Shown here: positions 1 to 64,000 of the stretch, piece by piece
Numbering within the stretch: the stretch's first letter is position 1
Layout of the letters: each line of letters begins with the position of its first letter
Source: Cladosporium halotolerans
Lineage: Eukaryota
DNA: 64,000 nucleotides
Reading direction: 5' to 3'
NCBI RefSeq assembly: GCF_011745625.1
Contig: NW_027191495.1
Span: 62,001 to 126,000, forward strand
Translations under genes and position numbers: made by a program
Notes under the pieces: model-generated
Told to the model about the DNA's origin: nothing
Database searches by the model: none
Seen by the model: the letters and a program-made list of their open reading frames with translations, nothing else

Positions 1-1483
1 GGGCGGGGTGCGCAGACATTCCCTGTCGACAATCTGTCATTATTCAAGAGTCGCGAAAGCACGCAGGCGACCGTTGGCGGGCCGGTGCAAGTGGCAATGG
101 ATGTCGTTGCCGAGGCTATGTTTAGCACAAAGTTGGGCGCATACCAAACTGAGGCGAGTCCGGCTCGCGCGTGGTGCAACGCTGATCACCTCGACCGCTG
201 TCGTGCTACCAGGACCTGAAGAAACGTTACTCGGTTGCTGGACGTGTGGACTTGGAACGTCATGTTAGGTCATGTATTATGGTTTCCGGGAGTCCCGATC
301 CTGGCCCTTGTACCACGGAGACGCCTCGTATCGATGCTACCTTGCTAGCACGGCTTTTAGTCGCAGCGCATGATCACCTTCAAATTATATCTCGAGTGGC
401 CGAAGCGTACACATGAATCGTGAGTGTACTTGTTCAATGGAGTAAGATCGTTCCCAAGCCTCGCTCGGTATGTACGGCAATGCTCGACCTCGTATAGCTC
501 AGCTTCCGTTGACCGACTCGCCACAATGGAAGTGATAGTAATGCTGCGTTAGAACGATCTGAGCGTGGACATGTGAGGGACTTGACGAGGCGAGCTGCAT
601 ACGCGATACACCAGTGCCGTTGTCCTCCGTTGCACATGGATAGTTTTGACTTCTGACCGATGCGAATTATGTGCAGGCAAGATCGCTCACTCCATGTACA
701 GCTTCATTTACCATCGAACTTGTTGTCGTCGTTCTGATGGATCCTCCGAATATGCAGGGCGGCAAGGGAAGGATCGGCTAAAGCGAAGGCTGCGGCTGCA
801 ACCTCCCGTGCCGAAGCCGCAGCCGAAGCGCGGCCGGCCGCGTGCGCTCCTTTGTCTTTGTCTTCAGCTGCCTTTGTCATGCTCACACCCACCACACACC
901 TTCCCATTACCATCATCATCACCATCACATTCGTGCACATCGAGAGAGAATTGCCACTTTCCTCTCTGCTCAGTGAGTCAGTAAACAATACTGCCGGCGA
1001 CTGCAGTCCGAACGCACGACCGCGACCGAGCGACGAGGGCGAAGGTTAGGGACATCGGAGGCGCTGGGAATACGTGCAGAAAGAAAGCCTGCAAGCAAGA
1101 CAGAACAAAGGAGAAGACAAAACAGGCGGTTGGAAGCAGGAAGCTGTCGCACACTGACCCACAGATTGTCCCTATTGTCACAGACAGAGACTTCTGAAAT
1201 TGAAAAGACGAGCCTTGTTACTTGCAGGCCTTTGAGAATACCGTGCGCCTTTGGCCATAATACAAAGGCATCAGAGCTCTCGCTGTACATTACTTGCTCT
1301 TCCCTCGTATACTATACTCCCTACTTGCACTGAGGACATCCACCCGCGCGCATCCTGACCATTCACTACGACAACTTGCATCGACTGAGCGCCTGCACTT
1401 TGAACAGGACACCTCTGGAAACAGATTAGGCCACTTGGTACCCGGGCGTGACGAGCGAAAGTCCGCCTGACAAATACAGAAAG

Positions 1484-3519
1484 ATGTCTTCTTCCATTTT
1501 CTTCAAGTTCAAGTCACAGAAAGAGCCCTCTCAAATAACATTTGATGGCACTAGCTTGTCTGTATTTGAAGTGAAGCGCGACATCATCGCCCTCTCTAAG
1601 CTCGGAGATGGTACGGACTTCGATCTCGAAATCAACACATCCGACACCAATGAGCGTGAGTATCTATAGCGTTCCTCCACGCATTCTTTGAAGTAAGGCT
1701 AACACGTGGTCAGGTTATGATGATGATACCGTACAAATTCCACGGTCGACCACAGTCATCGCGCGCCGCCTTCCGGCCACGAAGCCGGGCGCAGGCAGAG
1801 CGGCGAGATACGTGTCGGGCAAGATGCCCGTGAATGCTAAGAACCAGCATCGCGTCGAGACTCTGCGCGGAGACTCCAACAAAGCAACTCCCATGGCGGG
1901 CGGTGCTGCCGCCAACGGCAAGCCCATGACTGAGGAGGAGAAGTTACAGGCTATGTTCAGTGAGAACAAGGCGTCCTGGGCGGCCGACCAGGCAGACATT
2001 GCTGCGTAGGTTTTGAACCTGTACCTCGTTCACCTTGAATTTACACTGACTCTATTATAGTAAGGGTGTTAACAACAGACCGTTCTTCCCTAAGCAGGCG
2101 GCAGTCCCGGATAAGCCACCGCCACCTGGCTACATCTGCCACCGCTGTGGCGAGAAAGGCCACTGGATTCAAGCATGCCCCACGAACACTGATCCTAACT
2201 ATGATGGTCGCCCTAAATTCAGGCGAACCACTGGTATTCCTCGCTCGTTCTTGAAAGTCATCGAGAAACCCGAGGCTGTCGATGAGAATGGCAAGATTGA
2301 TGTCTCTCAGCTGCCAGCCGGCGCCATGTACACAGCCAACGGCGAGTGGGTGATCGCGAGACCCGATGAAGCATCGTGGGACAAGTTCCAAGCGACACAA
2401 AAAGTAGCGGCCGATCAGGCCAAAGAACTTGAAGCCGACAAGGAAATCATGCGTGCTCGTGGACTTGAGTGCTCGATAGATCATAAGATGTTCTCCGATC
2501 CAGTCAAGACTCCGTGCTGCGGTCAAATCTATTGCCGTACTTGCATCGAGAATTCGCTCATCGATTCTGACTTTGTTTGTCCGAATTGTGGCGAGCAATG
2601 CCTGCTTGAAAGCCTTGAGTCTGCGACCGAGATCGCGGACAAGGTGAAGGCATTCCAGGAGGAGATGAAGGCTGAGAAGCAAAAGAAGCAAACCGAAGAA
2701 GCCAACAAGAAGAGTCCTTCCGCGCCACCGGAATCTCCTGGCAAGTCGCCTAAGCCAGCTGACTCGCCTAGTGGGTCTGCGAATGGCAAGAAGCGCTCTG
2801 CCGAAGAAGAACTTGAGAACGACCACAAGCCCAGTGGTCCTAGTGAGATGAGGCGTACCGGGTCTAAGGAAGCCACTCCTTCACAGGCCAACGCCACTAG
2901 CACGCCTACCCAGCCTGCTCAGCCCGCCAAGCCTGCCATGCCCATGGCGAAGAACATGCAAGACTTCGTCGCCCAGATGAACAGCATGGCCGGCATGTCT
3001 GGAATGCCTAATGTGGCTGGTATGCCCGGTGGTATGAACCCCATGATGAACCCTATGATGGGCATGAATCCCATGATGATGGGTGGAGCCGGTGGCATGA
3101 ACCCTATGATGAATCCCATGATGGGTGGTCCCATGGGCATGGGCGGCAACATGAACGGCGGCTTTGGCTTTGGAGGTCAGCAGGGCTTCGGCGGACCCAA
3201 CGGTGGACCGCCCGCCGGCCCCAGAGCCTGGCAACAACAGCAACAGCAGCATTGGGGCGGTATGAACAACGGCATGAACAACGGCATGAACAACGGCATG
3301 AACAACGGCATGAGAGGCATGGGTGGCATGGGTGGCATGGGTGGCATGGGTGGCATGGGTGGCATGGGTGGCATGGGTGGCATGGGTGGCATGGGTGGCA
3401 CGCCTCAAGGCCCTGCTGCTGACGGCAGCGCGTACTTTCGCCAGCCGGTCAACCCGGGCAGGGCGCAGAACCGCGGGCGCAGGCAGCGCAGCGTGGACTA
3501 CAAGCAAATGGGCCAGTGA
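1484..3519 (+). CDS. MPE1: mRNA cleavage/polyadenylation factor Mpe1 (RBBP6 family): DWNN/UBL domain, zinc knuckle, RING-like domain; 3 exons (approx. 1484-1655, 1714-2005, 2061-3519)
   Basis: MSSSIFFKFKSQKEP DWNN start; PPPGYICHRCGEKGHWIQACPTN zinc knuckle; CSIDH..TPCCGQIYCRTCIE..CPNC RING; GT-AG introns keep the frame. Confidence 0.93.
3262..3396 (+). repeat. Coding tandem repeats: (ATGAACAACGGC)x4 at 3262-3309 and (GGCATGGGT)x9 at 3316-3396
   Basis: Read directly; encode MNNG and GMG repeats in the Mpe1 tail. Confidence 0.95.
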
Positions 3520-4350
3520 ACGTGTTTGGATTCGGCATGGATGTGCTTTGAACGTGGTGAACTGCATGAATGAGGCGTGGCATTGAACTTTAGCGATGGC
3601 GTTGGTTGAGGGCACTGGTCTTGCGACGGGCAGGCTGGGATTGCATCATCATGGGTGCGATACGTGTTTGTCTCTTCTTTTTTTGTGTATGCCTCAAATT
3701 GGGCTTGGTGACCGAAGGGTGTTGTTGAGTCACTACTCTCGTATAAGTATACCAATCACAACCTTGACATTGAAACTGAGGCGATCCACCTTTGTTCCTT
3801 TCCTCTTCCCAATCATCTACCGCCTTTATACTCTGAACGAGTGATTCGTTCTGCTTGAATTGGCTGCCCAGTGGACCACAAGTGACGTAGAGCACATGCT
3901 TTGGGTAATCATAAGTGAGGTTACACGCGGATGACACCAATCAGCAGCCGCCGCCTGATCTTCACATGCGACCAGCGCTAATTACCACGTCATTCGACCT
4001 GAAATAGCTCTTTCGAGTCGCTGCTATACAAAATCTTCTATTGTCCACGAAACGGACCGCACGTAAGCGATCACGCAGCAAAACAACTGCCCGCGGGGTG
4101 TTGAGCAATTGTTTGCTACGTCAGAGCAACTATTCAGTACGAGGCTCTACCCCATCACAATAGGATCTGTTCATACAAGCAGCCGAGTAACTACCAGTGT
4201 CTCTGACAACAATATTGAACATTCATACCGCTTATATACGCCCACTCAGTTACCCTCCGGCGAGAGAAGAAAGAAACCCCATTCAAGGACGAGAAATTGA
4301 AAACCGCGAGCCCAGCTTCTCGATCACCAATCTCAATCACGGTCGTCACG

Positions 4351-5295
4351 ATGTCTGGCCTGATAGTCATACCTGATGTCCCCGGAACTACTTCCCCTCG
4401 ATTCCAACGAGCTCAAAGCGTACCTCTCCGCCGGAGAAGTTCCTACGGTTACGAGAACGGACAAGTCTTTGACACGAGAGCCAAAGGAGGATTGAAGAGG
4501 GCACTAGAGCATGTAGATGGCCAGCAGCAAGCTCAGCAGGGAAAGGTGCAAGGCAGACCCAATAAGATCCCGAGGCTCTCGAATCGCAAGCCAGTATCCA
4601 ACTCGATGAAGGCCCAAGTGATAGACTTGACAACGCCTTCTCCGCCGCCCGAACCTCAACCCCAAATGTCCTACCTACACCGACTCCCCGCCGAGCTCCG
4701 CAATCGAATCTACCGCCACATCGGCCTGCGCTCGGCTCGCCTCGATCTCTGCGAAATTGAAGAACCCGCCCTGACAGTCGCGATCCTTGACCTCCGCGAC
4801 GAGCTGCACTCCATCATCTTCGCCGAGAACAAGCTCCGCGTGAACGTCTACACAGACCATCGCACGCGCAACCACCACATCCCTCCCCCGCTGCGCAGAG
4901 CGCACAAAGACGGCATCCCGGTTGGCGCAGTCGCGCTCGAGCAAAGCAGCTGGGTCCGCAAAGTCGAACCGCGCTTCGTGGCCATCAAGCACATCTGCTT
5001 CCACGTCAAGGAGACGAACGAAGAGAATCTGTGCGACTTTTTCATCAACGTGCGCGGCGGGCACGGGGAGGCTCAGGTTTCGGGCCGGATGCTCGTGTTC
5101 GTGTCGACGCGTCAGAAAGCCCAGCTTGCGCCTCTTGCTGATCTGGCGAGGGCGAGGGCTAGGGACTACGCGAAGCGGAAGGGGTTCGAGGGCTTTTCGT
5201 GGGAGGAGGTCGAGGGGATTGCGGCGAGCTTTGTTTCGGTTGAGGATGCTAGTAGTAGGTTCACTAAGAAGTGTGGTAAAATTGAGCTAGTTTGA
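4351..5295 (+). CDS. Hypothetical protein with F-box-like motif
   Basis: Single long ORF with codon bias; SYLHRLPAELRNRIYRHI motif typical of fungal F-box-like proteins. Confidence 0.7.
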   Translation: MSGLIVIPDVPGTTSPRFQRAQSVPLRRRSSYGYENGQVFDTRAKGGLKRALEHVDGQQQAQQGKVQGRPNKIPRLSNRKPVSNSMKAQVIDLTTPSPPPEPQPQMSYLHRLPAELRNRIYRHIGLRSARLDLCEIEEPALTVAILDLRDELHSIIFAENKLRVNVYTDHRTRNHHIPPPLRRAHKDGIPVGAVALEQSSWVRKVEPRFVAIKHICFHVKETNEENLCDFFINVRGGHGEAQVSGRMLVFVSTRQKAQLAPLADLARARARDYAKRKGFEGFSWEEVEGIAASFVSVEDASSRFTKKCGKIELV

Positions 5296-5894
5296 GGCTT
5301 TGGAAGGAATCAGCACAGGTAAGGCGGGATTTGGGTGGGCTCTTTGATGTCCGGACATTGGAAGCACGGTTGGGTTCGGAAGAATGCTCTGATGGAAGTG
5401 TTTCTTGTGGTACTCCGATGGGTGTTGAATGCAATGTGAGAAGCAATACCCCTCTTAATTATTTCGGAAGCAGAAAATGAAATAATGCATCCTTGTTTGA
5501 GGATCGAGAAGTTCCCTTCGTAATTCCCTCCTGCCTTTACGGAACGAATGGCTTGTAGAAAGGGCAGTGTGGTCGTCCCATTAACGGATCAGTGTTCGCG
5601 TCCGGCGTTTCTCAGATCGCGCGGGCATAGTGCGTGCGCAAAAGAATGCCAGCGACTGAAATCAGCAGCAAATCGACGCTGGTATGGAAATTCAATGTCT
5701 CTGTACGCGCACTCTCAGTCTCTCGGTGGCGGTGAGAGTCTTGTCCGGGAAAGTTCGCGAGTCTCTAGGACCAGACTGAACGCCAGGAGATCGCTGCCGA
5801 TACGGTCTGAGACTTGCCAGGCTTTGTAAACATCCATCCAAGATCTATAGCGTGGCTCCAAGCGTTATCACAGGTTCAGGAAGGGCGTCTTGCA

Positions 5895-6314
5895 CTACTT
5901 GGTCTTCTTAGACTTCAGCTTCTCCCAAGGATCTTCCAAAAAGCTAGGAAGAAAGTAGGCTACGTCGCCGCGCTCATTGCGGACACCACGTCTCAGCGCT
6001 TGGAGACTCATCGTGGATTCATCCGCGAGCGTAATGTTGTCGCGCGTTGGGCCTTGTCTCGTTGTCAGCATGCATAGAGTATTGCCGTGGTGTTGACGAA
6101 ACAAACCTAATCCCTCAGCACGCTGGCGCGTAGCATCAGATATCGGCCCGTGGCTGTCTGACTCCGTATTGTGCTGTGGCTCTTCCATTGCCGATGGATT
6201 CTGGTTTGCGCGAGTGACCGCCTCGTCGGCGTCCAATTTGCGCTTCTTCGACGGGCCACCAAAGGATGAGAATCCCATCGCGGCCGCGATCTCCGGGTCA
6301 ATTTCCATCTCCAT
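5895..6314 (-). CDS. Small conserved fungal protein (IAAAMGFSSFG ... YFLPSFLEDPW); probable intron 6053-6106
   Basis: ATG at 6314; AMGFSSFG and LRRGVRNERGDVAYFLPSFLEDPW blocks; GTTTGT..GCTGAC..AAG intron signals. Confidence 0.75.
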   Translation of the reverse strand: MEMEIDPEIAAAMGFSSFGGPSKKRKLDADEAVTRANQNPSAMEEPQHNTESDSHGPISDATRQRAEGLGLFRQHHGNTLCMLTTRQGPTRDNITLADESTMSLQALRRGVRNERGDVAYFLPSFLEDPWEKLKSKKTK

Positions 6315-6532
6315 TGTGTGTTTGGAAACTGGGTGGCGAATTTCGGTGTCGATGTCGATGAGTGATTGGTTCCGAAGTCGATGGTGGATGGTTGGAGTCC
6401 GCGTTTGACGTTCTGGTGAAGCCAAAGCCGGGAAGTGGGGGTTACCAGATCCTTGTGGGCAAACTACGAGAACATTTTGCGGATTCATAACAAGGGATCA
6501 CAGCCATTTCATTCGTGAATATATCTAGGTAT

Positions 6533-7955
6533 CTAATACTTTGGCCTCGACGGAATGGTCTTCATCTGATCCGCCGGGTGGCCCTCGATACCAAACAAGT
6601 TGTAGATCCACTTGATGATCACGAAGAAGCTCTCCGGCTCTCCCATGTGCTTCCTGTCTTCGATGAACCTGGCCTCCTTCGGTGCTCCATGGCGCAAACA
6701 GAGCTCATAGTCATCAATGGGAAAGATCTCATCACCGACCCCGTTCACCAGGAGGAGCCTCGCGCACTCGGGCTTGTCGAGGGTGCCATCGTTCAGAAGC
6801 GAGAATTTCGATGTCTCCTTCTTGAACTTCTCCAAGTCATTGCCATAGCCCCACTTATAGGCCAGCGTATTGGCAAGATCGAACGGGTACTCGAGCGTGT
6901 TGACGCTGCTGAGCCATCTCTCGTCAAACATGTAATGGCAACCACCGCCGTGCGCAACTACGCCTGCAACCCTCTTCGCGTGGGTGTGAGCGAGGCGAAT
7001 CGCATAGTAGCCACCTGTGCTGAACGCCCAGACTGCGACTCTCTTGTGATCAACCTCAGGCTGCTCGTCAATCCAGTCGAGTAAGCTGGACCACTCCCTG
7101 TCGGGTGAAGTGGGGTCCGTAGGCTCAGCAGGGGAATCTCCAGTGCCTGGAATCTCAAGAACAACGACGCCGACTCCTTTCTGCGACCAGCCCTCGATCC
7201 AGACTGCGAGCTCGGTGCGGTAGCCATCAAGGCCAGTGAAAATGATCATCAGCGGCACCGGCTTATCTTTGGTGGTGCCAGGTGGCAAGTGGTAGTAGAA
7301 TGGAATTTCCTTGCCTTCGTTTTGAAGGCCGTGCTTGTGAGGGATGGTGACCTCCTGTGTCGGTCGTTCGCGCAGAGCCAGGCCTTTGCGAGCTGCATTC
7401 TTGCCTTCTGTCCAGGCATGTCGCTGTTTCTCCGAACGGGGTGCAGGGAACCTCGAGATGCGGTAAATGGCTGAGCCTCGCCTGTTACGATTAGCATAGG
7501 CTCAGCGGAGCGGTTTTTTGTTACTACACACAAGTAGAGCTCAGAGGCCTTCTCCTTGTTGCCTTCTTGCTCGGCCTTCTCAGCCGCTGCAACCAATTCC
7601 TCTGCCTTCGGGAAGAAAGCTTGCGCGTAGTTGTCCCAGTCATACGGTGGCTTTTGGCCCTCCTATCACATCAAGGATCAACATTGCCTACCCATAATCT
7701 CGAGGCAGTTGCCTGAAGCTTACCTTAACGAGTCTCTCAACCACGGGCTCGAAGTCTTTCACAGAGCCAAACATGAAAGGATACACTCCCATGGTACACT
7801 TTCTTTGGCATTAGTGCGGCTATTCCCGGTGATAGACAAGTGGTATTTACCGGCTGCTTCCACTTTGTCTCCCATAGCTGCTGGAAACTTTCGTGATGCG
7901 GTGCAACAGAGCCGAGCTTGTCTTGGACAAAGAACTGTCCGTTCGGCGCTGCCAT
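6533..7955 (-). CDS. ayg1: Ayg1/Yg1-type polyketide-shortening alpha/beta hydrolase (DHN-melanin pathway), multi-exon
   Basis: PHHESFQQLWETKWK, GVYPFMFG, TGLDGYRTE, WAFSTGGYYA nucleophile elbow, HMGEP catalytic His. Confidence 0.88.
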
Positions 7956-8368
7956 GATGCGAGTCAAATGTGCTTATAGTATGATCTCTTTGGTAATTAC
8001 GCTTTACGGGGACAGAGCAGATAAGAAAGTTGTATCGTGGAGAGTGAATATGAAAACAAGAAGAGATACGATAGCCTACCGCATAATAATGGCTCCCGTA
8101 GCTTCGGACTTGCGTTACACCTCGCGTTTCGGACGTGGTGGTTGGAAGCCGAAGGCCGTCCGTCCGTGGGGTTGCCGATTGCTGTGACTTCTATTATCAT
8201 AGAGGACACGCTAATGCGCTAAAAGCTGGGCCCTTACCCTTGTCGTCTCCGGTGGGGTGAAATCGAGCGGGCCCTGGCGACGATCATCAATTCACAGCTT
8301 GGTGGGTGTGTGTCTTGGGCGTGTAACGAAGAACAACAGCAAACTCAACACAGAGCACTTTCGAAGCC

Positions 8369-8938
8369 ATGGCGGAACTGACTAATGTCGGCAACATCTT
8401 CCGTAACCTGATGGGCACTTGGAAGCTCAGGAGAACACTGAACAGCGCTCTACCTGGCTTTCCATCCGGCACCTTCGAAGGCACAGCGACTTTCGTGCCG
8501 CGTAAGCCCACCGCTCATTCTGTTACCGCAGAGCTGCTGTACCACGAGGAAGGCGAGTTGAAGACCGACAATGGCTTTACTCTCAAGGCCAACCGGAAGT
8601 ACATCTATCGATACACGCAGGATGAGGACAAGATGAGCGCCTGGTTCGTCAAAGAGGATACCAAAGACAAGCGCGGAAAGGAAGAGGTGGATTACCTGTT
8701 TCATGACATTGAGATGGAGGACGAGAAGACCGCGATTGCTGGACGTGGAGAGCACCTCTGCAGCATGGATATGTACTGGGCATATTACGAGTTCAGAATG
8801 CCCAAAGTCACCGAGGCGCGTGACGCCGAGGACGAGGACGATGAGGATGAGCCTGAGATGAACATCTGGGGACTGCGATACAAAGTCAAGGGCCCTCAGA
8901 AGGACTACTCAAGCGACACGGCCTATGAGAGGGCGTAA
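8369..8938 (+). CDS. DUF6314-like protein
   Basis: 189-aa ORF; GTWKLRRTL..PSGTFEGTATF, LLYHEEG, YLFHDI, HLCSMDMY, VKGPQKDY pattern. Confidence 0.75.
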   Translation: MAELTNVGNIFRNLMGTWKLRRTLNSALPGFPSGTFEGTATFVPRKPTAHSVTAELLYHEEGELKTDNGFTLKANRKYIYRYTQDEDKMSAWFVKEDTKDKRGKEEVDYLFHDIEMEDEKTAIAGRGEHLCSMDMYWAYYEFRMPKVTEARDAEDEDDEDEPEMNIWGLRYKVKGPQKDYSSDTAYERA

Positions 8939-9136
8939 ATTTTGCTCCCTCATGCAAATGCGCTGCCTCCCAAGCACATGAGAACTCATTCACTATGCAG
9001 TAACAATGGTGTATGAGCGACAATTGTCCAAGCCGGATCTTAATTTTGCTGCATCATAGGTACGACCTTGATCTCACCGGCTCCGTCTACATATTCCAGT
9101 GGCGGACGCTGGCTGCGGTAGCCAACATTCACGCCG

Positions 9137-10384
9137 ATGGTTTCAGCGCTGGAAGACCTGCTGTTACGCCATAGTCACAGTCGAGCATGCATCAGATCAA
9201 AGCTTTTCGGATATCTCCACGGCCCGTCACTGCGCGCACTGCGCCTTACTTCGAGAGCCCTGCATGACCTGGTCGACCACTACCCAGATCGGTTGTTTGG
9301 GCGACTCTTCGTTGCAGCTCCGTGGCTAGACGACCGCGACATCGTATCAGTGAAGGCTGTCGCTACCTATTGTCGGACTCTTGAGATTACGGTGGGCTAT
9401 CCTGTGTACCGCAACGAGCAACGTCAGCGTCGTGTGCTAGTCAAAAGACAACCGGCGAACCAAGCATCTGGCCACACAGAGCAGCCTGTTTCCGCTCGCG
9501 AGAGATGGCGGAACCTTCGAAAAGCGCTGACAGACCCTACTGGGCGTACATCAATGAGGGCGACATCATCACCGAGCAATCGCGATTCGGCCATGACAAA
9601 GTCTACAGACTCTCCTGAACGAGCTGATTCTGGTCACATGTCAGAACCACTAGAGCCATCGGTCTGGATTTGCATTCTCTCCAAATTCCAACAAGTCCGA
9701 GTCATCACTCTCAAAGTCAATGGTGATCCTAGCTGGCCAGGGCGTACTGAGGTGGAAAACACCCTGGTCACTCTTCGAGTGGCGCTCGAGATGGCACAGC
9801 TGCCACACCTTCGTGATTTTCACCTGAAGCCCATTCATGCAATGGGCATCATACATCTTCGCTGGTCAGGCTTTGGGGCTTTCGGCACTGCACCCGCCAG
9901 CTCTTGTGACCTCTGGAGAAACTTGCACACACTGAACGTGCAGCTCAAAAATCCCTATCTCTCGGATCGCAAGCTGAGTGAGAGCCAGCAGACAATGTTC
10001 ACAAAGATTCTGCACGACTATCTGCGCAGCTTTGCAACTACGCTAAAGTGCCTCCGCTTCATCTGGATCGGCGGCGACGGTCCCAGCCCGATCACGCTCG
10101 ATCTGGAACCTGCATTGCATGACCACCGGAAGGCTATCACCTGGGCTGCACTGGAGGAAGTATGGCTAGGTAACATTGAGCTGCCCCAGCGCACGATTAC
10201 GCTGTTGCCAAACCGCGTTACGAAGCCGGGCGTACGCCTGAAGATGCTCAGGAGCATACATAGGTACTCTTCGGAGGCATGGAAAGACGATGAATCATGG
10301 GTGAATGTTCTCCTTAAGTGCGAGTCGCACGGAATGAAGCGAGAGGATGTTCGCAGTCAGTCGAGCAGCTTATATAGCCAGTGA
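9137..10384 (+). CDS. Hypothetical protein with N-terminal F-box-like helix
   Basis: 415-aa uninterrupted ORF; LFGYLHGPSLRALRLTSRALHDLV segment. Confidence 0.7.
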   Translation: MVSALEDLLLRHSHSRACIRSKLFGYLHGPSLRALRLTSRALHDLVDHYPDRLFGRLFVAAPWLDDRDIVSVKAVATYCRTLEITVGYPVYRNEQRQRRVLVKRQPANQASGHTEQPVSARERWRNLRKALTDPTGRTSMRATSSPSNRDSAMTKSTDSPERADSGHMSEPLEPSVWICILSKFQQVRVITLKVNGDPSWPGRTEVENTLVTLRVALEMAQLPHLRDFHLKPIHAMGIIHLRWSGFGAFGTAPASSCDLWRNLHTLNVQLKNPYLSDRKLSESQQTMFTKILHDYLRSFATTLKCLRFIWIGGDGPSPITLDLEPALHDHRKAITWAALEEVWLGNIELPQRTITLLPNRVTKPGVRLKMLRSIHRYSSEAWKDDESWVNVLLKCESHGMKREDVRSQSSSLYSQ

Positions 10385-10938
10385 TCGTTGGTGGTATCTC
10401 GATGGCAGCAAATTTTTTGCCCCCCATTCTAGGCCTTGATGAAGATTTCAGTGCATGGAATTGGTATCTTTATGAGGAATGGAAAATTCAGTAAATGTTT
10501 CACTACCTAGGTATTTTCCGAGTCTGCCATCCTTCAAGCAGCGATAAAAGGGATCAATGCTTGCAAAAGTCTATTTGCACTAGCAGCTTTCTCAATCGTG
10601 GCAGCAAGGTCATGCACCACTTTACTAGGGAACGACGTGTGCAATGTGTCGATGTGGCGATATACATCGATTTCGTTCATCTTACTGCATATCGAGTATT
10701 ACTGCTATTATTGTCCTCCGCATACAATGAGCATGCGCAAGTGCCCGCATGCAAGTCAGTGTTCTGGGCTTGGCGCTGCCTCAGGCTGCAAGCGCGCCCT
10801 CCCGTCGTTAGCAAGCCAAGCCAAGACTTCCCGCCCACGCTCCCGTGTGCCTCTTCGAATTTGCTAGTTTGTGAACGACGACTTGCCCGTGAGCAGTAAC
10901 GACCATCGACAACCCATCAGCACTAACCAACAGGCAAG

Positions 10939-11938
10939 ATGTGAGTACCGCCCAGCTGCTCTTCCCGACGAAGAAAAATACACACACCACGAAAACCGCC
11001 TGCATCCGCACCGCACACGCACCTCGAATCCCACACCCGCCGCAAAACCTACACCCCGCCCGTCAAGAACACCACCACGCACAATGGCTCGGTCGGAGGA
11101 ACACAGCGTACTAATACGATCTCTTTTTTCAGGGTCAACCTCCGCACCCAGAAGCGCCTGGCGAGCGCCGTCGCCGGCTGCGGTAAGCGCAAGATCTGGC
11201 TCGACCCGAACGAGGTCAACGAGATCTCCAACGCCAACTCCCGTGCCACCGTCCGCAAGCTCATTGCCGATGGCCTGATCATCCGCAAGCCGGTCACCAC
11301 CCACTCGCGCTCCCGCGCCCGCGAGCTCACCGCCGCCCGTCGCATCGGCAGACACCGTGGCTTCGGTAAGAGGAAGGGTACCGCCGACGCTCGTATGCCT
11401 AGGTCAGTCACATCACCTATTCTGGAGGGAAGGAAGGGGAGGCAACGAGGGTTGGAGATTCTGGAGAATGAAGAGAGGAATCATGGGATTTTTTGAGTTG
11501 GGGATGTGTTGGAATTGTGGCTGACAATTCCTACAGCCAGATCATGTGGATGCGCCGTCTCCGTGTCCTGCGCCGCCTGTTGGTCAAGTACCGTGCCGCC
11601 GGCAAGATCGACAAGCACCTCTACCACGAGCTCTACCACCTGAGCAAGGGTAACACCTTCAAGCACAAGCGTGCCCTTGTTGAGCACGTAAGTTTCGCCC
11701 GTCACGTGATAGAGTCTTGGCCAGCACCGATAGCTGCAAAGACACCCAAATTACGAATCACATCTGACAATCACTCCAGATCCACAAGGCCAAGGCTGAG
11801 GCCGCCCGTGAGCACAAGCTCAAGGAGGAGATGGACGCCAAGCGCGCGAAGACCAAGGCTGCCCGCGAGAGGAGACAGGAGCGCGTGCAGAACAAGCGTT
11901 CTGCTCTCGCTGGCGAGGACGAGGAGGCGACCCAGTAG
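10939..11938 (+). CDS. RPL19: 60S ribosomal protein L19 (eL19); exons 10939-10940, 11133-11402, 11537-11687, 11780-11938
   Basis: Spliced [28 protein letters not shown]..., [35 protein letters not shown]. Confidence 0.96.
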
Positions 11939-13207
11939 ATTACGCTTCATCGAATCCATCATCGGCATCAATAACGTTGAGGGTGTGTTTCCATGCATCA
12001 GCCAAGGAAAAAGCAGCAGCGCTTTCTGGACGACGGCGAGGTGTGCTTGAGGCGGGTGCACAGCGTTGCTTCTTCTTCCAAGGGATCAATGGGGCTGTCT
12101 GCTTTTGGGCGTTTCCGAGTAGTGCGTCGTCTGTCGCCGCCGCCGCTGCGGGTGTGTTTAGTCCCGAGGCAAAATGAAAATGTGACGTCTCGTACGAAAA
12201 GAAACAATATTTGTCGTCTTCATCTCATCACTTCCAGTCAGTTCAACACGGTACATCACGTCTGACGAAGCTGTGATGAATCGAGTCAAATGCATTAGGT
12301 AGGGCCTGGTTGTCCTGCTTGCCCTTGTACAACCACTTGCCCTTGTACCGCCAACCCCATTGCTCTACCCAAGTGACGAAACTGCCCGCGTCTTCTATCT
12401 ACCCTCGTAGCAGGATGACGTCCCCAACATCCCATCAAGCCCAATCACGCGGCCACCAGCACCAACGCCAACTCACGATGCAAAAAACCAAATCATCGTC
12501 TCAAGTGGACTGCCGAATTAGTGAACTTGACACATTGACATGACTTGACATCCTTTCAATGAGGTTCATAAATGTGCGCGGGCCCCTTGCTTTGCCTTTT
12601 CGCATATAATAACTGGTTTTCTGGGGTCCTAATCGCTCATTCCATAGTGACTCGTGAGACTTCTGAACGAAGCTGAGGGCTACTTCGCATTTCGCCTATC
12701 ATGAGGTAGCTGAGTTTGCCCACGCATTGACTCCATTAAAGGTGACTTATTACGGCAAGTATTGATTGCAGATTTGCGTGCACTACGCAATGCAGCACAT
12801 CATTAGATGTACCTACGAGGAGTTCACCTCAATTGAGCCGAGGACTGCATGGCCACTTCGAATGGCCAAGGTCAATGCAGGCACCTTGAGCAGGGCAAAA
12901 GCGACGATTGGAAGCCTCAAAATGTGACAGATCGTTCTGAGACAGATCACAGCTGGTCACTGAATCAAAGCCCTCGCAGCACAGATAGATGTTACACGGT
13001 CAGGCTTAGGCTAATGAGATCACAATTCGTTCTCGTAGAGAGGAGCTTGTCATTCCGACATTGAGCAGCCTAAGGTAGTTACATACAAAGTCGTACAAAA
13101 TCCACAGACTCCATCGAGCCGTCCTTTTCGCCCCTTCGGCGTCCATTCTCATACGCGCTGGTTCGCTATCAACAAACAAGAACCCATCAGCTTCCGCAAA
13201 GAGCAAT

Positions 13208-13504
13208 CTACGACTGCTGCTTCTTGCTCATCTCCTCAGCCTGCTGCCTGTCCTTGGCGAGCGCGGCCTCCTGGTCGGAGATCTTCTTCTTCAGCGCGGC
13301 CAGCTTCTCGGCCTCCTGCTTCCGCACGTACATGGCCTCGTCGGCGGCCTCGCGCTTGGTGAAGGCGTCGCTGGAGGCGGCGCCGCCGCTGCGGGGCGCA
13401 CCGGTGTCGCCGGCGGCCATACGCTGGGTGATGGCGGAGAAGCTGCGGGTGGATGTGGGGAGGGTGGCGCGGGGGATGGCGCGGGTTGCGAGGCGGAGAG
13501 ACAT
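13208..13504 (-). CDS. INH1: Mitochondrial F1Fo-ATPase inhibitor (IATP family)
   Basis: Mitochondrial presequence, GDTGAPRSGG..DAFTKREAADEAMYVRKQEAEKLAALK. Confidence 0.9.
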   Translation of the reverse strand: MSLRLATRAIPRATLPTSTRSFSAITQRMAAGDTGAPRSGGAASSDAFTKREAADEAMYVRKQEAEKLAALKKKISDQEAALAKDRQQAEEMSKKQQS

Positions 13505-13731
13505 TGTGGTGGTTTGGGTGGTGTGAGGTGGTTATCTGGAGGTGGTGGGTTAGTCGGATGTTGACTTTTGAAGGCTGTAGGTGGTCGGCTTACTTGAGGG
13601 GATGTGGTGAGTATGGATAAGAGGTGATGTGTTGTTTGTTTTTTGGAAGATGAGAATAGATAGAAGGACTGAAGTGAGATGGAGAGGTAGCTGTACCTGA
13701 GAGCTGGAGCTGGCCGCCTGGCTCGGGCGAG

Positions 13732-13766
13732 TGACGTACCTTCGGCGGAAGTCCGGGGCTACGTCA
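13732..13766. promoter_or_regulatory. Pair of inverted CRE/ATF-like sites (TGACGTA ... TACGTCA) in the INH1/hexokinase divergent promoter
   Basis: TGACGTA at 13732-13738 and TACGTCA at 13760-13766; function inferred. Confidence 0.4.
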
Positions 13767-14341
13767 ATGCGACGGATTTGTTTGAGCGAGCGTTGAGTTA
13801 CGAGCGCGGGCAGCGTGGAGGGCTCTGACCACGACAACCACCATCACTCGCCGTGCACAACAAACACCGACACGCTTGGTAAGTGAGCTGTTTACTTCAC
13901 TTCATTCTGCCGTACCTGCCTGCCATTTTCTCCGTCAACCTCACCTGCATCGATGCCGGGCGCCGCCTGCCGTGCTCGTTGAGGGGCATGGCGGGGTCCG
14001 CCTGCCGATATTTCATGGCATCTTCGCGAGCGAGCGGTATGCGTTGGTGGCATGCAGCCACTCGGCCTCGCTTGCACCAGGAACCCGCGCCATTGCTGAT
14101 CCCTCATCCCTGCAATATCAATCCCTACAACAACTTTGTTGCGCCCGCCCGTGTCACCTGCACGCTGCTTGAGTGATTGCTTACGGCAGCGCTCGCTCAA
14201 CTTGTAGTCACAAGCTTCCACTAACCCCCGGCTTCACTCAGTGATCCTTCATTTCACACACCTTCACACCTTGTCCCAACTTCACCGGGACATTGAACCG
14301 CAAACCTTCACACTCCCTACACACTCCGAACGACCGTCAAG

Positions 14342-15927
14342 ATGGTGGGCTTGGGACCGAAGAAGGCTCCGAGCCGGAAGGGCTCCATGGCCGACCTCCC
14401 GCACGACCTGATGCAGGAGATCAAGAGGCTGGAGGACCTGTTCGTTGTTGACACCAACAAGCTGAAGGCCATCAGCGACCACTTCGTCTCTGAGCTCGAG
14501 AAGGGTCTCACCAAGGAGGGCGGTGACATCCCTATGAACCCCACCTGGTGCATGGGCTTCCCCACTGGCTACGAGACTGGTACCTTCCTTGCCCTTGACA
14601 TGGGCGGCACCAACCTCCGTGTCTGTGAGATCAACCTGCCGGAGGAGAAGGGCGAGTTCGACATCATCCAGTCCAAGTACCGCATGCCTGAGGAGCTCAA
14701 GACCGGCAACGCCGACGAGCTGTGGGGCTACATTGCCGACTGCCTCCAGCAGTTCATCGAGTACCACCACGAGGGCGAGAAGCTCGACAAGCTTCCCCTC
14801 GGCTTCACCTTCTCTTACCCGGCCACCCAGGAGTACATCGACCACGGTGTCCTCCAGCGCTGGACGAAGGGCTTCGACATTGACGGTGTTGAAGGCAAGG
14901 ATGTCGTCCCGCCGTTCGAGAAGGCTCTTGAGGAGCGCGGCGTGCCCATCAAGCTTACTGCCCTGATCAACGACACCACCGGAACCATGATTGCTAGTGC
15001 CTACACTGATTCCGAGATGAGGATGGGTTGTATCTTCGGCACCGGCTGCAACGCCGCCTACATGGAGACTTGCGGCAACATCCCCAAGCTCGCTCACATG
15101 GGCCTGAACCCCGACGACCAGATGGCCATTAACTGCGAGTGGGGCGCTTTCGATAACGAGCACAAGATCCTTCCCCGCACCCAGTATGATGTGATCATCG
15201 ACAAGGAGTCTCCCCGTCCTGGCCAGCAGACCTTCGAGAAGATGATCGCCGGTCTCTACCTCGGCGAGCTTTTCCGTCTTGTCCTCGTCGACCTGCACGA
15301 GCAGCCTCAGGTCAAGTTCTTCGAGGGTGCCGACATCAGCCCGCTCAAGAAGCCCTACTCTCTCGACGCCTCGTTCCTCTCTGACATCGAGAACGACCCG
15401 TACGAGAACTTGCAGGAGACTCACGACATCTTCGTCAACCAGATGGGTATCAAGCCCACCAGGCCCGAGCTCGAGCTGCTCCGCCGCCTGGCTGAGGTCA
15501 TTGGTACTCGCGCCGCCAGACTTAGTGCGTGTGGTGTCGCTGCCATCTGCAAGAAGAAGAACCTCAAGACTGCCCACGTCGGTGCCGATGGTTCGGTGTT
15601 TAACAAGGTAAGCACTCTCCCAGAGAACCTTCACCAGCAATCAACCGTACTAATAACCCCCTCCAGTACCCCCACTTCAAGGCCCGCGGCGCGCAAGCCC
15701 TCAAGGAGATCCTCGACTGGGAGACCGGCCGCGACGGCAAGCCGCTGGGCAAGGGCCACGACCCCGTCGAGATCCTGCCCGCCGAGGACGGCTCTGGTGT
15801 CGGCGCCGCGCTCATCGCCGCCCTCACCCTCAAGCGCGTCCAGGAGGGCCACCACGCCGGCATCCGCGACCCGCAGGGCATGCTCAAGGGCACCGCCGCC
15901 GCCAAGCCCGCCTCCAACCAGGTTTAG
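14342..15927 (+). CDS. HXK1: Hexokinase; exons 14342-15607, 15667-15927
   Basis: LALDMGGTNLRV, LGFTFSYP, INDTTGT, GTGCN, ADGS, AEDGSGVGAA motifs. Confidence 0.96.
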
Positions 15928-16924
15928 AGGGCCTCTTTGGCACGCGCGGACGATGTCGACAATGTCACAGTCTAGGTGGCTTTGCTCTGTGCCTTTGGGT
16001 GTGGAGTATATCGATGTTGGAACTGGCTGAGCGGGATTATGGAAGCTCTGGCTGTTTTTTTGGTATGAAGCGACGTTGCCTCAGTTCATGATGCACATTG
16101 CAGGCATGATTGCACCCGGGAAGTGGGTGGCTTGCTGAGAGGATTATGAATAAGACACATCCAAAATGAATATAAATGATCACACCACGAGGGATATTTC
16201 TTCTCTGTGCCACGTGGAATCAGAAATGCCACGCGCGATTGCTGATTGCCCTAATAATTAACTGGCCAAACGACTTTATTTCAGAGGGAAAAGTACTTTC
16301 CGGCAATTTCTTCAGTGACACATATGAGCGCTACGGTGGAGATGAGCGCTATCGAACGTCTCATCAGACGTACTCGCCTTCATTCCAGGCGGTGGAGATT
16401 GGGCGTTGCGTTTGGAAGAGCGAAACGTCCGGCTCATCACTTAAGTCCGCAAGTCGAACTGGGTGGCGCTCAAATGATCAACGGTCGTCACATCGACATC
16501 AGGATTCAGCTTGGCTCCATTTGCACATTATAGCAGTCACGGTTACTACCTTAGCGTGCGTGCAAACGAGAGGTGATAATCTGAAAGCAGAGCGACATCG
16601 GAACAAGCGGGGAAAAAGAGCCTTTTTGGGAATTTCGCTTTCCTTTCTGGGTATATACACAGCGAGCAAGGCCCCCATGTCCTGCCATCGTCGATACAAC
16701 ATCGAATATGCGTTAAACACAGCAGGAACAGTAACGCCGGCGAAGAGTGTGTGCTTCGCATGATAAGGACAAATAGAAATAATAAAAATCAAAGCCCGCT
16801 AAAAACACTCATAATGTCAACAGTCGTGCCGGGTGTGCATTCCTTCCCCGGCAGCGGTGGCAGCAGTCTGGTAGTTGCTGAAATCCTTTTCTTCTTCTCT
16901 TTCAGAACGAATGGATGAAAGAGC

Positions 16925-17565
16925 TTAGGCGGTGGCGGACACCTTCTCGATCTCAATCTCGGGCATGGCGGCGCCGGTGCCGCCGAGGTCCGTGGCCTTG
17001 GCCTTGGGGTTCTTGGTGTAGTAGTTGCTGATGGCGGACTTGATGGCGTCTTCAGCGAGCATGGAGCAGTGGACTGGAGAGTCGTTAGCTGGTGAGACGG
17101 GTATTCGATGGCAACCGGATACATACGCTTGACGGGCGGCAGGCACAGCTCCTTGGCGATCTCGGTGTTCTTGATGCGGCCGGCCTGCTCGAGGGTCATG
17201 CCGCGGACGAGCTCGGTCAGGTAGCTGCTGCTGGCGATGGCGGAGCCGCAGCCGAAGGTCTTGAACTTGACGTCCGAGATGGTGTTGTCGTTGGGGTCGA
17301 CCTTGATCTGGAGCTTCATGACATCGCCGCAAGCCGGGGCGCCGACGAGGCCGGTGCCGACGTCGTTGTCGCCCTTGCCCATGCTGCCGACGTTGCGCGG
17401 GTTGTTATAGTGGTCGAGGACCTTCTCGTGGTAGCTGCGCTTGCTGGCGGCCTGCTGGATGGCCGGCGCGGCGGTGCGGGCGAAGGTGCTGGTCGTCGGG
17501 CGCGCGGCGGAGGCGAGAGCGCGGCTGGCCTGGGCGGGCGCGGTGGCGAGAACTCTTCTGAACAT
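16925..17565 (-). CDS. ISU1: Mitochondrial Fe-S scaffold protein IscU/Isu1; one intron (approx. 17073-17126)
   Basis: YHEKVLDHYNNPRNVG, GAPACGDVM, KTFGCGSAIASS, LPPVK/LHCSMLAEDA. Confidence 0.96.
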
Positions 17566-18530
17566 TTTGGCGGTGGTGTGTGGGTGTATGTGATGGGTTG
17601 TCCGGTGGTGTGTCGATGCGGTGGACGGTTGTAGGTGATGTCGTAGACGAGCGTTATCTCGCTGGCGATTGTGAAGTTTGAATGCTGCTGGGGCAAATCG
17701 GGGATGACTTCACGGCTTGGCATCTTCCGGACTTTAGACCCTCTTTCTTTGTTCTCGGCCGAGGTTACCGTGACTGAATGAACACAGCGTAATTGATGCT
17801 GACGCTGCCTGGTGGTGGCAATTGATGGTGGTGGTATCTTGCGAGAGGCGTCGTCGTCTAGTTTCCGATGCCAGATTTCGTATCTGATTGTCTCGTTCCA
17901 AACACTCGGTATGGCACATTATCTGATCCTGTCCCCGCCATTGGGGAGGGCGCCATCTGATTATGCAAGCTCCCACGCTCTAATGACAAGATTCATCACC
18001 CCAGCTGCTGCACAACATGTTCATATTCGCAATCAATCGCAACGCTTCTGCTATGTCTCAGAACGCAATAGTTTCGATACATGTGTCACTTCACTTAGGC
18101 GATTGTGGCAGTTGGCAGCCTTGATACTCTTGTGATGCCGCGACGCACTCACATTGTGCCACAGGTCGCTACGTGAGAGATGCACTGATCCGTTCCTCGG
18201 CGCTCGACGTATCGCTACTGCGACTGCGTTGTGTAGAAAGCTCTCTATTCCTTTGTTCGCAGTTAGATCGACATTCGGAGTAACCATATTCCAGCTCTTG
18301 TGCATCGTGACTATCTATGCATCATGACCAATGTCTGAATGTGCTTTGCCTTGACTGCACGCGTCTTTCCTTCCACATCGGCATCTCGATCGCCCAGCAT
18401 GTCACCATCAAGTTTTAGCAGTCGAACAATAAGCACAGCTATCGCAAAACTCCCACGATGTTTCAAATCACGCAAGAAACCCATCTTTCCGGCCATCCAC
18501 TCTCACCCAGACCAACCCCAACCCAAAGCC

Positions 18531-18547
18531 TAGGGTTAGGGTTAGGG
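18531..18547 (+). repeat. Short interstitial telomere-like tract TAGGG(TTAGGG)2
   Basis: Read directly. Confidence 0.8.
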
Positions 18548-19008
18548 CAACTCCCACCAAACGCCCCCAATCAATCACATACAAACACCCAGCGCTCATC
18601 TTCACGCACTCCCGATCTACTGGGTAAGCCGTCCCCATTGAAAACAAGGACACGAAACACGTTATGTAGATATTGTATTGCACTGCCTCCACCATCCTGC
18701 ACATCGTCGATCCCGCTAAGATTCCATCGAAGCAGCCTAACGCTGAGACGTGAAACGATAGCTAGCTAGCACTGTGGGGACGGGCGTTTTCGTAGCTCGT
18801 ATATTCGTCAGCGCTGGTTGTTGGACGACACTGTACCGATGACGATCGAGGACGGGCCTCCGTTCCGGAAGATACGCGGAAGCGTGGGAAGGACACATGC
18901 GAAGATCGATCGCGAGGCATTCGGCATTGTAAGTGCCGGTGTTTGTACATGATTCTGGCAAGTATTTTTTACACACTACATACACAGCCTCTAGATCCCG
19001 GTCTCCAG

Positions 19009-22008
19009 CTACGCCTGCTTCCTCGTAGCGATCGACCAGCTGGTCCACTCCGTGAAGACGCTTCCGTGCACCTTGCTCTTGGGGTCCAGCCACCACTTCT
19101 CCTGCAGCGCGGCGTACTTGGCCGCGACGGCGCTGTAGTGGCTCGGGTCGAGAGCGACGAGGGTCTTGGCGAGGAACAGGCTGGCGCGGCTGCAAGCGTT
19201 GGCGTGCAGTTTGGAGCCGTCCTTGGTCATCTCCTCGTGGACGGAGGCGAGGAGGGCGAGGACGGGCTCGGCGTCGTCGACGGCGGGGGTGGTCTTGTGC
19301 TTGTTGCAGGCCTCGAAGTAGGCCTTGAGGACGGCGAAGGCCTTCTCAGCGGTGGGCTTGCTGGTGGTCGTGCGGATGAGGATGGCGAGGGGCATGAGGA
19401 GGTCGAGGGCGAGGATGCTGGCGTGCTGAGCCTTGACGTAGATCGTCAGGAGGTCGAGGATGCGGTTCTTGAAGTTGATGATGTTGTCCTTGGCTTCCTT
19501 GTTGTCCTGCTTCTTGCCGGAGCGCTTCTTGATCTCCTTGAAGACTTTTTCCAGCGCGGGCTCGACGGCCATCATTTGCTCGTCGTCCATGTCGGAGTCC
19601 TGGTCGTCTTCGTCACCGTCTGGATCCAGGGCCGCGGAACCGAGGGCTTCGGCGAGCTTCTTGTCGAATGCGGCGAGCTCTTCTTCGTCCTCTTCGCCTT
19701 CTTCCTCGTCAGACGATTCTTCGGAGTCTTCGTCGTCGTCTTCCTCATCGTCGCTACCCTCCTCCAAACCGTCTGCTCCGAAAGTTTCACCATCAATCAT
19801 CTCAACGTCAGACATGTCTTCAACATCGATCGCAGAACCGTCGTCAGAGCCCTCCTCCTCCTCTTGCTCTGCACCAGCCTGCAAATCGTCGCCTTGGGCA
19901 AACAGCTCCTGTTGCCCAGTCAAACTCTCTTTCTGCGAGAGAATGTCAAGCATCGACTGAAGACCATCAGCGGTCAAGCTACCCGTGAAAGCAGCAAACA
20001 CCTGCTCGGCAAGCTTGCGGAACAGCGCCGACTGCTTCGACACAAAGCTCAGCAAGAGCTCGACAAGGACCGAGGCAGACTCCGTGTTTTTGCCCCAATC
20101 GCCGGCGCAGGCGTGCAGGTCCTCCAGCGCAGGGACGGCGTCGGGCTCTTCGTTGTAGATCTGCAGCACGGACATGGCGAACAGCAGCGCGAAGGCTTGC
20201 GCGGTTGCCGCCTTGGACTGGTTCTTGGTCTTGGCGACCTTTTCTTGAGCATCCTGGATGGCCTTGTCGGTGCGCTTGACGAGGGCCTTCGTCTCTTTGC
20301 TGGCGGTCGAATGGAAGTAGGAGTTCTTGGAAGCGCGAAGGGCCTTGAGCAGGCCATACACGGCGGTGGCTGCATCTGCGAGCGGCAAGTTCATCAACTG
20401 TGCCACGCAGGAAGAGAGTCGCGAGCGGCAAATAGACTTCGATGCTTCCGAAAGCGCAGGGCTGACGTCGTCCTTTGGCTCACAATATCCAAGCTCGATG
20501 AATGTGTCAAGGACGACGTTGAGCCATGCTGCAGGGCTAGCACTCTTGTGCTTGGGATCCTGTTTTGTGAACAGCTCTGTGGGCTCCTTGTGTGAGCGGA
20601 CAATTGAGAGCAGCAGATCGGCAAGCATCCTTCTCTGGGCATCAGCCTGTGATTGTTCCTCGTGTTTGGGTTTGCGCATAAGCCGTTGGATAAACGTAAC
20701 AACATCGAGCAGCGCTTCCGTGCTAGACTGGCCAAGCAGAGTCTCCACGGTCTTCGTCTTCGTGACCTGGTCGAAGTTGGCTGCTCCTTCTTCAATCAAA
20801 CCCTGTATCACTCCAGAACTGGCAGTAGGATCCTGCTTTGACCGAGCGATGCATGCGTTAAGTGCGGCTTTCGCCGCGTCGAAAAGATAGCGCTGAGAAC
20901 CTGCTCGCTGGTTGATAATGCATCGTGTGAGATTCGGCGTGAAGAGTTGGCGAAGAACAGTAGAAGGTGCGGATGACACAGCCATGGCGAGAACTTGAAA
21001 TCCAAGAGCCTTACGCTCCGCTGATGACGAAGTGTGGAACAGCCCAGATTCGACCACCTGCTTCCAGAATTGAGCAAACTCACTCGTCAAGCGGTGGCCG
21101 CTGTGGTACTCTGCGAGAATGACCGGCCAAGCGAACGAAGGAGCAGTCTGTCGTGACCCGGAACCCGCTTTGCCACCCTGCTGCTCATCATCAATGGGGA
21201 TTTCCTGGATCACCTTGCTAAGGACAGCCCTTTCGGGCGCAGAAAGCGGGCCATTGTGCTGCCAAACACCCTTCGGCAGTTTGACCTTGGAGGAATGTTT
21301 GGCCAGAGTGATCCAAATCGCCACGCCTTCGGGAGTCTTCCAAAGAGATTTCTCGTGCAAACCGTCGACAAGGATTTGCAATCGATCGGCTGGGATCGCC
21401 TTACCAACACCTACAAGATACTCATAGAGCATTGCGCCACATTCTCTCCTCAGCCATTGCCTCTCGCACATGAGCTCCAAAACGGCCGAGACGAAGCCCT
21501 GCCATTCCTGGATCGAAACCGTCGCATTGGAGCCAACGCCGCTCTGCAGCACAGCCTGGTACGCGAACCTCCTTCCAAGCAGATAGTCTCTCCTCTCCTG
21601 CCCTCCAGCAGTCGGCGCAATCGTCGTGAACTCGGAGATCTTCGCCGTGATTTTCCCGAGCGTGATTCCAGAACCCTTGAGTTCAAGACCCAATCTCAGC
21701 ACCTCAGACAACGCGATGGAAAACCCCAGCCTGGCGGCCTTGCGGCCACTGCAGAGGCCTTTGATGAGCCGAGCGATCGCCTTCTCGATGCGCTCGATCT
21801 GCTGGTCCGATTTGGCCGATAAGTTCCTGACGACCTCGCCGGCGGCCTTGATCCTCACCGCCTGGACGTCGTCGGCGAGATCGTTGTAAATTTTCGCCAG
21901 CTGCGCGTCGGCCTCGGTGTAGTCCAGGCGCCTCTTGCGCGAAGGATGGACGGGCTGCTCCGGGTTCGCGGCGACGTCATTCTCGTGCGCACGTTTTACA
22001 CCGCCCAT
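19009..22008 (-). CDS. POL5: DNA polymerase phi / Pol5 (MYBBP1A family) ribosome-biogenesis factor
   Basis: 999-aa intronless ORF; RLIKGLCSGRKAARLGFSIAL, NFDQVTKTKTVE, acidic tract, NFKNRILDLL. Confidence 0.92.
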   Translation of the reverse strand: MGGVKRAHENDVAANPEQPVHPSRKRRLDYTEADAQLAKIYNDLADDVQAVRIKAAGEVVRNLSAKSDQQIERIEKAIARLIKGLCSGRKAARLGFSIALSEVLRLGLELKGSGITLGKITAKISEFTTIAPTAGGQERRDYLLGRRFAYQAVLQSGVGSNATVSIQEWQGFVSAVLELMCERQWLRRECGAMLYEYLVGVGKAIPADRLQILVDGLHEKSLWKTPEGVAIWITLAKHSSKVKLPKGVWQHNGPLSAPERAVLSKVIQEIPIDDEQQGGKAGSGSRQTAPSFAWPVILAEYHSGHRLTSEFAQFWKQVVESGLFHTSSSAERKALGFQVLAMAVSSAPSTVLRQLFTPNLTRCIINQRAGSQRYLFDAAKAALNACIARSKQDPTASSGVIQGLIEEGAANFDQVTKTKTVETLLGQSSTEALLDVVTFIQRLMRKPKHEEQSQADAQRRMLADLLLSIVRSHKEPTELFTKQDPKHKSASPAAWLNVVLDTFIELGYCEPKDDVSPALSEASKSICRSRLSSCVAQLMNLPLADAATAVYGLLKALRASKNSYFHSTASKETKALVKRTDKAIQDAQEKVAKTKNQSKAATAQAFALLFAMSVLQIYNEEPDAVPALEDLHACAGDWGKNTESASVLVELLLSFVSKQSALFRKLAEQVFAAFTGSLTADGLQSMLDILSQKESLTGQQELFAQGDDLQAGAEQEEEEGSDDGSAIDVEDMSDVEMIDGETFGADGLEEGSDDEEDDDEDSEESSDEEEGEEDEEELAAFDKKLAEALGSAALDPDGDEDDQDSDMDDEQMMAVEPALEKVFKEIKKRSGKKQDNKEAKDNIINFKNRILDLLTIYVKAQHASILALDLLMPLAILIRTTTSKPTAEKAFAVLKAYFEACNKHKTTPAVDDAEPVLALLASVHEEMTKDGSKLHANACSRASLFLAKTLVALDPSHYSAVAAKYAALQEKWWLDPKSKVHGSVFTEWTSWSIATRKQA

Positions 22009-24840
22009 CGTGCGGGTGTCGTGGGATTTAAAATTGGTATGACGGAAGGCGAGGTCTGGGTGTCTACAACAATAATCTTACTTCTCGACCGCGAAAATCC
22101 ATGAAGTCTGCTTGCGCAGGGTCCGGCTGCCGGCGCCGGGCCGGAGCGACGCCATCGCGCCGGGGCCCGATCTGCCACCTGAGCCCCTCAGGTATCCATG
22201 GGTGACTCCTCAGGCACGATATCTCACATCCGCGGTCTTCGGAAGAAAAATCCCATTGCGGATGCAGGTGGAGGCCGCAGAAAAAAGCATGAGCGGCAAA
22301 TTTACCAGGTTGATCCTCGATCGATCACATGGAGCGCGCAAGTTTCGTGCTCGCTCGGATCGAGATCTCTACGGCACTTTCACCACCGCTGCGTCTGATC
22401 AGCATGTCATCGGAGGATGGACCGCCCAAATCGAGCGATGAGGGCCGTCACGTGATATGATGTTCCGCGCCCGACGGCTGAAGGTTCAGCTTGGCAAAAC
22501 GCTGTGTTTACTCGACGCGTCGACGCGTCTTTCCCCCAAAGCGCGCCGCCTCGTGCTACCCGCAGACGCCGGAAGCCCCAGAACGGCAGCTAAGGGCCAT
22601 CTGTGCGGCGTCGTTGCGACCCCAGCTGCGCAAAAGCCCTTCTGGACCCTCAAAGGGGGTAAAGAAAAAATGTTCTGTGAAGACGCCATCCCACGCACTG
22701 GGCCTCCGGGTTGTCCATGCTGCCTCCCTCCGCTGTCATGACCTGACAACCCGCCGCGCCCGCAAGGGGCCTGCGACGACGAACCCCACGCAGGCGACGC
22801 AGCCCAGCAGCCGCCGCGCCTCGGAGCGGCGATATCTGCGCCTGCGTGCCACGGGCCAATGACGCGAAAGTGCCATGACGAGCGCCGACAGCCGCAGGCT
22901 CTCGCGGGATGCGATACGGGTCGGCGGGAGTTTGAGGCTGCTGCGGCCATATCGCAGCGTGCGGCGGGCGCCCCGGCCGCCCACAAATCATGCCACAAAG
23001 AGGCGCTCAAGGCTGGCTGAGTGTCTCGCTCCCCACACGAGCTCTGGGCTAGGGCGGGCCAATGGCCAGCCAAGGAGGCGTGCTGCGTGGTGTTACGGCG
23101 CTAGCGGCGTTGCACAGGTGCAGCAGGATCCGTTTCGATGGAAAAGACGCGGTGGGGTAGCTACAGCTACCAGGTGGCGTGCCCGTCAGCTCGCCATGGA
23201 GATCGGCTCAGCCGCATGGTGAATGTCAATGTGCATACATAGCTCGAGCCGTCCCCGGCTGCGATCTGCCAGATGTGAGGCCACCACGCGAAGATTGGGG
23301 ATGACGGTGTCGGCGGGCATTGGTTTCTCTCCCATGATAGCAACTTCCAAGGCAGCGTGCCGCGGTGACGTAGAGCGCGACCTGCATCGCGTATGCAGCC
23401 TGCAATCACCGATTGCTCTGGGTCGCTGCCACGCGCCGAAGGAAGTGCAAGGACTCGAGGAGCGTCAGTGCGTGGCGAACGGCTAAGTGTGCTCACGAGC
23501 GTCGGACGCGGCCAATGGCAGCGGCGGGACAGGGCTTCGGGGACGGGTGATGCCCATGGCGCAAGATACCCTGGCAGCCAGAGGCGCGTGCCACAGTTGC
23601 TTCGGCGATTGAGGATCTGGGAAGGGGAGGGCTGCGACGCCGGCGAGGTGACGCCAGAGGCCGGCCGTCTCCAGGCGAAATGCCGGCCGGCGCCATGGAC
23701 GGTGCTAGACAGGCAGAGCGAGGGTGTCGTGGGTGCTTGGAACAATCATGTGTATGCTGCAGTGGTGACGGCATGGCAGTGCAGGCGGAGGTGGTGTCCG
23801 CGATGACGGAGGCATGAGAGGCATGAGAGGCACGAGAGGCTGCCGTTCTGGCCGACGAGCCACTCGTGCCACTACTATAGCTGGCACACGCACAGCGCGT
23901 ACCTTGCAGGCGATCAAGGCCCGCCGGGTTGCTCAGCAGCGACTGGTGGACCAGGCAGGGCGGCGCAACGGGGCTGATGGGCGGGACGGGCGCAGGTGCA
24001 GTGCCTCTTTTGGCACGATGGCAGATGCCAGGCCGGGCAAGGCGCGCAGGCGTGCGTGCCTTAGTCGAGACTCGCAGCGATATCAGCCCCGTCTCTCCGC
24101 TGCTGCCGGTGCGAGATGCATATGCAGGCCAAACGTGAGGAGGCTCAAGTGGGCGGGCGGGCGATCGACGATGCCCACCGCAGCCAGTAGAAGCGCCGGC
24201 GATGCCTCGATGCGTATCCAGAACACGACGCTGATCGCCCGGTGGAGTCCTGGGCGAACCGGCGTGCGCTTGCTTTCAAGGTTGCGCCGTTACCAAGCGC
24301 CAAACCGCTGCGCTTCGCTAACGCCGCCAGCAAGGGCATCCCCGCTCGGACGCTGCTGCACCTGTGCTGCCAGAGCAACAACACCGGCCTGGCGTGCAGC
24401 TTTCTTAACCAGACGCCCGCTCTCACCACCACTCCTCCTGCCATCCCTAACCGTCCCGGACTCGAACCCGACCGTCGACCTCGCAGCAGCTGCACCACCG
24501 CAGGCAGTCGCCGCCGCCGTCACGTGTCGTCCCACCCCGTCGGCATCGCATTCGTTTGATCCCTCTCCGACGGCACATCCACGACGACGACCTCGAGCCT
24601 CCGACGACTCCCTCCCCGAGCATCCCACCGTGGCATCTTCACCCCGACCCGCCGCATACCTACCGCCACGACCGAGCCCGTAGCTCCCTTAATACACCAC
24701 CTCAAATCTCCGACAGGCGTTGCATCCAACGCCTTCTCCACACGACATACCCGCACATTGGAGGCTTTGGATAGCTGCGTCCAATACCACGCCAGCGACC
24801 ACGATATCACCTCGCATATCATAATCCCACCACCGCAACC

Positions 24841-26722
24841 ATGGAGTTCTCCTCGCCGCTCGCTGCCATGAGGCCGCAGCCTTGTCCGACCTGGAGCAGC
24901 AGACGGGATCTGCCAATGCATCGTGCCATCTACAACTCCTGCCAGCCAATGGACTTCAGCAACTTCGACTTCAGGAACCTGAGCATGCACCAGCCGCCCA
25001 AGCCAGCTCACCGGGACTACTTCAACCTGAAGCCTTCGCGTGCATCTACGTCGTCGCCCACGTCGAGCTTAACCGCCGACTTGGACGCCAACTTCCACAT
25101 TGATAAGAGGTATGCTCCACATTCCTCGCTTCGCGTTCTAGAACATTGCTCACCACGGCAGCAGCCCGCAGGTAGCGACGCCCAGGCGTTCCCTCTTCAC
25201 GACCAATGTCATCCCTCCCGGTAACGGATTCGGTAAGTGCCAATGGCGCCTTCGTGCACTCAAGCATAGCAAGTATGGTGACGCTGACTTTGGAGGAAAG
25301 ACCACATGTGCACTCCGCCCATGGACGAAGGCACCACTCCGCCCATCCCGTCTTCCTCGCCCGGCATCGACCACATGGACGTCTCGCCGCTGCCCCACAA
25401 GCAGCCCTACTTCATGGCCCAGGTCACGCTTCCCTCACCGTCGCCTCAGGACACCCCCGACGAGCAGTCCATGTCTCACGACCACCTCTCAAACCCCACA
25501 CCTCTCGCGCAACCCGTGCAAGCCCCCAATTTTCTGCAGTTGCCTGAGTAAGTCGATATTTGCTGTCGCGATTGGACAATACTGACATCGTCCCAGACGC
25601 AAGCGCTCTGTGACTCGCCCTGGCCTCGCTCGCTCAAAGCCTTTCTCCACGAACAGCATTCCTCAGCGACCAAGCAGCGCCGAAAACTCACTGCCTCCCT
25701 TTCGTTTCGGAAATGTCGCACAGTCCAACCTCAGCAGCTCATCGACGCCCAGTCTGAGCGAAAGCCCCATCGCGGAGAACGACTCCTTCTCCATGCTCCC
25801 GCCGCCGCGACGACCCTCTGTCGGCGCCGCGAACAGGAATTCCGGCTCGCCATGTGGAGGCCATGTCCGCAAGCCCTCCAATGGCCGTCCCGCGTTCAGC
25901 CGCCCTCCCAGAAAGCAGATCCGCCGCTCGCTTAGCATGTTCCAACACCCGGACGACATCATGCGTGAGGAAGAGGAGCTGGTGCCGGCCCCGACGATGT
26001 CTTCCATGATGGAGGTCGAGCAGGAACACACTCTCAAACTCCCTCACTTCATCCCCGATAACGACGCCGATGGCCTCCCGCGCATCACTCAGGATACTAT
26101 GGCCGATATTCTTGACACGAAACACAGCAGCAAATACGAAAACGTCATCATCATCGACTGCAGATTTGAATATGAATACGAAGGCGGACACATCGAAAGT
26201 GCCGTCAACTTCAACGACAAGCAACTCCTCGCCGACGAGCTGTTCAAGAACGGCACCTCGCCCTCTGACACTCTGCTCATTTTCCACTGCGAGTATTCCG
26301 TGCACCGCGCCCCTCTCACCGCGAAGTACATTCGTAGCCACGACCGCAATGTGAACATGGAGAACTACCCCCGCTTGACCTACCCCGAAATGTACATCCT
26401 TGACGGCGGCTACAGTCGCTTCTATGGAGAACAGCCCAGCAAATGCTACCCCCAGAACTACGTCGAGATGAACGATGAGCGCCACGAGCAAGACTGTGAG
26501 CGCGGCATGGCCAAGGTCAAGTCTCGCCCCAAGCTCTCTCGCGCGCAAACCTTTGCCTTTGGCCAGGCGGGCAGCGACGACATGGAAGACTCTCCCACTG
26601 CGCAGGGCAAGAACAGCATGCGCGGTGGCATCGGGCCTAGGAGCCAGAGTTCTTTCGCCGTCAGCCCCAAAGTGGCACACAACATTGGCGCATCATTCGC
26701 GCGTCGCATGGCCTCCTACTAA
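24841..26722 (+). CDS. cdc25: M-phase inducer phosphatase Cdc25 (NimT/Mih1), multi-exon
   Basis: MEFSSPLAAM start, SPTSSLTADLDANFHID, TPRRSLF, rhodanese domain IIDCRFEYEYEGGHI and FHCEYSVHRAP (HCX5R). Confidence 0.93.
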
Positions 26723-27085
26723 AGAGGTCCCCACCATCCTTCATCACAACACACATACACCCACCGACCCGAAACATCTTCTTGCGTTGACTTTACTTTG
26801 TTGAATCCTGTTGCATTGGCGAGGAGTTCCGGATACCCCATCACATGTTGGATACTACCGACTTTCTCTGGACTGGGATCTTTGTTTACCCCGGCGCTGG
26901 GCCTTTTCTCTTCGCCCTCTTTCGGCGTTCACATCAGCGAGGAGCCACCGTGCTTTCCAGCTCCACTGCTTGTTTTATCTTCTTTTGGACCAGCATGGCG
27001 CTTTTTCTGTTTTCCGTTATATACCCAATGGCATCCCACGGAATGGGACCTTGGACTTTGGGAGTCGACATGTTTGCGACTGAGC

Positions 27086-27109
27086 TTGATTGATTGATTG
27101 ATTGATTGA
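27086..27109 (+). repeat. (TTGA)6 microsatellite downstream of cdc25
   Basis: Read directly. Confidence 0.9.
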
Positions 27110-29405
27110 CTGATACACTTTTTTTGGGGCATGGGGAGGACTTTTGACGCATCTCCTTTGTTATACTATCTCCCTCATCCCGGTTGAGCGCATAGAAAGC
27201 CGCCGCCGCAATAGCTACTTAACAGCCGTCGAAAAGAATCGAACGCAAGAAAGCTTAACCAAACAAACAATCTTCCGCATTCCTCCCGAACCAAAAAGTC
27301 TCCTAACTTCCGCCTTAACGCGCTTCCTCTAATTGCCTTTGCCTCTCTCGCAGCCATATCCTTGACAACCTTCAGCTGCCGCCCGTTCTCGCCCGCTCTG
27401 CAAGCGTGCGCTGTCAACCCTGCGCCTATCTGCGCCTCCAAAAACCGCCCTACCCGAACTCTATCCCAATTCGGCAGTCAGACAACAAAAACATCTCGAC
27501 TCCACTTCCAAGTCCCGACAAAGCACGCAAACAAGATGCGCACGCGCATAATACCCACATTTTACCAAACCGGACGCCTGAGCCAAAGAGGAGCGCCCTC
27601 CGCGATCGCCATGCGCAATCGCGCAACCCCAACATTACCATTACCATCTCACACAATCGGAACATGTACCTACCTCATCGACGTCCCCGATCCCCACCCA
27701 CCGACGGCGCGCCTCCGTCTCTCCCACCATCCTTCCCAGCAGCTCGGGCTGTCTCGCTTCGGCCTAACTAACAACCAACACTGACGTGACGCCACCCGAG
27801 AGAGACGCAGAGACACCGCTACTGCACCCAATTATAACAAACGTCGCTTTAATCCCCACCCCAATCCCCAACCCCACGGCCGCTCGCTCGCTCGCCCCGC
27901 AACGGCTCGCTCAGGCGATGCGTTGAGGAAACCCATTATTATCGGGACGGACGGGGCGACTGACTCGGCTGACTCTGTAAGCTTCGCTACGGCATTAGAG
28001 GATTATGCGCCCTGCGGGCGGGTGTTTTTTTGTTGTTGTTGTTTGTTTGCTTCTCTCGCAGAAACGGACGTGCCGTGCAAGCGGGCTGGCAGGCAGGCGC
28101 AGGGCGCATGGCGATCGCGATCGCGATCGAAGCCAATTCCACTCGGCTTTGACGGTTGGTGAGGCGGTTGATTATTATTTTCCGATCGGCTGGGCGGTTG
28201 CGAAAACGGCGGGAGGGTAAAGTCACATCAGGGCAGGGCAGGGCGAGGCAGGGAAATGCAGGTGTGAATAAGGTCCTGTCTGAAGGCTCAGGAGACGGCG
28301 AGCCGAATCTGCCAACCGCCACAGAACGCCTTCCTTCCCGTGTGTCTGCACGCTTGCCTGCCGCTGCGACAGTCTCAGCGGGACCGTTGTCTCGTCTCCT
28401 GCCTTGCCTGACTGACTACCGTTCCCGTCCGTTGGATGTCTTGCGTGCGGGCTCAAGGGTGGTCGGTGATGTCAGTCAGGCGACTGCCGTTCTAATGTGC
28501 GAGTCTAATGCTGAGAGGAAAAGGGCTGAGACAAAGTCACGCTGTGCAGAAGGGGGACGGTAGACCTCGGAGATGGAGGTGAGTCCGGCGGGTGAGACAA
28601 GCGAGACGAGACCGTTTCGCTGGTGAAGAGGGGATGGGCGAGAGGGGTTCAGTTGCGAGGGCGTGGGGATCGATGGATGGGGTTGGGCATCGCGTGCTTG
28701 ATGTACAATAAGGTGTCGTGAGGAGGATAGGGACAGTGACAGCAATTGCGCGTACGCGCCAGGCGCTGCGATTGGGATGTGTTGTGCTCTCAGCTGCTTC
28801 TAGGTACTGATCAGACCTGTAGCTACCGTCACTCTGCAATACATCCATAGCCAGGACCATTCATCGAATTCACTGCGGCCTGCGATCGATCGAGGCCTTT
28901 TCCTAGAGCAAATGCAACTGACACCTTTCATGAACATCATGGTCATCGCCATCGCCCTTGAAGAGAATCACATCGCGTCACGCTGTCTCGCCTTGTCTCC
29001 CATCACCCAGCAGCACGCCTCTTCAGTCGGTACCAGACTGTGGACTCGTGACTCGCCAAGGGATACTATTCTCGCGTTGCCGAAAACATCGATTCCACCA
29101 CGCGTGACAACAAGGGTCGGCAGGCGCAAGAGAGACACAAAGATCTCAGTCGCGTCGTCACCGTCCGCCCAATCCGCGATGTCGCAGTTCCAACCGTGAA
29201 TCCAGCTCAGAACCCCTCCCGTGCCAAAAGCGAATCGTTTTCGATGCCATCGATCGGAAAGTGAGAGAACAGACAATCCCAGAATCGTATTCGTTCCCGC
29301 TGTAGTCACCAAAACGCCGCCCGCATGCCATGCTCGCTGAAACCCGCCTTCCAAGACGCCGATGCTGATAGTAAACAAACAAGGAAATAGGACGGTCCGG
29401 CGGAA

Positions 29406-32163
29406 TCAAGCGAGGTATCTGTAGCTGGGCACGGGGGCGTCGTCGATGCGCTCGAGGTACTCGCGCTCGATGAGCGACTCGACCTTCTTCTTGATCATGG
29501 CGACGTCGGGCTTGAACTGCGCGGACAGCTGGGAGATGGTTTCATTCAGAAGGGAGGTGTGGGCGAGTTCTTTGCGTTGTCTGTGAGAGTGTTAGCGAAC
29601 CTCTTGTTCGAAAGGAAGAGCTGCATGACGTACTTCATGATCCTGACGATGGCAGCCTCGACAGCGAACCCGCGCGAGTCGTTGTTCTTCTTCTCTGTCT
29701 CCTTGCGCTCGCGGTCGCCCTCGACCTTGTTGCCGGCGCTGACAACGCCGACCTTGATCTTGACGAACTGCGACTTGAAGTTGTCGTTGAAAGTGAAGCG
29801 GTCGCCCGGCTTGACGTCTCGACTCATGGGCTCCTTGACGAGGAAGCGGGTCTTGGGCGCAACGGCGAGCGACTGCAGGTTGCGCGCCAAGTCGTTGGGC
29901 GGGATGTTTGTGCGAGCCTGGATTTCCTCGAGCGAGATGGAGGCGCCGGCGGGCAGGTCGTTGAAGAGCAGCAGGATGAGCATGGCGTACGTGCTGCAGT
30001 TGACCTCGTGCGTGCGCGGCTTGCCATCCTTGCCGCCGTTGGGGAAGGTCGCTTTGATGTCGGCGTCGCCCATGTTGGAGAGCCAAGTGAGGCAGCGGCC
30101 GGAGTGCTTTTCGTTGTAGTAGCGTTCGAAGCCCATCTTGACCCGCTCTACTTGCGGCGGGAAGACGACTTGCGTTTTTCCGCTTTCGTTGGCCTGATCG
30201 GATGTTTGGCCTCCTCGGAAGGCTTCCAGCGGCCAAGTCATCGAAGTCAGTACGTTGATGCTGAGGTCCACGCGCTTCGGATCCGCCTGACCAAGGCTGT
30301 TGATATAGTTGCGGTAGCCGTTTGTCAACTCTTCCGATAGTGTCATATCCTTGAACATGGCTTCCAGTTTGAGCGTGAACGAGTTTCCGAGCTCGATCTT
30401 CATGCGAGAAATCATCTGCTTCTCGACGTCGATGCTCTGACTCTTGTTCAGCAGCAGACGCTTGCAGAGATGCTTCTTGTAGTATGTCTCGAAAATGTCC
30501 TTGTCCTGCAGGTAGCGCAGCAAAAGGATAGCCTTTTCGAGTGTCTGATCGATCTCGGCTTGCGTCTTGTTCCTGATGCCCTTCTTCATGTTTTCGTCGA
30601 TGTATAGTGAAATGTACTCGCTGCCACGATTGAAAGCATTTATGACATCGGCCATGCTTCGGTTAAGAGCCACCTGAAGTGTCTGATCTTCCTCGAAAGC
30701 CTTCTTCCAAATACCATCGAATCGATCCTTGAGCGCAAGAACGTCCTCCACCCATTTCAGCGCTGCCACAGTTTGCTGGTTAATTTTAGCCGCACTACTG
30801 GCGGGCTTTGATTTCTCTCCCTCCTTCTCTGCCAGCGCTGCAGCTGGAGGCGGAGCAGTCGATGCGGCAATAGCTGCATTGTTGATATTGGTGCCCATTT
30901 CTGTGATGATTTTCTGCATGGCGCGAGTAAGTTCCGACTTCTTCGGATCCACACGGGCTTCCAGATCAAAGACCAGGCTGAGCTCCTGCAACTTGTCGTT
31001 GTCAACCATGTATTGCACTCCACTATCCATTTCGATCAGGCCCTTCATCTTATGCCTAATGAGCTCATCTTCCACGACCCGCTGGATTTTTGGCGTAGTG
31101 CTCTCGGACAAGGTCGATCTGCAGCGGTCGTGCTCCTCATCGATTCGCCGCTTCGCATGCCTGCAATATGTGCCTGCATCTGACTCTTTCATCAACCGCT
31201 CACCCTCCTCGCGGTAGAAGGCTGCGCTTGTGCCCAGAAAGTCCTGCTCGAACGACTGGAGGTACAGCTTCTCATCCTCGACTTCCTGTTCCGACTCATA
31301 CAAGCCCTCGAGCATGTAGATGTTGGCTTTGATCAGATGTGGGTTGATCGCTTCGCCGTCGCGGTCCATTTGTATTTGGTCGAGAATGATGCGCTTGAGG
31401 ATGTCCAAAAGGGTGGGCAAATCGGTCTTGACTGGCGTTCGAAGGATTTGGTCTCGGAAAAGGCCCATTGACTTGGCGAAAATTGATGGTTGTCTGTGAT
31501 CGGTACAATACACGCGATCCTGCGGCTCTTATCAGTTATGCCTGCTGCCTAATGTAGGCATAAAGCTTCACTCACCATGTACATCAATACGTCCGTCAAC
31601 ATGCCCATACAGACCTGGTGGTCGTCCCACGCCTCCTTGAGTGCCTTGAGGAAGACCTCGCCCGATATTCTCTTTTCCGCAGTGGACTCTAACGACCGAC
31701 CGGACGCGTCGAGCACCATAAGCGGCGGCGTCAGCAGCCGTGTGATCTGAAGGCGGACATTTTCTCCCAGCCACTGCTCCTCAAACTTTGCCACCTTGGC
31801 ATAGAGCTCATCTCCTTTCTTTTTAAGCACGATCTTGTAGGCGTTGCGGTAGAGCTCCTCGAACGACAAGGCTGAAGCATTTTTTGTGTGGATTTCGCGG
31901 AATGCGCGCTCGAGGACGGCCCAGGTGGTTTCGAAGTCGACGTCGGCGCTCGCTAGACCCTTGCGACGGATAGGCATGTTAGCTGTTTGTACCTTTCGTG
32001 CTGAGTGCAGGCACATGTTGAAATGAGCTTGCGACTGGGTGGTGCGAATATTCCTCGCCTAGGTGTGGGTGCAAGTTGTGGCAATTCAAGGCAAGTAACG
32101 ACAGCGACTTACCCTGCGAGGCGGTCTAATCTTTCCCCTCCCTCTGCCCGCCAGCGACGACAT
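29406..32163 (-). CDS. CUL3: Cullin-3, 4 exons
   Basis: MSSLAGRGRGKIRPPRR; KNASALSFEELYRNAYKIVLKKKG; DKDIFETYYKKHLCKRLL; VEAAIVRIMK neddylation site; SLIEREYLER..YRYLA. Confidence 0.95.
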
Positions 32164-32613
32164 GTCCTCTTGCTGTTGCTGTCCGTTCCTTGCGCGAAGT
32201 GAAGCAAACGTGTTTCACTTCGCTGGCGTCTGGCTTTTGGCGGGGCTGTCACATGTAAGAGCGGCTGTGTGGAATGACGTCGCGTGGCGCGTTTCTCGGC
32301 GGTGTTTGCGGGATGCGGGGGGTTGGATGGAGCAAAGAAATTGTTGGGAGACAAGCGACGGACTGTGGCAAGCACACGGCGACGGCAAAGGTGGTTTGGT
32401 GTGTGGTGCGTGTCGGCGGAGGTGAGAACAGGACGGATTCGGCGTGGTCGGCGGCCAGCTGCCACAGGGCTGAGCGCGGCTCTGAAGGGACTCCAGAATG
32501 ACGCCGCTTTGGGTGGAGCGTGCGCTCTTTGGCGATTCGCATTCCAGTCGCTGCATACTCTGCCAGCCTCTCTTCACTGCCGCATGCACAGTACACGCCC
32601 GCACTCAGTAACA

Positions 32614-33230
32614 ATGAATTCTTCCACAGCCCTCCGCGCTCTCTCCCGCGCCTCGCAACAGACACTGCGCCCGCGCCTCGGCCTGCAACGCACCTTCGCC
32701 GCGCCTCCAGTTCTCCTGCGCAAACCTCTCCAAGCACCACAAGCATCTCCTGTGCGCCTCGGCATTCGCTTCCACAGCACCGACGACACCACATCCCGCC
32801 CGCCCAAGCCTTTGACCGACCGGGATGGGCTCTCACCAGAGGCCGTGCAATCAGACAAAGACGCCATCGCCGCGCGCAAAGCCCAGCAGCCCTCCTACGA
32901 GTTGACATTCACCTGCAAGAAGTGTCTGGACCGCTCGTCGCACCGCATCACCAAGCAGGCGTATCACTTCGGCACAGTGCTTGTCAACTGCCCGGGCTGC
33001 AAGAGCAGGCATCTGATTGCCGACCACATGAAGGTTTGTTTCGCCGGACGCTTTACTCTCGGCGCCATAGTGCTAACAACTTAATGCAGATCTTCTCGGA
33101 CACAAGCGTCACCATCGAGGATATCATGAAAGAGAAGGGCGAGTTCATCCAGAAGGGCTCGCTTGGAGCTGATGGCGATGTCGAGTTCTACGATGCTTCG
33201 AGCATCGAGGATCCTCAGAAGCCGACTTGA
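32614..33230 (+). CDS. ZIM17: Mitochondrial Hsp70 escort, DNL zinc finger; intron approx. 33034-33089
   Basis: YELTFTCKKC..HRITKQAYHFGTVLVNCPGCKSRHLIADHM; presequence. Confidence 0.92.
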
Positions 33231-33570
33231 AAGACGAACAACTTCGCGTCTTGAAACCAAGTGTCACCCACAGCGGAAGATGCCATACGCAGAAGTGAAA
33301 GTCAAGACACCGCGGTGTGCTTTCGACAGAATACATGCGACATATGCCTCCTAAGAGAAGTGAGGCTTCATCTTGCATCGCAAAGATATAGGATACATAA
33401 TATACAACCCAGGGGTATATCGCGCCTGGCCACCGGATCTCCACGATCTCGAGGCCCTAATTGTACATACAGGCAAATCGCCAAACCGGTCTCCCTCACG
33501 CAGGGAAGCGTCGAAAGACGCGGGTCGCTAAACCGAGACCGACCCAAAAATGCAAAAAGATCTTCACTCT

Positions 33571-34656
33571 TCACCGCAAAGCCTCCTCTTTGGACACGTC
33601 CGCTTTCCTTCTCAATCCAACAAAATAGCTCTCCCTGCTCTCTTTCCTCGACGAGTCGGGCTTGATCCTGTGCACCTTCTCGAAAAGCCTCTTCAACCTG
33701 TTCTCTAGATCCTTGTCTTCGGGACCTTGGTAAAACTTGCACAGAAAGTGTCCGCCGGTCCGCAGGCAGTCGTGGCAGAATGTCAAAGCCGCCATGCAAA
33801 GATCCTAACGCAACCAACATGTCAGCAAAAAACGCAACGATGCAACACAATCGCCAAAGCAACAACATACAATCGACCCCACGTGATCCCTAAACGGGTT
33901 CCCGGATGTGTTCATCATCCTGCGATACGGGCGGTTAACGCTGTTGATCCACGTGCTGAGCTCGAGGCCGGGGAAGGGCGCGCACATGTCCGACAGCACG
34001 ACGTCCACCACGCGGCCGTGCAGCAGGTCCGCCTCCCTCGCAGCAGACACCCTTTTCTCGCCGTCTCCCTCTTCCGCCTCCTCCCCTACCTCCTCAACCC
34101 CCCTCCCGCTCTCCAGCACACTCCCCTCCCCACCCCGCCCCTTCCCGCCCCTCCACTCCCTCACAAACTCCCTCACCCGCCCCTGCACCCCCTCGCTCAA
34201 AAAGTCCCCCTGCAACGCGCTCACGCCCCTCGGCGGCATGGCGGGTATGACATCGATGCCGACCACCCGCCCCCCATCCCCAACGCGATTCCGCGCGACC
34301 TGGCTCCAGGACCCGGGCGCGTAGCCGAGGTCGACGACGGACTGGCCGGGCGCGAAGAGGCGGTGCCGGGCGTCGATCTCGAGCAGCTTGTACGCGGCGC
34401 GGGATTTGAGGGCGCTGAGCTTGGAGGATTTGGTGTAGGGGTCGGAGGTTTGGCGGGTGCGCCAGCGCGTGCTGCTGGAGCTGCTTGAGGGGCGGTGGGG
34501 TTGGAGGGGCAGGGGTGTTGGTGGCGGTGGTGGTGGTGTGGAGAGGAGGAGGGGGAAGGCGGCGCGGGCGCATTTTGCTGTTGTTGGGGTTGAGGTTGGC
34601 AGTGGTAGTGGTGTTGCTCGGAAGAGGGACCGCGCGCAGAGCGGTCGCGCGGACAT
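33571..34656 (-). CDS. MRM2: Mitochondrial LSU rRNA 2'-O-methyltransferase (FtsJ/RrmJ family); one intron
   Basis: KSRAAYKLLEID, VVDLGYAPGSWSQ, VVLSDMCAP, FLCKFYQG, KPDSSRKESRESY (K-D-K-E tetrad). Confidence 0.9.
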
Positions 34657-35530
34657 TTGGAATGGTATATGAGGCGCGCCTTTGCAGGCGCGGATTGTAT
34701 GTACAGTTCCAGACGATGGTATCTTTGAAGTTAGCAAGCATCCAGTCGGCGTTCGAACAACGAGAAGTTCCACGCACGGACCACCTAGACTTTCCTCTTC
34801 GGGTGCCGAGGCGCTTCCTCTTCTGGCGGGCGTGCAGGGGTTACGTGAGTATGATCGCTCGATCGCAGATGCATAGATACGAGGGCTGGTTCCGAGGGAG
34901 GTGTGATTAGGCGGGTTTGTCGTCTCTTGCTATTCACACTTCGACAGTCAGCTGTGCGAGAGCGAGTCTGCGCCTCGGAGTCAGTCCGCTGCCATCTCGT
35001 CTCCGCGTGAGAGCCGCTGATGAACGACGTGCGACCATTCGGCGGAGGGAGACTTTCAGCAGACGGCCCTGGCTCCGCGGTCCAGAGCCTGAGACGTGCT
35101 CCATGCTCCATGCTCCCGCGGTGAGAATCAAAACGAGGCTGAAGGCCGGTTGGAATTTTTGTCACATTCTCTCATCTCATCTCCTCCTTCGCTACTGCTA
35201 ACGATACTAAGGTAGAAGTACAGCGATCTCCCATAGCCTCTTTTCGAAGCGCGCAAGTGAACCGCGAAGTTGTTCCAATCTTTTTCGAACCCGGAGAGCG
35301 AGAATAAATGGTCAAAAGTAAAAGCAGCAAAAGCTGAAAACATGGGGACAAGGGGTATCTTAAACTCTCTTCCCAAAGCAAAGAGAACTGAAAGAACAAA
35401 TGGCAATGCGCTCGCCTCCAGTTTGTGAACAAAAGGAAACATGAAGAGTCCGCGCAGATGTTGAAGATCATCCGACGTACCCTGGTCGACACGACGTCCG
35501 AACGTCAGGTGCAGGGATAGAGAGCTCGTG

Positions 35531-36883
35531 CTAGGGTTTAGCATCGCGACTTTCAACCGGCCTCTTCTCATCCGCCGCACCGCTCTCAACTTGGCCCTCA
35601 CTGCGTCCATCGCCCAGGCCTTCACGACCGGTGATCGTGTTGCGCCGCCGCTGGTTTCCTCCGTTGTTATTGTTGCCACCGCCGGCCCCTTTGCGTACAG
35701 ACCCCGAACTCGACGAGAACGACGGACTGGCATGCGAAGCTCCTCCACTGCTAGGTGGCGGTTGAGGGTGGTGAGGACCCTGAGCTTTCCGCTTGCGCGG
35801 GCTGTCGCGGTACTCGCTGCCTTCATTATGCCCTGGGTGAGCAGAAGTGGGCTCTTGGTTGCTGCTGCCGGCTTTGCTGGCAGGCGTCTGGGGCGCTGCA
35901 GCGGGTTTGGATTCGGACGGTGGAACCCAGTGGTGGAAGTAGATCGAAGGAGAAGTTGCGGGCTGTTCGGCTGCGCGCTGGGTTTGTTGGAGTGGGTGGG
36001 CGCTGGTCGGATGTGCGGGAGGAGGATGAGGCGGTGGAGGTTGCTGGATGTACATTTCGTTTGTGGTGAGGCGTGGGAGCTGCGTGAGGGTTGCTGAGCG
36101 TGGTGCTGATGTGGGTATGGACCGGCCGGCAGGTTGGTATGCGGAAAAGGTAGGTGCGTTGGGCTGTGGCTGTTCGACTTGCTGAACGGTCGAATGTTGA
36201 GGTGGTGTTGGCGGAACTGGTTGGAATGTCCCGGGTGCTTGCCCGAGAAGACGAGAATCGCGTCTGATGACTTCAGGCGGTGATTGCATGTGCTGCTGCT
36301 GCTGTTGCGCTGCCTGCAGCTGCGAAGCATGTTGTTGCAGCCACTCCATGCTGATCGATCCCAGACCCGCTCCTCCCATGCCGGCATAGATCATGGGCAC
36401 CAGCTGCGGCGGCACACCGCCTTGGAGGGATTCCCGCAACATCGACTGTTCGATGCGTCGCTGCTCCAAGCGAAGCGTCTCTTGCCTGGTCTTCTCTTCC
36501 TCCTGCTTGCGCCTGTCTTCCTCGGCCTTCGCAACGAGCCATTGGCGCATGGATTCCTCTTGACCGTGCCATTGGTGGGGCGGCTGTGGGATCACACCCA
36601 ACGAAGAAGGCAACGCAGGCTGAGGAGGAGCAGGAGGCGGTGGAGGCGGCGGATGTTGCCTGGTGGGATCCGGCAGGGTCATTGCCGAAGGCGGCGGCAG
36701 GCCGCGGTGGGGAGTGGTCATGGTCAGGTCAGAGGTGCTGGCCGGCAGCGCTATCGCCCGAGGAGAGTCGACTCTGGGCTCCAGAGGCGCGGAGTGTGAG
36801 GTGTGGGTATAGCGCGAGGAATCATGGGTGGACCAGCCGCCGAAGTTCGTCGAGGGAGGAGGCTGTGGAATGGTGAGCAACAT
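35531..36883 (-). CDS. Pro/Gln-rich conserved fungal protein with short coiled coil, function unknown
   Basis: 450-aa ORF; HRGLPPPSAMTLP, WLVAKAEEDRRKQEEEKTRQETLRLEQRRIEQSMLRESLQGGVPP, SIYFHHWVPP blocks. Confidence 0.8.
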   Translation of the reverse strand: MLLTIPQPPPSTNFGGWSTHDSSRYTHTSHSAPLEPRVDSPRAIALPASTSDLTMTTPHRGLPPPSAMTLPDPTRQHPPPPPPPAPPQPALPSSLGVIPQPPHQWHGQEESMRQWLVAKAEEDRRKQEEEKTRQETLRLEQRRIEQSMLRESLQGGVPPQLVPMIYAGMGGAGLGSISMEWLQQHASQLQAAQQQQQHMQSPPEVIRRDSRLLGQAPGTFQPVPPTPPQHSTVQQVEQPQPNAPTFSAYQPAGRSIPTSAPRSATLTQLPRLTTNEMYIQQPPPPHPPPAHPTSAHPLQQTQRAAEQPATSPSIYFHHWVPPSESKPAAAPQTPASKAGSSNQEPTSAHPGHNEGSEYRDSPRKRKAQGPHHPQPPPSSGGASHASPSFSSSSGSVRKGAGGGNNNNGGNQRRRNTITGREGLGDGRSEGQVESGAADEKRPVESRDAKP

Positions 36884-37145
36884 GGACGAGTCGGGCGCTG
36901 GCGGGCGACATGTGACAAGAAGTGGACAGATGCGGTGGCGATGGGCCGGGCGGTGGTGCTAGGTCGCGCATGCGGTGGCCGCGAGTATTTGTGCGTGGAT
37001 GGGTGGCCGCCGCATGGGACGGGGCGGGTGACGGGGACATACTTAAAATGAGGCGCGACGACGGCAGTCCGGCCTGGTGGGCGTAACGATCGGCCTGCAG
37101 CAGCGCAGTCCTGCCTGGGCGGACGCGTCGGTGGTGGAACGGGCA

Positions 37146-37180
37146 GACGGGCGACGGGCGACGGGCGACGGGCGACGGCC
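37146..37180 (+). repeat. (GACGGGC)4 plus one imperfect copy, upstream of the Pro/Gln-rich gene
   Basis: Read directly. Confidence 0.85.
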
Positions 37181-40100
37181 ACCGGGGTCTGCCTGGGTGT
37201 GTGTGGATGGTGGCAGCCAAACGCTCACGCCGGCCGCCGCCCGTCGTCTCCACACTGCCGATCAACCGTTGCGAGCGCGCGCGGGAGCGAGGGAGCCAGG
37301 GTCTGCCGCTGCTAGGGCTGCCGCTTGCAGCCTGCGCGCCTTCGATGGAACTTCGACCGCCAGACCTGCCCTGCCTGCCCTGGGCGAGCGACGCCGGGCC
37401 ACGCCATATGCGAGATGAGGCCGCCGTGGCATCTCCGCCCGGGCCACGGTCTAGACTTGGGTTGCTTGACTGACGTCCGCCCTGCTGGGCTTTCTGGCTG
37501 GTTGTCGCTGTTCGAGGCGTCCTCGCAACACCAGTGCAAGTGCTGGCACCGCTGTGCCTAAGGTACCTTGGCTGCCGTCCATAGAACGCGAGGGCTGCTC
37601 ATCCCACCGCCCGGAGCTGGCTGCGGCCGGCCACGGCATCAAGGATCCCCGTTTCAGACGCCCTCCTCGCCCTCCTGCAGCGCCTGATGCTTCCCAACGC
37701 GCGCGTGGGTGCGCGACCTTCCTCTCCTGTCGTCTTCGTCGCAGGGTCTCTCGCGCCCCAAAGGCCCACAAACATCAGTCCGCGCCCGCACCCTGGCAAA
37801 CCACGGCGTCTGCCGCCTGTGGCAGCCCGCGATGCTGCGCCGGAAATGACATCCGCCTGAACCCAGACGATCATCCGGCCCAGAGCGCAACGCTGCAATG
37901 CTGCCGGACACCGCGGTATGCCTGCGCCGCGAGCGCGTCTCGCACCGACTGGGCCAAGCTGGCTCGTCTGGGAGCGTTGCTTCCTGCAGGGCTGCCTGCG
38001 CCTCCGCCGGTTGCGCAGCATAAGGCGGGCCACAGTGCTCGACGCTGCGTCGGCGATCACTGCAGAATGCCATACACGGCTGTGAGCGGCGCAGAGCAGC
38101 TACACTTTATGTAATAGAGCGAGTTGACACGCATGAAGCAGGTGGCCGGTCGCAGTACGGCGTTTTGCCTGACGTTTTACCTTGAGGCCATCACACTCCA
38201 TCGGCGCCATTACATGTGCTGTACGCGGTGGGCGTGGTCGTCGCCGTCGTTGTTGCGACAAGTGGCGTGCAGACCCACGCAGATAGGCGACACCAAGCGG
38301 ACTCCCTCCACCCGCAACCCTCGCGACGCAGTCCTCAAAGCGGTAAGCGGCGCAACTTGCGACGACTGACAGGCATCAGCGACCCGGAAGGCGGTAAGGT
38401 ATGGCGCCAGGCGAGTCGTCGGAGGCCGGCCCTTCAGGGCGTCCAGTAGCAGATGATTGCTGCATTCGACGACCAGCAGTGGCACCGTCGCAGCCCTCGT
38501 CCCAACATGGTGTCAGGGCAGCGCAAGCGCAAGCGCATGCGTCGGTGGGATTTGTTGGTGGTGACTGGTGAGGCTGTGAAGCAGGTCAAGCCTCCTCGTG
38601 CTGCAGGCATGTTGCAACGTGCCCGTAACGTGCCGCCCACGCGAAGGAGCGCACATCTTCACCCGCCACGGCTGCGATCGTCGCTGGGCGTTGGAGAGCC
38701 CGGTGACGCCGTCTCGTCCCGCCGCCACGCCACACACGACAGACGACACGACACATGTCCGTCGACGCCCGAAGAAAAGATCTTCCCTGCCCCTGGCACG
38801 CGAATCGCTGCTTCGGGATGACATTCGGACTCTTTCCAGAAGCTCGCGAGCAGAAGCAAAACTAATGTCACTCAGTTACAGCGAGACGACCGGATACCGG
38901 AGAAGGCTGCGAGAGGCGCTCCCAGCCTGTTGGATAAAGTCTAGACAGCCGACGCCACCCCATCATCCCGCGAGGCTAACCCGCAACCCGGTGGAAAGAC
39001 CAGTCCGAGTCGCGATTCTGAAGACGGGCGGTAAAATTACCAAAGTCCCAAATAACACCAAAAACGTCCCAGCCTCGCGCAAACCGCGACTGCCCACCTC
39101 CTCATCCTCCAAAAAAGACTTGCGCCCCATCAATCAACCTTGAATCAATCAATCAACCAACCAACCCACACCAATTAATCAATCTTCACCCCACCCTCGC
39201 CTGACCCGCCCGCCCACAGGGCCCCCCCACTAACCCCAAACCAGGCCTTGCAAACCCAAACTCCTCGGCCCTCGCTCCCGATCCAGCACCGTCACGCCCT
39301 CCCTACGCAGCAAGACTTCCCTCCCACACCCCGGCCACCACGCCCAAAGCAGCAGTGACATTCGCGGGCTGAAAAATCCTTTCGAAAACCCAAAACGGCG
39401 GGGCCCCGACAGGTATTGGCGGGCAGGGCAATGCCACGCGAGCTCAGGATCGACTCTCCGTTGACGATCTTTTGCTCGTGGCGGGGGCAAGGCCACGCGA
39501 CGATCGTCGCTGGGTTTCCTGTTGTGGGTGCGGCGGTCGCTGCTTTTGATGGGGGCGGCGGCGGCGTGGCCGAGGGTGATGGGGAGGGGATTGGTGGGTG
39601 CTGAGGATGGGAGCGTCGCTTGATAGACGAGATAGAGTGGGTTTAGGAGGCTGGCTTTGCTGGGGAGGAGATGGGGTGCGATGCGATGCGAGGTGGAGCG
39701 AGGGCTGGTGGTCTGTTGTGTTTGTTATACGGACTTCCTCTAACGCTTTAAGCGGATTCCCATATGGGCGAAGAGAGAGAGGCCTTGTCGAAAGTATTCT
39801 GGTTGTGCATCAAAGATCTCCATGTCGCTGCTCAAGCGCGTCCTGAGGATCGCGAGACAACTCCGACATACCCCAGTGCCGTCTGTACACCGTACCGTCC
39901 AACCCAAGACGCACACGTGACCACACCTTACCATACCTCACCACACCACCTCTCTCAAAACCCAGCTACCCGGTTCAGCACCAAACGCCCAGCCCACAGC
40001 AGCCCACAGTACACTACCACTTCCTCATCATCTCACCAAGCCCCCGGCGCCTCCGACTTGAGCATCCTGCGTGCAACTGCGCACTGCACTGCACTGCACC

Positions 40101-40797
40101 CGTGAACCGCGAACCAGCCGCCTCGCACGCAGGAAAAGTGATAGGTGTCGACTCAAGCGCCCGCGCGTCGAGTTCCACGACGGTGGGCGGCAGAGCGCAG
40201 CAGCATCCTGCACAACCGCGAAGCCGGCAGCTTGGGACGTCGGTGCGCGCGTGCATGCATGCGTGTAGGGAGAGCGTTTGCGGTGCGCTGAGAGGGCTGG
40301 CTGCGCTGCGCTTCGACGAGTGATGAGGTAGGTAGGAGTTGTAAATTGTGGGCGGGACTCGGGTGTCTTTTGATGAAGGTGGCGTTTGTCCTTCTCTGGC
40401 TACCTTGCTACTGTGTGTTCCGACCTACTACTAGCTTAGACATTACTTGTGATAATTTGTACTATTCCTCGGGGATATTGGGTTGCTGCTGCAAGGAAAC
40501 AACCGCTCCTGCTCCGTCAGGGGTATCTCTGCGCTTCGACGAAAGAAAAGAAGAAAGACATAAAAGACAAAGGAAGACCAGAAGGAAAGTTTTCGACGAA
40601 AAAGAGAAAGAAATGTGGTGCTGAGATCTCAGCGCTGGCTTCTTCGCACCCCGTCCTTTCTTCCGTGGACGAGGAAAGGATTGCGAAACGCAAAGCAAGG
40701 GAAAAGGCCGTAGAGTATGAAACACCCGAACACAAGGAAAAAGCCGCACCCCATCAAAGGCACAGCAAAGCAAAGAGCGACAGCGGCCATAGCCAGC

Positions 40798-43386
40798 TCA
40801 AGGACTCCTCTTCTTCTTCATCTTGTACTCCGCCTTCGCAACGCGCATGAGCATATCCTCATCGCGCACCGGCACAAAAGACGTCAGCGTCTTCATCGCG
40901 CCCTCGAAATCCGTGTCGAGGATGATCTCGCGCGTCGCGTCGATCAGCGCCGCGGAAGTCGCGTGCAGCACGTCCAGGTCTGCGCCCGCGAACGAGCCCG
41001 CGGAGGCCCCGCCCGCAGCGTCGCCGAGCAGCATGAAGACGTCCCAGACGCGCAGCTGCGCGGGGAAAGGGACGCTCATGTTGAAGAGCGTCAGGTACCA
41101 GCGGGTGCCGTAGGCGGTGCTGGAGATGCCGAGCTCTTCGAGGCGCGCCGCGACGTCGCCGCCGCGCAGCCAGTCGTCCTCGAACTCCTGCAGGGCCGCC
41201 ATCAGGCCGTCGAAGCCGGAGCGGAAGAGCTGCTCCAGCCCGCGGAGCTGCCAGAGGCGCACGAGCATGACGAAGGCGCGCTCCTCGTCGAAGTAGCACA
41301 GCAGGGTCGCGGCGAGGCTGGCCATGCCCTGCACGTAGCCGGTGTCCGGGCAGTAGAGGGCGATGGCGTGCAGGACGCGGAAGAGCAGGCGCTGGCCGCC
41401 GCGGTAGCGCTTGCGGAACATGATGTGCATGCTGATGGTGCGCGGGACGTCGACGTCGATCTGCACGTCGTCGGCGCAGTTCATGTCCTGCAGGCGGTGG
41501 AAGTGCTGGACGAGCTCTTCGTCTGAGGTCTGCGCGCCGCGGCGGCGGGCGGAGTTGCTGAGGAAGCTGTGCCATGCGGTCGCGCGCCAGCGGTCGGGGA
41601 TGCCTTTCCAGGTTCTGCTGATGAGCTTGGGGTCGCTGGTGTCGAAGTCGAAGCTCATGCCGCCGCCTTTGCTGTCGGAGCGCTTGCGGGCCATTTGGAG
41701 CCATTTCTCGTTGCGGGACCATTCTTTGCGGTAAGATAGATCAGCGGTTTTGTTGCTGTCTTGGTGCTCTGCGATGTCTGCGAGCCCTGGTGGTAAGGTG
41801 AGCATGTTGCTGGCCTCGTCCATTGCGCGTCGATCTCTTGACCGGAAACGTCCTGACCGTGTCGTGCCAGATCTATTGGTTTGGAAGCTGCGTATTGAGC
41901 CTGCGGATGAGCCTTTGCCTGGCGGTGCAGAGCGTGAAGACCGGGCGACCGATGCTTTACGGCGGATCATACTACGTTCCCGCCGCGGCTGGTCTGACAC
42001 GAGACGAAGGCCCGTCGCTACTCTGTGCAATCCCATAGAGCCATTCATATGTGGCATACCTGAATCGTGAGACGTGACGCGATTCGGTGTAATGAAGCCA
42101 AAGCGGTCCACCTCCGCGCCGTTGAGGTCTGCCCAATCCTCCATTCCTCCAGCGACTTCGTGCGCCTCTTTCGCATAGCTCGCCCGGACTTCATCCGGGT
42201 TGCGACCACCGAATCTGCTGGGCGTCTCTCGTGTCTTGTCCACCATCACGCTTTCAATGCTTGAAGTCGGTTCTGGAGTCTCTCGATCGAGCTCGGGTGA
42301 CGCAGCGCGGGATGCGCCGTCAAAGGGCGTCGAAGTCCAGTCGGCAGCCTTCTCATCTCCGTGCTCATACATACTGCGCACGCGCATTGAGAATGTGATC
42401 TCTTCCGCAGACAGCACCCTTCCGCCAGCAATGGCTGCTTGCAGCATCTGTACGCTCGGTTTTCTTCTTCCCGATACGAGACCACCAGGCCTTTTCTCGG
42501 ACTCTGCATTGGGGCTTGCAGGAGCGATGGGACTTGTAGGGGTTACAGGACTTGTAGGATCGGCAGGGCTCGTAGGGCTGGTCGGTGTCACGTTGCCTGT
42601 GTCCTGGTCCTGAGGTCCAGTTGGTGAAGTGGGGGACAGAGGCAGCGGGATACTCGATGGGCCCTCCTCGACCTCTTCTCGCACTGTTGACGATTGTGTC
42701 GACGAAGCATCTCCCATATCCTCAATCGGCTTGTCCCCTTGCGCCGCGATCAATTGACGCATCTTCTTACCGCCGAACAACAAACTCCCTCTCTTCGAAA
42801 AGTCAATGTTATCAGACGAGAACTCGTTCATCTCTCCGGTAGGGATATCCGTCTCAATCCCGTGGAAGCTCTTCAGCCTCTGGTGCGCGGTATGGGGTCG
42901 CTGCGGCTCCTCCGTCGACTTCTTCGCGCGCACGCCGTCGTGGCTGCGTTTCCTGGTGAAGGGTGACATGATGCGCTCCAGTGGGTGCATGTGGGGGCCC
43001 TCCGCATCCTGGACCACGATCTTCGGCAGGCTCGGGGTTTGCGTGAGACCACGCGCCGGCGGAGCAGTGTCCGAGTCGATCTCGTGCGGTGCCGTAGTTC
43101 CTGTCGAGGGTTCGAAGCCGGAGTCGCGCTTCAGGTCGCCTTCCAGTAAGCTCGTGTGCTCTGCGAAAGCGCTCCCACGTGCGTGCGGCGCGGTCTTGGG
43201 TCGGATGTTGCTCTTGCGCTCGGCGATGGAGCTGGGCGTGCCGGCGAATGGTCGTGGAGGTGGTGATTCCGTCGCAGAGGGTGAAGTCGAGTCCAACTGA
43301 TCATGTCGCATTGTTGTTGGGGACCCGGCAGTCATCTGCTCGTGACTTTCCAAAGAGCCGGTAGGTTTCGCGGCGTGATCGCCCAT
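40798..43386 (-). CDS. TBC-domain Rab GTPase-activating protein
   Basis: WKGIPDRWRATAW, QIDVDVPRT (IxxDxxR), GYVQGM (YxQ), RVWDVFML; long disordered N-terminus. Confidence 0.92.
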   Translation of the reverse strand: MGDHAAKPTGSLESHEQMTAGSPTTMRHDQLDSTSPSATESPPPRPFAGTPSSIAERKSNIRPKTAPHARGSAFAEHTSLLEGDLKRDSGFEPSTGTTAPHEIDSDTAPPARGLTQTPSLPKIVVQDAEGPHMHPLERIMSPFTRKRSHDGVRAKKSTEEPQRPHTAHQRLKSFHGIETDIPTGEMNEFSSDNIDFSKRGSLLFGGKKMRQLIAAQGDKPIEDMGDASSTQSSTVREEVEEGPSSIPLPLSPTSPTGPQDQDTGNVTPTSPTSPADPTSPVTPTSPIAPASPNAESEKRPGGLVSGRRKPSVQMLQAAIAGGRVLSAEEITFSMRVRSMYEHGDEKAADWTSTPFDGASRAASPELDRETPEPTSSIESVMVDKTRETPSRFGGRNPDEVRASYAKEAHEVAGGMEDWADLNGAEVDRFGFITPNRVTSHDSGMPHMNGSMGLHRVATGLRLVSDQPRRERSMIRRKASVARSSRSAPPGKGSSAGSIRSFQTNRSGTTRSGRFRSRDRRAMDEASNMLTLPPGLADIAEHQDSNKTADLSYRKEWSRNEKWLQMARKRSDSKGGGMSFDFDTSDPKLISRTWKGIPDRWRATAWHSFLSNSARRRGAQTSDEELVQHFHRLQDMNCADDVQIDVDVPRTISMHIMFRKRYRGGQRLLFRVLHAIALYCPDTGYVQGMASLAATLLCYFDEERAFVMLVRLWQLRGLEQLFRSGFDGLMAALQEFEDDWLRGGDVAARLEELGISSTAYGTRWYLTLFNMSVPFPAQLRVWDVFMLLGDAAGGASAGSFAGADLDVLHATSAALIDATREIILDTDFEGAMKTLTSFVPVRDEDMLMRVAKAEYKMKKKRSP

Positions 43387-44337
43387 GGTTAGGGCTGGAA
43401 GGTTGGACGAGGGGAAGCTCCCGCTGCTGACATGCGGCTCTTCCTGCGCCTGTGGCCGTTGGTTCCAATGGAGCTTATATCCAGCCTTCGCACGCGGCGA
43501 CAGAGTGTAGAGCTGCGTATGTCGGGATCATCGCTCGCCGCAGGCCGAGTCGCGTGAGGGTGTGAAGATGGGAGGAGAACGTTAGGCTTGAGAAAACGAA
43601 GGAAGGGCCACACGAGTCGCCGTCAGCCACAACACACGACGGTTGCCGCGCGTGCGCCCCTCCACAGCTCTTTTTTGGGTGCGAGGAATAGGAGACGGCC
43701 AGCTGCCTTACCAGACTTGGAAGGGCAGAGGCAGGTTGGCAGCTGGGCCCAATCTCCGAGGCTGTGGGGGAGGCGGATGGCGAAACTTTGATTGATTCAG
43801 GTCCCGCGCCGTTGTCTGCTTTGCCGCAGTGCCCTAAGCGACACCCATGGCGCAGCCGGTGGTGGTACAAGGACGCGGGTCCAATCTGGGAGAATACATG
43901 TGCTTGCATGCAAATTAATGAGACACATGCATGTCGCGACCGGAGCTATCTCCTGTTCTCGTCGGGTGTTTGCATAGCTACAATCAGTATCCTGAACGGC
44001 GTTATCAAACCGTAGGCTGACACGGTATATGAGAACATTGCTAAATCGAGGTACCAGTCCTGTCACGCCGCCAGCTAACAGCTTCGCCATAGCGGTGCGA
44101 TCTGCGCTGGGGCCGACAAGTGTCATGTGTCATGTGTCAAGGAGTAGAACAACGGCCGAAAGATGCGATTCAAACAATTCGAGGGAACAGCAGAATCCAT
44201 AGCGAAACGAACGCCTGACAACCAGAACTGCCCTACAATGCACGCTCCTCCGATGACTCGTCAAACCGCAAAACAACCTTAAAATCCACCCTTACATCGT
44301 ATTCATGATCTCATATCCAACTCTTCTCCGACATCAT

Positions 44338-45237
44338 CTAGTGCCCAGCCAGCCAGCCAAACTTGTGCATCCGGATCCTCGGCACAATGCCAATCAGCAG
44401 GATGACAGCCGCGACGATCACAGCCCACAGCTGGATCTGCAGCACATTCTTGTTGAAGTCCGTCTGCGTCGCCGCGGCCACGGTCGCCAGCATGGTCAAC
44501 AGGATCACATAGCCGCCGACGCGGTGGTACTTGTACAGCTTCTTGGCGTTCTCCACGCCGCCGTACAGCTGCGGCACGAAGTACTGCGTGATGCCGACGA
44601 CGGCCTGGATGATGGTGAGGATGTACGTGATCAGGCCGAGGATGGCGTGCGGCGATTCGAAGTGCGTGCCGTTGTGCGCGAACTTGTTGTACTCGATCAC
44701 GACCAGGCCGGCGATGGCGCTGAGCAGCGCGACGTCGTTGAGCGCCGCGTGCGTGTAGGTGCCTTCCTGCTTTTGCTTTGCGGTGTGCGTGGGTTGGAGG
44801 ACAAGGACGCCTTGGATGAAGAAGAGGAGGGCGGCGGAGTTGAGGAGCTGTGGTCGTCAGTGTTAGTGGTATTGCTCATCTGGTTTCTCTGAATTGACTT
44901 GAACATACCGGATGCGCCGAGAATAGAATCAAGTCATGGCTGAAGACGCTGCCCCATACGATGGCCGCAAGCTGGGCTCTTGGTCAGCGCTACACTCATC
45001 TAGCAATGTCCTGGTGCACTCACAATCCAGGCGCCGGCCTGCGCGACGACTCCCGTGCCTTCATCCATAGTTAGTACTCGGCGCTCTTCACTGTCAGAGC
45101 TTGAGGCACAGCAACTCACCAATAATGAAGTTGTGGTACAGCGGCTTCCCGTCTTGCTGACTTGCATCACCTCTGTTTCCGAGCAAAGGTTCCTCCTCGC
45201 TGGTACCGGGCTGTCGGTGCGCTTCTTGGTCTGCCAT
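44338..45237 (-). CDS. Cytochrome b561-family membrane protein, several short exons
   Basis: MADQE..EEEPLLG start; ILVLQPT, YTHAALN, HFESPHAILG, LYKYHRVGGY heme-His helices. Confidence 0.85.
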
Positions 45238-45789
45238 TGTGGATGATCACGACGTCTTCCGAAATTCGCTCTGAATCAACACGAGACGCGACAAGAACAC
45301 GTCTCAAGCAGTGAACACGAAACGCTCTAACAAAGCACCGGATAGCGGATGACCTCTACCTTAACTATGATGCCTTCGACCGCTGGGAGCTGCGGGGACC
45401 CAACTGCCACTAGTGCATTATGTAACCTTCGCGCGGAATGGCGCTTGCAGGGATCAGTGGATATTGCGCCTATCACGGGTCTCCGCTTTGTAATTGAAGA
45501 GATCAGATGATGGAAATCATTGATCGGTGTGACGATTAGATCGTCGAGAAAGCATGGTACGATTCAACAGAGGAAGCGAACAGCTGATTTGGATGCAGTC
45601 TGTACGGGGACATTCATGGTACCATACGAAATTCGAGTTGCTAATCGCGCAGCCAAAATTTGTACGAAGCAAGCGAAGCTCTCGAGCTAAGAGTATGATA
45701 CGCAGAGCCGAAGGAATGCTTTGGGGGCCAGTCGATCGGGAAAGCCCTGAGCAAAAGCAAAAGATGAAGCTCATCTCATGCGAGAGGAA

Positions 45790-45881
45790 CTCCTCACAGT
45801 GGGCTCGAACCACTAACCTTCCGGTATGCTGAGACTCGAAGTCGTAACAGCCGAACGCGCTACCGGTTGCGCCAGCGAGGA
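45790..45881 (-). tRNA. tRNA-Asn(GTT) with 19-nt intron (45826-45844)
   Basis: Manual cloverleaf: acceptor TCCTCGC/GTGAGGA, D stem GCGC/GCGC, anticodon stem TTCGG/CCGGA with CT-GTT-A, T arm AGTGG-TTCGAGC-CCACT, discriminator G; intron at canonical 37/38; T4 runs downstream. Confidence 0.93.
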
Positions 45882-46534
45882 TTGATGATCTTCACGCGCT
45901 CTAAATTGAATATATCGCTCAAACAAAAGTCCAGCCTTTCAATCGCCCTGACCGCCCTCCGCCGCGATCTCCATTGGGTGTATCAAGCTTTGATGGTTTG
46001 TAGTTCCAAGATAAAGCATCTCGGATGGAACGATACTCTTCCAGACCACGAGATGGCGTCTCTGCGTTTGCAACAAGGCTCAGTCTAGCCATTGACGACC
46101 AAGACAAACTCGCTGTGATTTTGTGCCTTAAGTTCTAGATCTCGTTGAAGATGATATGAAGATTTTAGGGGCAGCGTGCTCCATGATACAGTATGTTTTG
46201 CCTAGCACTTGGGAATCGCTTTAGTCCCTCGTCAATGTTTGTCTGCATATGCCGGCGCCACCGGTCAAGGGCTTTGATTGGATCGTAGCGTGGAGCTGAA
46301 GGCGAAGTCGTGAACACAACATGCTGCAGGTGACTCCCCTGAGCTTACTGCACCAGCATCACATGGTCGTGGGGCAGGATACCTGCGAAGCTGCTCGACT
46401 GCGCCCATTGTCTGTCATATACCCTGCTTTGGTGCACTGCTAAGGCACGAGCATTGTGTATCTTTGCTCATCCGCCTTGCTGAGGGCGGCGACGCGCACA
46501 CCGCCACTGGCCTCCTGGCGCTCTCACGGACGTG

Positions 46535-48242
46535 ATGACATCGAGAGGTGACGCCAATTGGGAACCACCCGTACAAGCGTTCATGACATGGCTGCAAAAA
46601 CCACGAGTGACTGGGACTCAAGATGCCAGCCTTGGGCTTGAAGACTTTGTACCAATCAGCGAGATAACGAGACACCTACGCCGATATGGCCTGTTGAGGG
46701 AGCTTTTTTCCTATCTCCTTCCCCAAGAAGACGTTCGCGAAGTCGGAAGCATGATACTCAGCAACTACACCATCGTCTTTGCCATACTCGTCCACATCGG
46801 ACGGCCCAGGCAAATCGTCAACTTTCTTCCGCACGACATGCTCTGCGACACTAAACTACCTTTCGAACATCGACCAAGCCAGTTTCCTCTGGACCCATTT
46901 GACGACGATCGCAATTCCTTCTTTGGCCACTTTCAAGCAGTGCAGCCACGATTCTGCCCCAAAAATCTGATCAGGGGTACCTTGAACGTCAGAGACGAGC
47001 AGCGCATGCCCTTCCTGGAGAAAAGCTTCATAGGTCGAGGGGCAAGTGCAAAAGTGTACAAGGTCAAGGTCCATGCTGACTACGACCACATGAAGAAAGA
47101 AGATGGCTCGGTATGATGATATTTGTCCTCAAAAGCATGGGCTGACTTCGAATCCATTGACCAAGAACAGTCCACACCAAGCAAGGAACACATATGGTAT
47201 GCCCTCAAAGCTTACGAGGGCCGTGACAGCAAGAGATACCATGATGCTGAGACCAAGGCGTTCAAGAAGATCCATCGCACTGGTCTAAAGGAATGGCATA
47301 TCGTTGGCTACCATTGTTGCTATGTGCATAGGGGTGCGTACTATGCAATTTTCGAGTTAGCGGACATGGGCACGCTTGAGGAGTACATGAGAATCAACCC
47401 GCCTCCGTCGACGGATGCCGATGTCGCTGCTTTCTGGGCAAGCTTTTTGCCTATGATTGAAGCTATTGTCGAGTTGCACGACATGAATGAATGCGACGAT
47501 GATGAAGATGACGAAGACAGCAATGGCGACAATGACCGCTTGATGCTCTGGTCACGCGATAGGTAATTTAGCACCACCGTGATCTGGGTCAGCAGGAAAG
47601 GACTGATGATTGTGTAGGTTCCAATGCATCCATCAAGACATCAAGCCAAGCAACATTCTGGTTCAGACCAAGCAAAACGCTGCAAATATTTTCGACTGTT
47701 CAATAGGCCTTGCAGATCTCGGTCTGAGCAGCTTACGTAGAATCGATTCGGGCATACCTTTTCGAGATAACTTTGGCACCAAAACGTACGGTGAGTAGAA
47801 AATGGTCTTGCTCGTTGCAGCATACCGAACTGACATACAAGGGGCGCCGGAATGTTTTCGGAAAGACAAAGTCGACGATCGAAGAAACATTAGGGTGACC
47901 CCGAAGGTTGATGTGTGGTCTTTCTTGGCTGTGCTCAGCGAAATATGCGTCTGGGTCACTTATGGGTACAATGGTGCTCATGGCGTTCAGAATTATCGCG
48001 ATAGGCGGACTGAGTTCAACGCAAAAACTGCCCGAGGGTCTGATTGCTTCCACCGCGGCGGCGAGGAGTCTACAGCTGTCGCAGATGAGCACGAGCGCAT
48101 TGCTAATGAGCCAGGATCCGATCACATTACTCGGCAACTTGTTCAGCTTCTGCCAAACGTGTTACGTCAAAATCCAAAGGACAGGCCGTCAGCAACAGTC
48201 TTACGGCAGCATTTTACAGGCATCCTCGCTCGCAGCAAATAG
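46535..48242 (+). CDS. Atypical fungal Ser/Thr protein kinase, about 513 aa; exons 46535-47110, 47171-47562, 47618-47790, 47842-48242
   Basis: GRGASAKVYKV, YALK, HQDIKPSNIL, ADLG, TYGAPE (across intron), KVDVWS; exon lengths sum to 1542 nt in frame; N-terminal FAILVHIG..LCDTKLPF domain. Confidence 0.85.
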
Positions 48243-48550
48243 ATGCCACAGATGGGGGCGATAGAGGTAATGTCACCGAGCATTTCGTTCCAAGAGAGTC
48301 CGGCGGCACCGGAGTGGAAGAGGCCTTTGCGACAAGATGGAAGCTACGTGCTAGAAGGCGAGAGAAGAAAGCTCCTCAAATAGCAGCGCGTGGAACATGC
48401 CAAAGCTAGAATGGGATGTTGGTCTGTCTCATATGATTCTACTGTAGCCTGTAGCTGGTTTTGTCAGTCTACAAAGATCTTCTACCGATCACGGTCAGTC
48501 ATTGCCCCAGACAGTCGATCCGCGAGAGCGTTTCTAGACTGATCGATGAA

Positions 48551-50418
48551 TCACGTGATCGACGATTGGTTGGTAGTTTTCGCCCGGCCTTCTTCTTGCT
48601 CACGAGACTTTCTCCGATAGTTATGCCAAAGAACCAAACAGTACCAAGCGAAGAGTGTAGCCACGAGCAGCGGTAAAGCGACAGCAAGGAACAGCTCCAG
48701 GGCTTTGACGTTCACCACCTCCGAGTGATCTGGATAATGGACGATGGGCGTGCTCATGAGAGTCTGTACCATGATCAATACCTGAAATATCAGGGCTTTG
48801 CTCAAAAATGCTCACCGAAACGAATGTTCCTGGAAGGAAGAACAATGTCACCCACGTGATGATGCGCATGTGCGAGGCCTCCTCGATGGTCTTCTGGGAG
48901 ATCCTTGCTGTCAATTCGGTCATCTCTGCCATGTTACCCGTGGACATCGCTACTGCAATGCTGTGTTGAGAATTGTCCCACTGTAACATGCTTTGAAGCT
49001 GCAGAGTGTCAGTACATTTGGCTGTGGGCACCATTGCCGATTCCATCAAGTATGCTTTACCAAAACTTTTCGATCTGCCAGAATTTGCAAGAGCATTTGC
49101 AAACGGCTCTCTTGCGTCGTCAACTCTGTGATGGTGATGTTGATGTAGCGTTGAAAGTCGCCCAGGGCGGAAGGCGAGAGCTTTGCGCACTCAAGCTCTG
49201 TGGTAAGAACACGCGCCACGTTAGTGTACAGGGCGCAGAGCTCTTTGATGACAGACATATTCCCTCGTAAGACAAGCAGAGCCTCGTTCGCCTTTTCTTC
49301 CATAAAATGAACCTCTTGGAGGTGGCGGAATGAAAAACGTGACCTTGGTTTCCCATTGCCACCAGTCGAGTTTTGATTAAGGGATTCTGTCAGAGTTCCT
49401 CTCGTGAGCCATTGTGCTTTTTCTTCCATGAAGTTGATGTACCATCTCCAATTCTGACCGGCCCATGCACAAATCACGAGGTGAGTACGGAGCGTCGACT
49501 CGAAGGAGTTGCTGGCATCACCATCGGCTGGTGACTGGTATAAACCATTTTCACGACAATCGGCCCTGACTCTGTGCTTGAGAAGCGCATTGGCTTTGAC
49601 GATAAGCCAGACACTCCGTTCGGACTCGACGTCAAAAGCGTGATACGTAACGGTAGGCCGCAAAGCCCAAGGCCAAAATCGGGCAATTTCTCCAGATTGG
49701 TCAACTGGCTCCGCTGATCGTAGAATATGGCAAAGGCGTATCTCACGCCCGCTCCGACCCAATTTGGGGATGGCGAGCATCCTGTCATCATTGCTCAAAG
49801 TGAGAGCAGACCTGAAACCAGTGTATTGAAAATCTTTTGGGTTCTCGGAGACCCCAAAAACAAGCAGAAAGTCAAGTATTTCTGGCATGACCTGATGCCA
49901 TGTCAGCATATGCATCAAGACATTATGCTCCACATTCAGTCTGTCTCTCGAGCTCGGCGCTGAAATGAACCTGTGGTGGGCGGATCAGCCATCTTGTTGG
50001 AGTGGTGACTTGAGTGAAGTTCTGCTTACATAAACCGGCACAGAGGGTCTTCCACATAAGAAGATGCATCGCACATATCAACTTTGCTCAGCTCGCTTTT
50101 GCTTCTCAAGCGCGCTGCAAGACCTTCTGACCTGACATTAGAAGTTTGTCGAGCTGTTTGCTCATCAAGAGGGGTCGTACTTGCACCGTTGCGGAATTCC
50201 AAAAAGTCCACAGTGCTGCTTGGGCCAAAAAGCCTCGATCTGTTGATTTCTGTTTGGCGCAGGTACTCGTTCAGCTGATACGAGTAGATGTTCCTCGATA
50301 TCAGATTTGTTGGGTAGTCTTCGGCGCGATCCATCGAGGCTTTGAATCGATCTAGTAGTGGAGTACAATCGCCATTGCTGCCGATATCCGGGGAAGACAG
50401 GCGCTCTGCGGTAGGCAT
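48551..50418 (-). CDS. Fungal CorA-like protein with two C-terminal TM helices, about 564 aa; exons 50418-50030, 49970-49061, 48998-48816, 48763-48551
   Basis: Splicing gives 1695 nt in frame; DPLCRFMFISAPSSR, LTWHQVMPEILDFLLVFG, long coiled stalk, MRIITWVTLFFLPGTFVSTLMST TM1, LFLAVALPLLVATLFAWY TM2. Confidence 0.82.
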
Positions 50419-50802
50419 GTCGAGTGCCAGCGCAAGATATGCATACGCCTTAGAGCAGAGAGTGAGGAGGGGATTGCAGGATTATGAGAATTTACTACTT
50501 GTGCAACCTGCAGCTTACCCAGCCTCAACCTGCGTCGCTCACTCGACCCGACTGAAGCGCCTGCGACACGCAGAAAGGTCACCCAATTGGAGACCGACGT
50601 GCATCTCGAGCTGAGACAGCACATCGTGAGGCAGGCGCCCTGATGTAAAGTAGTGCTGCTTCTGATATACTCGTGACTGGCTGAACGCCGCCCCAGGCTG
50701 GACGCCACCAAAATCATTCCATTTCTTGCGAGAGACAGCAACGCACTTTGAAAATCACCCTAGCATTCTTGCTACTAGTGTACTTGTTTCGTGAAATCAA
50801 TT

Positions 50803-51142
50803 TCAATCCTCCCAGTCAAATTCATCGCGAGTTCTCAGCCTCTGACTAAGTATAAGGTTTTTGTCCTCCTGGTTCTGTAAGCAAGTCTCTCTTTAGTTCA
50901 CATATATGCACCTAAGGAATTTCTCACCTCTGTCAGAGCACGAGGGACAAAAAACTGGAACACATCAAGGCCTTCCTATTGCGCCTCAGCATTTTCCCCA
51001 CATACTTTTGTCTTGGACGACATACCCGGACCTTGAACGCGTCCTCCGCGCACGCTGGAAAAAGCTGGAAGAGCACTTTTTGGACTAGTTCCTTTGTGAG
51101 GCGATAGCTATTGATCTCTTGCCTGACATTTGCGGTGCTCAT
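50803..51142 (-). CDS. Small 76-78 aa protein, three exons (51142-51026, 50975-50928, 50874 or 50868-50803)
   Basis: Two phase-0 introns with GTATGT/GTGAGA donors, branch points and YAG acceptors join MSTANVRQEINSYRLTKELVQKVLFQLFPACAEDAFKVR-EGLDVFQFFVPRALTE-(NQ)EDKNLILSQRLRTRDEFDWED*. Confidence 0.7.
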
Positions 51143-52078
51143 ACTTCGCGAATTCTGTTCATTTGAAGGTACTGGCCTTCAATTGATACGTCGGATTGAC
51201 AAGGTAGCCAGATAAAAGGAACCTGACTATCGTGAGACGATCAATTTTGAGTAGCAGTTCCTCAGCCGTTCCGAGCTATCGTGCGCGTGCGCTGGCTGGC
51301 CGATACCGTACCTATGCAGGGCGCTGGTGATTACGGCACTCATACATTGCCTGATTGGTGGGCTCACTCCACGGCTGCAGGAGCTGTATGCAGGAGGTGC
51401 ACGATCTAGGCGACTTGCAGTGGCCAGCGCCGTGGCACGAGAGTAGAAGACGCTCATCCGACTTGTGAAAGTTGGCATCCGTAAAAGGATCGACACCAGA
51501 TTCATGTGGCACTGGCGCAACTTGTCATCCAGTGACGGGAGCTTCAAAACTTGCTCGTGCAAGGTAACATGCAGTTGCTGCAGCTGGGAACATGTCGTGT
51601 CGGCACCAAGTGGCATCTGCGAGGGTCCATTGAGCCGTGCTGTATCATCAGCTATCATCAACTTTATCGCAGTAGCAACGTCTAGCCACCGGTATCTACC
51701 GACTTGCAATGCTGTGGCGTTATTGGCGCTGAGTACCTTCGAAAGCGATGCTTGTTTTATGATACTACTCTATTGATGCAGAGTTTCTTCAGGTTGTAAG
51801 CTACTCAGCTAACGGAGAAGTGGAAGACCGTGGCAAGATCCAAGCACAGATCGACAGCTTTGGTGGGGCTGGCGCCAGCGACCTCGCGTTCAACTTCCGG
51901 GTGTGTAGTACACGAGAAGAGGACAACGACAACACCGTACATGCGGCCAAATCTTGAGAGCAACATTTACCATCATCTTTCTCAGCATCCCAAAAAACCC
52001 ACGAGGGGTGTTCTCTGTTGAACGGAGGGTCTCAGCTGAACATCACATAAATCATCCCAATACACTAAAACCGCCACC

Positions 52079-52414
52079 ATGGAAGAACTCCGCACCCTTT
52101 CCGAATACCTCAAGGCGAGTAACGCCGACGGAACTGTCATCCTAGAAGCGACCGCGACATGGTGCTCTCAATGTAAAGCCATCGCGCCGTTCGTCGAGAA
52201 GCTCATCAAGCAGTTTCCCGAGGCCAAATTCTACAAGTACGACACGGATTCTGCTGGCGATATTGCGCAGGAACTCGGTGTCAGCCAGATGCCAGTCTTT
52301 ACGATCTTCAACGACGGCGATCTCGAAGACACAGTCACCGGCGCGAGAGGCAAGGCTCTGGAGGATGCGATTCGGGCGGTTTACAAGGGGAAGGTGGAGG
52401 AGGCCGCGGAGTAA
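52079..52414 (+). CDS. Thioredoxin (atypical WCSQC active site)
   Basis: 111 aa; ATWCSQCKAIAP, IAQELGVSQMPVF cis-Pro loop. Confidence 0.88.
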   Translation: MEELRTLSEYLKASNADGTVILEATATWCSQCKAIAPFVEKLIKQFPEAKFYKYDTDSAGDIAQELGVSQMPVFTIFNDGDLEDTVTGARGKALEDAIRAVYKGKVEEAAE

Positions 52415-52698
52415 TGGCATTGACGTATTGGAGGGCGATTCACTATTTATGACCTGTACAAGTTGCGCACCTCGCGACCATAATGATCCACGCTCACATT
52501 ACCGATCAAATTGATGTTCTCTTGCCCCATGTTGCACCATGATGTGCCCATACCAACTGACCTGGCATCCCTCCCGAACGAGTCTCCCCGCGTCGTCATT
52601 GTTGCCCCACTTCACATGCAAGGGTCCAAGACCTCAGCTTGCTCCAGATCGTCACGTTCACAACAAAACGTACAATACACTTTCTGCCGCACATCAAC

Positions 52699-53889
52699 AT
52701 GTCGGAACCCGAAATTGCAACGAAGGCGCCCGAAAGCGATCTCGCTGAGCGCAGCGCCATCCCTGGCGATAGCGCTGTTGATCAAGGACCGAGTCTCGGC
52801 GTAAGTGGAATCACCAAAATGATGTCAACAGAGCGAATGCTGAGAGTGTCGACAGGAACACTGTGTGACAGATAGACCGACTCGTGAGTATGAGACTTGT
52901 CTGAACCTTCCAAGGCTTTGCTAAAACTTCTACAGCGTCTGGCGCAACACCGACTGGTGTAAGACCTAGACCCCAGCCTGGATACGAACGACCCAGATCG
53001 CTAACCACCTGCCGATAGCAAATCACCAAATTCGATGACATCGAGGCATACGTGACCAAGCCAGCAGACTACCCTCATGCACCTAGCAAGCTCCTGCTCC
53101 TCCTGACCGGAGGCACCGGAGTGCATAGCACGAACAACCAACTGCAAGCAGACAAATATGCCTCCGAGGGCTTCCTCGTAGTCATGCCCGACCAGTACGC
53201 CTGCCATCGGACCCCTCTGCTTAGCCCAAAACTAACATCCTCTCAGATTCGCCGGCGACCCCTCAACAAACACAACCTCCACAGCCCCCACCAACTCCTC
53301 CCCCTCCCTCATCGAGCAAGTAAAGCTCGGCATCGCCAGCGTCGCGAAATCCTTCACGATCGACATGTGGCTTGCGCGCCACACGCCGGAGAAAGTCCTC
53401 CCGCTGCTGCACCGCGTGCTTGCAGCGATCAAGGAAGAGTACGCGGACGCGGTCGCGAACGGCGGCGGCGTCTACGCCGCGGGATACTGCTTCGGCGCCA
53501 AGTACGTGCTGCTGCTTGGCAGCGAGCTGCACCAGGACGTCGTGCAGGGCCAGCGCGCGCCGGAGACGCAAGCAGAGGAGGGCATGGTGACGCAGGGGCC
53601 TGCGATCAAGTGTAGTGCGATCGCGCATGGGATTCTTGGGAAGGCGGATTTGGAGGGTGTGAAGGTGCCGACGAGTGTGGTGGCTGTGGAGGGCGATCCG
53701 TTGTTCCCAGATGAGGTGAGGGATGCGGGAAAGAAGGATATGGAGGAGAGAGGGCTAGAACATGAGCTGCAGGTGTACCCTGGCGTGCCGCATGGGTTTG
53801 CTGTGACGGGAAATTATGATGATCAGGGGATTGCGCAGGCACAGAAGGAGGCGTTCGCGCAGATGCTGGCTTGGTTGAAGGCGCATTGA
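52699..53889 (+). CDS. Dienelactone hydrolase family protein, multi-exon with micro-exons
   Basis: EHCVTDRP, YVTKPADYPH, QADKYASEGFLVVMPDQF, GYCFGAK nucleophile, YPGVPHGFA. Confidence 0.88.
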
Positions 53890-54053
53890 GTGTGCATTTT
53901 ACTCTGGCCTGGACTTCCGACTGCGGTCATCTGGCTTGCTACATGATACCACGATCGACTGCAATTGACATGAAATCTTGAACGCGTGCTTTTGGTTCAT
54001 CTATGCTGGGTATCATTTATCACTCTTTCATGTCCTCGTCTCGTCTCGCGGCC

Positions 54054-54855
54054 TCATATCAGCTCAATGTCGCCTCTTTCCACGCCTTCTCTGACGTCTC
54101 TCCACCTCAGCACCCAAATATCTCCCCTGTGAAGCTCTACGACTCCGACACCTTGCTCTCCCTGGATCTCCACCTGCCCTGCGTCTCTCAGTATCCGACA
54201 GAACACAGCCGTGTCTTCGTCCGGTTTGTCAACCATACTGATTCCACCAGCGGTATCGTCCAACTTCCGCAATCCTTGAGGAAAAGAAGAGAGGAACGCT
54301 GTGTGGTAATGCGAAGACAGGAGGTGTTGGTGGTGGTGTAAGTACTGCGATTCGAGATGTGAGAGATTGGCAGGTGACGTTTGTGACATCGCGAGGGTGT
54401 GATGCGGGTAAGCGTCGATCTGTAGGACAAGATGTCAGCAAATGCTAGCATACAATACAACTTGCAAGTTCCCTGGTACCTTCGCTATGCGCGCTCGTAA
54501 GAGAGAGCGCACGAGGAACTTGAACCGCTCCAGTTCCGTCTGCACGATGACCAGCTTGAAGTTCGCCGAAGGGTCGGCCGTCGCGTTCATCATCTCGATT
54601 GCTTCTATCTTTTGAGGATCCACAATCAGCACACGCTTCGGTAGGGCTCTCCAGGAGTAATATTCTATAGGGATGACGCACTTGTGTCGCTATTCTCTGC
54701 ATGATCCTATCCACCAACTCGCCCGGGTAGGGCAGCAGCTCTGGCGCCGTGCGCTCGTTGACCCATGCTCGCGTGAGCGCTTGCAGGTCGAGTGTCGATT
54801 GAGGGATGGATGGGCCGCCAGAGACGGAGGCGAGGATGTCGGCTATGTCAGCCAT
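54054..54855 (-). CDS. SLD5: GINS complex subunit Sld5, 3 exons
   Basis: LTRAWVNERTAPELLPYP, QTELERFKFLVRSLLRARIAK, MVDKPDEDTAVFCR, GDIWVLRW. Confidence 0.92.
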
Positions 54856-55998
54856 TGTGGTGTGTCGCGCGGTTGCGTGGTGGTCCTAGAGGATGCTGCT
54901 GACGCTCTGCTGATCGCGGGGTTCGCGAGCGAAGTTCTGCTGGGAGGACGCGACGCACGCGACGAGCACTTGAACTCTATTCTTCTCGTGTTGGGAGCCC
55001 GCATGTTTCCTGCATATGCTATATGGTCGTGCAAATCACGCCATTTGACATATTGACCTCGACGTAGAGAAGCATGATATAATATCACGGCGAACCCATG
55101 CGCTTCCCACGGCGCAGCGACATGGAACTGACCTTCAGCCGATATTGCTGCGGCTTTCGAACGTCACCTTGAAAGGGAACTCCGGTCCAGAATGACGCCT
55201 CAAATGGATTCTAATTGCGGAAACGAGCTCCCATCTGGCTCGAGGATGTCTGCGTTACTATATATGCTCCTACGCGTCGGCTCGCTTATTGATCACTCCC
55301 ACTCGGAGACGGTGTGCTCTAGGCAGGCCATTGTCCAACGACGCGTGGTCTTCCGGGAGGGAATCCATTGCCCTCTTTTTTATTTCCAAAGAAGTGAGGA
55401 TCTCATAGGAAGAAGCATCTGGACCTCTCAAGGCAAGAGATCCAGGCCCTCGAGCACTGATGGCTGCCTCGTCAGCTTTCCGCAGGCATCCAGACGCCAG
55501 CCTTCAAAGTCCTTCGGCCCTCCAACTTCGATATCACCCACCAGTCATGATTACAACCAGGATCCATCATATCTATGGAATCCAAAACTGTTTCAGGACA
55601 TAGGTTCCCAGCGCTGATCCACGGCACAGCTATTGGCTGGCCCTGTCGGACCTCACGCGCCGCCTTTCCAAACCTACCCAGAATTACCCGATCAGGCAAG
55701 ATTTCCCTTTTGATACCGCTATCTCTTGATCTCATGATAGCGATGCAACACGACGACCGCTGAATTTCTGTGTAAGGATCGTCTTTCCATGGGCTTTTGA
55801 TCATGATGACCTTCAATTTATCAATGAGAATTCCTTGAAACGGTAAGATGGCTTTGGGCGGCGGTGTATGTGGCGAGAGGCGTAGCGCTCAAAAAAGAGC
55901 CATATGTCTGCCGTGATTGCAGTGAAGGTAGGAAACTCATCTTCTCACTCATAGTCTCCTTGATAGAGTTCAGAATCGTCAATCTCATCATACGCACA

Positions 55999-57411
55999 AT
56001 GTTCAGCTTCCTCAGCAGCGGTGGCACCGCAGCTCAGTCAAAGACTCCAACAGACTCAGAGAAGAAGTCAACGGTCCGGGCACTGCCGGCAGCATGGTAC
56101 ACGACAAAAGAGATGTACGAGTTCGAACGAAGAGCCATCTTCTCCCGCCAATGGCTCTTCCTCACCCACCGCTCGCGAATCCAACAACCTGGCGACTTCC
56201 TCCGCTACAATATGGCCGGCCACGACTTCATCATCATCATGGACCGCAGCAAGAAAATCAACGCCTTCCACAACGTCTGTCGCCACCGCGCCTACACCGT
56301 CGTCGAGAAAGACCAAGGCCGCGCTAACATTCTCTCCTGCCGCTACCACGGCTGGTCATACGGTCTGAACGGCAAACTCGCCAAAGCCCCTGACTACGAC
56401 TCCTTGCGCGAATTTGAGAAGGAAAAGAACAGCCTCTTCCCAATCCACCTGCATATCGACTCCAAGGGCTTCATCTGGGTGAATCTGGACGCCGGCGAAA
56501 CGCCCGAAATCCCTTGGGCTGAAGCCTTCGCAGGCGTCGACGAGCAAGCGCGTTTTGACAAGTTCGACTTCGACCAGTACACGCTCGACCACACGTACGA
56601 GCTCGACGCGAACTACAACTGGAAGATCGCCTCGGACAACTTCAACGAGTGCTACCACTGCAAGACCACGCACCCGGACGTCCCCACCTTCCTCACGATC
56701 GACAGCCACGACGTCGAGCTCAAGAAAGGCCACATGGAGCACGACCAAGCCCCGACCGAAGAGCAGAAAGCGAAGGGCTACGACGTCAATTCGACGTACT
56801 ACTTCCCCAACGTCTCCATGTCCGTGTCGTACGTCCCTCAAATCCCGCGTCCCCCATCCCGCCCCTTCCATCCAAAGATTCAGCTGACCTCCCTCCAAGA
56901 CCGCACTTCATGATGATCCAGAAATTCCTCCCCACCTCCGCAACAACCACCAAAGTGCACTACGAAGTCTACCGCAGCACCTCCCCCGCCTCGTCGGAAG
57001 CCGACTTCCGCACCATAGCAGACACTTACGCGCGCGTGATGCAAGAGGACAAAGCGCTGTGCGACCGCGCGCAGGCGAACCTCAACGCGGGCGTCTTCGT
57101 CAACGGCGAGTTGCATCCGAGGTGGGAGAAAGGTATTGCTATCCCTCGTCCCTGGCTACCTGTCCTGTTCGAGCTGTGCTAACTTATTGGGGGCGATAAC
57201 AGGGCCACTGCACTTCCAATCGCAAGTCCGCGCGGTGATCACGGAGCATTTCAGGCGCGAGAGGGCGCTGGGGAGGGAGATTTGGCCGGCGCGGCAGAGG
57301 GTGCCGAGGGATGGGGTGAGCGAGGCGGACATGGAGATTTGCGAGGGGTTGGGGTGTGGGGTTGTTGAGAAGGGGGGGTTGGGGGTAAGGGAGGGGATTT
57401 TGAGCTGGTGA
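55999..57411 (+). CDS. Rieske non-heme iron oxygenase (choline monooxygenase/CntA-like), 3 exons
   Basis: FHNVCRHRA..SCRYHGWSY Rieske motif; NWKIASDNFNECYHCKTTHP mononuclear Fe site; QEDKALC. Confidence 0.9.
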
Positions 57412-57828
57412 GTGGATTTGGGATGCATTGATGAGTCGGTTGCGCTTTGAGGGTCCGTGTGATATTCGGGTTTGGCGTGGCGTTGCAATTGAGGCGTTTT
57501 CAGCGTTGCTTCGGTTCTTGTGGCTTTCGGTTCCTCTGGGTTTTGGGTATGGCGTTGAACGTGTTTTTTCATCTTTGTAGGCTTTTTAGATATGAAACGA
57601 ATCATGACTTCACGAGTACCATCAGAGGCCACCTTGTCACTTGCGAGATCGCTATATCTTTAGAAAGCTGTCCGCCATAATCGAGGCTTGAGACCCATTG
57701 AGAAAGATAAGTCGTTCGTAAGATGTATGCCATTCGTCTCTACATAACCCTAAGATCGCAGCTCACAATCTCGCCGGCCTGCAGTCTATCTCAGCGTTCA
57801 TTCGCCGAGACAAACGGAAGATCAGCAC

Positions 57829-58719
57829 TTACGAAGCGCTCTCCCGCTTGCCCTTGAGGAACTCGTCGAACCACTGCACGGCCTGCAGGAAGGCGGCCTC
57901 CTTGGCGAACTTGACGTGCGGCTTGCTGACGTCGGCGCGTACGGCGAAACCGTGCTCCACACCGGAGTACAGGCACATCTGGTAAGGGATACTGTTCATC
58001 TCTTTGAGCAGCTGCTCGGTCTTGTGGCGCTTCTCTTCGGGGAAGATGGAGTCGGTTTCTAATCGAAGTCAGCATTCTACCTGGTCGTTTTTGTGGGAGG
58101 GAAGTTACGCACCAGCAGCAGCGATGGACAGAGGACCGGTCATGCCCTTGATTTCCTCCTCATCGACAAAAGAAGGGTGCGCGGTGTAGCCGACGTCGAC
58201 GCCCTTACCCTTAGCCAGGAAGCGGGCGACGTACTTGCCGCCGAAGCAGTAGCCGACGGCGCCGATCTTCTTTGCGCCCTGCTCCTTCATGTAGGCCAGC
58301 GTCTTCTCGACGATCGGGTCGACGCTGTCCGGCAGGTGGCCCTTGCCCTCGGGCCCGCCCTTCTGCAGCCAGTTCATGATGTCGAAGCCCGGCGGGCCGT
58401 TGAGCTTGACGGGGTCGCCCTGGAAGAGGTCGGGCATGACGACCCAGTAGCCGTTGGCGGCGAATTGGTCGGCGATCAGCTGGGCGTTGATGAACTCGTG
58501 GCCGATCACGTCGGGGAGGATGACGATAGCGTTGGAGGTGTCTTTGGATTCGGGGTAGGTGATGTAGGCGGGGACTGGTGGTGGTCAGATGTGCTGTTGG
58601 ATTGGGTTGGACAGGAGGGTTGTAGACGCACTGCCGTTGACGGTCTTGATCTCGCCCTTGGACTGGCCTTCATGCTTGACACCAACGGTGCAGCACTTTC
58701 CGGGCGGGTTGGAGGCCAT
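57829..58719 (-). CDS. Dienelactone hydrolase family protein (Aim2-like), 3 coding exons
   Basis: MASNPPGKCCTVGVKHEG, NAQLIADQFAANGY, GYCFGGKY, AHPSFV, VEHGFAVR. Confidence 0.9.
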
Positions 58720-59408
58720 TGTGGTAGTTTTGGTGTGTGGATGTGGGATGGAAGCGGTGGTAGTAAGGCTGCGTATGGCTATGAGCGATGTGTTGTAGCT
58801 AGAAGTTGTTGGTAATGAGGTACTCACCTGTTCCTTATAATCTACGTGAGAAGACAAAGCAGAGTCGATTGGGGGATATCCGCAGAGACAAAAGTACGTA
58901 GCACTGCCGCGGGGTGTTTGGGTACGTTATCCGCCGACTCGGGCGGCGGGCATAGCTCGCTCTCTGCTCACCTAAGCCAACCCCACCAACCACATCATCC
59001 CCGCGATATCGGTGCCGTTTGCCGCCCACCGCCTGGCACATGGAGGCACATCGTCTGCCTTGATCGGAGGGGCCTCATTAGCATCTCGGAGATATCTTGA
59101 ATAATTCCAGTTGAACAGGGCCATGCATTCAAGCATCATTCGTCTTGCCTGGGAATGCCTGTGAACGCATCTTCACTGTGCCCCGCGTTTGCCGAAGGAG
59201 GGCGAAAAAGAAGCTTTCGCCTAGCCCTGCAACGCGATGTACGTCACACAGCGCAGCTCCCACGCCTTGGGCGGCAAACACGTTCTAGCCCACAGGAACA
59301 CTGCAGCCTGCAGCAACCGTACATGCTCACGCACATGTCAACTCTCTGCTTCTGAAAAAAGTAACTATACCTTGCAGCGCCTGGTATAACAAGACATTCT
59401 CTTCCACC

Positions 59409-61826
59409 ATGGCGTCCTGCCCGCACGTGGCGACTGCCAACATTGCCCCACCAAAACCCACCGACTCTGTTTACCGCGAGGACTGCACGCTCTGTTTCGA
59501 CAACATCGACCAGCCCGACGGTCTCGATGTATGTCTCCACTGCTTCAACGGTGGCTGCGCCGGCGAGCGGGTCCACGGCCGTCAGCACGCCCAGCAGGCA
59601 CAACATCCTCTCGCCGTAAACATCAAGCGCACCCGCAAGCGCAAGCACCGCGAAGAGCCGCCACAGAAACTCACGAAGCTCGCCATCGCCGCTGAGACGG
59701 AGGAAGATCGATATGAGACGACAACTGAAGTGAAGTGCTTTGAGTGTGGGGTCGAGGGCATCGAAAAGCAGGGGAAGCTGGGCGAGGTGGTCGAAGGGGT
59801 GCTAAAGGCAAATACCTTTGCGAAGCAAGAAGAGGTGAAAGCGTGGGAGCTGGAGATGACACCTTGTGAGCACACTTTGTGCTTGGAGCAGGAAGCTGCG
59901 AGGCAGATCCCTAGTGGCGATCTGGGCCACTGCAAGAACTGCGACCTCAAGGAGAACCTGTGGCTGTGTTTGACTTGTGGCAATTTGGGATGCGGCAGGA
60001 AGCAGTACATGGGAACGGCGCCTGGAAACAATCACCAAGTCGAGCACAACGAGGCCACCAAGCATCCCGTGGCTGTCAAGCTGGGGAGCATATCGGCTGA
60101 GGGTAATGCGGATATCTACTGCTATGCTTGCAACGAGGAGCGCACAGATCCTGAGCTCGTGGCTCACTTGGCACACTGGGGGATTGATCTGTCTGGAAGA
60201 CAGAAGACGGAGAAGAGCATGGCAGAATTGAACATTGAGCAGAACTTGCACTACGATTTTAGCATGACGAATGCGGACGGGAAGGAGCTTGAGCCCATGT
60301 TCGGACCAAGCCTCACAGGGCTCAAGAATCTGGGTAACAGCTGCTACCTGGCTTCCGTTACCCAAGCGCTGTTCAGTACTCCGGAGTTTGCGAAGAGATA
60401 CTATCGACCTGACGAGCCAATTCCTGCGACTGGCAAACCGGCCGAGGATCTGGAGATCCAGCTTCGGAAGATGGCTGACGGTCTTATGTCAGGTCGCTAC
60501 AGCCATCCGGACACTGATGCGTTTGCCTCAGAAGAGACGTCTGAGCAGCACTATCAGAGGGGTCTGGCCCCTGCTATGCTCAAGCATCTGATCGGCCGCG
60601 GCCACTCCGAGTTCAGCACCATGAGACAGCAGGACGCGTTTGAGTTCCTTCTTCATCTTCTCAAACTGGTCAGCCGCTCGCAACAATTTGCAAGAGGTCT
60701 CTACAAAGACGTCTCCGACCCTGTCGATGCCTTCCGCTTCGTCATGGAGCAAAAGCTACAATGCCAGGGCTGCAAGAAAGTCCGCTACCGTCAAGACGAG
60801 ATGGAGAACATTTCCGTCGCCGTCCCCATCAAACGCCTGCCCCAAAAAGACACGCAAATGGCCGATGGCGTCAAGGAGACCGATGAAAAGGACAAAGAAG
60901 AGTTCGAGCCCGTCACCCTACAGCAGTGCCTGGACGACTTCACCGCCGCCGAGACCGTCGAGCTGACCTGCTCCGCCTGCAACAACAAGGGCTTCACCAA
61001 ACAATCCCTCTTCAAAACCTTCCCCACCATCCTCGCCGTCAACGCCCGCCGCTTCGAGATCGTCAACTGGGTCCCCACAAAGCAAGACGTCCCCGTCATC
61101 GTCGACGACTCCCCCATCGACTTCGAACCCTACCGCGGCAAAGGCAAGCAGCCTGACGAAGAGGAGCTGCCCGACGACGAAGCCGCCGGTGCAGCCGGCC
61201 CAAACACCTTCGTCCCCAACGAAGTCGCCCTCGAAATGCTCACAAGCATGGGCTTCCCGCGCCCGCGCTGCGAGAAGGCCCTGCACGCCACCGGCAACCA
61301 AGACCCGGAGGCCGCCACGACTTGGCTCTTCGAGCACATGGACGACCCGGACATCGACGCGCCGCTCGACCTCGGGGGCGGCTCGTCCGCCGGTGCGGGC
61401 GCGAGCGCTGCCGATCCAGAGAAAATTGAAAACCTGGGCGCCATGGGATTCTCCGCCCCGCAGGCTCGCCAGGCTCTCAAGGAAACCGGCGGCGACATGG
61501 AGCGTGCGGTGGACTGGTTGTTTAGTCACCCGGACGCCACTGGTGACTTTGGCGACGAAGCAGCCGAACCCGCTCCCGCCGAAGAGGCTCCCAAAGCCGA
61601 AGTGGAGGACTCGCGCCCCGCGCGCTTCTCGCTCAGCAGCATCGTGTGCCACAAGGGGTCGTCGATCCACGCTGGGCACTACGTGGCTTTTGTGAAGAAG
61701 GAGTTGCCCGACGGGCAAGGAAGCGACTGGGTGCTTTTCAACGATGAGAAAGTGGCGAGGGGCGGGGACGTGGGGGAGATGAAGAAGTTTGCTTACGTTT
61801 ATCTCTTTAGGAGGGAGGGATCGTAG
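59409..61826 (+). CDS. UBP14: Ubiquitin C-terminal hydrolase 14 (isopeptidase T/USP5 ortholog)
   Basis: VYREDCTLCFD, ZnF-UBP LWLCLTCGNLGCGR, Cys box GLKNLGNSCY, two UBA domains (MGF), His box HAGHYV. Confidence 0.96.
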   Translation: MASCPHVATANIAPPKPTDSVYREDCTLCFDNIDQPDGLDVCLHCFNGGCAGERVHGRQHAQQAQHPLAVNIKRTRKRKHREEPPQKLTKLAIAAETEEDRYETTTEVKCFECGVEGIEKQGKLGEVVEGVLKANTFAKQEEVKAWELEMTPCEHTLCLEQEAARQIPSGDLGHCKNCDLKENLWLCLTCGNLGCGRKQYMGTAPGNNHQVEHNEATKHPVAVKLGSISAEGNADIYCYACNEERTDPELVAHLAHWGIDLSGRQKTEKSMAELNIEQNLHYDFSMTNADGKELEPMFGPSLTGLKNLGNSCYLASVTQALFSTPEFAKRYYRPDEPIPATGKPAEDLEIQLRKMADGLMSGRYSHPDTDAFASEETSEQHYQRGLAPAMLKHLIGRGHSEFSTMRQQDAFEFLLHLLKLVSRSQQFARGLYKDVSDPVDAFRFVMEQKLQCQGCKKVRYRQDEMENISVAVPIKRLPQKDTQMADGVKETDEKDKEEFEPVTLQQCLDDFTAAETVELTCSACNNKGFTKQSLFKTFPTILAVNARRFEIVNWVPTKQDVPVIVDDSPIDFEPYRGKGKQPDEEELPDDEAAGAAGPNTFVPNEVALEMLTSMGFPRPRCEKALHATGNQDPEAATTWLFEHMDDPDIDAPLDLGGGSSAGAGASAADPEKIENLGAMGFSAPQARQALKETGGDMERAVDWLFSHPDATGDFGDEAAEPAPAEEAPKAEVEDSRPARFSLSSIVCHKGSSIHAGHYVAFVKKELPDGQGSDWVLFNDEKVARGGDVGEMKKFAYVYLFRREGS

Positions 61827-62268
61827 GCTTCCATAGGCCTGGACGGGGGAGTTGTGGTGTCTGTTGAAGTGAGGTGAGGTGGTGTTTGAGGTGTTTTTGA
61901 GGGTTGGTAGGGAGCATTGGGTGCATGGCGTGGCGTGGCAGCATGAGAGATGTGATGAGACGACGACCGGGATAGATGAGATGAGCATGAGCATGAGCGA
62001 TGAATGCGAAAATGAAGATACATTAGTTTTGGGTCTTGATACGGTCCAAAAACACGTTCTACCAGTAACTTTCGCCCACAGGAGCGTTTCATCTGAATTT
62101 GTACGTTTTGCTTCTTCCCAATGGTTACGTTACATAGGCTCAACTTATACAAAGACCTCCGCTCGCGGAAGCCAGAAAATTGAAATGCGGAAGTCCGTTT
62201 TCATCTGGCAATACAGTCATATCGCTTCCTCTACGCCAGCAGATTGGCCGATCAAAATGCGTTCCTCT

Positions 62269-63635
62269 CTACAAGTACTTCTTCGGCGCGCTATCGCGGC
62301 GCTTCTTGTACACGATGTACGCGCCGGCAAGCATGATTTGCACGGCGACGACGACGGCGATGAACATGCCCATCTTGGGCGCGGAGGAGGTGATGACTGC
62401 GCAGAAATGTCAGCCTTGATTCCACGGTATCACCAGAAAACGTTCAAAAACTTACTGTCCCCCAGCCTGGCCGGCAAGCTCTCCGAAAGCGTCGACTGCA
62501 GCTCGCTCAAATGCGCGCGGTAGTCCTTACTCTCCACATCCTTCAGCACGCGCTCAACCGTCCGCTCGATATTCTCGATCCGGCGATCCATACGGTCCAG
62601 CTGCTCGCTGCGCGGCGGGCCCGCCGGCGCGCCGCCCTGCCCCGCCGAAGAACCACTCTGCGGCTGCGTAGCAAGTACCGACGACAACTCCGCGTGCCGC
62701 TCGTCGATCTTCTTGCCCAGCGCGTCGAACAGCGCGTACATGTCGGCGACCTGGTGCGTGAGGCCCTGCAGGCGGTTGTGCAGGTCGGTGAACTGCTCGG
62801 CCTGCGAGCGGAGCGTGTCCGCGTCGGTGTCCGGGAGGGCCTCCGGGGAGCCGGGGAGGACGCGCAGGCGGTCGGCGAGAGGGTTGTTGCGCTGCTGTTG
62901 CTGGACGGGCGGGCCGGATTGGTAGGAGCTGCCGCTGGGGGCCAGAGCGGTGGCGAGGAACTTGTAGATCTCGAAGGAGTCTGGGTTCTCGGCAGTCGCG
63001 GCTGTGATGCCGAAGTAGTTGTTGGGCGGGAGGGCGATGCGGGCGGTGCTGAAGCACACGCGGCCGTCGATGGAGACCGTCAGGCCGTTTTGGGAGGTGA
63101 TGCGGAGCTTGCTGGGCTCGCCGAGGTTGCGATAGCTGTAGTCGCAGTGGCCGAAGGCGAGGGATTCGACGGCGGCGTGGGCCTTGAAGTTCTGGCTGCC
63201 GTCGTTGAGGAAGCCTCGAATGCTGCCGCCGCGGTTGCCGTACTGGTCGATCACGATCGCCAGGCCATCGAACTTCTCAACGGTGTAGATGCTGTTTTGC
63301 GCGATCTGGTCTTTGTTGCTCGCGAGCCAGAGCTGGAGGTTTCCGGACCCTTGGTCCTGGCCGTTGGTGCGGAATTCGAAGTCGACCGTCCAGTCGGAGG
63401 CGGTGATGGCGTTGTCTGCCCATAGGGCTCCCCTGGTGTTGGAGGGCACGGGAGGGGTCAGGATGATACGATCGCTGAGCAGCTGTGGCGAATGATTCTG
63501 GCTGCTGACACTCCATCCAGGGAGGCCTCGGCCGTTTGGTGATATCCGGTCGCCATGGCCAAACGATAGGTTATCTATGATCTGTGCGGATGCAGAGCTC
63601 GCGAGGAGCAGGGCGAGAGATGTAGGAGACCGCAT
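62269..63635 (-). CDS. EMP47: L-type lectin cargo receptor Emp47/ERGIC-53-like; one intron near 62398-62455
   Basis: Signal peptide, FDGLAIVIDQY, FGHCDYSYRN, YFGITAATAENPDSFE, coiled coil, TM and C-terminal KKYL dilysine signal. Confidence 0.9.
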
Positions 63636-64000
63636 GGTATACTTCCGTCCCGGTGTATCTGCTCGTGCGTATGTCCACAATATCCAATTGTTGTCCTTAT
63701 GCAGAAGTCTTGATCTTTAGGTAGACAGAAGCGGCGCTAGAATCGTCAAAGTCCAGATGAATTGGTCGTGAGTGTATCGTTCGTTCGTGACTAAGGGTTC
63801 CTTGTTAGATGGTCAATTCTCAATTGCGACAGCCTACACGTGGTTGCTTCCAACTTGCACATACAATGCTTTGTGTCGTCCAATGGTCTATTCCCTCCTA
63901 TTCCCAAAGCTTCCAAAGAGACCCCGCGTGACAGTGACGGCGACCCAGCCAACGACTACCACTGTAACAATCAATCTGGTTTCGCGGGCAATATCAATAA

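Follow-up and report, generated by a model that had tools for sequence, protein, structure and literature searches.

Results

Gene Content of the Locus

The window, that is, the whole 64-kb stretch of Cladosporium halotolerans DNA analysed here, harbours three neighbouring genes between a tRNA gene and a thioredoxin ORF. They encode a protein kinase, a CorA-like membrane protein and a micro-protein, and all three are transcribed and spliced (Table 1). Our gene model reproduced exactly the length of 564 aa that the initial annotation had given for the CorA-like protein. The distance of about 300 bp that it had proposed between the stops of the convergent kinase and CorA-like genes was measured at 308 bp, the kinase stop ending at 48242 and the CorA-like stop beginning, on its own strand, at 48553. 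The flatter codon usage reported there for the three genes was also recovered, with GC3 values of 0.56–0.57 and ENC values of 55–58 in all of them versus 0.70–0.90 and 33–46, respectively, in three flanking ORFs.

Table 1. Features of the kinase/CorA-like/micro-protein locus (positions in the window)
Feature	Extent	Strand	Coding exons	Product or match
tRNA-Thr(TGT)	45790-45881	-		
Kinase gene	46535-48242	+	46535-47110, 47171-47562, 47618-47790, 47842-48242 (stop included)	513 aa, 4 exons
CorA-like membrane protein gene	48551-50418	-	50418-50030, 49970-49061, 48998-48816, 48763-48551	564 aa (546 aa alternative isoform)
Micro-protein gene	50803-51142	-	51142-51026, 50975-50928, 50868-50803 (stop included)	76 aa, 3 exons
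Thioredoxin ORF	52040-52414	+		PF00085, E 4e-20

The exon structures were compared with contigs from RNA runs, among which X19 and X20, whose word shares were small, were used for their observed splice joints only. The three kinase introns (60, 55, and 51 nt) follow the GT..AG rule. The first two were spliced in the RNA contig of run X16, which spans positions 46362-48404; the third was retained in the single X16 transcript contig, so that the resulting protein would be truncated. All three modelled introns of the CorA-like gene (59, 62, and 52 nt) were spliced in X16 contigs and the last one in X20 as well, its length of 52 nt being based on the homologue alignment together with the RNA joints. 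An additional in-frame intron of 54 nt (50180-50127) was observed in X16 and yields the 546-aa isoform. The two GT..AG introns of the micro-protein gene (50 and 59 nt) were both spliced in X16 (depth 35) and in X19, and its transcript extends from 51177 down to at least 50687.

The CorA-Like Protein Has a Predicted CorA Fold

The CorA-like protein of the window aligned over its full length with the homologue P0001 (33% identity, E 5e-92). When the AF2 model of P0001 (pLDDT 81) was compared with the PDB using Foldseek, we obtained 55 matches at E<=0.001 and, among the matches listed, all were CorA proteins (probability 1.00, TMt about 0.5). The match of this model to CorA and the full-length alignment to P0001 thus argue for a CorA fold of the window protein, with a predicted architecture that is complete: a cytosolic alpha/beta domain, a long stalk helix and two C-terminal transmembrane helices. 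The exon 48998-48816 encodes TM1 with its LPGTF motif, and the exon 48763-48551 encodes TM2 and the stop.

The similarity with the CorA/Mrs2/Alr1/ZntB superfamily (PF01544; Thermotoga maritima CorA structures 4i0u, 3jcf, and 8tmc) concerns the fold of the whole chain and an LP-x-TF stretch in TM1. The GMN motif defines the Mg2+-selective CorA, Mrs2, and Alr1 channels. In contrast to these, the window protein and its homologues P0001, P0003, and P0005 lack GMN and read LPGTF(V/I)S followed by T-[LI]-M-S-T, the residues aligned to GMN being assigned by inference. The CorA-like proteins differ further from the superfamily by their pairing with a kinase and a micro-protein, by about 200 additional residues and by a variable, disordered loop that is often Ser/Thr-rich and corresponds to a low-confidence segment (307-361) of the P0001 model. 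They also fall below the PF01544 gathering cut-off of 27 bits: no match was obtained with the four window exon translations scanned and, among five homologues, P0003 alone matched (23 bits). All five database homologues carry instead a precomputed match to PF26616, a separate fungal family of CorA-like transporter domains, to which the window protein probably belongs, judging from its full-length homology. Outside its own species, the closest relative is 57–61% identical and most are 33–45% identical. A sequence search of the PDB with the CorA-like profile returned no match, and in 185,579 prokaryote genomes scanned with a pattern based on the alignment, 11 sequences fitted the pattern but no relative was among them.

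The Kinase Retains Its Catalytic Residues

The initial annotation had described the kinase motifs as intact, and we found all the features of PF00069 in their expected places: the Gly-rich loop, the VAIK lysine (Lys205), the alphaC Glu, the catalytic Asp330 of the HQD motif with its Asn, Asp356 of DLG at the DFG position, and APE. The HQD and DLG variants are the norm in this family, in which the motifs were conserved in 17–19 of the 21 aligned members. The per-exon Pkinase score of the window copy was 27.2 bits, under the Pfam cut-off of 31.7, whereas 21 of the 29 relatives scanned matched Pkinase, 20 of them above the cut-off and with scores of up to 75.6 bits. The closest solved structure was NEK7 (E 1.5e-8), and the window kinase was 35% identical to the homologue P0021 over residues 8-512.

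The kinase domain is preceded by a family-specific helical domain (residues 1 to about 165) matched by 535 cluster representatives, indicating a large fungal family. Its core (residues 75-142, nt 46757-46960), included in an AF2 model with a pLDDT of 90, resembled many SAM domains (Z 7.1 to 4.0, rmsd 1.9–3 Å over 57–64 residues), although Z scores below 8 on a helical domain may reflect just a common arrangement of helices. The N-terminal domain had no match with Foldseek.

Matches to vWA-type Pfam families were obtained for 16 of the 22 C-terminal kinase fragments from relatives, all below the cut-off (best 23.3 versus 23.8 bits), and a DDSLS motif of the DxSxS type was present in that of locus L007, for which a sequence search of the PDB gave no match. 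To judge from these sequences, most of the related kinases probably end in a vWA domain with a DxSxS motif. No vWA-like region was found after the window kinase or anywhere else in the 64 kb. The absence of this tail and the retention of intron 3 suggest that the window copy may be partly decayed, or regulated via intron retention.

The Micro-Protein Defines a New Small Family

The motifs of the micro-protein hold conserved Thr, Ser, and Tyr positions, and its tail is acidic. We found no annotated homologue: a search with the unspliced 69-aa ORF recovered just its own 96%-identical copy, and exon A alone had no match in the ESM Atlas. The micro-protein founds a new small family, and the proposal that it is a conserved third member of the locus was supported by its position in related loci, as described below.

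The Three Genes Are Linked Across Related Loci

Linkage was examined in metagenome contigs, without taxon names, which were scanned with the CorA-like alignment; the 80 loci obtained were reduced to 48 non-redundant groups. A kinase of the same family was located within 3 kb of the CorA-like gene in 28 of the 48 groups; among the 20 groups that were well flanked (at least 4 kb on each side), 19 had it. The gaps between the two genes measured 159 to 2234 bp. In 544 kb of sequence, a single weak kinase cluster turned up that was not adjacent. One group with good flanks (L024/L029) had no kinase.

In 25 of 42 groups, the best single tblastn match of the micro-protein lay no more than 1.5 kb upstream of the CorA-like gene and in the same orientation (about 10% expected, binomial P 5e-15). 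The motif encoded by its exon B preceded the CorA-like gene closely, again in the same orientation, in 33 of 43 groups, a 513-fold enrichment over background obtained with a pattern composed after the hits had been viewed. This motif was followed by a GTN codon in 31 of the 33 cases, as expected from a conserved splice donor.

The usual layout runs from the micro-protein gene to the CorA-like gene and then to the kinase gene. We recovered four different layouts, with adjacency kept in every one. No other flanking gene was conserved, each ORF family being common to at most 3 of the 25 long loci. The distances between CorA-like proteins and those between kinases were correlated (Mantel r 0.71, a value reached in 0 of 2000 permutations). 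Some of this linkage and of the Mantel correlation may come from shared descent, which is however unlikely to be the main cause since all other synteny has decayed.

The trio is thus linked far beyond chance, in agreement with the co-inherited module proposed in the initial annotation, which had called for a co-location survey of the homologues. Its suggestion that such kinases and CorA-like proteins occur either adjacent or fused in other ascomycetes was borne out very strongly for adjacency. No fusion was seen: none of 150 kinase-family representatives showed any resemblance to the CorA-like protein (best E-value 0.31).

Divergence of the Module Among the Runs Compared

The X16 RNA contigs differed from the window by about 1.4–1.6% in the module genes and by 4–4.6% in two flanking transcripts. 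An 8.9-kb DNA contig of run X11 was collinear with the window, with 2.5% differences. Neither raised allele divergence nor a presence/absence difference was observed at the module among the four runs compared. A Pfam scan detected no HET, NACHT, NLR, or other known incompatibility domain in the trio.

Discussion

The three genes remain adjacent despite deep divergence, several rearrangements and the loss of all other synteny, which argues for an obligate functional partnership. Genes without a metabolic role seldom form conserved clusters in eukaryotes, and searches of the full-text literature returned no description of a module combining this micro-protein, CorA-like protein and kinase. The trio thus looks like an undescribed functional module. 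On balance, we favour the view that it forms one conserved functional module of filamentous ascomycetes, consisting of a kinase-controlled CorA-fold pore with a micro-protein regulator. The components of this view do not carry equal weight. That the trio is a true functional unit is very probable; regulation of a CorA-fold pore by the kinase, with the micro-protein as regulator, is put forward tentatively; and we are doubtful that the module provides conditional ion flux, during stress, defence, or cell death, instead of a routine supply of cations.

The function of the module is inferred, the likeliest reading being that the kinase controls a CorA-fold pore and that the micro-protein serves as a small subunit with a regulatory role. 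The CorA-fold protein would assemble into an oligomeric membrane pore or transporter of altered ion selectivity and would serve the module as its output or as its partner at the membrane. Phosphorylation by the cognate Ser/Thr kinase would control this protein, the kinase docking or oligomerising with the help of its SAM-like domain and, in those relatives that possess one, of the vWA domain. The micro-protein, with its acidic tail, could be a small regulatory subunit that acts as an inhibitor or adaptor or binds the metal site of the vWA domain; adaptor, antidote, and kinase substrate are the roles that the initial annotation had put forward. The window would then carry a derived form of the module, in which the kinase gene has been turned round so as to converge on the CorA-like gene and has lost its linker and vWA tail.

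A more specific version appears rather unlikely to us: the trio would be a hitherto unrecognised three-component system, widespread among the Pezizomycotina and devoted to conflict or an immune-like response. A SAM-like/kinase/vWA sensor would open a depolarising or lethal CorA-fold pore, for which the dedicated micro-protein would be the trigger or the safety catch. Nothing in the data shows a role in defence or cell death.

Several known systems resemble the trio in part. In type III CRISPR systems, a nucleotide second messenger activates the CorA effectors, whose genes lie beside cas genes. The initial annotation had linked the CorA-like protein to these effectors, and the link holds for the shared fold only, with a membrane output that would likewise be under the control of a cytosolic domain; we found neither adjacent cas genes, nor a nucleotide-sensor domain in the Pfam scans, nor a prokaryotic relative in the pattern-based genome scan, and the partner here is a eukaryotic-type protein kinase encoded, like the other members, by a spliced gene. 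The bacterial 'ternary' conflict systems are linked multi-gene modules of vWA, Ser-Thr kinase, and PP2C proteins with a membrane-acting or other effector. They share with the trio the combination of vWA (probable, in the relatives) and protein kinase in a linked module, but in the fungal loci one protein would carry both of these, preceded by a SAM-like domain. The conserved neighbours of the fungal kinase gene encode a CorA-fold protein and a micro-protein but no phosphatase, and the genes are eukaryotic and contain introns. In the fungal cell-death pairs het-Q1/het-Q2 and NWD2/HET-S, one product controls a membrane-targeting partner. These are also small, tightly linked and lineage-specific sets of filamentous ascomycetes, but the trio has no gasdermin, HeLo, NLR, protease, or amyloid motif, its controller would be a kinase, and no allelic hypervariability was seen among the four runs. 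The term CorA does not occur in the available part of a review (PMC12881547).

The module could alternatively serve regulated cation homeostasis, without any role in conflict or death: a non-GMN transporter of divalent cations would be tuned by a kinase sensing cations through its metal-binding vWA domain. Transporters of Mg2+/Co2+/Ni2+/Zn2+ have the CorA fold, the vWA region of the relatives contains the DxSxS metal-site motif, the trio is expressed without any known challenge, and its divergence in X16, lower than that of the flanks, fits purifying selection. We nevertheless regard this explanation as unlikely, considering the missing GMN motif, the strong divergence of the family, the unrelated genomic contexts of the module, and a weak codon bias suggestive of low expression. 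In addition, the window kinase, if functional, works without the proposed vWA sensor.

The wiring might also be reversed, the CorA-like protein being a membrane sensor or scaffold that activates the kinase towards other targets, with the micro-protein as kinase substrate or adaptor. The adjacency and co-divergence of the genes fit this arrangement equally well, SAM-like and vWA-like interaction domains are typical of signalling hubs, and the conserved Thr, Ser, and Tyr of the micro-protein could be read in the same way. However, a CorA-like protein with a large, conserved cytosolic domain and a variable, often Ser/Thr-rich loop would suit the part of a substrate just as well. The data fit either direction of signalling, and we consider this reversal improbable.

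Allorecognition, suggested in the initial annotation, gains no support from our comparison since divergence was lower inside the module than in its flanks. A het-like locus causing allelic death on hyphal fusion, or a selfish toxin-antidote locus acting as a drive or addiction element, would agree with a small linked set drawn from fast-evolving, lineage-specific families and with its varying genomic context. A further possible parallel comes from Morchella importuna, in which bulk segregant analysis pointed to mimpvic32, a gene with a CorA domain, as one of two candidates associated with vegetative incompatibility (PMC8940278). In that report, mimpvic32 encodes 765–773 aa, has 8 introns and matches PF01544, and its partner candidate mimpvic33, without any domain, lies 13 genes away. 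It thus resembles our gene in encoding an ascomycete protein with a CorA-like domain, implicated in that case in a non-transport phenotype; it differs from the trio, whose CorA-like protein has 564 aa and 3 modelled introns and whose partner genes are adjacent. The Morchella association is itself described as incomplete by its authors (PMC8940278). The lack of incompatibility domains in the trio, its collinearity in the 2.5%-divergent DNA contig, its below-flank divergence in X16, and the absence of any transposon or mobile gene conserved beside it make such a locus very unlikely. Finally, fungal genomes are not organised in operons and the window by itself shows just three adjacent genes, but that these are chance neighbours without functional link has a very low probability in view of the kinase adjacent in 19 of 20 well-flanked groups against a single weak cluster in 544 kb, the 513-fold enrichment of the micro-protein motif, and an adjacency that survives four different layouts.

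The finding of this trio provides a context for three uncharacterised families: PF26616, which is curated without a function, a large fungal kinase family, and the micro-protein family. It offers the hypothesis that a kinase controls a CorA-fold pore devoid of GMN. Were the module to act in ion homeostasis, it would represent a new mode of regulation of CorA-type transport. Were it to act in defence or in regulated cell death, fungal innate immunity would gain a branch that does not depend on NLRs and, should the three-component conflict system be real, the trio would constitute a eukaryotic counterpart, with an evolutionary origin separate from that of NLRs, of the bacterial CorA-effector and vWA-kinase defence modules.

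Gene models and transcription

Reading both strands and joining frames at canonical GT..AG introns gave three genes, encoding a kinase, a CorA-like membrane protein and a micro-protein (hereafter the trio), in a region where bacterial-style ORF calling returned fragments only. Their lengths and positions agree with those proposed in the initial annotation. The kinase and CorA-like genes are convergent, with a stop-to-stop distance of 308 bp. The GC content of the trio region (0.48-0.52) is below that of its flanks, and the codon usage is indeed flatter, as had been claimed, with GC3 0.56-0.57 and ENC 55-58 versus 0.70-0.90 and 33-46 in three flanking ORFs.

Coordinates of the trio and of the features that border it
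Feature	Coordinates	Strand	Remarks
tRNA-Thr(TGT)	45790-45881	-	one border of the trio region
Kinase gene, 513 aa	46535-47110, 47171-47562, 47618-47790, 47842-48242	+	frames joined at GT..AG introns
Membrane-protein (CorA-like) gene, 564 aa	50418-50030, 49970-49061, 48998-48816, 48763-48551	-	frames joined at GT..AG introns
Micro-protein gene, 76 aa	51142-51026, 50975-50928, 50868-50803	-	just upstream of the CorA-like gene
Thioredoxin ORF	52040-52414		opposite border of the trio region; PF00085, E 4e-20

Public sequencing runs were queried with 46300-51400, giving 20 rows with the whole or part of it, 15 of which had at least half of its words, and four of these runs were compared with 43500-54500. 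All three genes are expressed. The contigs of run X16 were spliced and therefore RNA-derived. One of them (span 46362-48404) had kinase introns 1 and 2 removed, and all three modelled CorA-like introns were removed in contigs of the same run; the last of these, 52 nt long by comparison with the database homologue P0001, was also seen removed in run X20. The CorA-like gene has a further in-frame 54-nt intron (50180-50127) inside its first coding exon, whose removal in X16 costs 18 codons and yields a product of 546 aa instead of 564 aa. Splicing of both micro-protein introns (50 and 59 nt) was seen in two runs, X16 (depth 35) and the RNA-derived X19 (depth 8). The micro-protein and CorA-like genes look like separate transcripts, because the X19 micro-protein contig ends at 50687 and the X16 CorA-like contig starts at 50529, and because their depths in X16 differ (about 30 versus about 7). 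In the metagenome collection, a 2.3-kb contig (L001) carries at 74-2011 a full-length uninterrupted CorA-like ORF, which has three introns in other loci, and is probably mRNA-derived; its 142 nt upstream of the match are consistent with a CorA-like transcript apart from the micro-protein gene.

Kinase intron 3 (47791-47841) was unspliced in the sole contig covering it, the X16 contig from which introns 1 and 2 had been removed. Its retention, which introduces a stop codon just ahead of the APE motif, may be regulated or may merely reflect unspliced RNA. The model of this intron is supported by a 1-nt deletion at 47820, inside the intron, found in both X16 and the DNA run X11, and by odd insertions between TY and G-APE, exactly at the intron site, in three annotated relatives (P0028, P0040 and P0086). 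Only the spliced form stays homologous as far as the end of this domain (relative P0021, 35% identity, residues 8-512).

Several features were observed around the trio. The thioredoxin active site reads WCSQC, the usual one being WCGPC, and an unspliced X16 contig over this ORF (51299-52436, depth 128) suggests that a long 5' leader or an overlapping transcript precedes the ORF. Beyond lies a gene on the forward strand (52700-54480), highly expressed in X16, with at least four short introns (joints 52800/52856, 52883/52936, 52958/53019 and 53194/53247) and a last large ORF (53236-53889) of dienelactone-hydrolase type by eye. On the other side, the reverse-strand ORF at 44338-44856, with several hydrophobic helices, conserved His residues and a very strong codon bias (GC3 0.90, ENC 33), resembles by eye a membrane protein of the cytochrome b561/ferric-reductase type. 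At 45702-46068, around the tRNA-Thr gene, contig depth in X11 rose to about 134 over the tRNA and many contigs ended there with loose ends, as expected for a multi-copy tRNA gene in differing contexts.

The membrane protein has a predicted CorA fold

Pfam CorA had no match among the window exons scanned. The 303-aa exon matched five longer proteins at 33-39% identity, from sources including Rhexocercosporidium, Fusarium subglutinans and Geoglossum umbratile; all five have a precomputed PF26616 hit and one is named CorA-like transporter domain-containing protein in UniRef. Our local Pfam scan gave no PF26616 hit, even for homologues with the precomputed one, and homologue P0003 reached PF01544 at 23 bits, below the cut-off of 27. 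The window protein aligned with P0001 over residues 24-547 (E 5e-92).

P0001 was modelled with AlphaFold2 (pLDDT 81, pTM 0.68) from a 134-row alignment comprising P0001, P0003, P0005, the window exons and translated exons of related loci. Foldseek retrieved 55 PDB matches to this model at E<=0.001; among the rows listed, all were CorA (Thermotoga maritima 4i0u, 3jcf and 8tmc; Campylobacter jejuni 8zak), at probability 1.00 and TMt about 0.5 with the whole chain aligned. The predicted fold is therefore that of CorA and, as judged from the model, this protein with two transmembrane helices belongs to the CorA superfamily at fold level. The family lacks the GMN signature, the mark of Mg2+-selective CorA members, and reads T-[LI]-M-S-T after LPGTF(V/I)S. 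With GMN absent and PF01544 below cut-off, the name "Mg2+ channel" is thus unwarranted.

Between the alpha/beta domain and the stalk, P0001 has a low-confidence variable loop (residues 307-361), Ser/Thr-rich by eye and much shorter in the window copy. The Fusarium subglutinans homologue P0002 (1019 aa) contains two tandem CorA-like units (matches at 85-288 and 383-532, then a second set at 632-1019), either a tandem duplication merged into one gene call or a genuine double protein.

An atypical kinase family with additional putative domains

The first exon of the kinase gene (192 aa) had no Pfam match; its matches comprise 535 cluster representatives at E<=0.001, of which 174 reach E<=1e-10. 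Pkinase directly followed the first-exon-like region in 21 of the 29 representatives scanned with Pfam, and was present in 18 of 20 scanned representatives longer than 650 aa, one of which additionally had ankyrin repeats. HQD(I/V)KPxN replaces HRD and ADLG replaces DFG in the family signature, and the Lys, Glu, Asp, Asn and APE positions are retained in 17-19 of 21 aligned sequences, including that of the window. By these residues the family looks catalytically active; the nearest solved kinases are distant by sequence (NEK7, E 1.5e-8).

Besides its apparently intact catalytic residues, the kinase carries what appear to be extra domains of the interaction type. Foldseek found no match for the modelled N-terminal region (pLDDT 90, pTM 0.87). 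In a VIA wide search, residues 75-142 aligned to many SAM domains (Tric1, tankyrase, SARM1, Ste11, Ste50 and ASK3) with Z from 7.1 to 4.0 and rmsd of 1.9-3 A over 57-64 residues, which is suggestive of a SAM-like domain, not proof of it. Most relatives are 650-1120 aa long. Their C-terminal region is probably a divergent vWA domain: it contains a DxSxS motif (locus L007), and 16 of 22 fragments of it matched Pfam models of the VWA type, all sub-threshold (best 23.3 bits versus a cut-off of 23.8). The window kinase ends ahead of that region, and no vWA-like sequence was found anywhere in the 64-kb window. In the relative P0006 (476 aa, JGI) a Cys/His-rich stretch reminiscent of C2H2 zinc fingers stands ahead of the N-terminal domain (279-455); either the family has a further domain architecture or this gene call, made on a contig of 3.7 kb, is an artefact.

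Linkage of the kinase and CorA-like genes

Metagenome contigs found with the CorA-like alignment A1 provided 80 loci with flanks of up to 10 kb, which were searched by tblastn, the queries being the window kinase and 18 representatives of its family. A kinase of the same family, N-terminal domain included, was present in 41 of them. The loci were collapsed at >=90% nucleotide identity into 48 groups, and adjacency was defined as a family kinase with at least 100 N-terminal-domain residues matched, at most 3 kb from the CorA-like gene. The two genes are adjacent in 28 of the 48 groups, and in 19 of the 20 that are flanked by at least 4 kb on each side; kinase-negative groups were mostly short of flank on the relevant side. 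The lone well-flanked exception (L024/L029) is without any ORF of at least 110 aa for about 4.5 kb downstream (L029 12000-16500), and the expected place of the kinase may be degenerate or repeat-mutated there. As an internal control, the 544 kb of representative loci contained just a single additional kinase-family cluster, a weak one, that was not next to the CorA-like gene. The initial annotation mentions such proteins as fused or adjacent in other ascomycetes: adjacency was recovered, and none of 150 kinase representatives contained a fusion (best E versus the CorA-like protein 0.31).

The gap between the genes ranges from 159 to 2234 bp (median 1069 bp). We found 22 tandem layouts (CorA-like then kinase), four divergent, one same-strand layout with the kinase first and one convergent (L070), all adjacent, which therefore indicates repeated rearrangement without separation. 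Outside the trio, no flank ORF family was common to more than three of 25 long non-redundant loci, and ordinary synteny has thus fully decayed. Over 26 pairs, pairwise distance in the CorA-like large exon correlated with that in the kinase N-terminal exon (Mantel r 0.71, matched by none of 2000 permutations), and the nearest neighbour coincided in 12 of 26; part of such a correlation comes from common organismal descent.

A conserved micro-protein upstream of the CorA-like gene

Against a collection of 5.8 billion proteins, the unspliced 69-aa micro-protein ORF recovered only its own 96%-identical copy, and exon A alone had no match in the ESM Atlas. The spliced 76-aa model gave individually weak tblastn hits in the 80 loci (best E 0.004), which recur on the strand of the CorA-like gene, 300-1100 nt upstream of it. 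The single best hit fell in this zone, about 10% of the search space, in 25 of the 42 groups whose upstream sequence extends for at least 600 nt (binomial P 5e-15). The micro-protein is conserved: exon-wise alignment revealed a YRL motif and an aromatic/Leu-rich stretch in exon 1, the core [YF]-x-F-[WK]-[IV]-P-R-x-L-T in an exon 2 of about 16 residues, and a basic then acidic tail, often with W-E-D at the end. The upstream zone contains the exon-2 pattern, which was composed after the hits were seen, in 33 of 43 groups, with 33 matches in 63,075 translated residues versus one in 980,399 elsewhere in the same loci (513-fold). A GTN codon follows the pattern in 31 of 33 cases, at the splice-donor position of the window, so the intron is conserved too.

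By eye, no micro-protein motifs were present at the annotated, complete N-termini of P0001, P0003 and P0005, so the micro-protein gene is a separate gene and not an overlooked CorA-like exon. Its product has 14 acidic and 11 basic residues (hand count of the translation), with no transmembrane segment and no signal-like start.

The window copy compared with relatives and sequencing runs

The closest related locus, L070, has a CorA-like large exon 57-61% and a kinase 45-52% identical to those of the window, with the same convergent layout and an upstream micro-protein gene; no similarity was found beyond the trio. Since L070 is equally convergent and its kinase retains the C-terminal region, the window copy appears to be a derived form in which the kinase was inverted and the linker and vWA tail were later lost. 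An X11 DNA contig of 8900 nt aligned collinearly to 45856-54500, showing 215 differences (2.5%) and 6 gaps. The X16 transcripts differed from the window by about 1.6% (kinase) and 1.4% (CorA-like), versus 4.0% and 4.6% for two flanking transcripts. Neither hypervariable alleles nor presence/absence polymorphism of the trio was indicated among the four runs compared.

Discussion

We consider the trio very probably a true functional unit. It resembles the CorA effectors of type III CRISPR and the bacterial vWA-kinase conflict systems in logic only, and no relative of the CorA-like protein turned up when prokaryote genomes were scanned by a pattern-limited method. Our full-text literature search found no paper on the kinase/CorA-like pairing or on the trio. 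A term search of a fungal NLR effector-domain survey met no mention of CorA or vWA (PMC9815663). In Morchella importuna, vegetative incompatibility is reported to be linked, with incomplete association, to two candidate genes, one of which has a CorA domain (PMC8940278); its likeness to the trio is at the level of that domain.

The CorA-fold protein could form an oligomeric pore or transporter of altered selectivity, controlled by the kinase through phosphorylation, for which the variable loop before the stalk (307-361 in P0001) would be a natural target. The SAM-like domain may oligomerise or dock the kinase, and a vWA domain, in the kinases that have one, would bind a ligand in a metal-dependent manner, a candidate being the acidic tail of the micro-protein, itself a putative small regulatory subunit. 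This wiring as a whole, a kinase-controlled CorA-fold pore with a micro-protein regulator, is a possible arrangement that we hold with less than even confidence. As to its biological role, routine cation homeostasis seems to us rather improbable, and roles of other kinds are conceivable; tentatively, and with considerable doubt, we propose that the trio may mediate conditional ion flux, whether in stress, in defence or in cell death.
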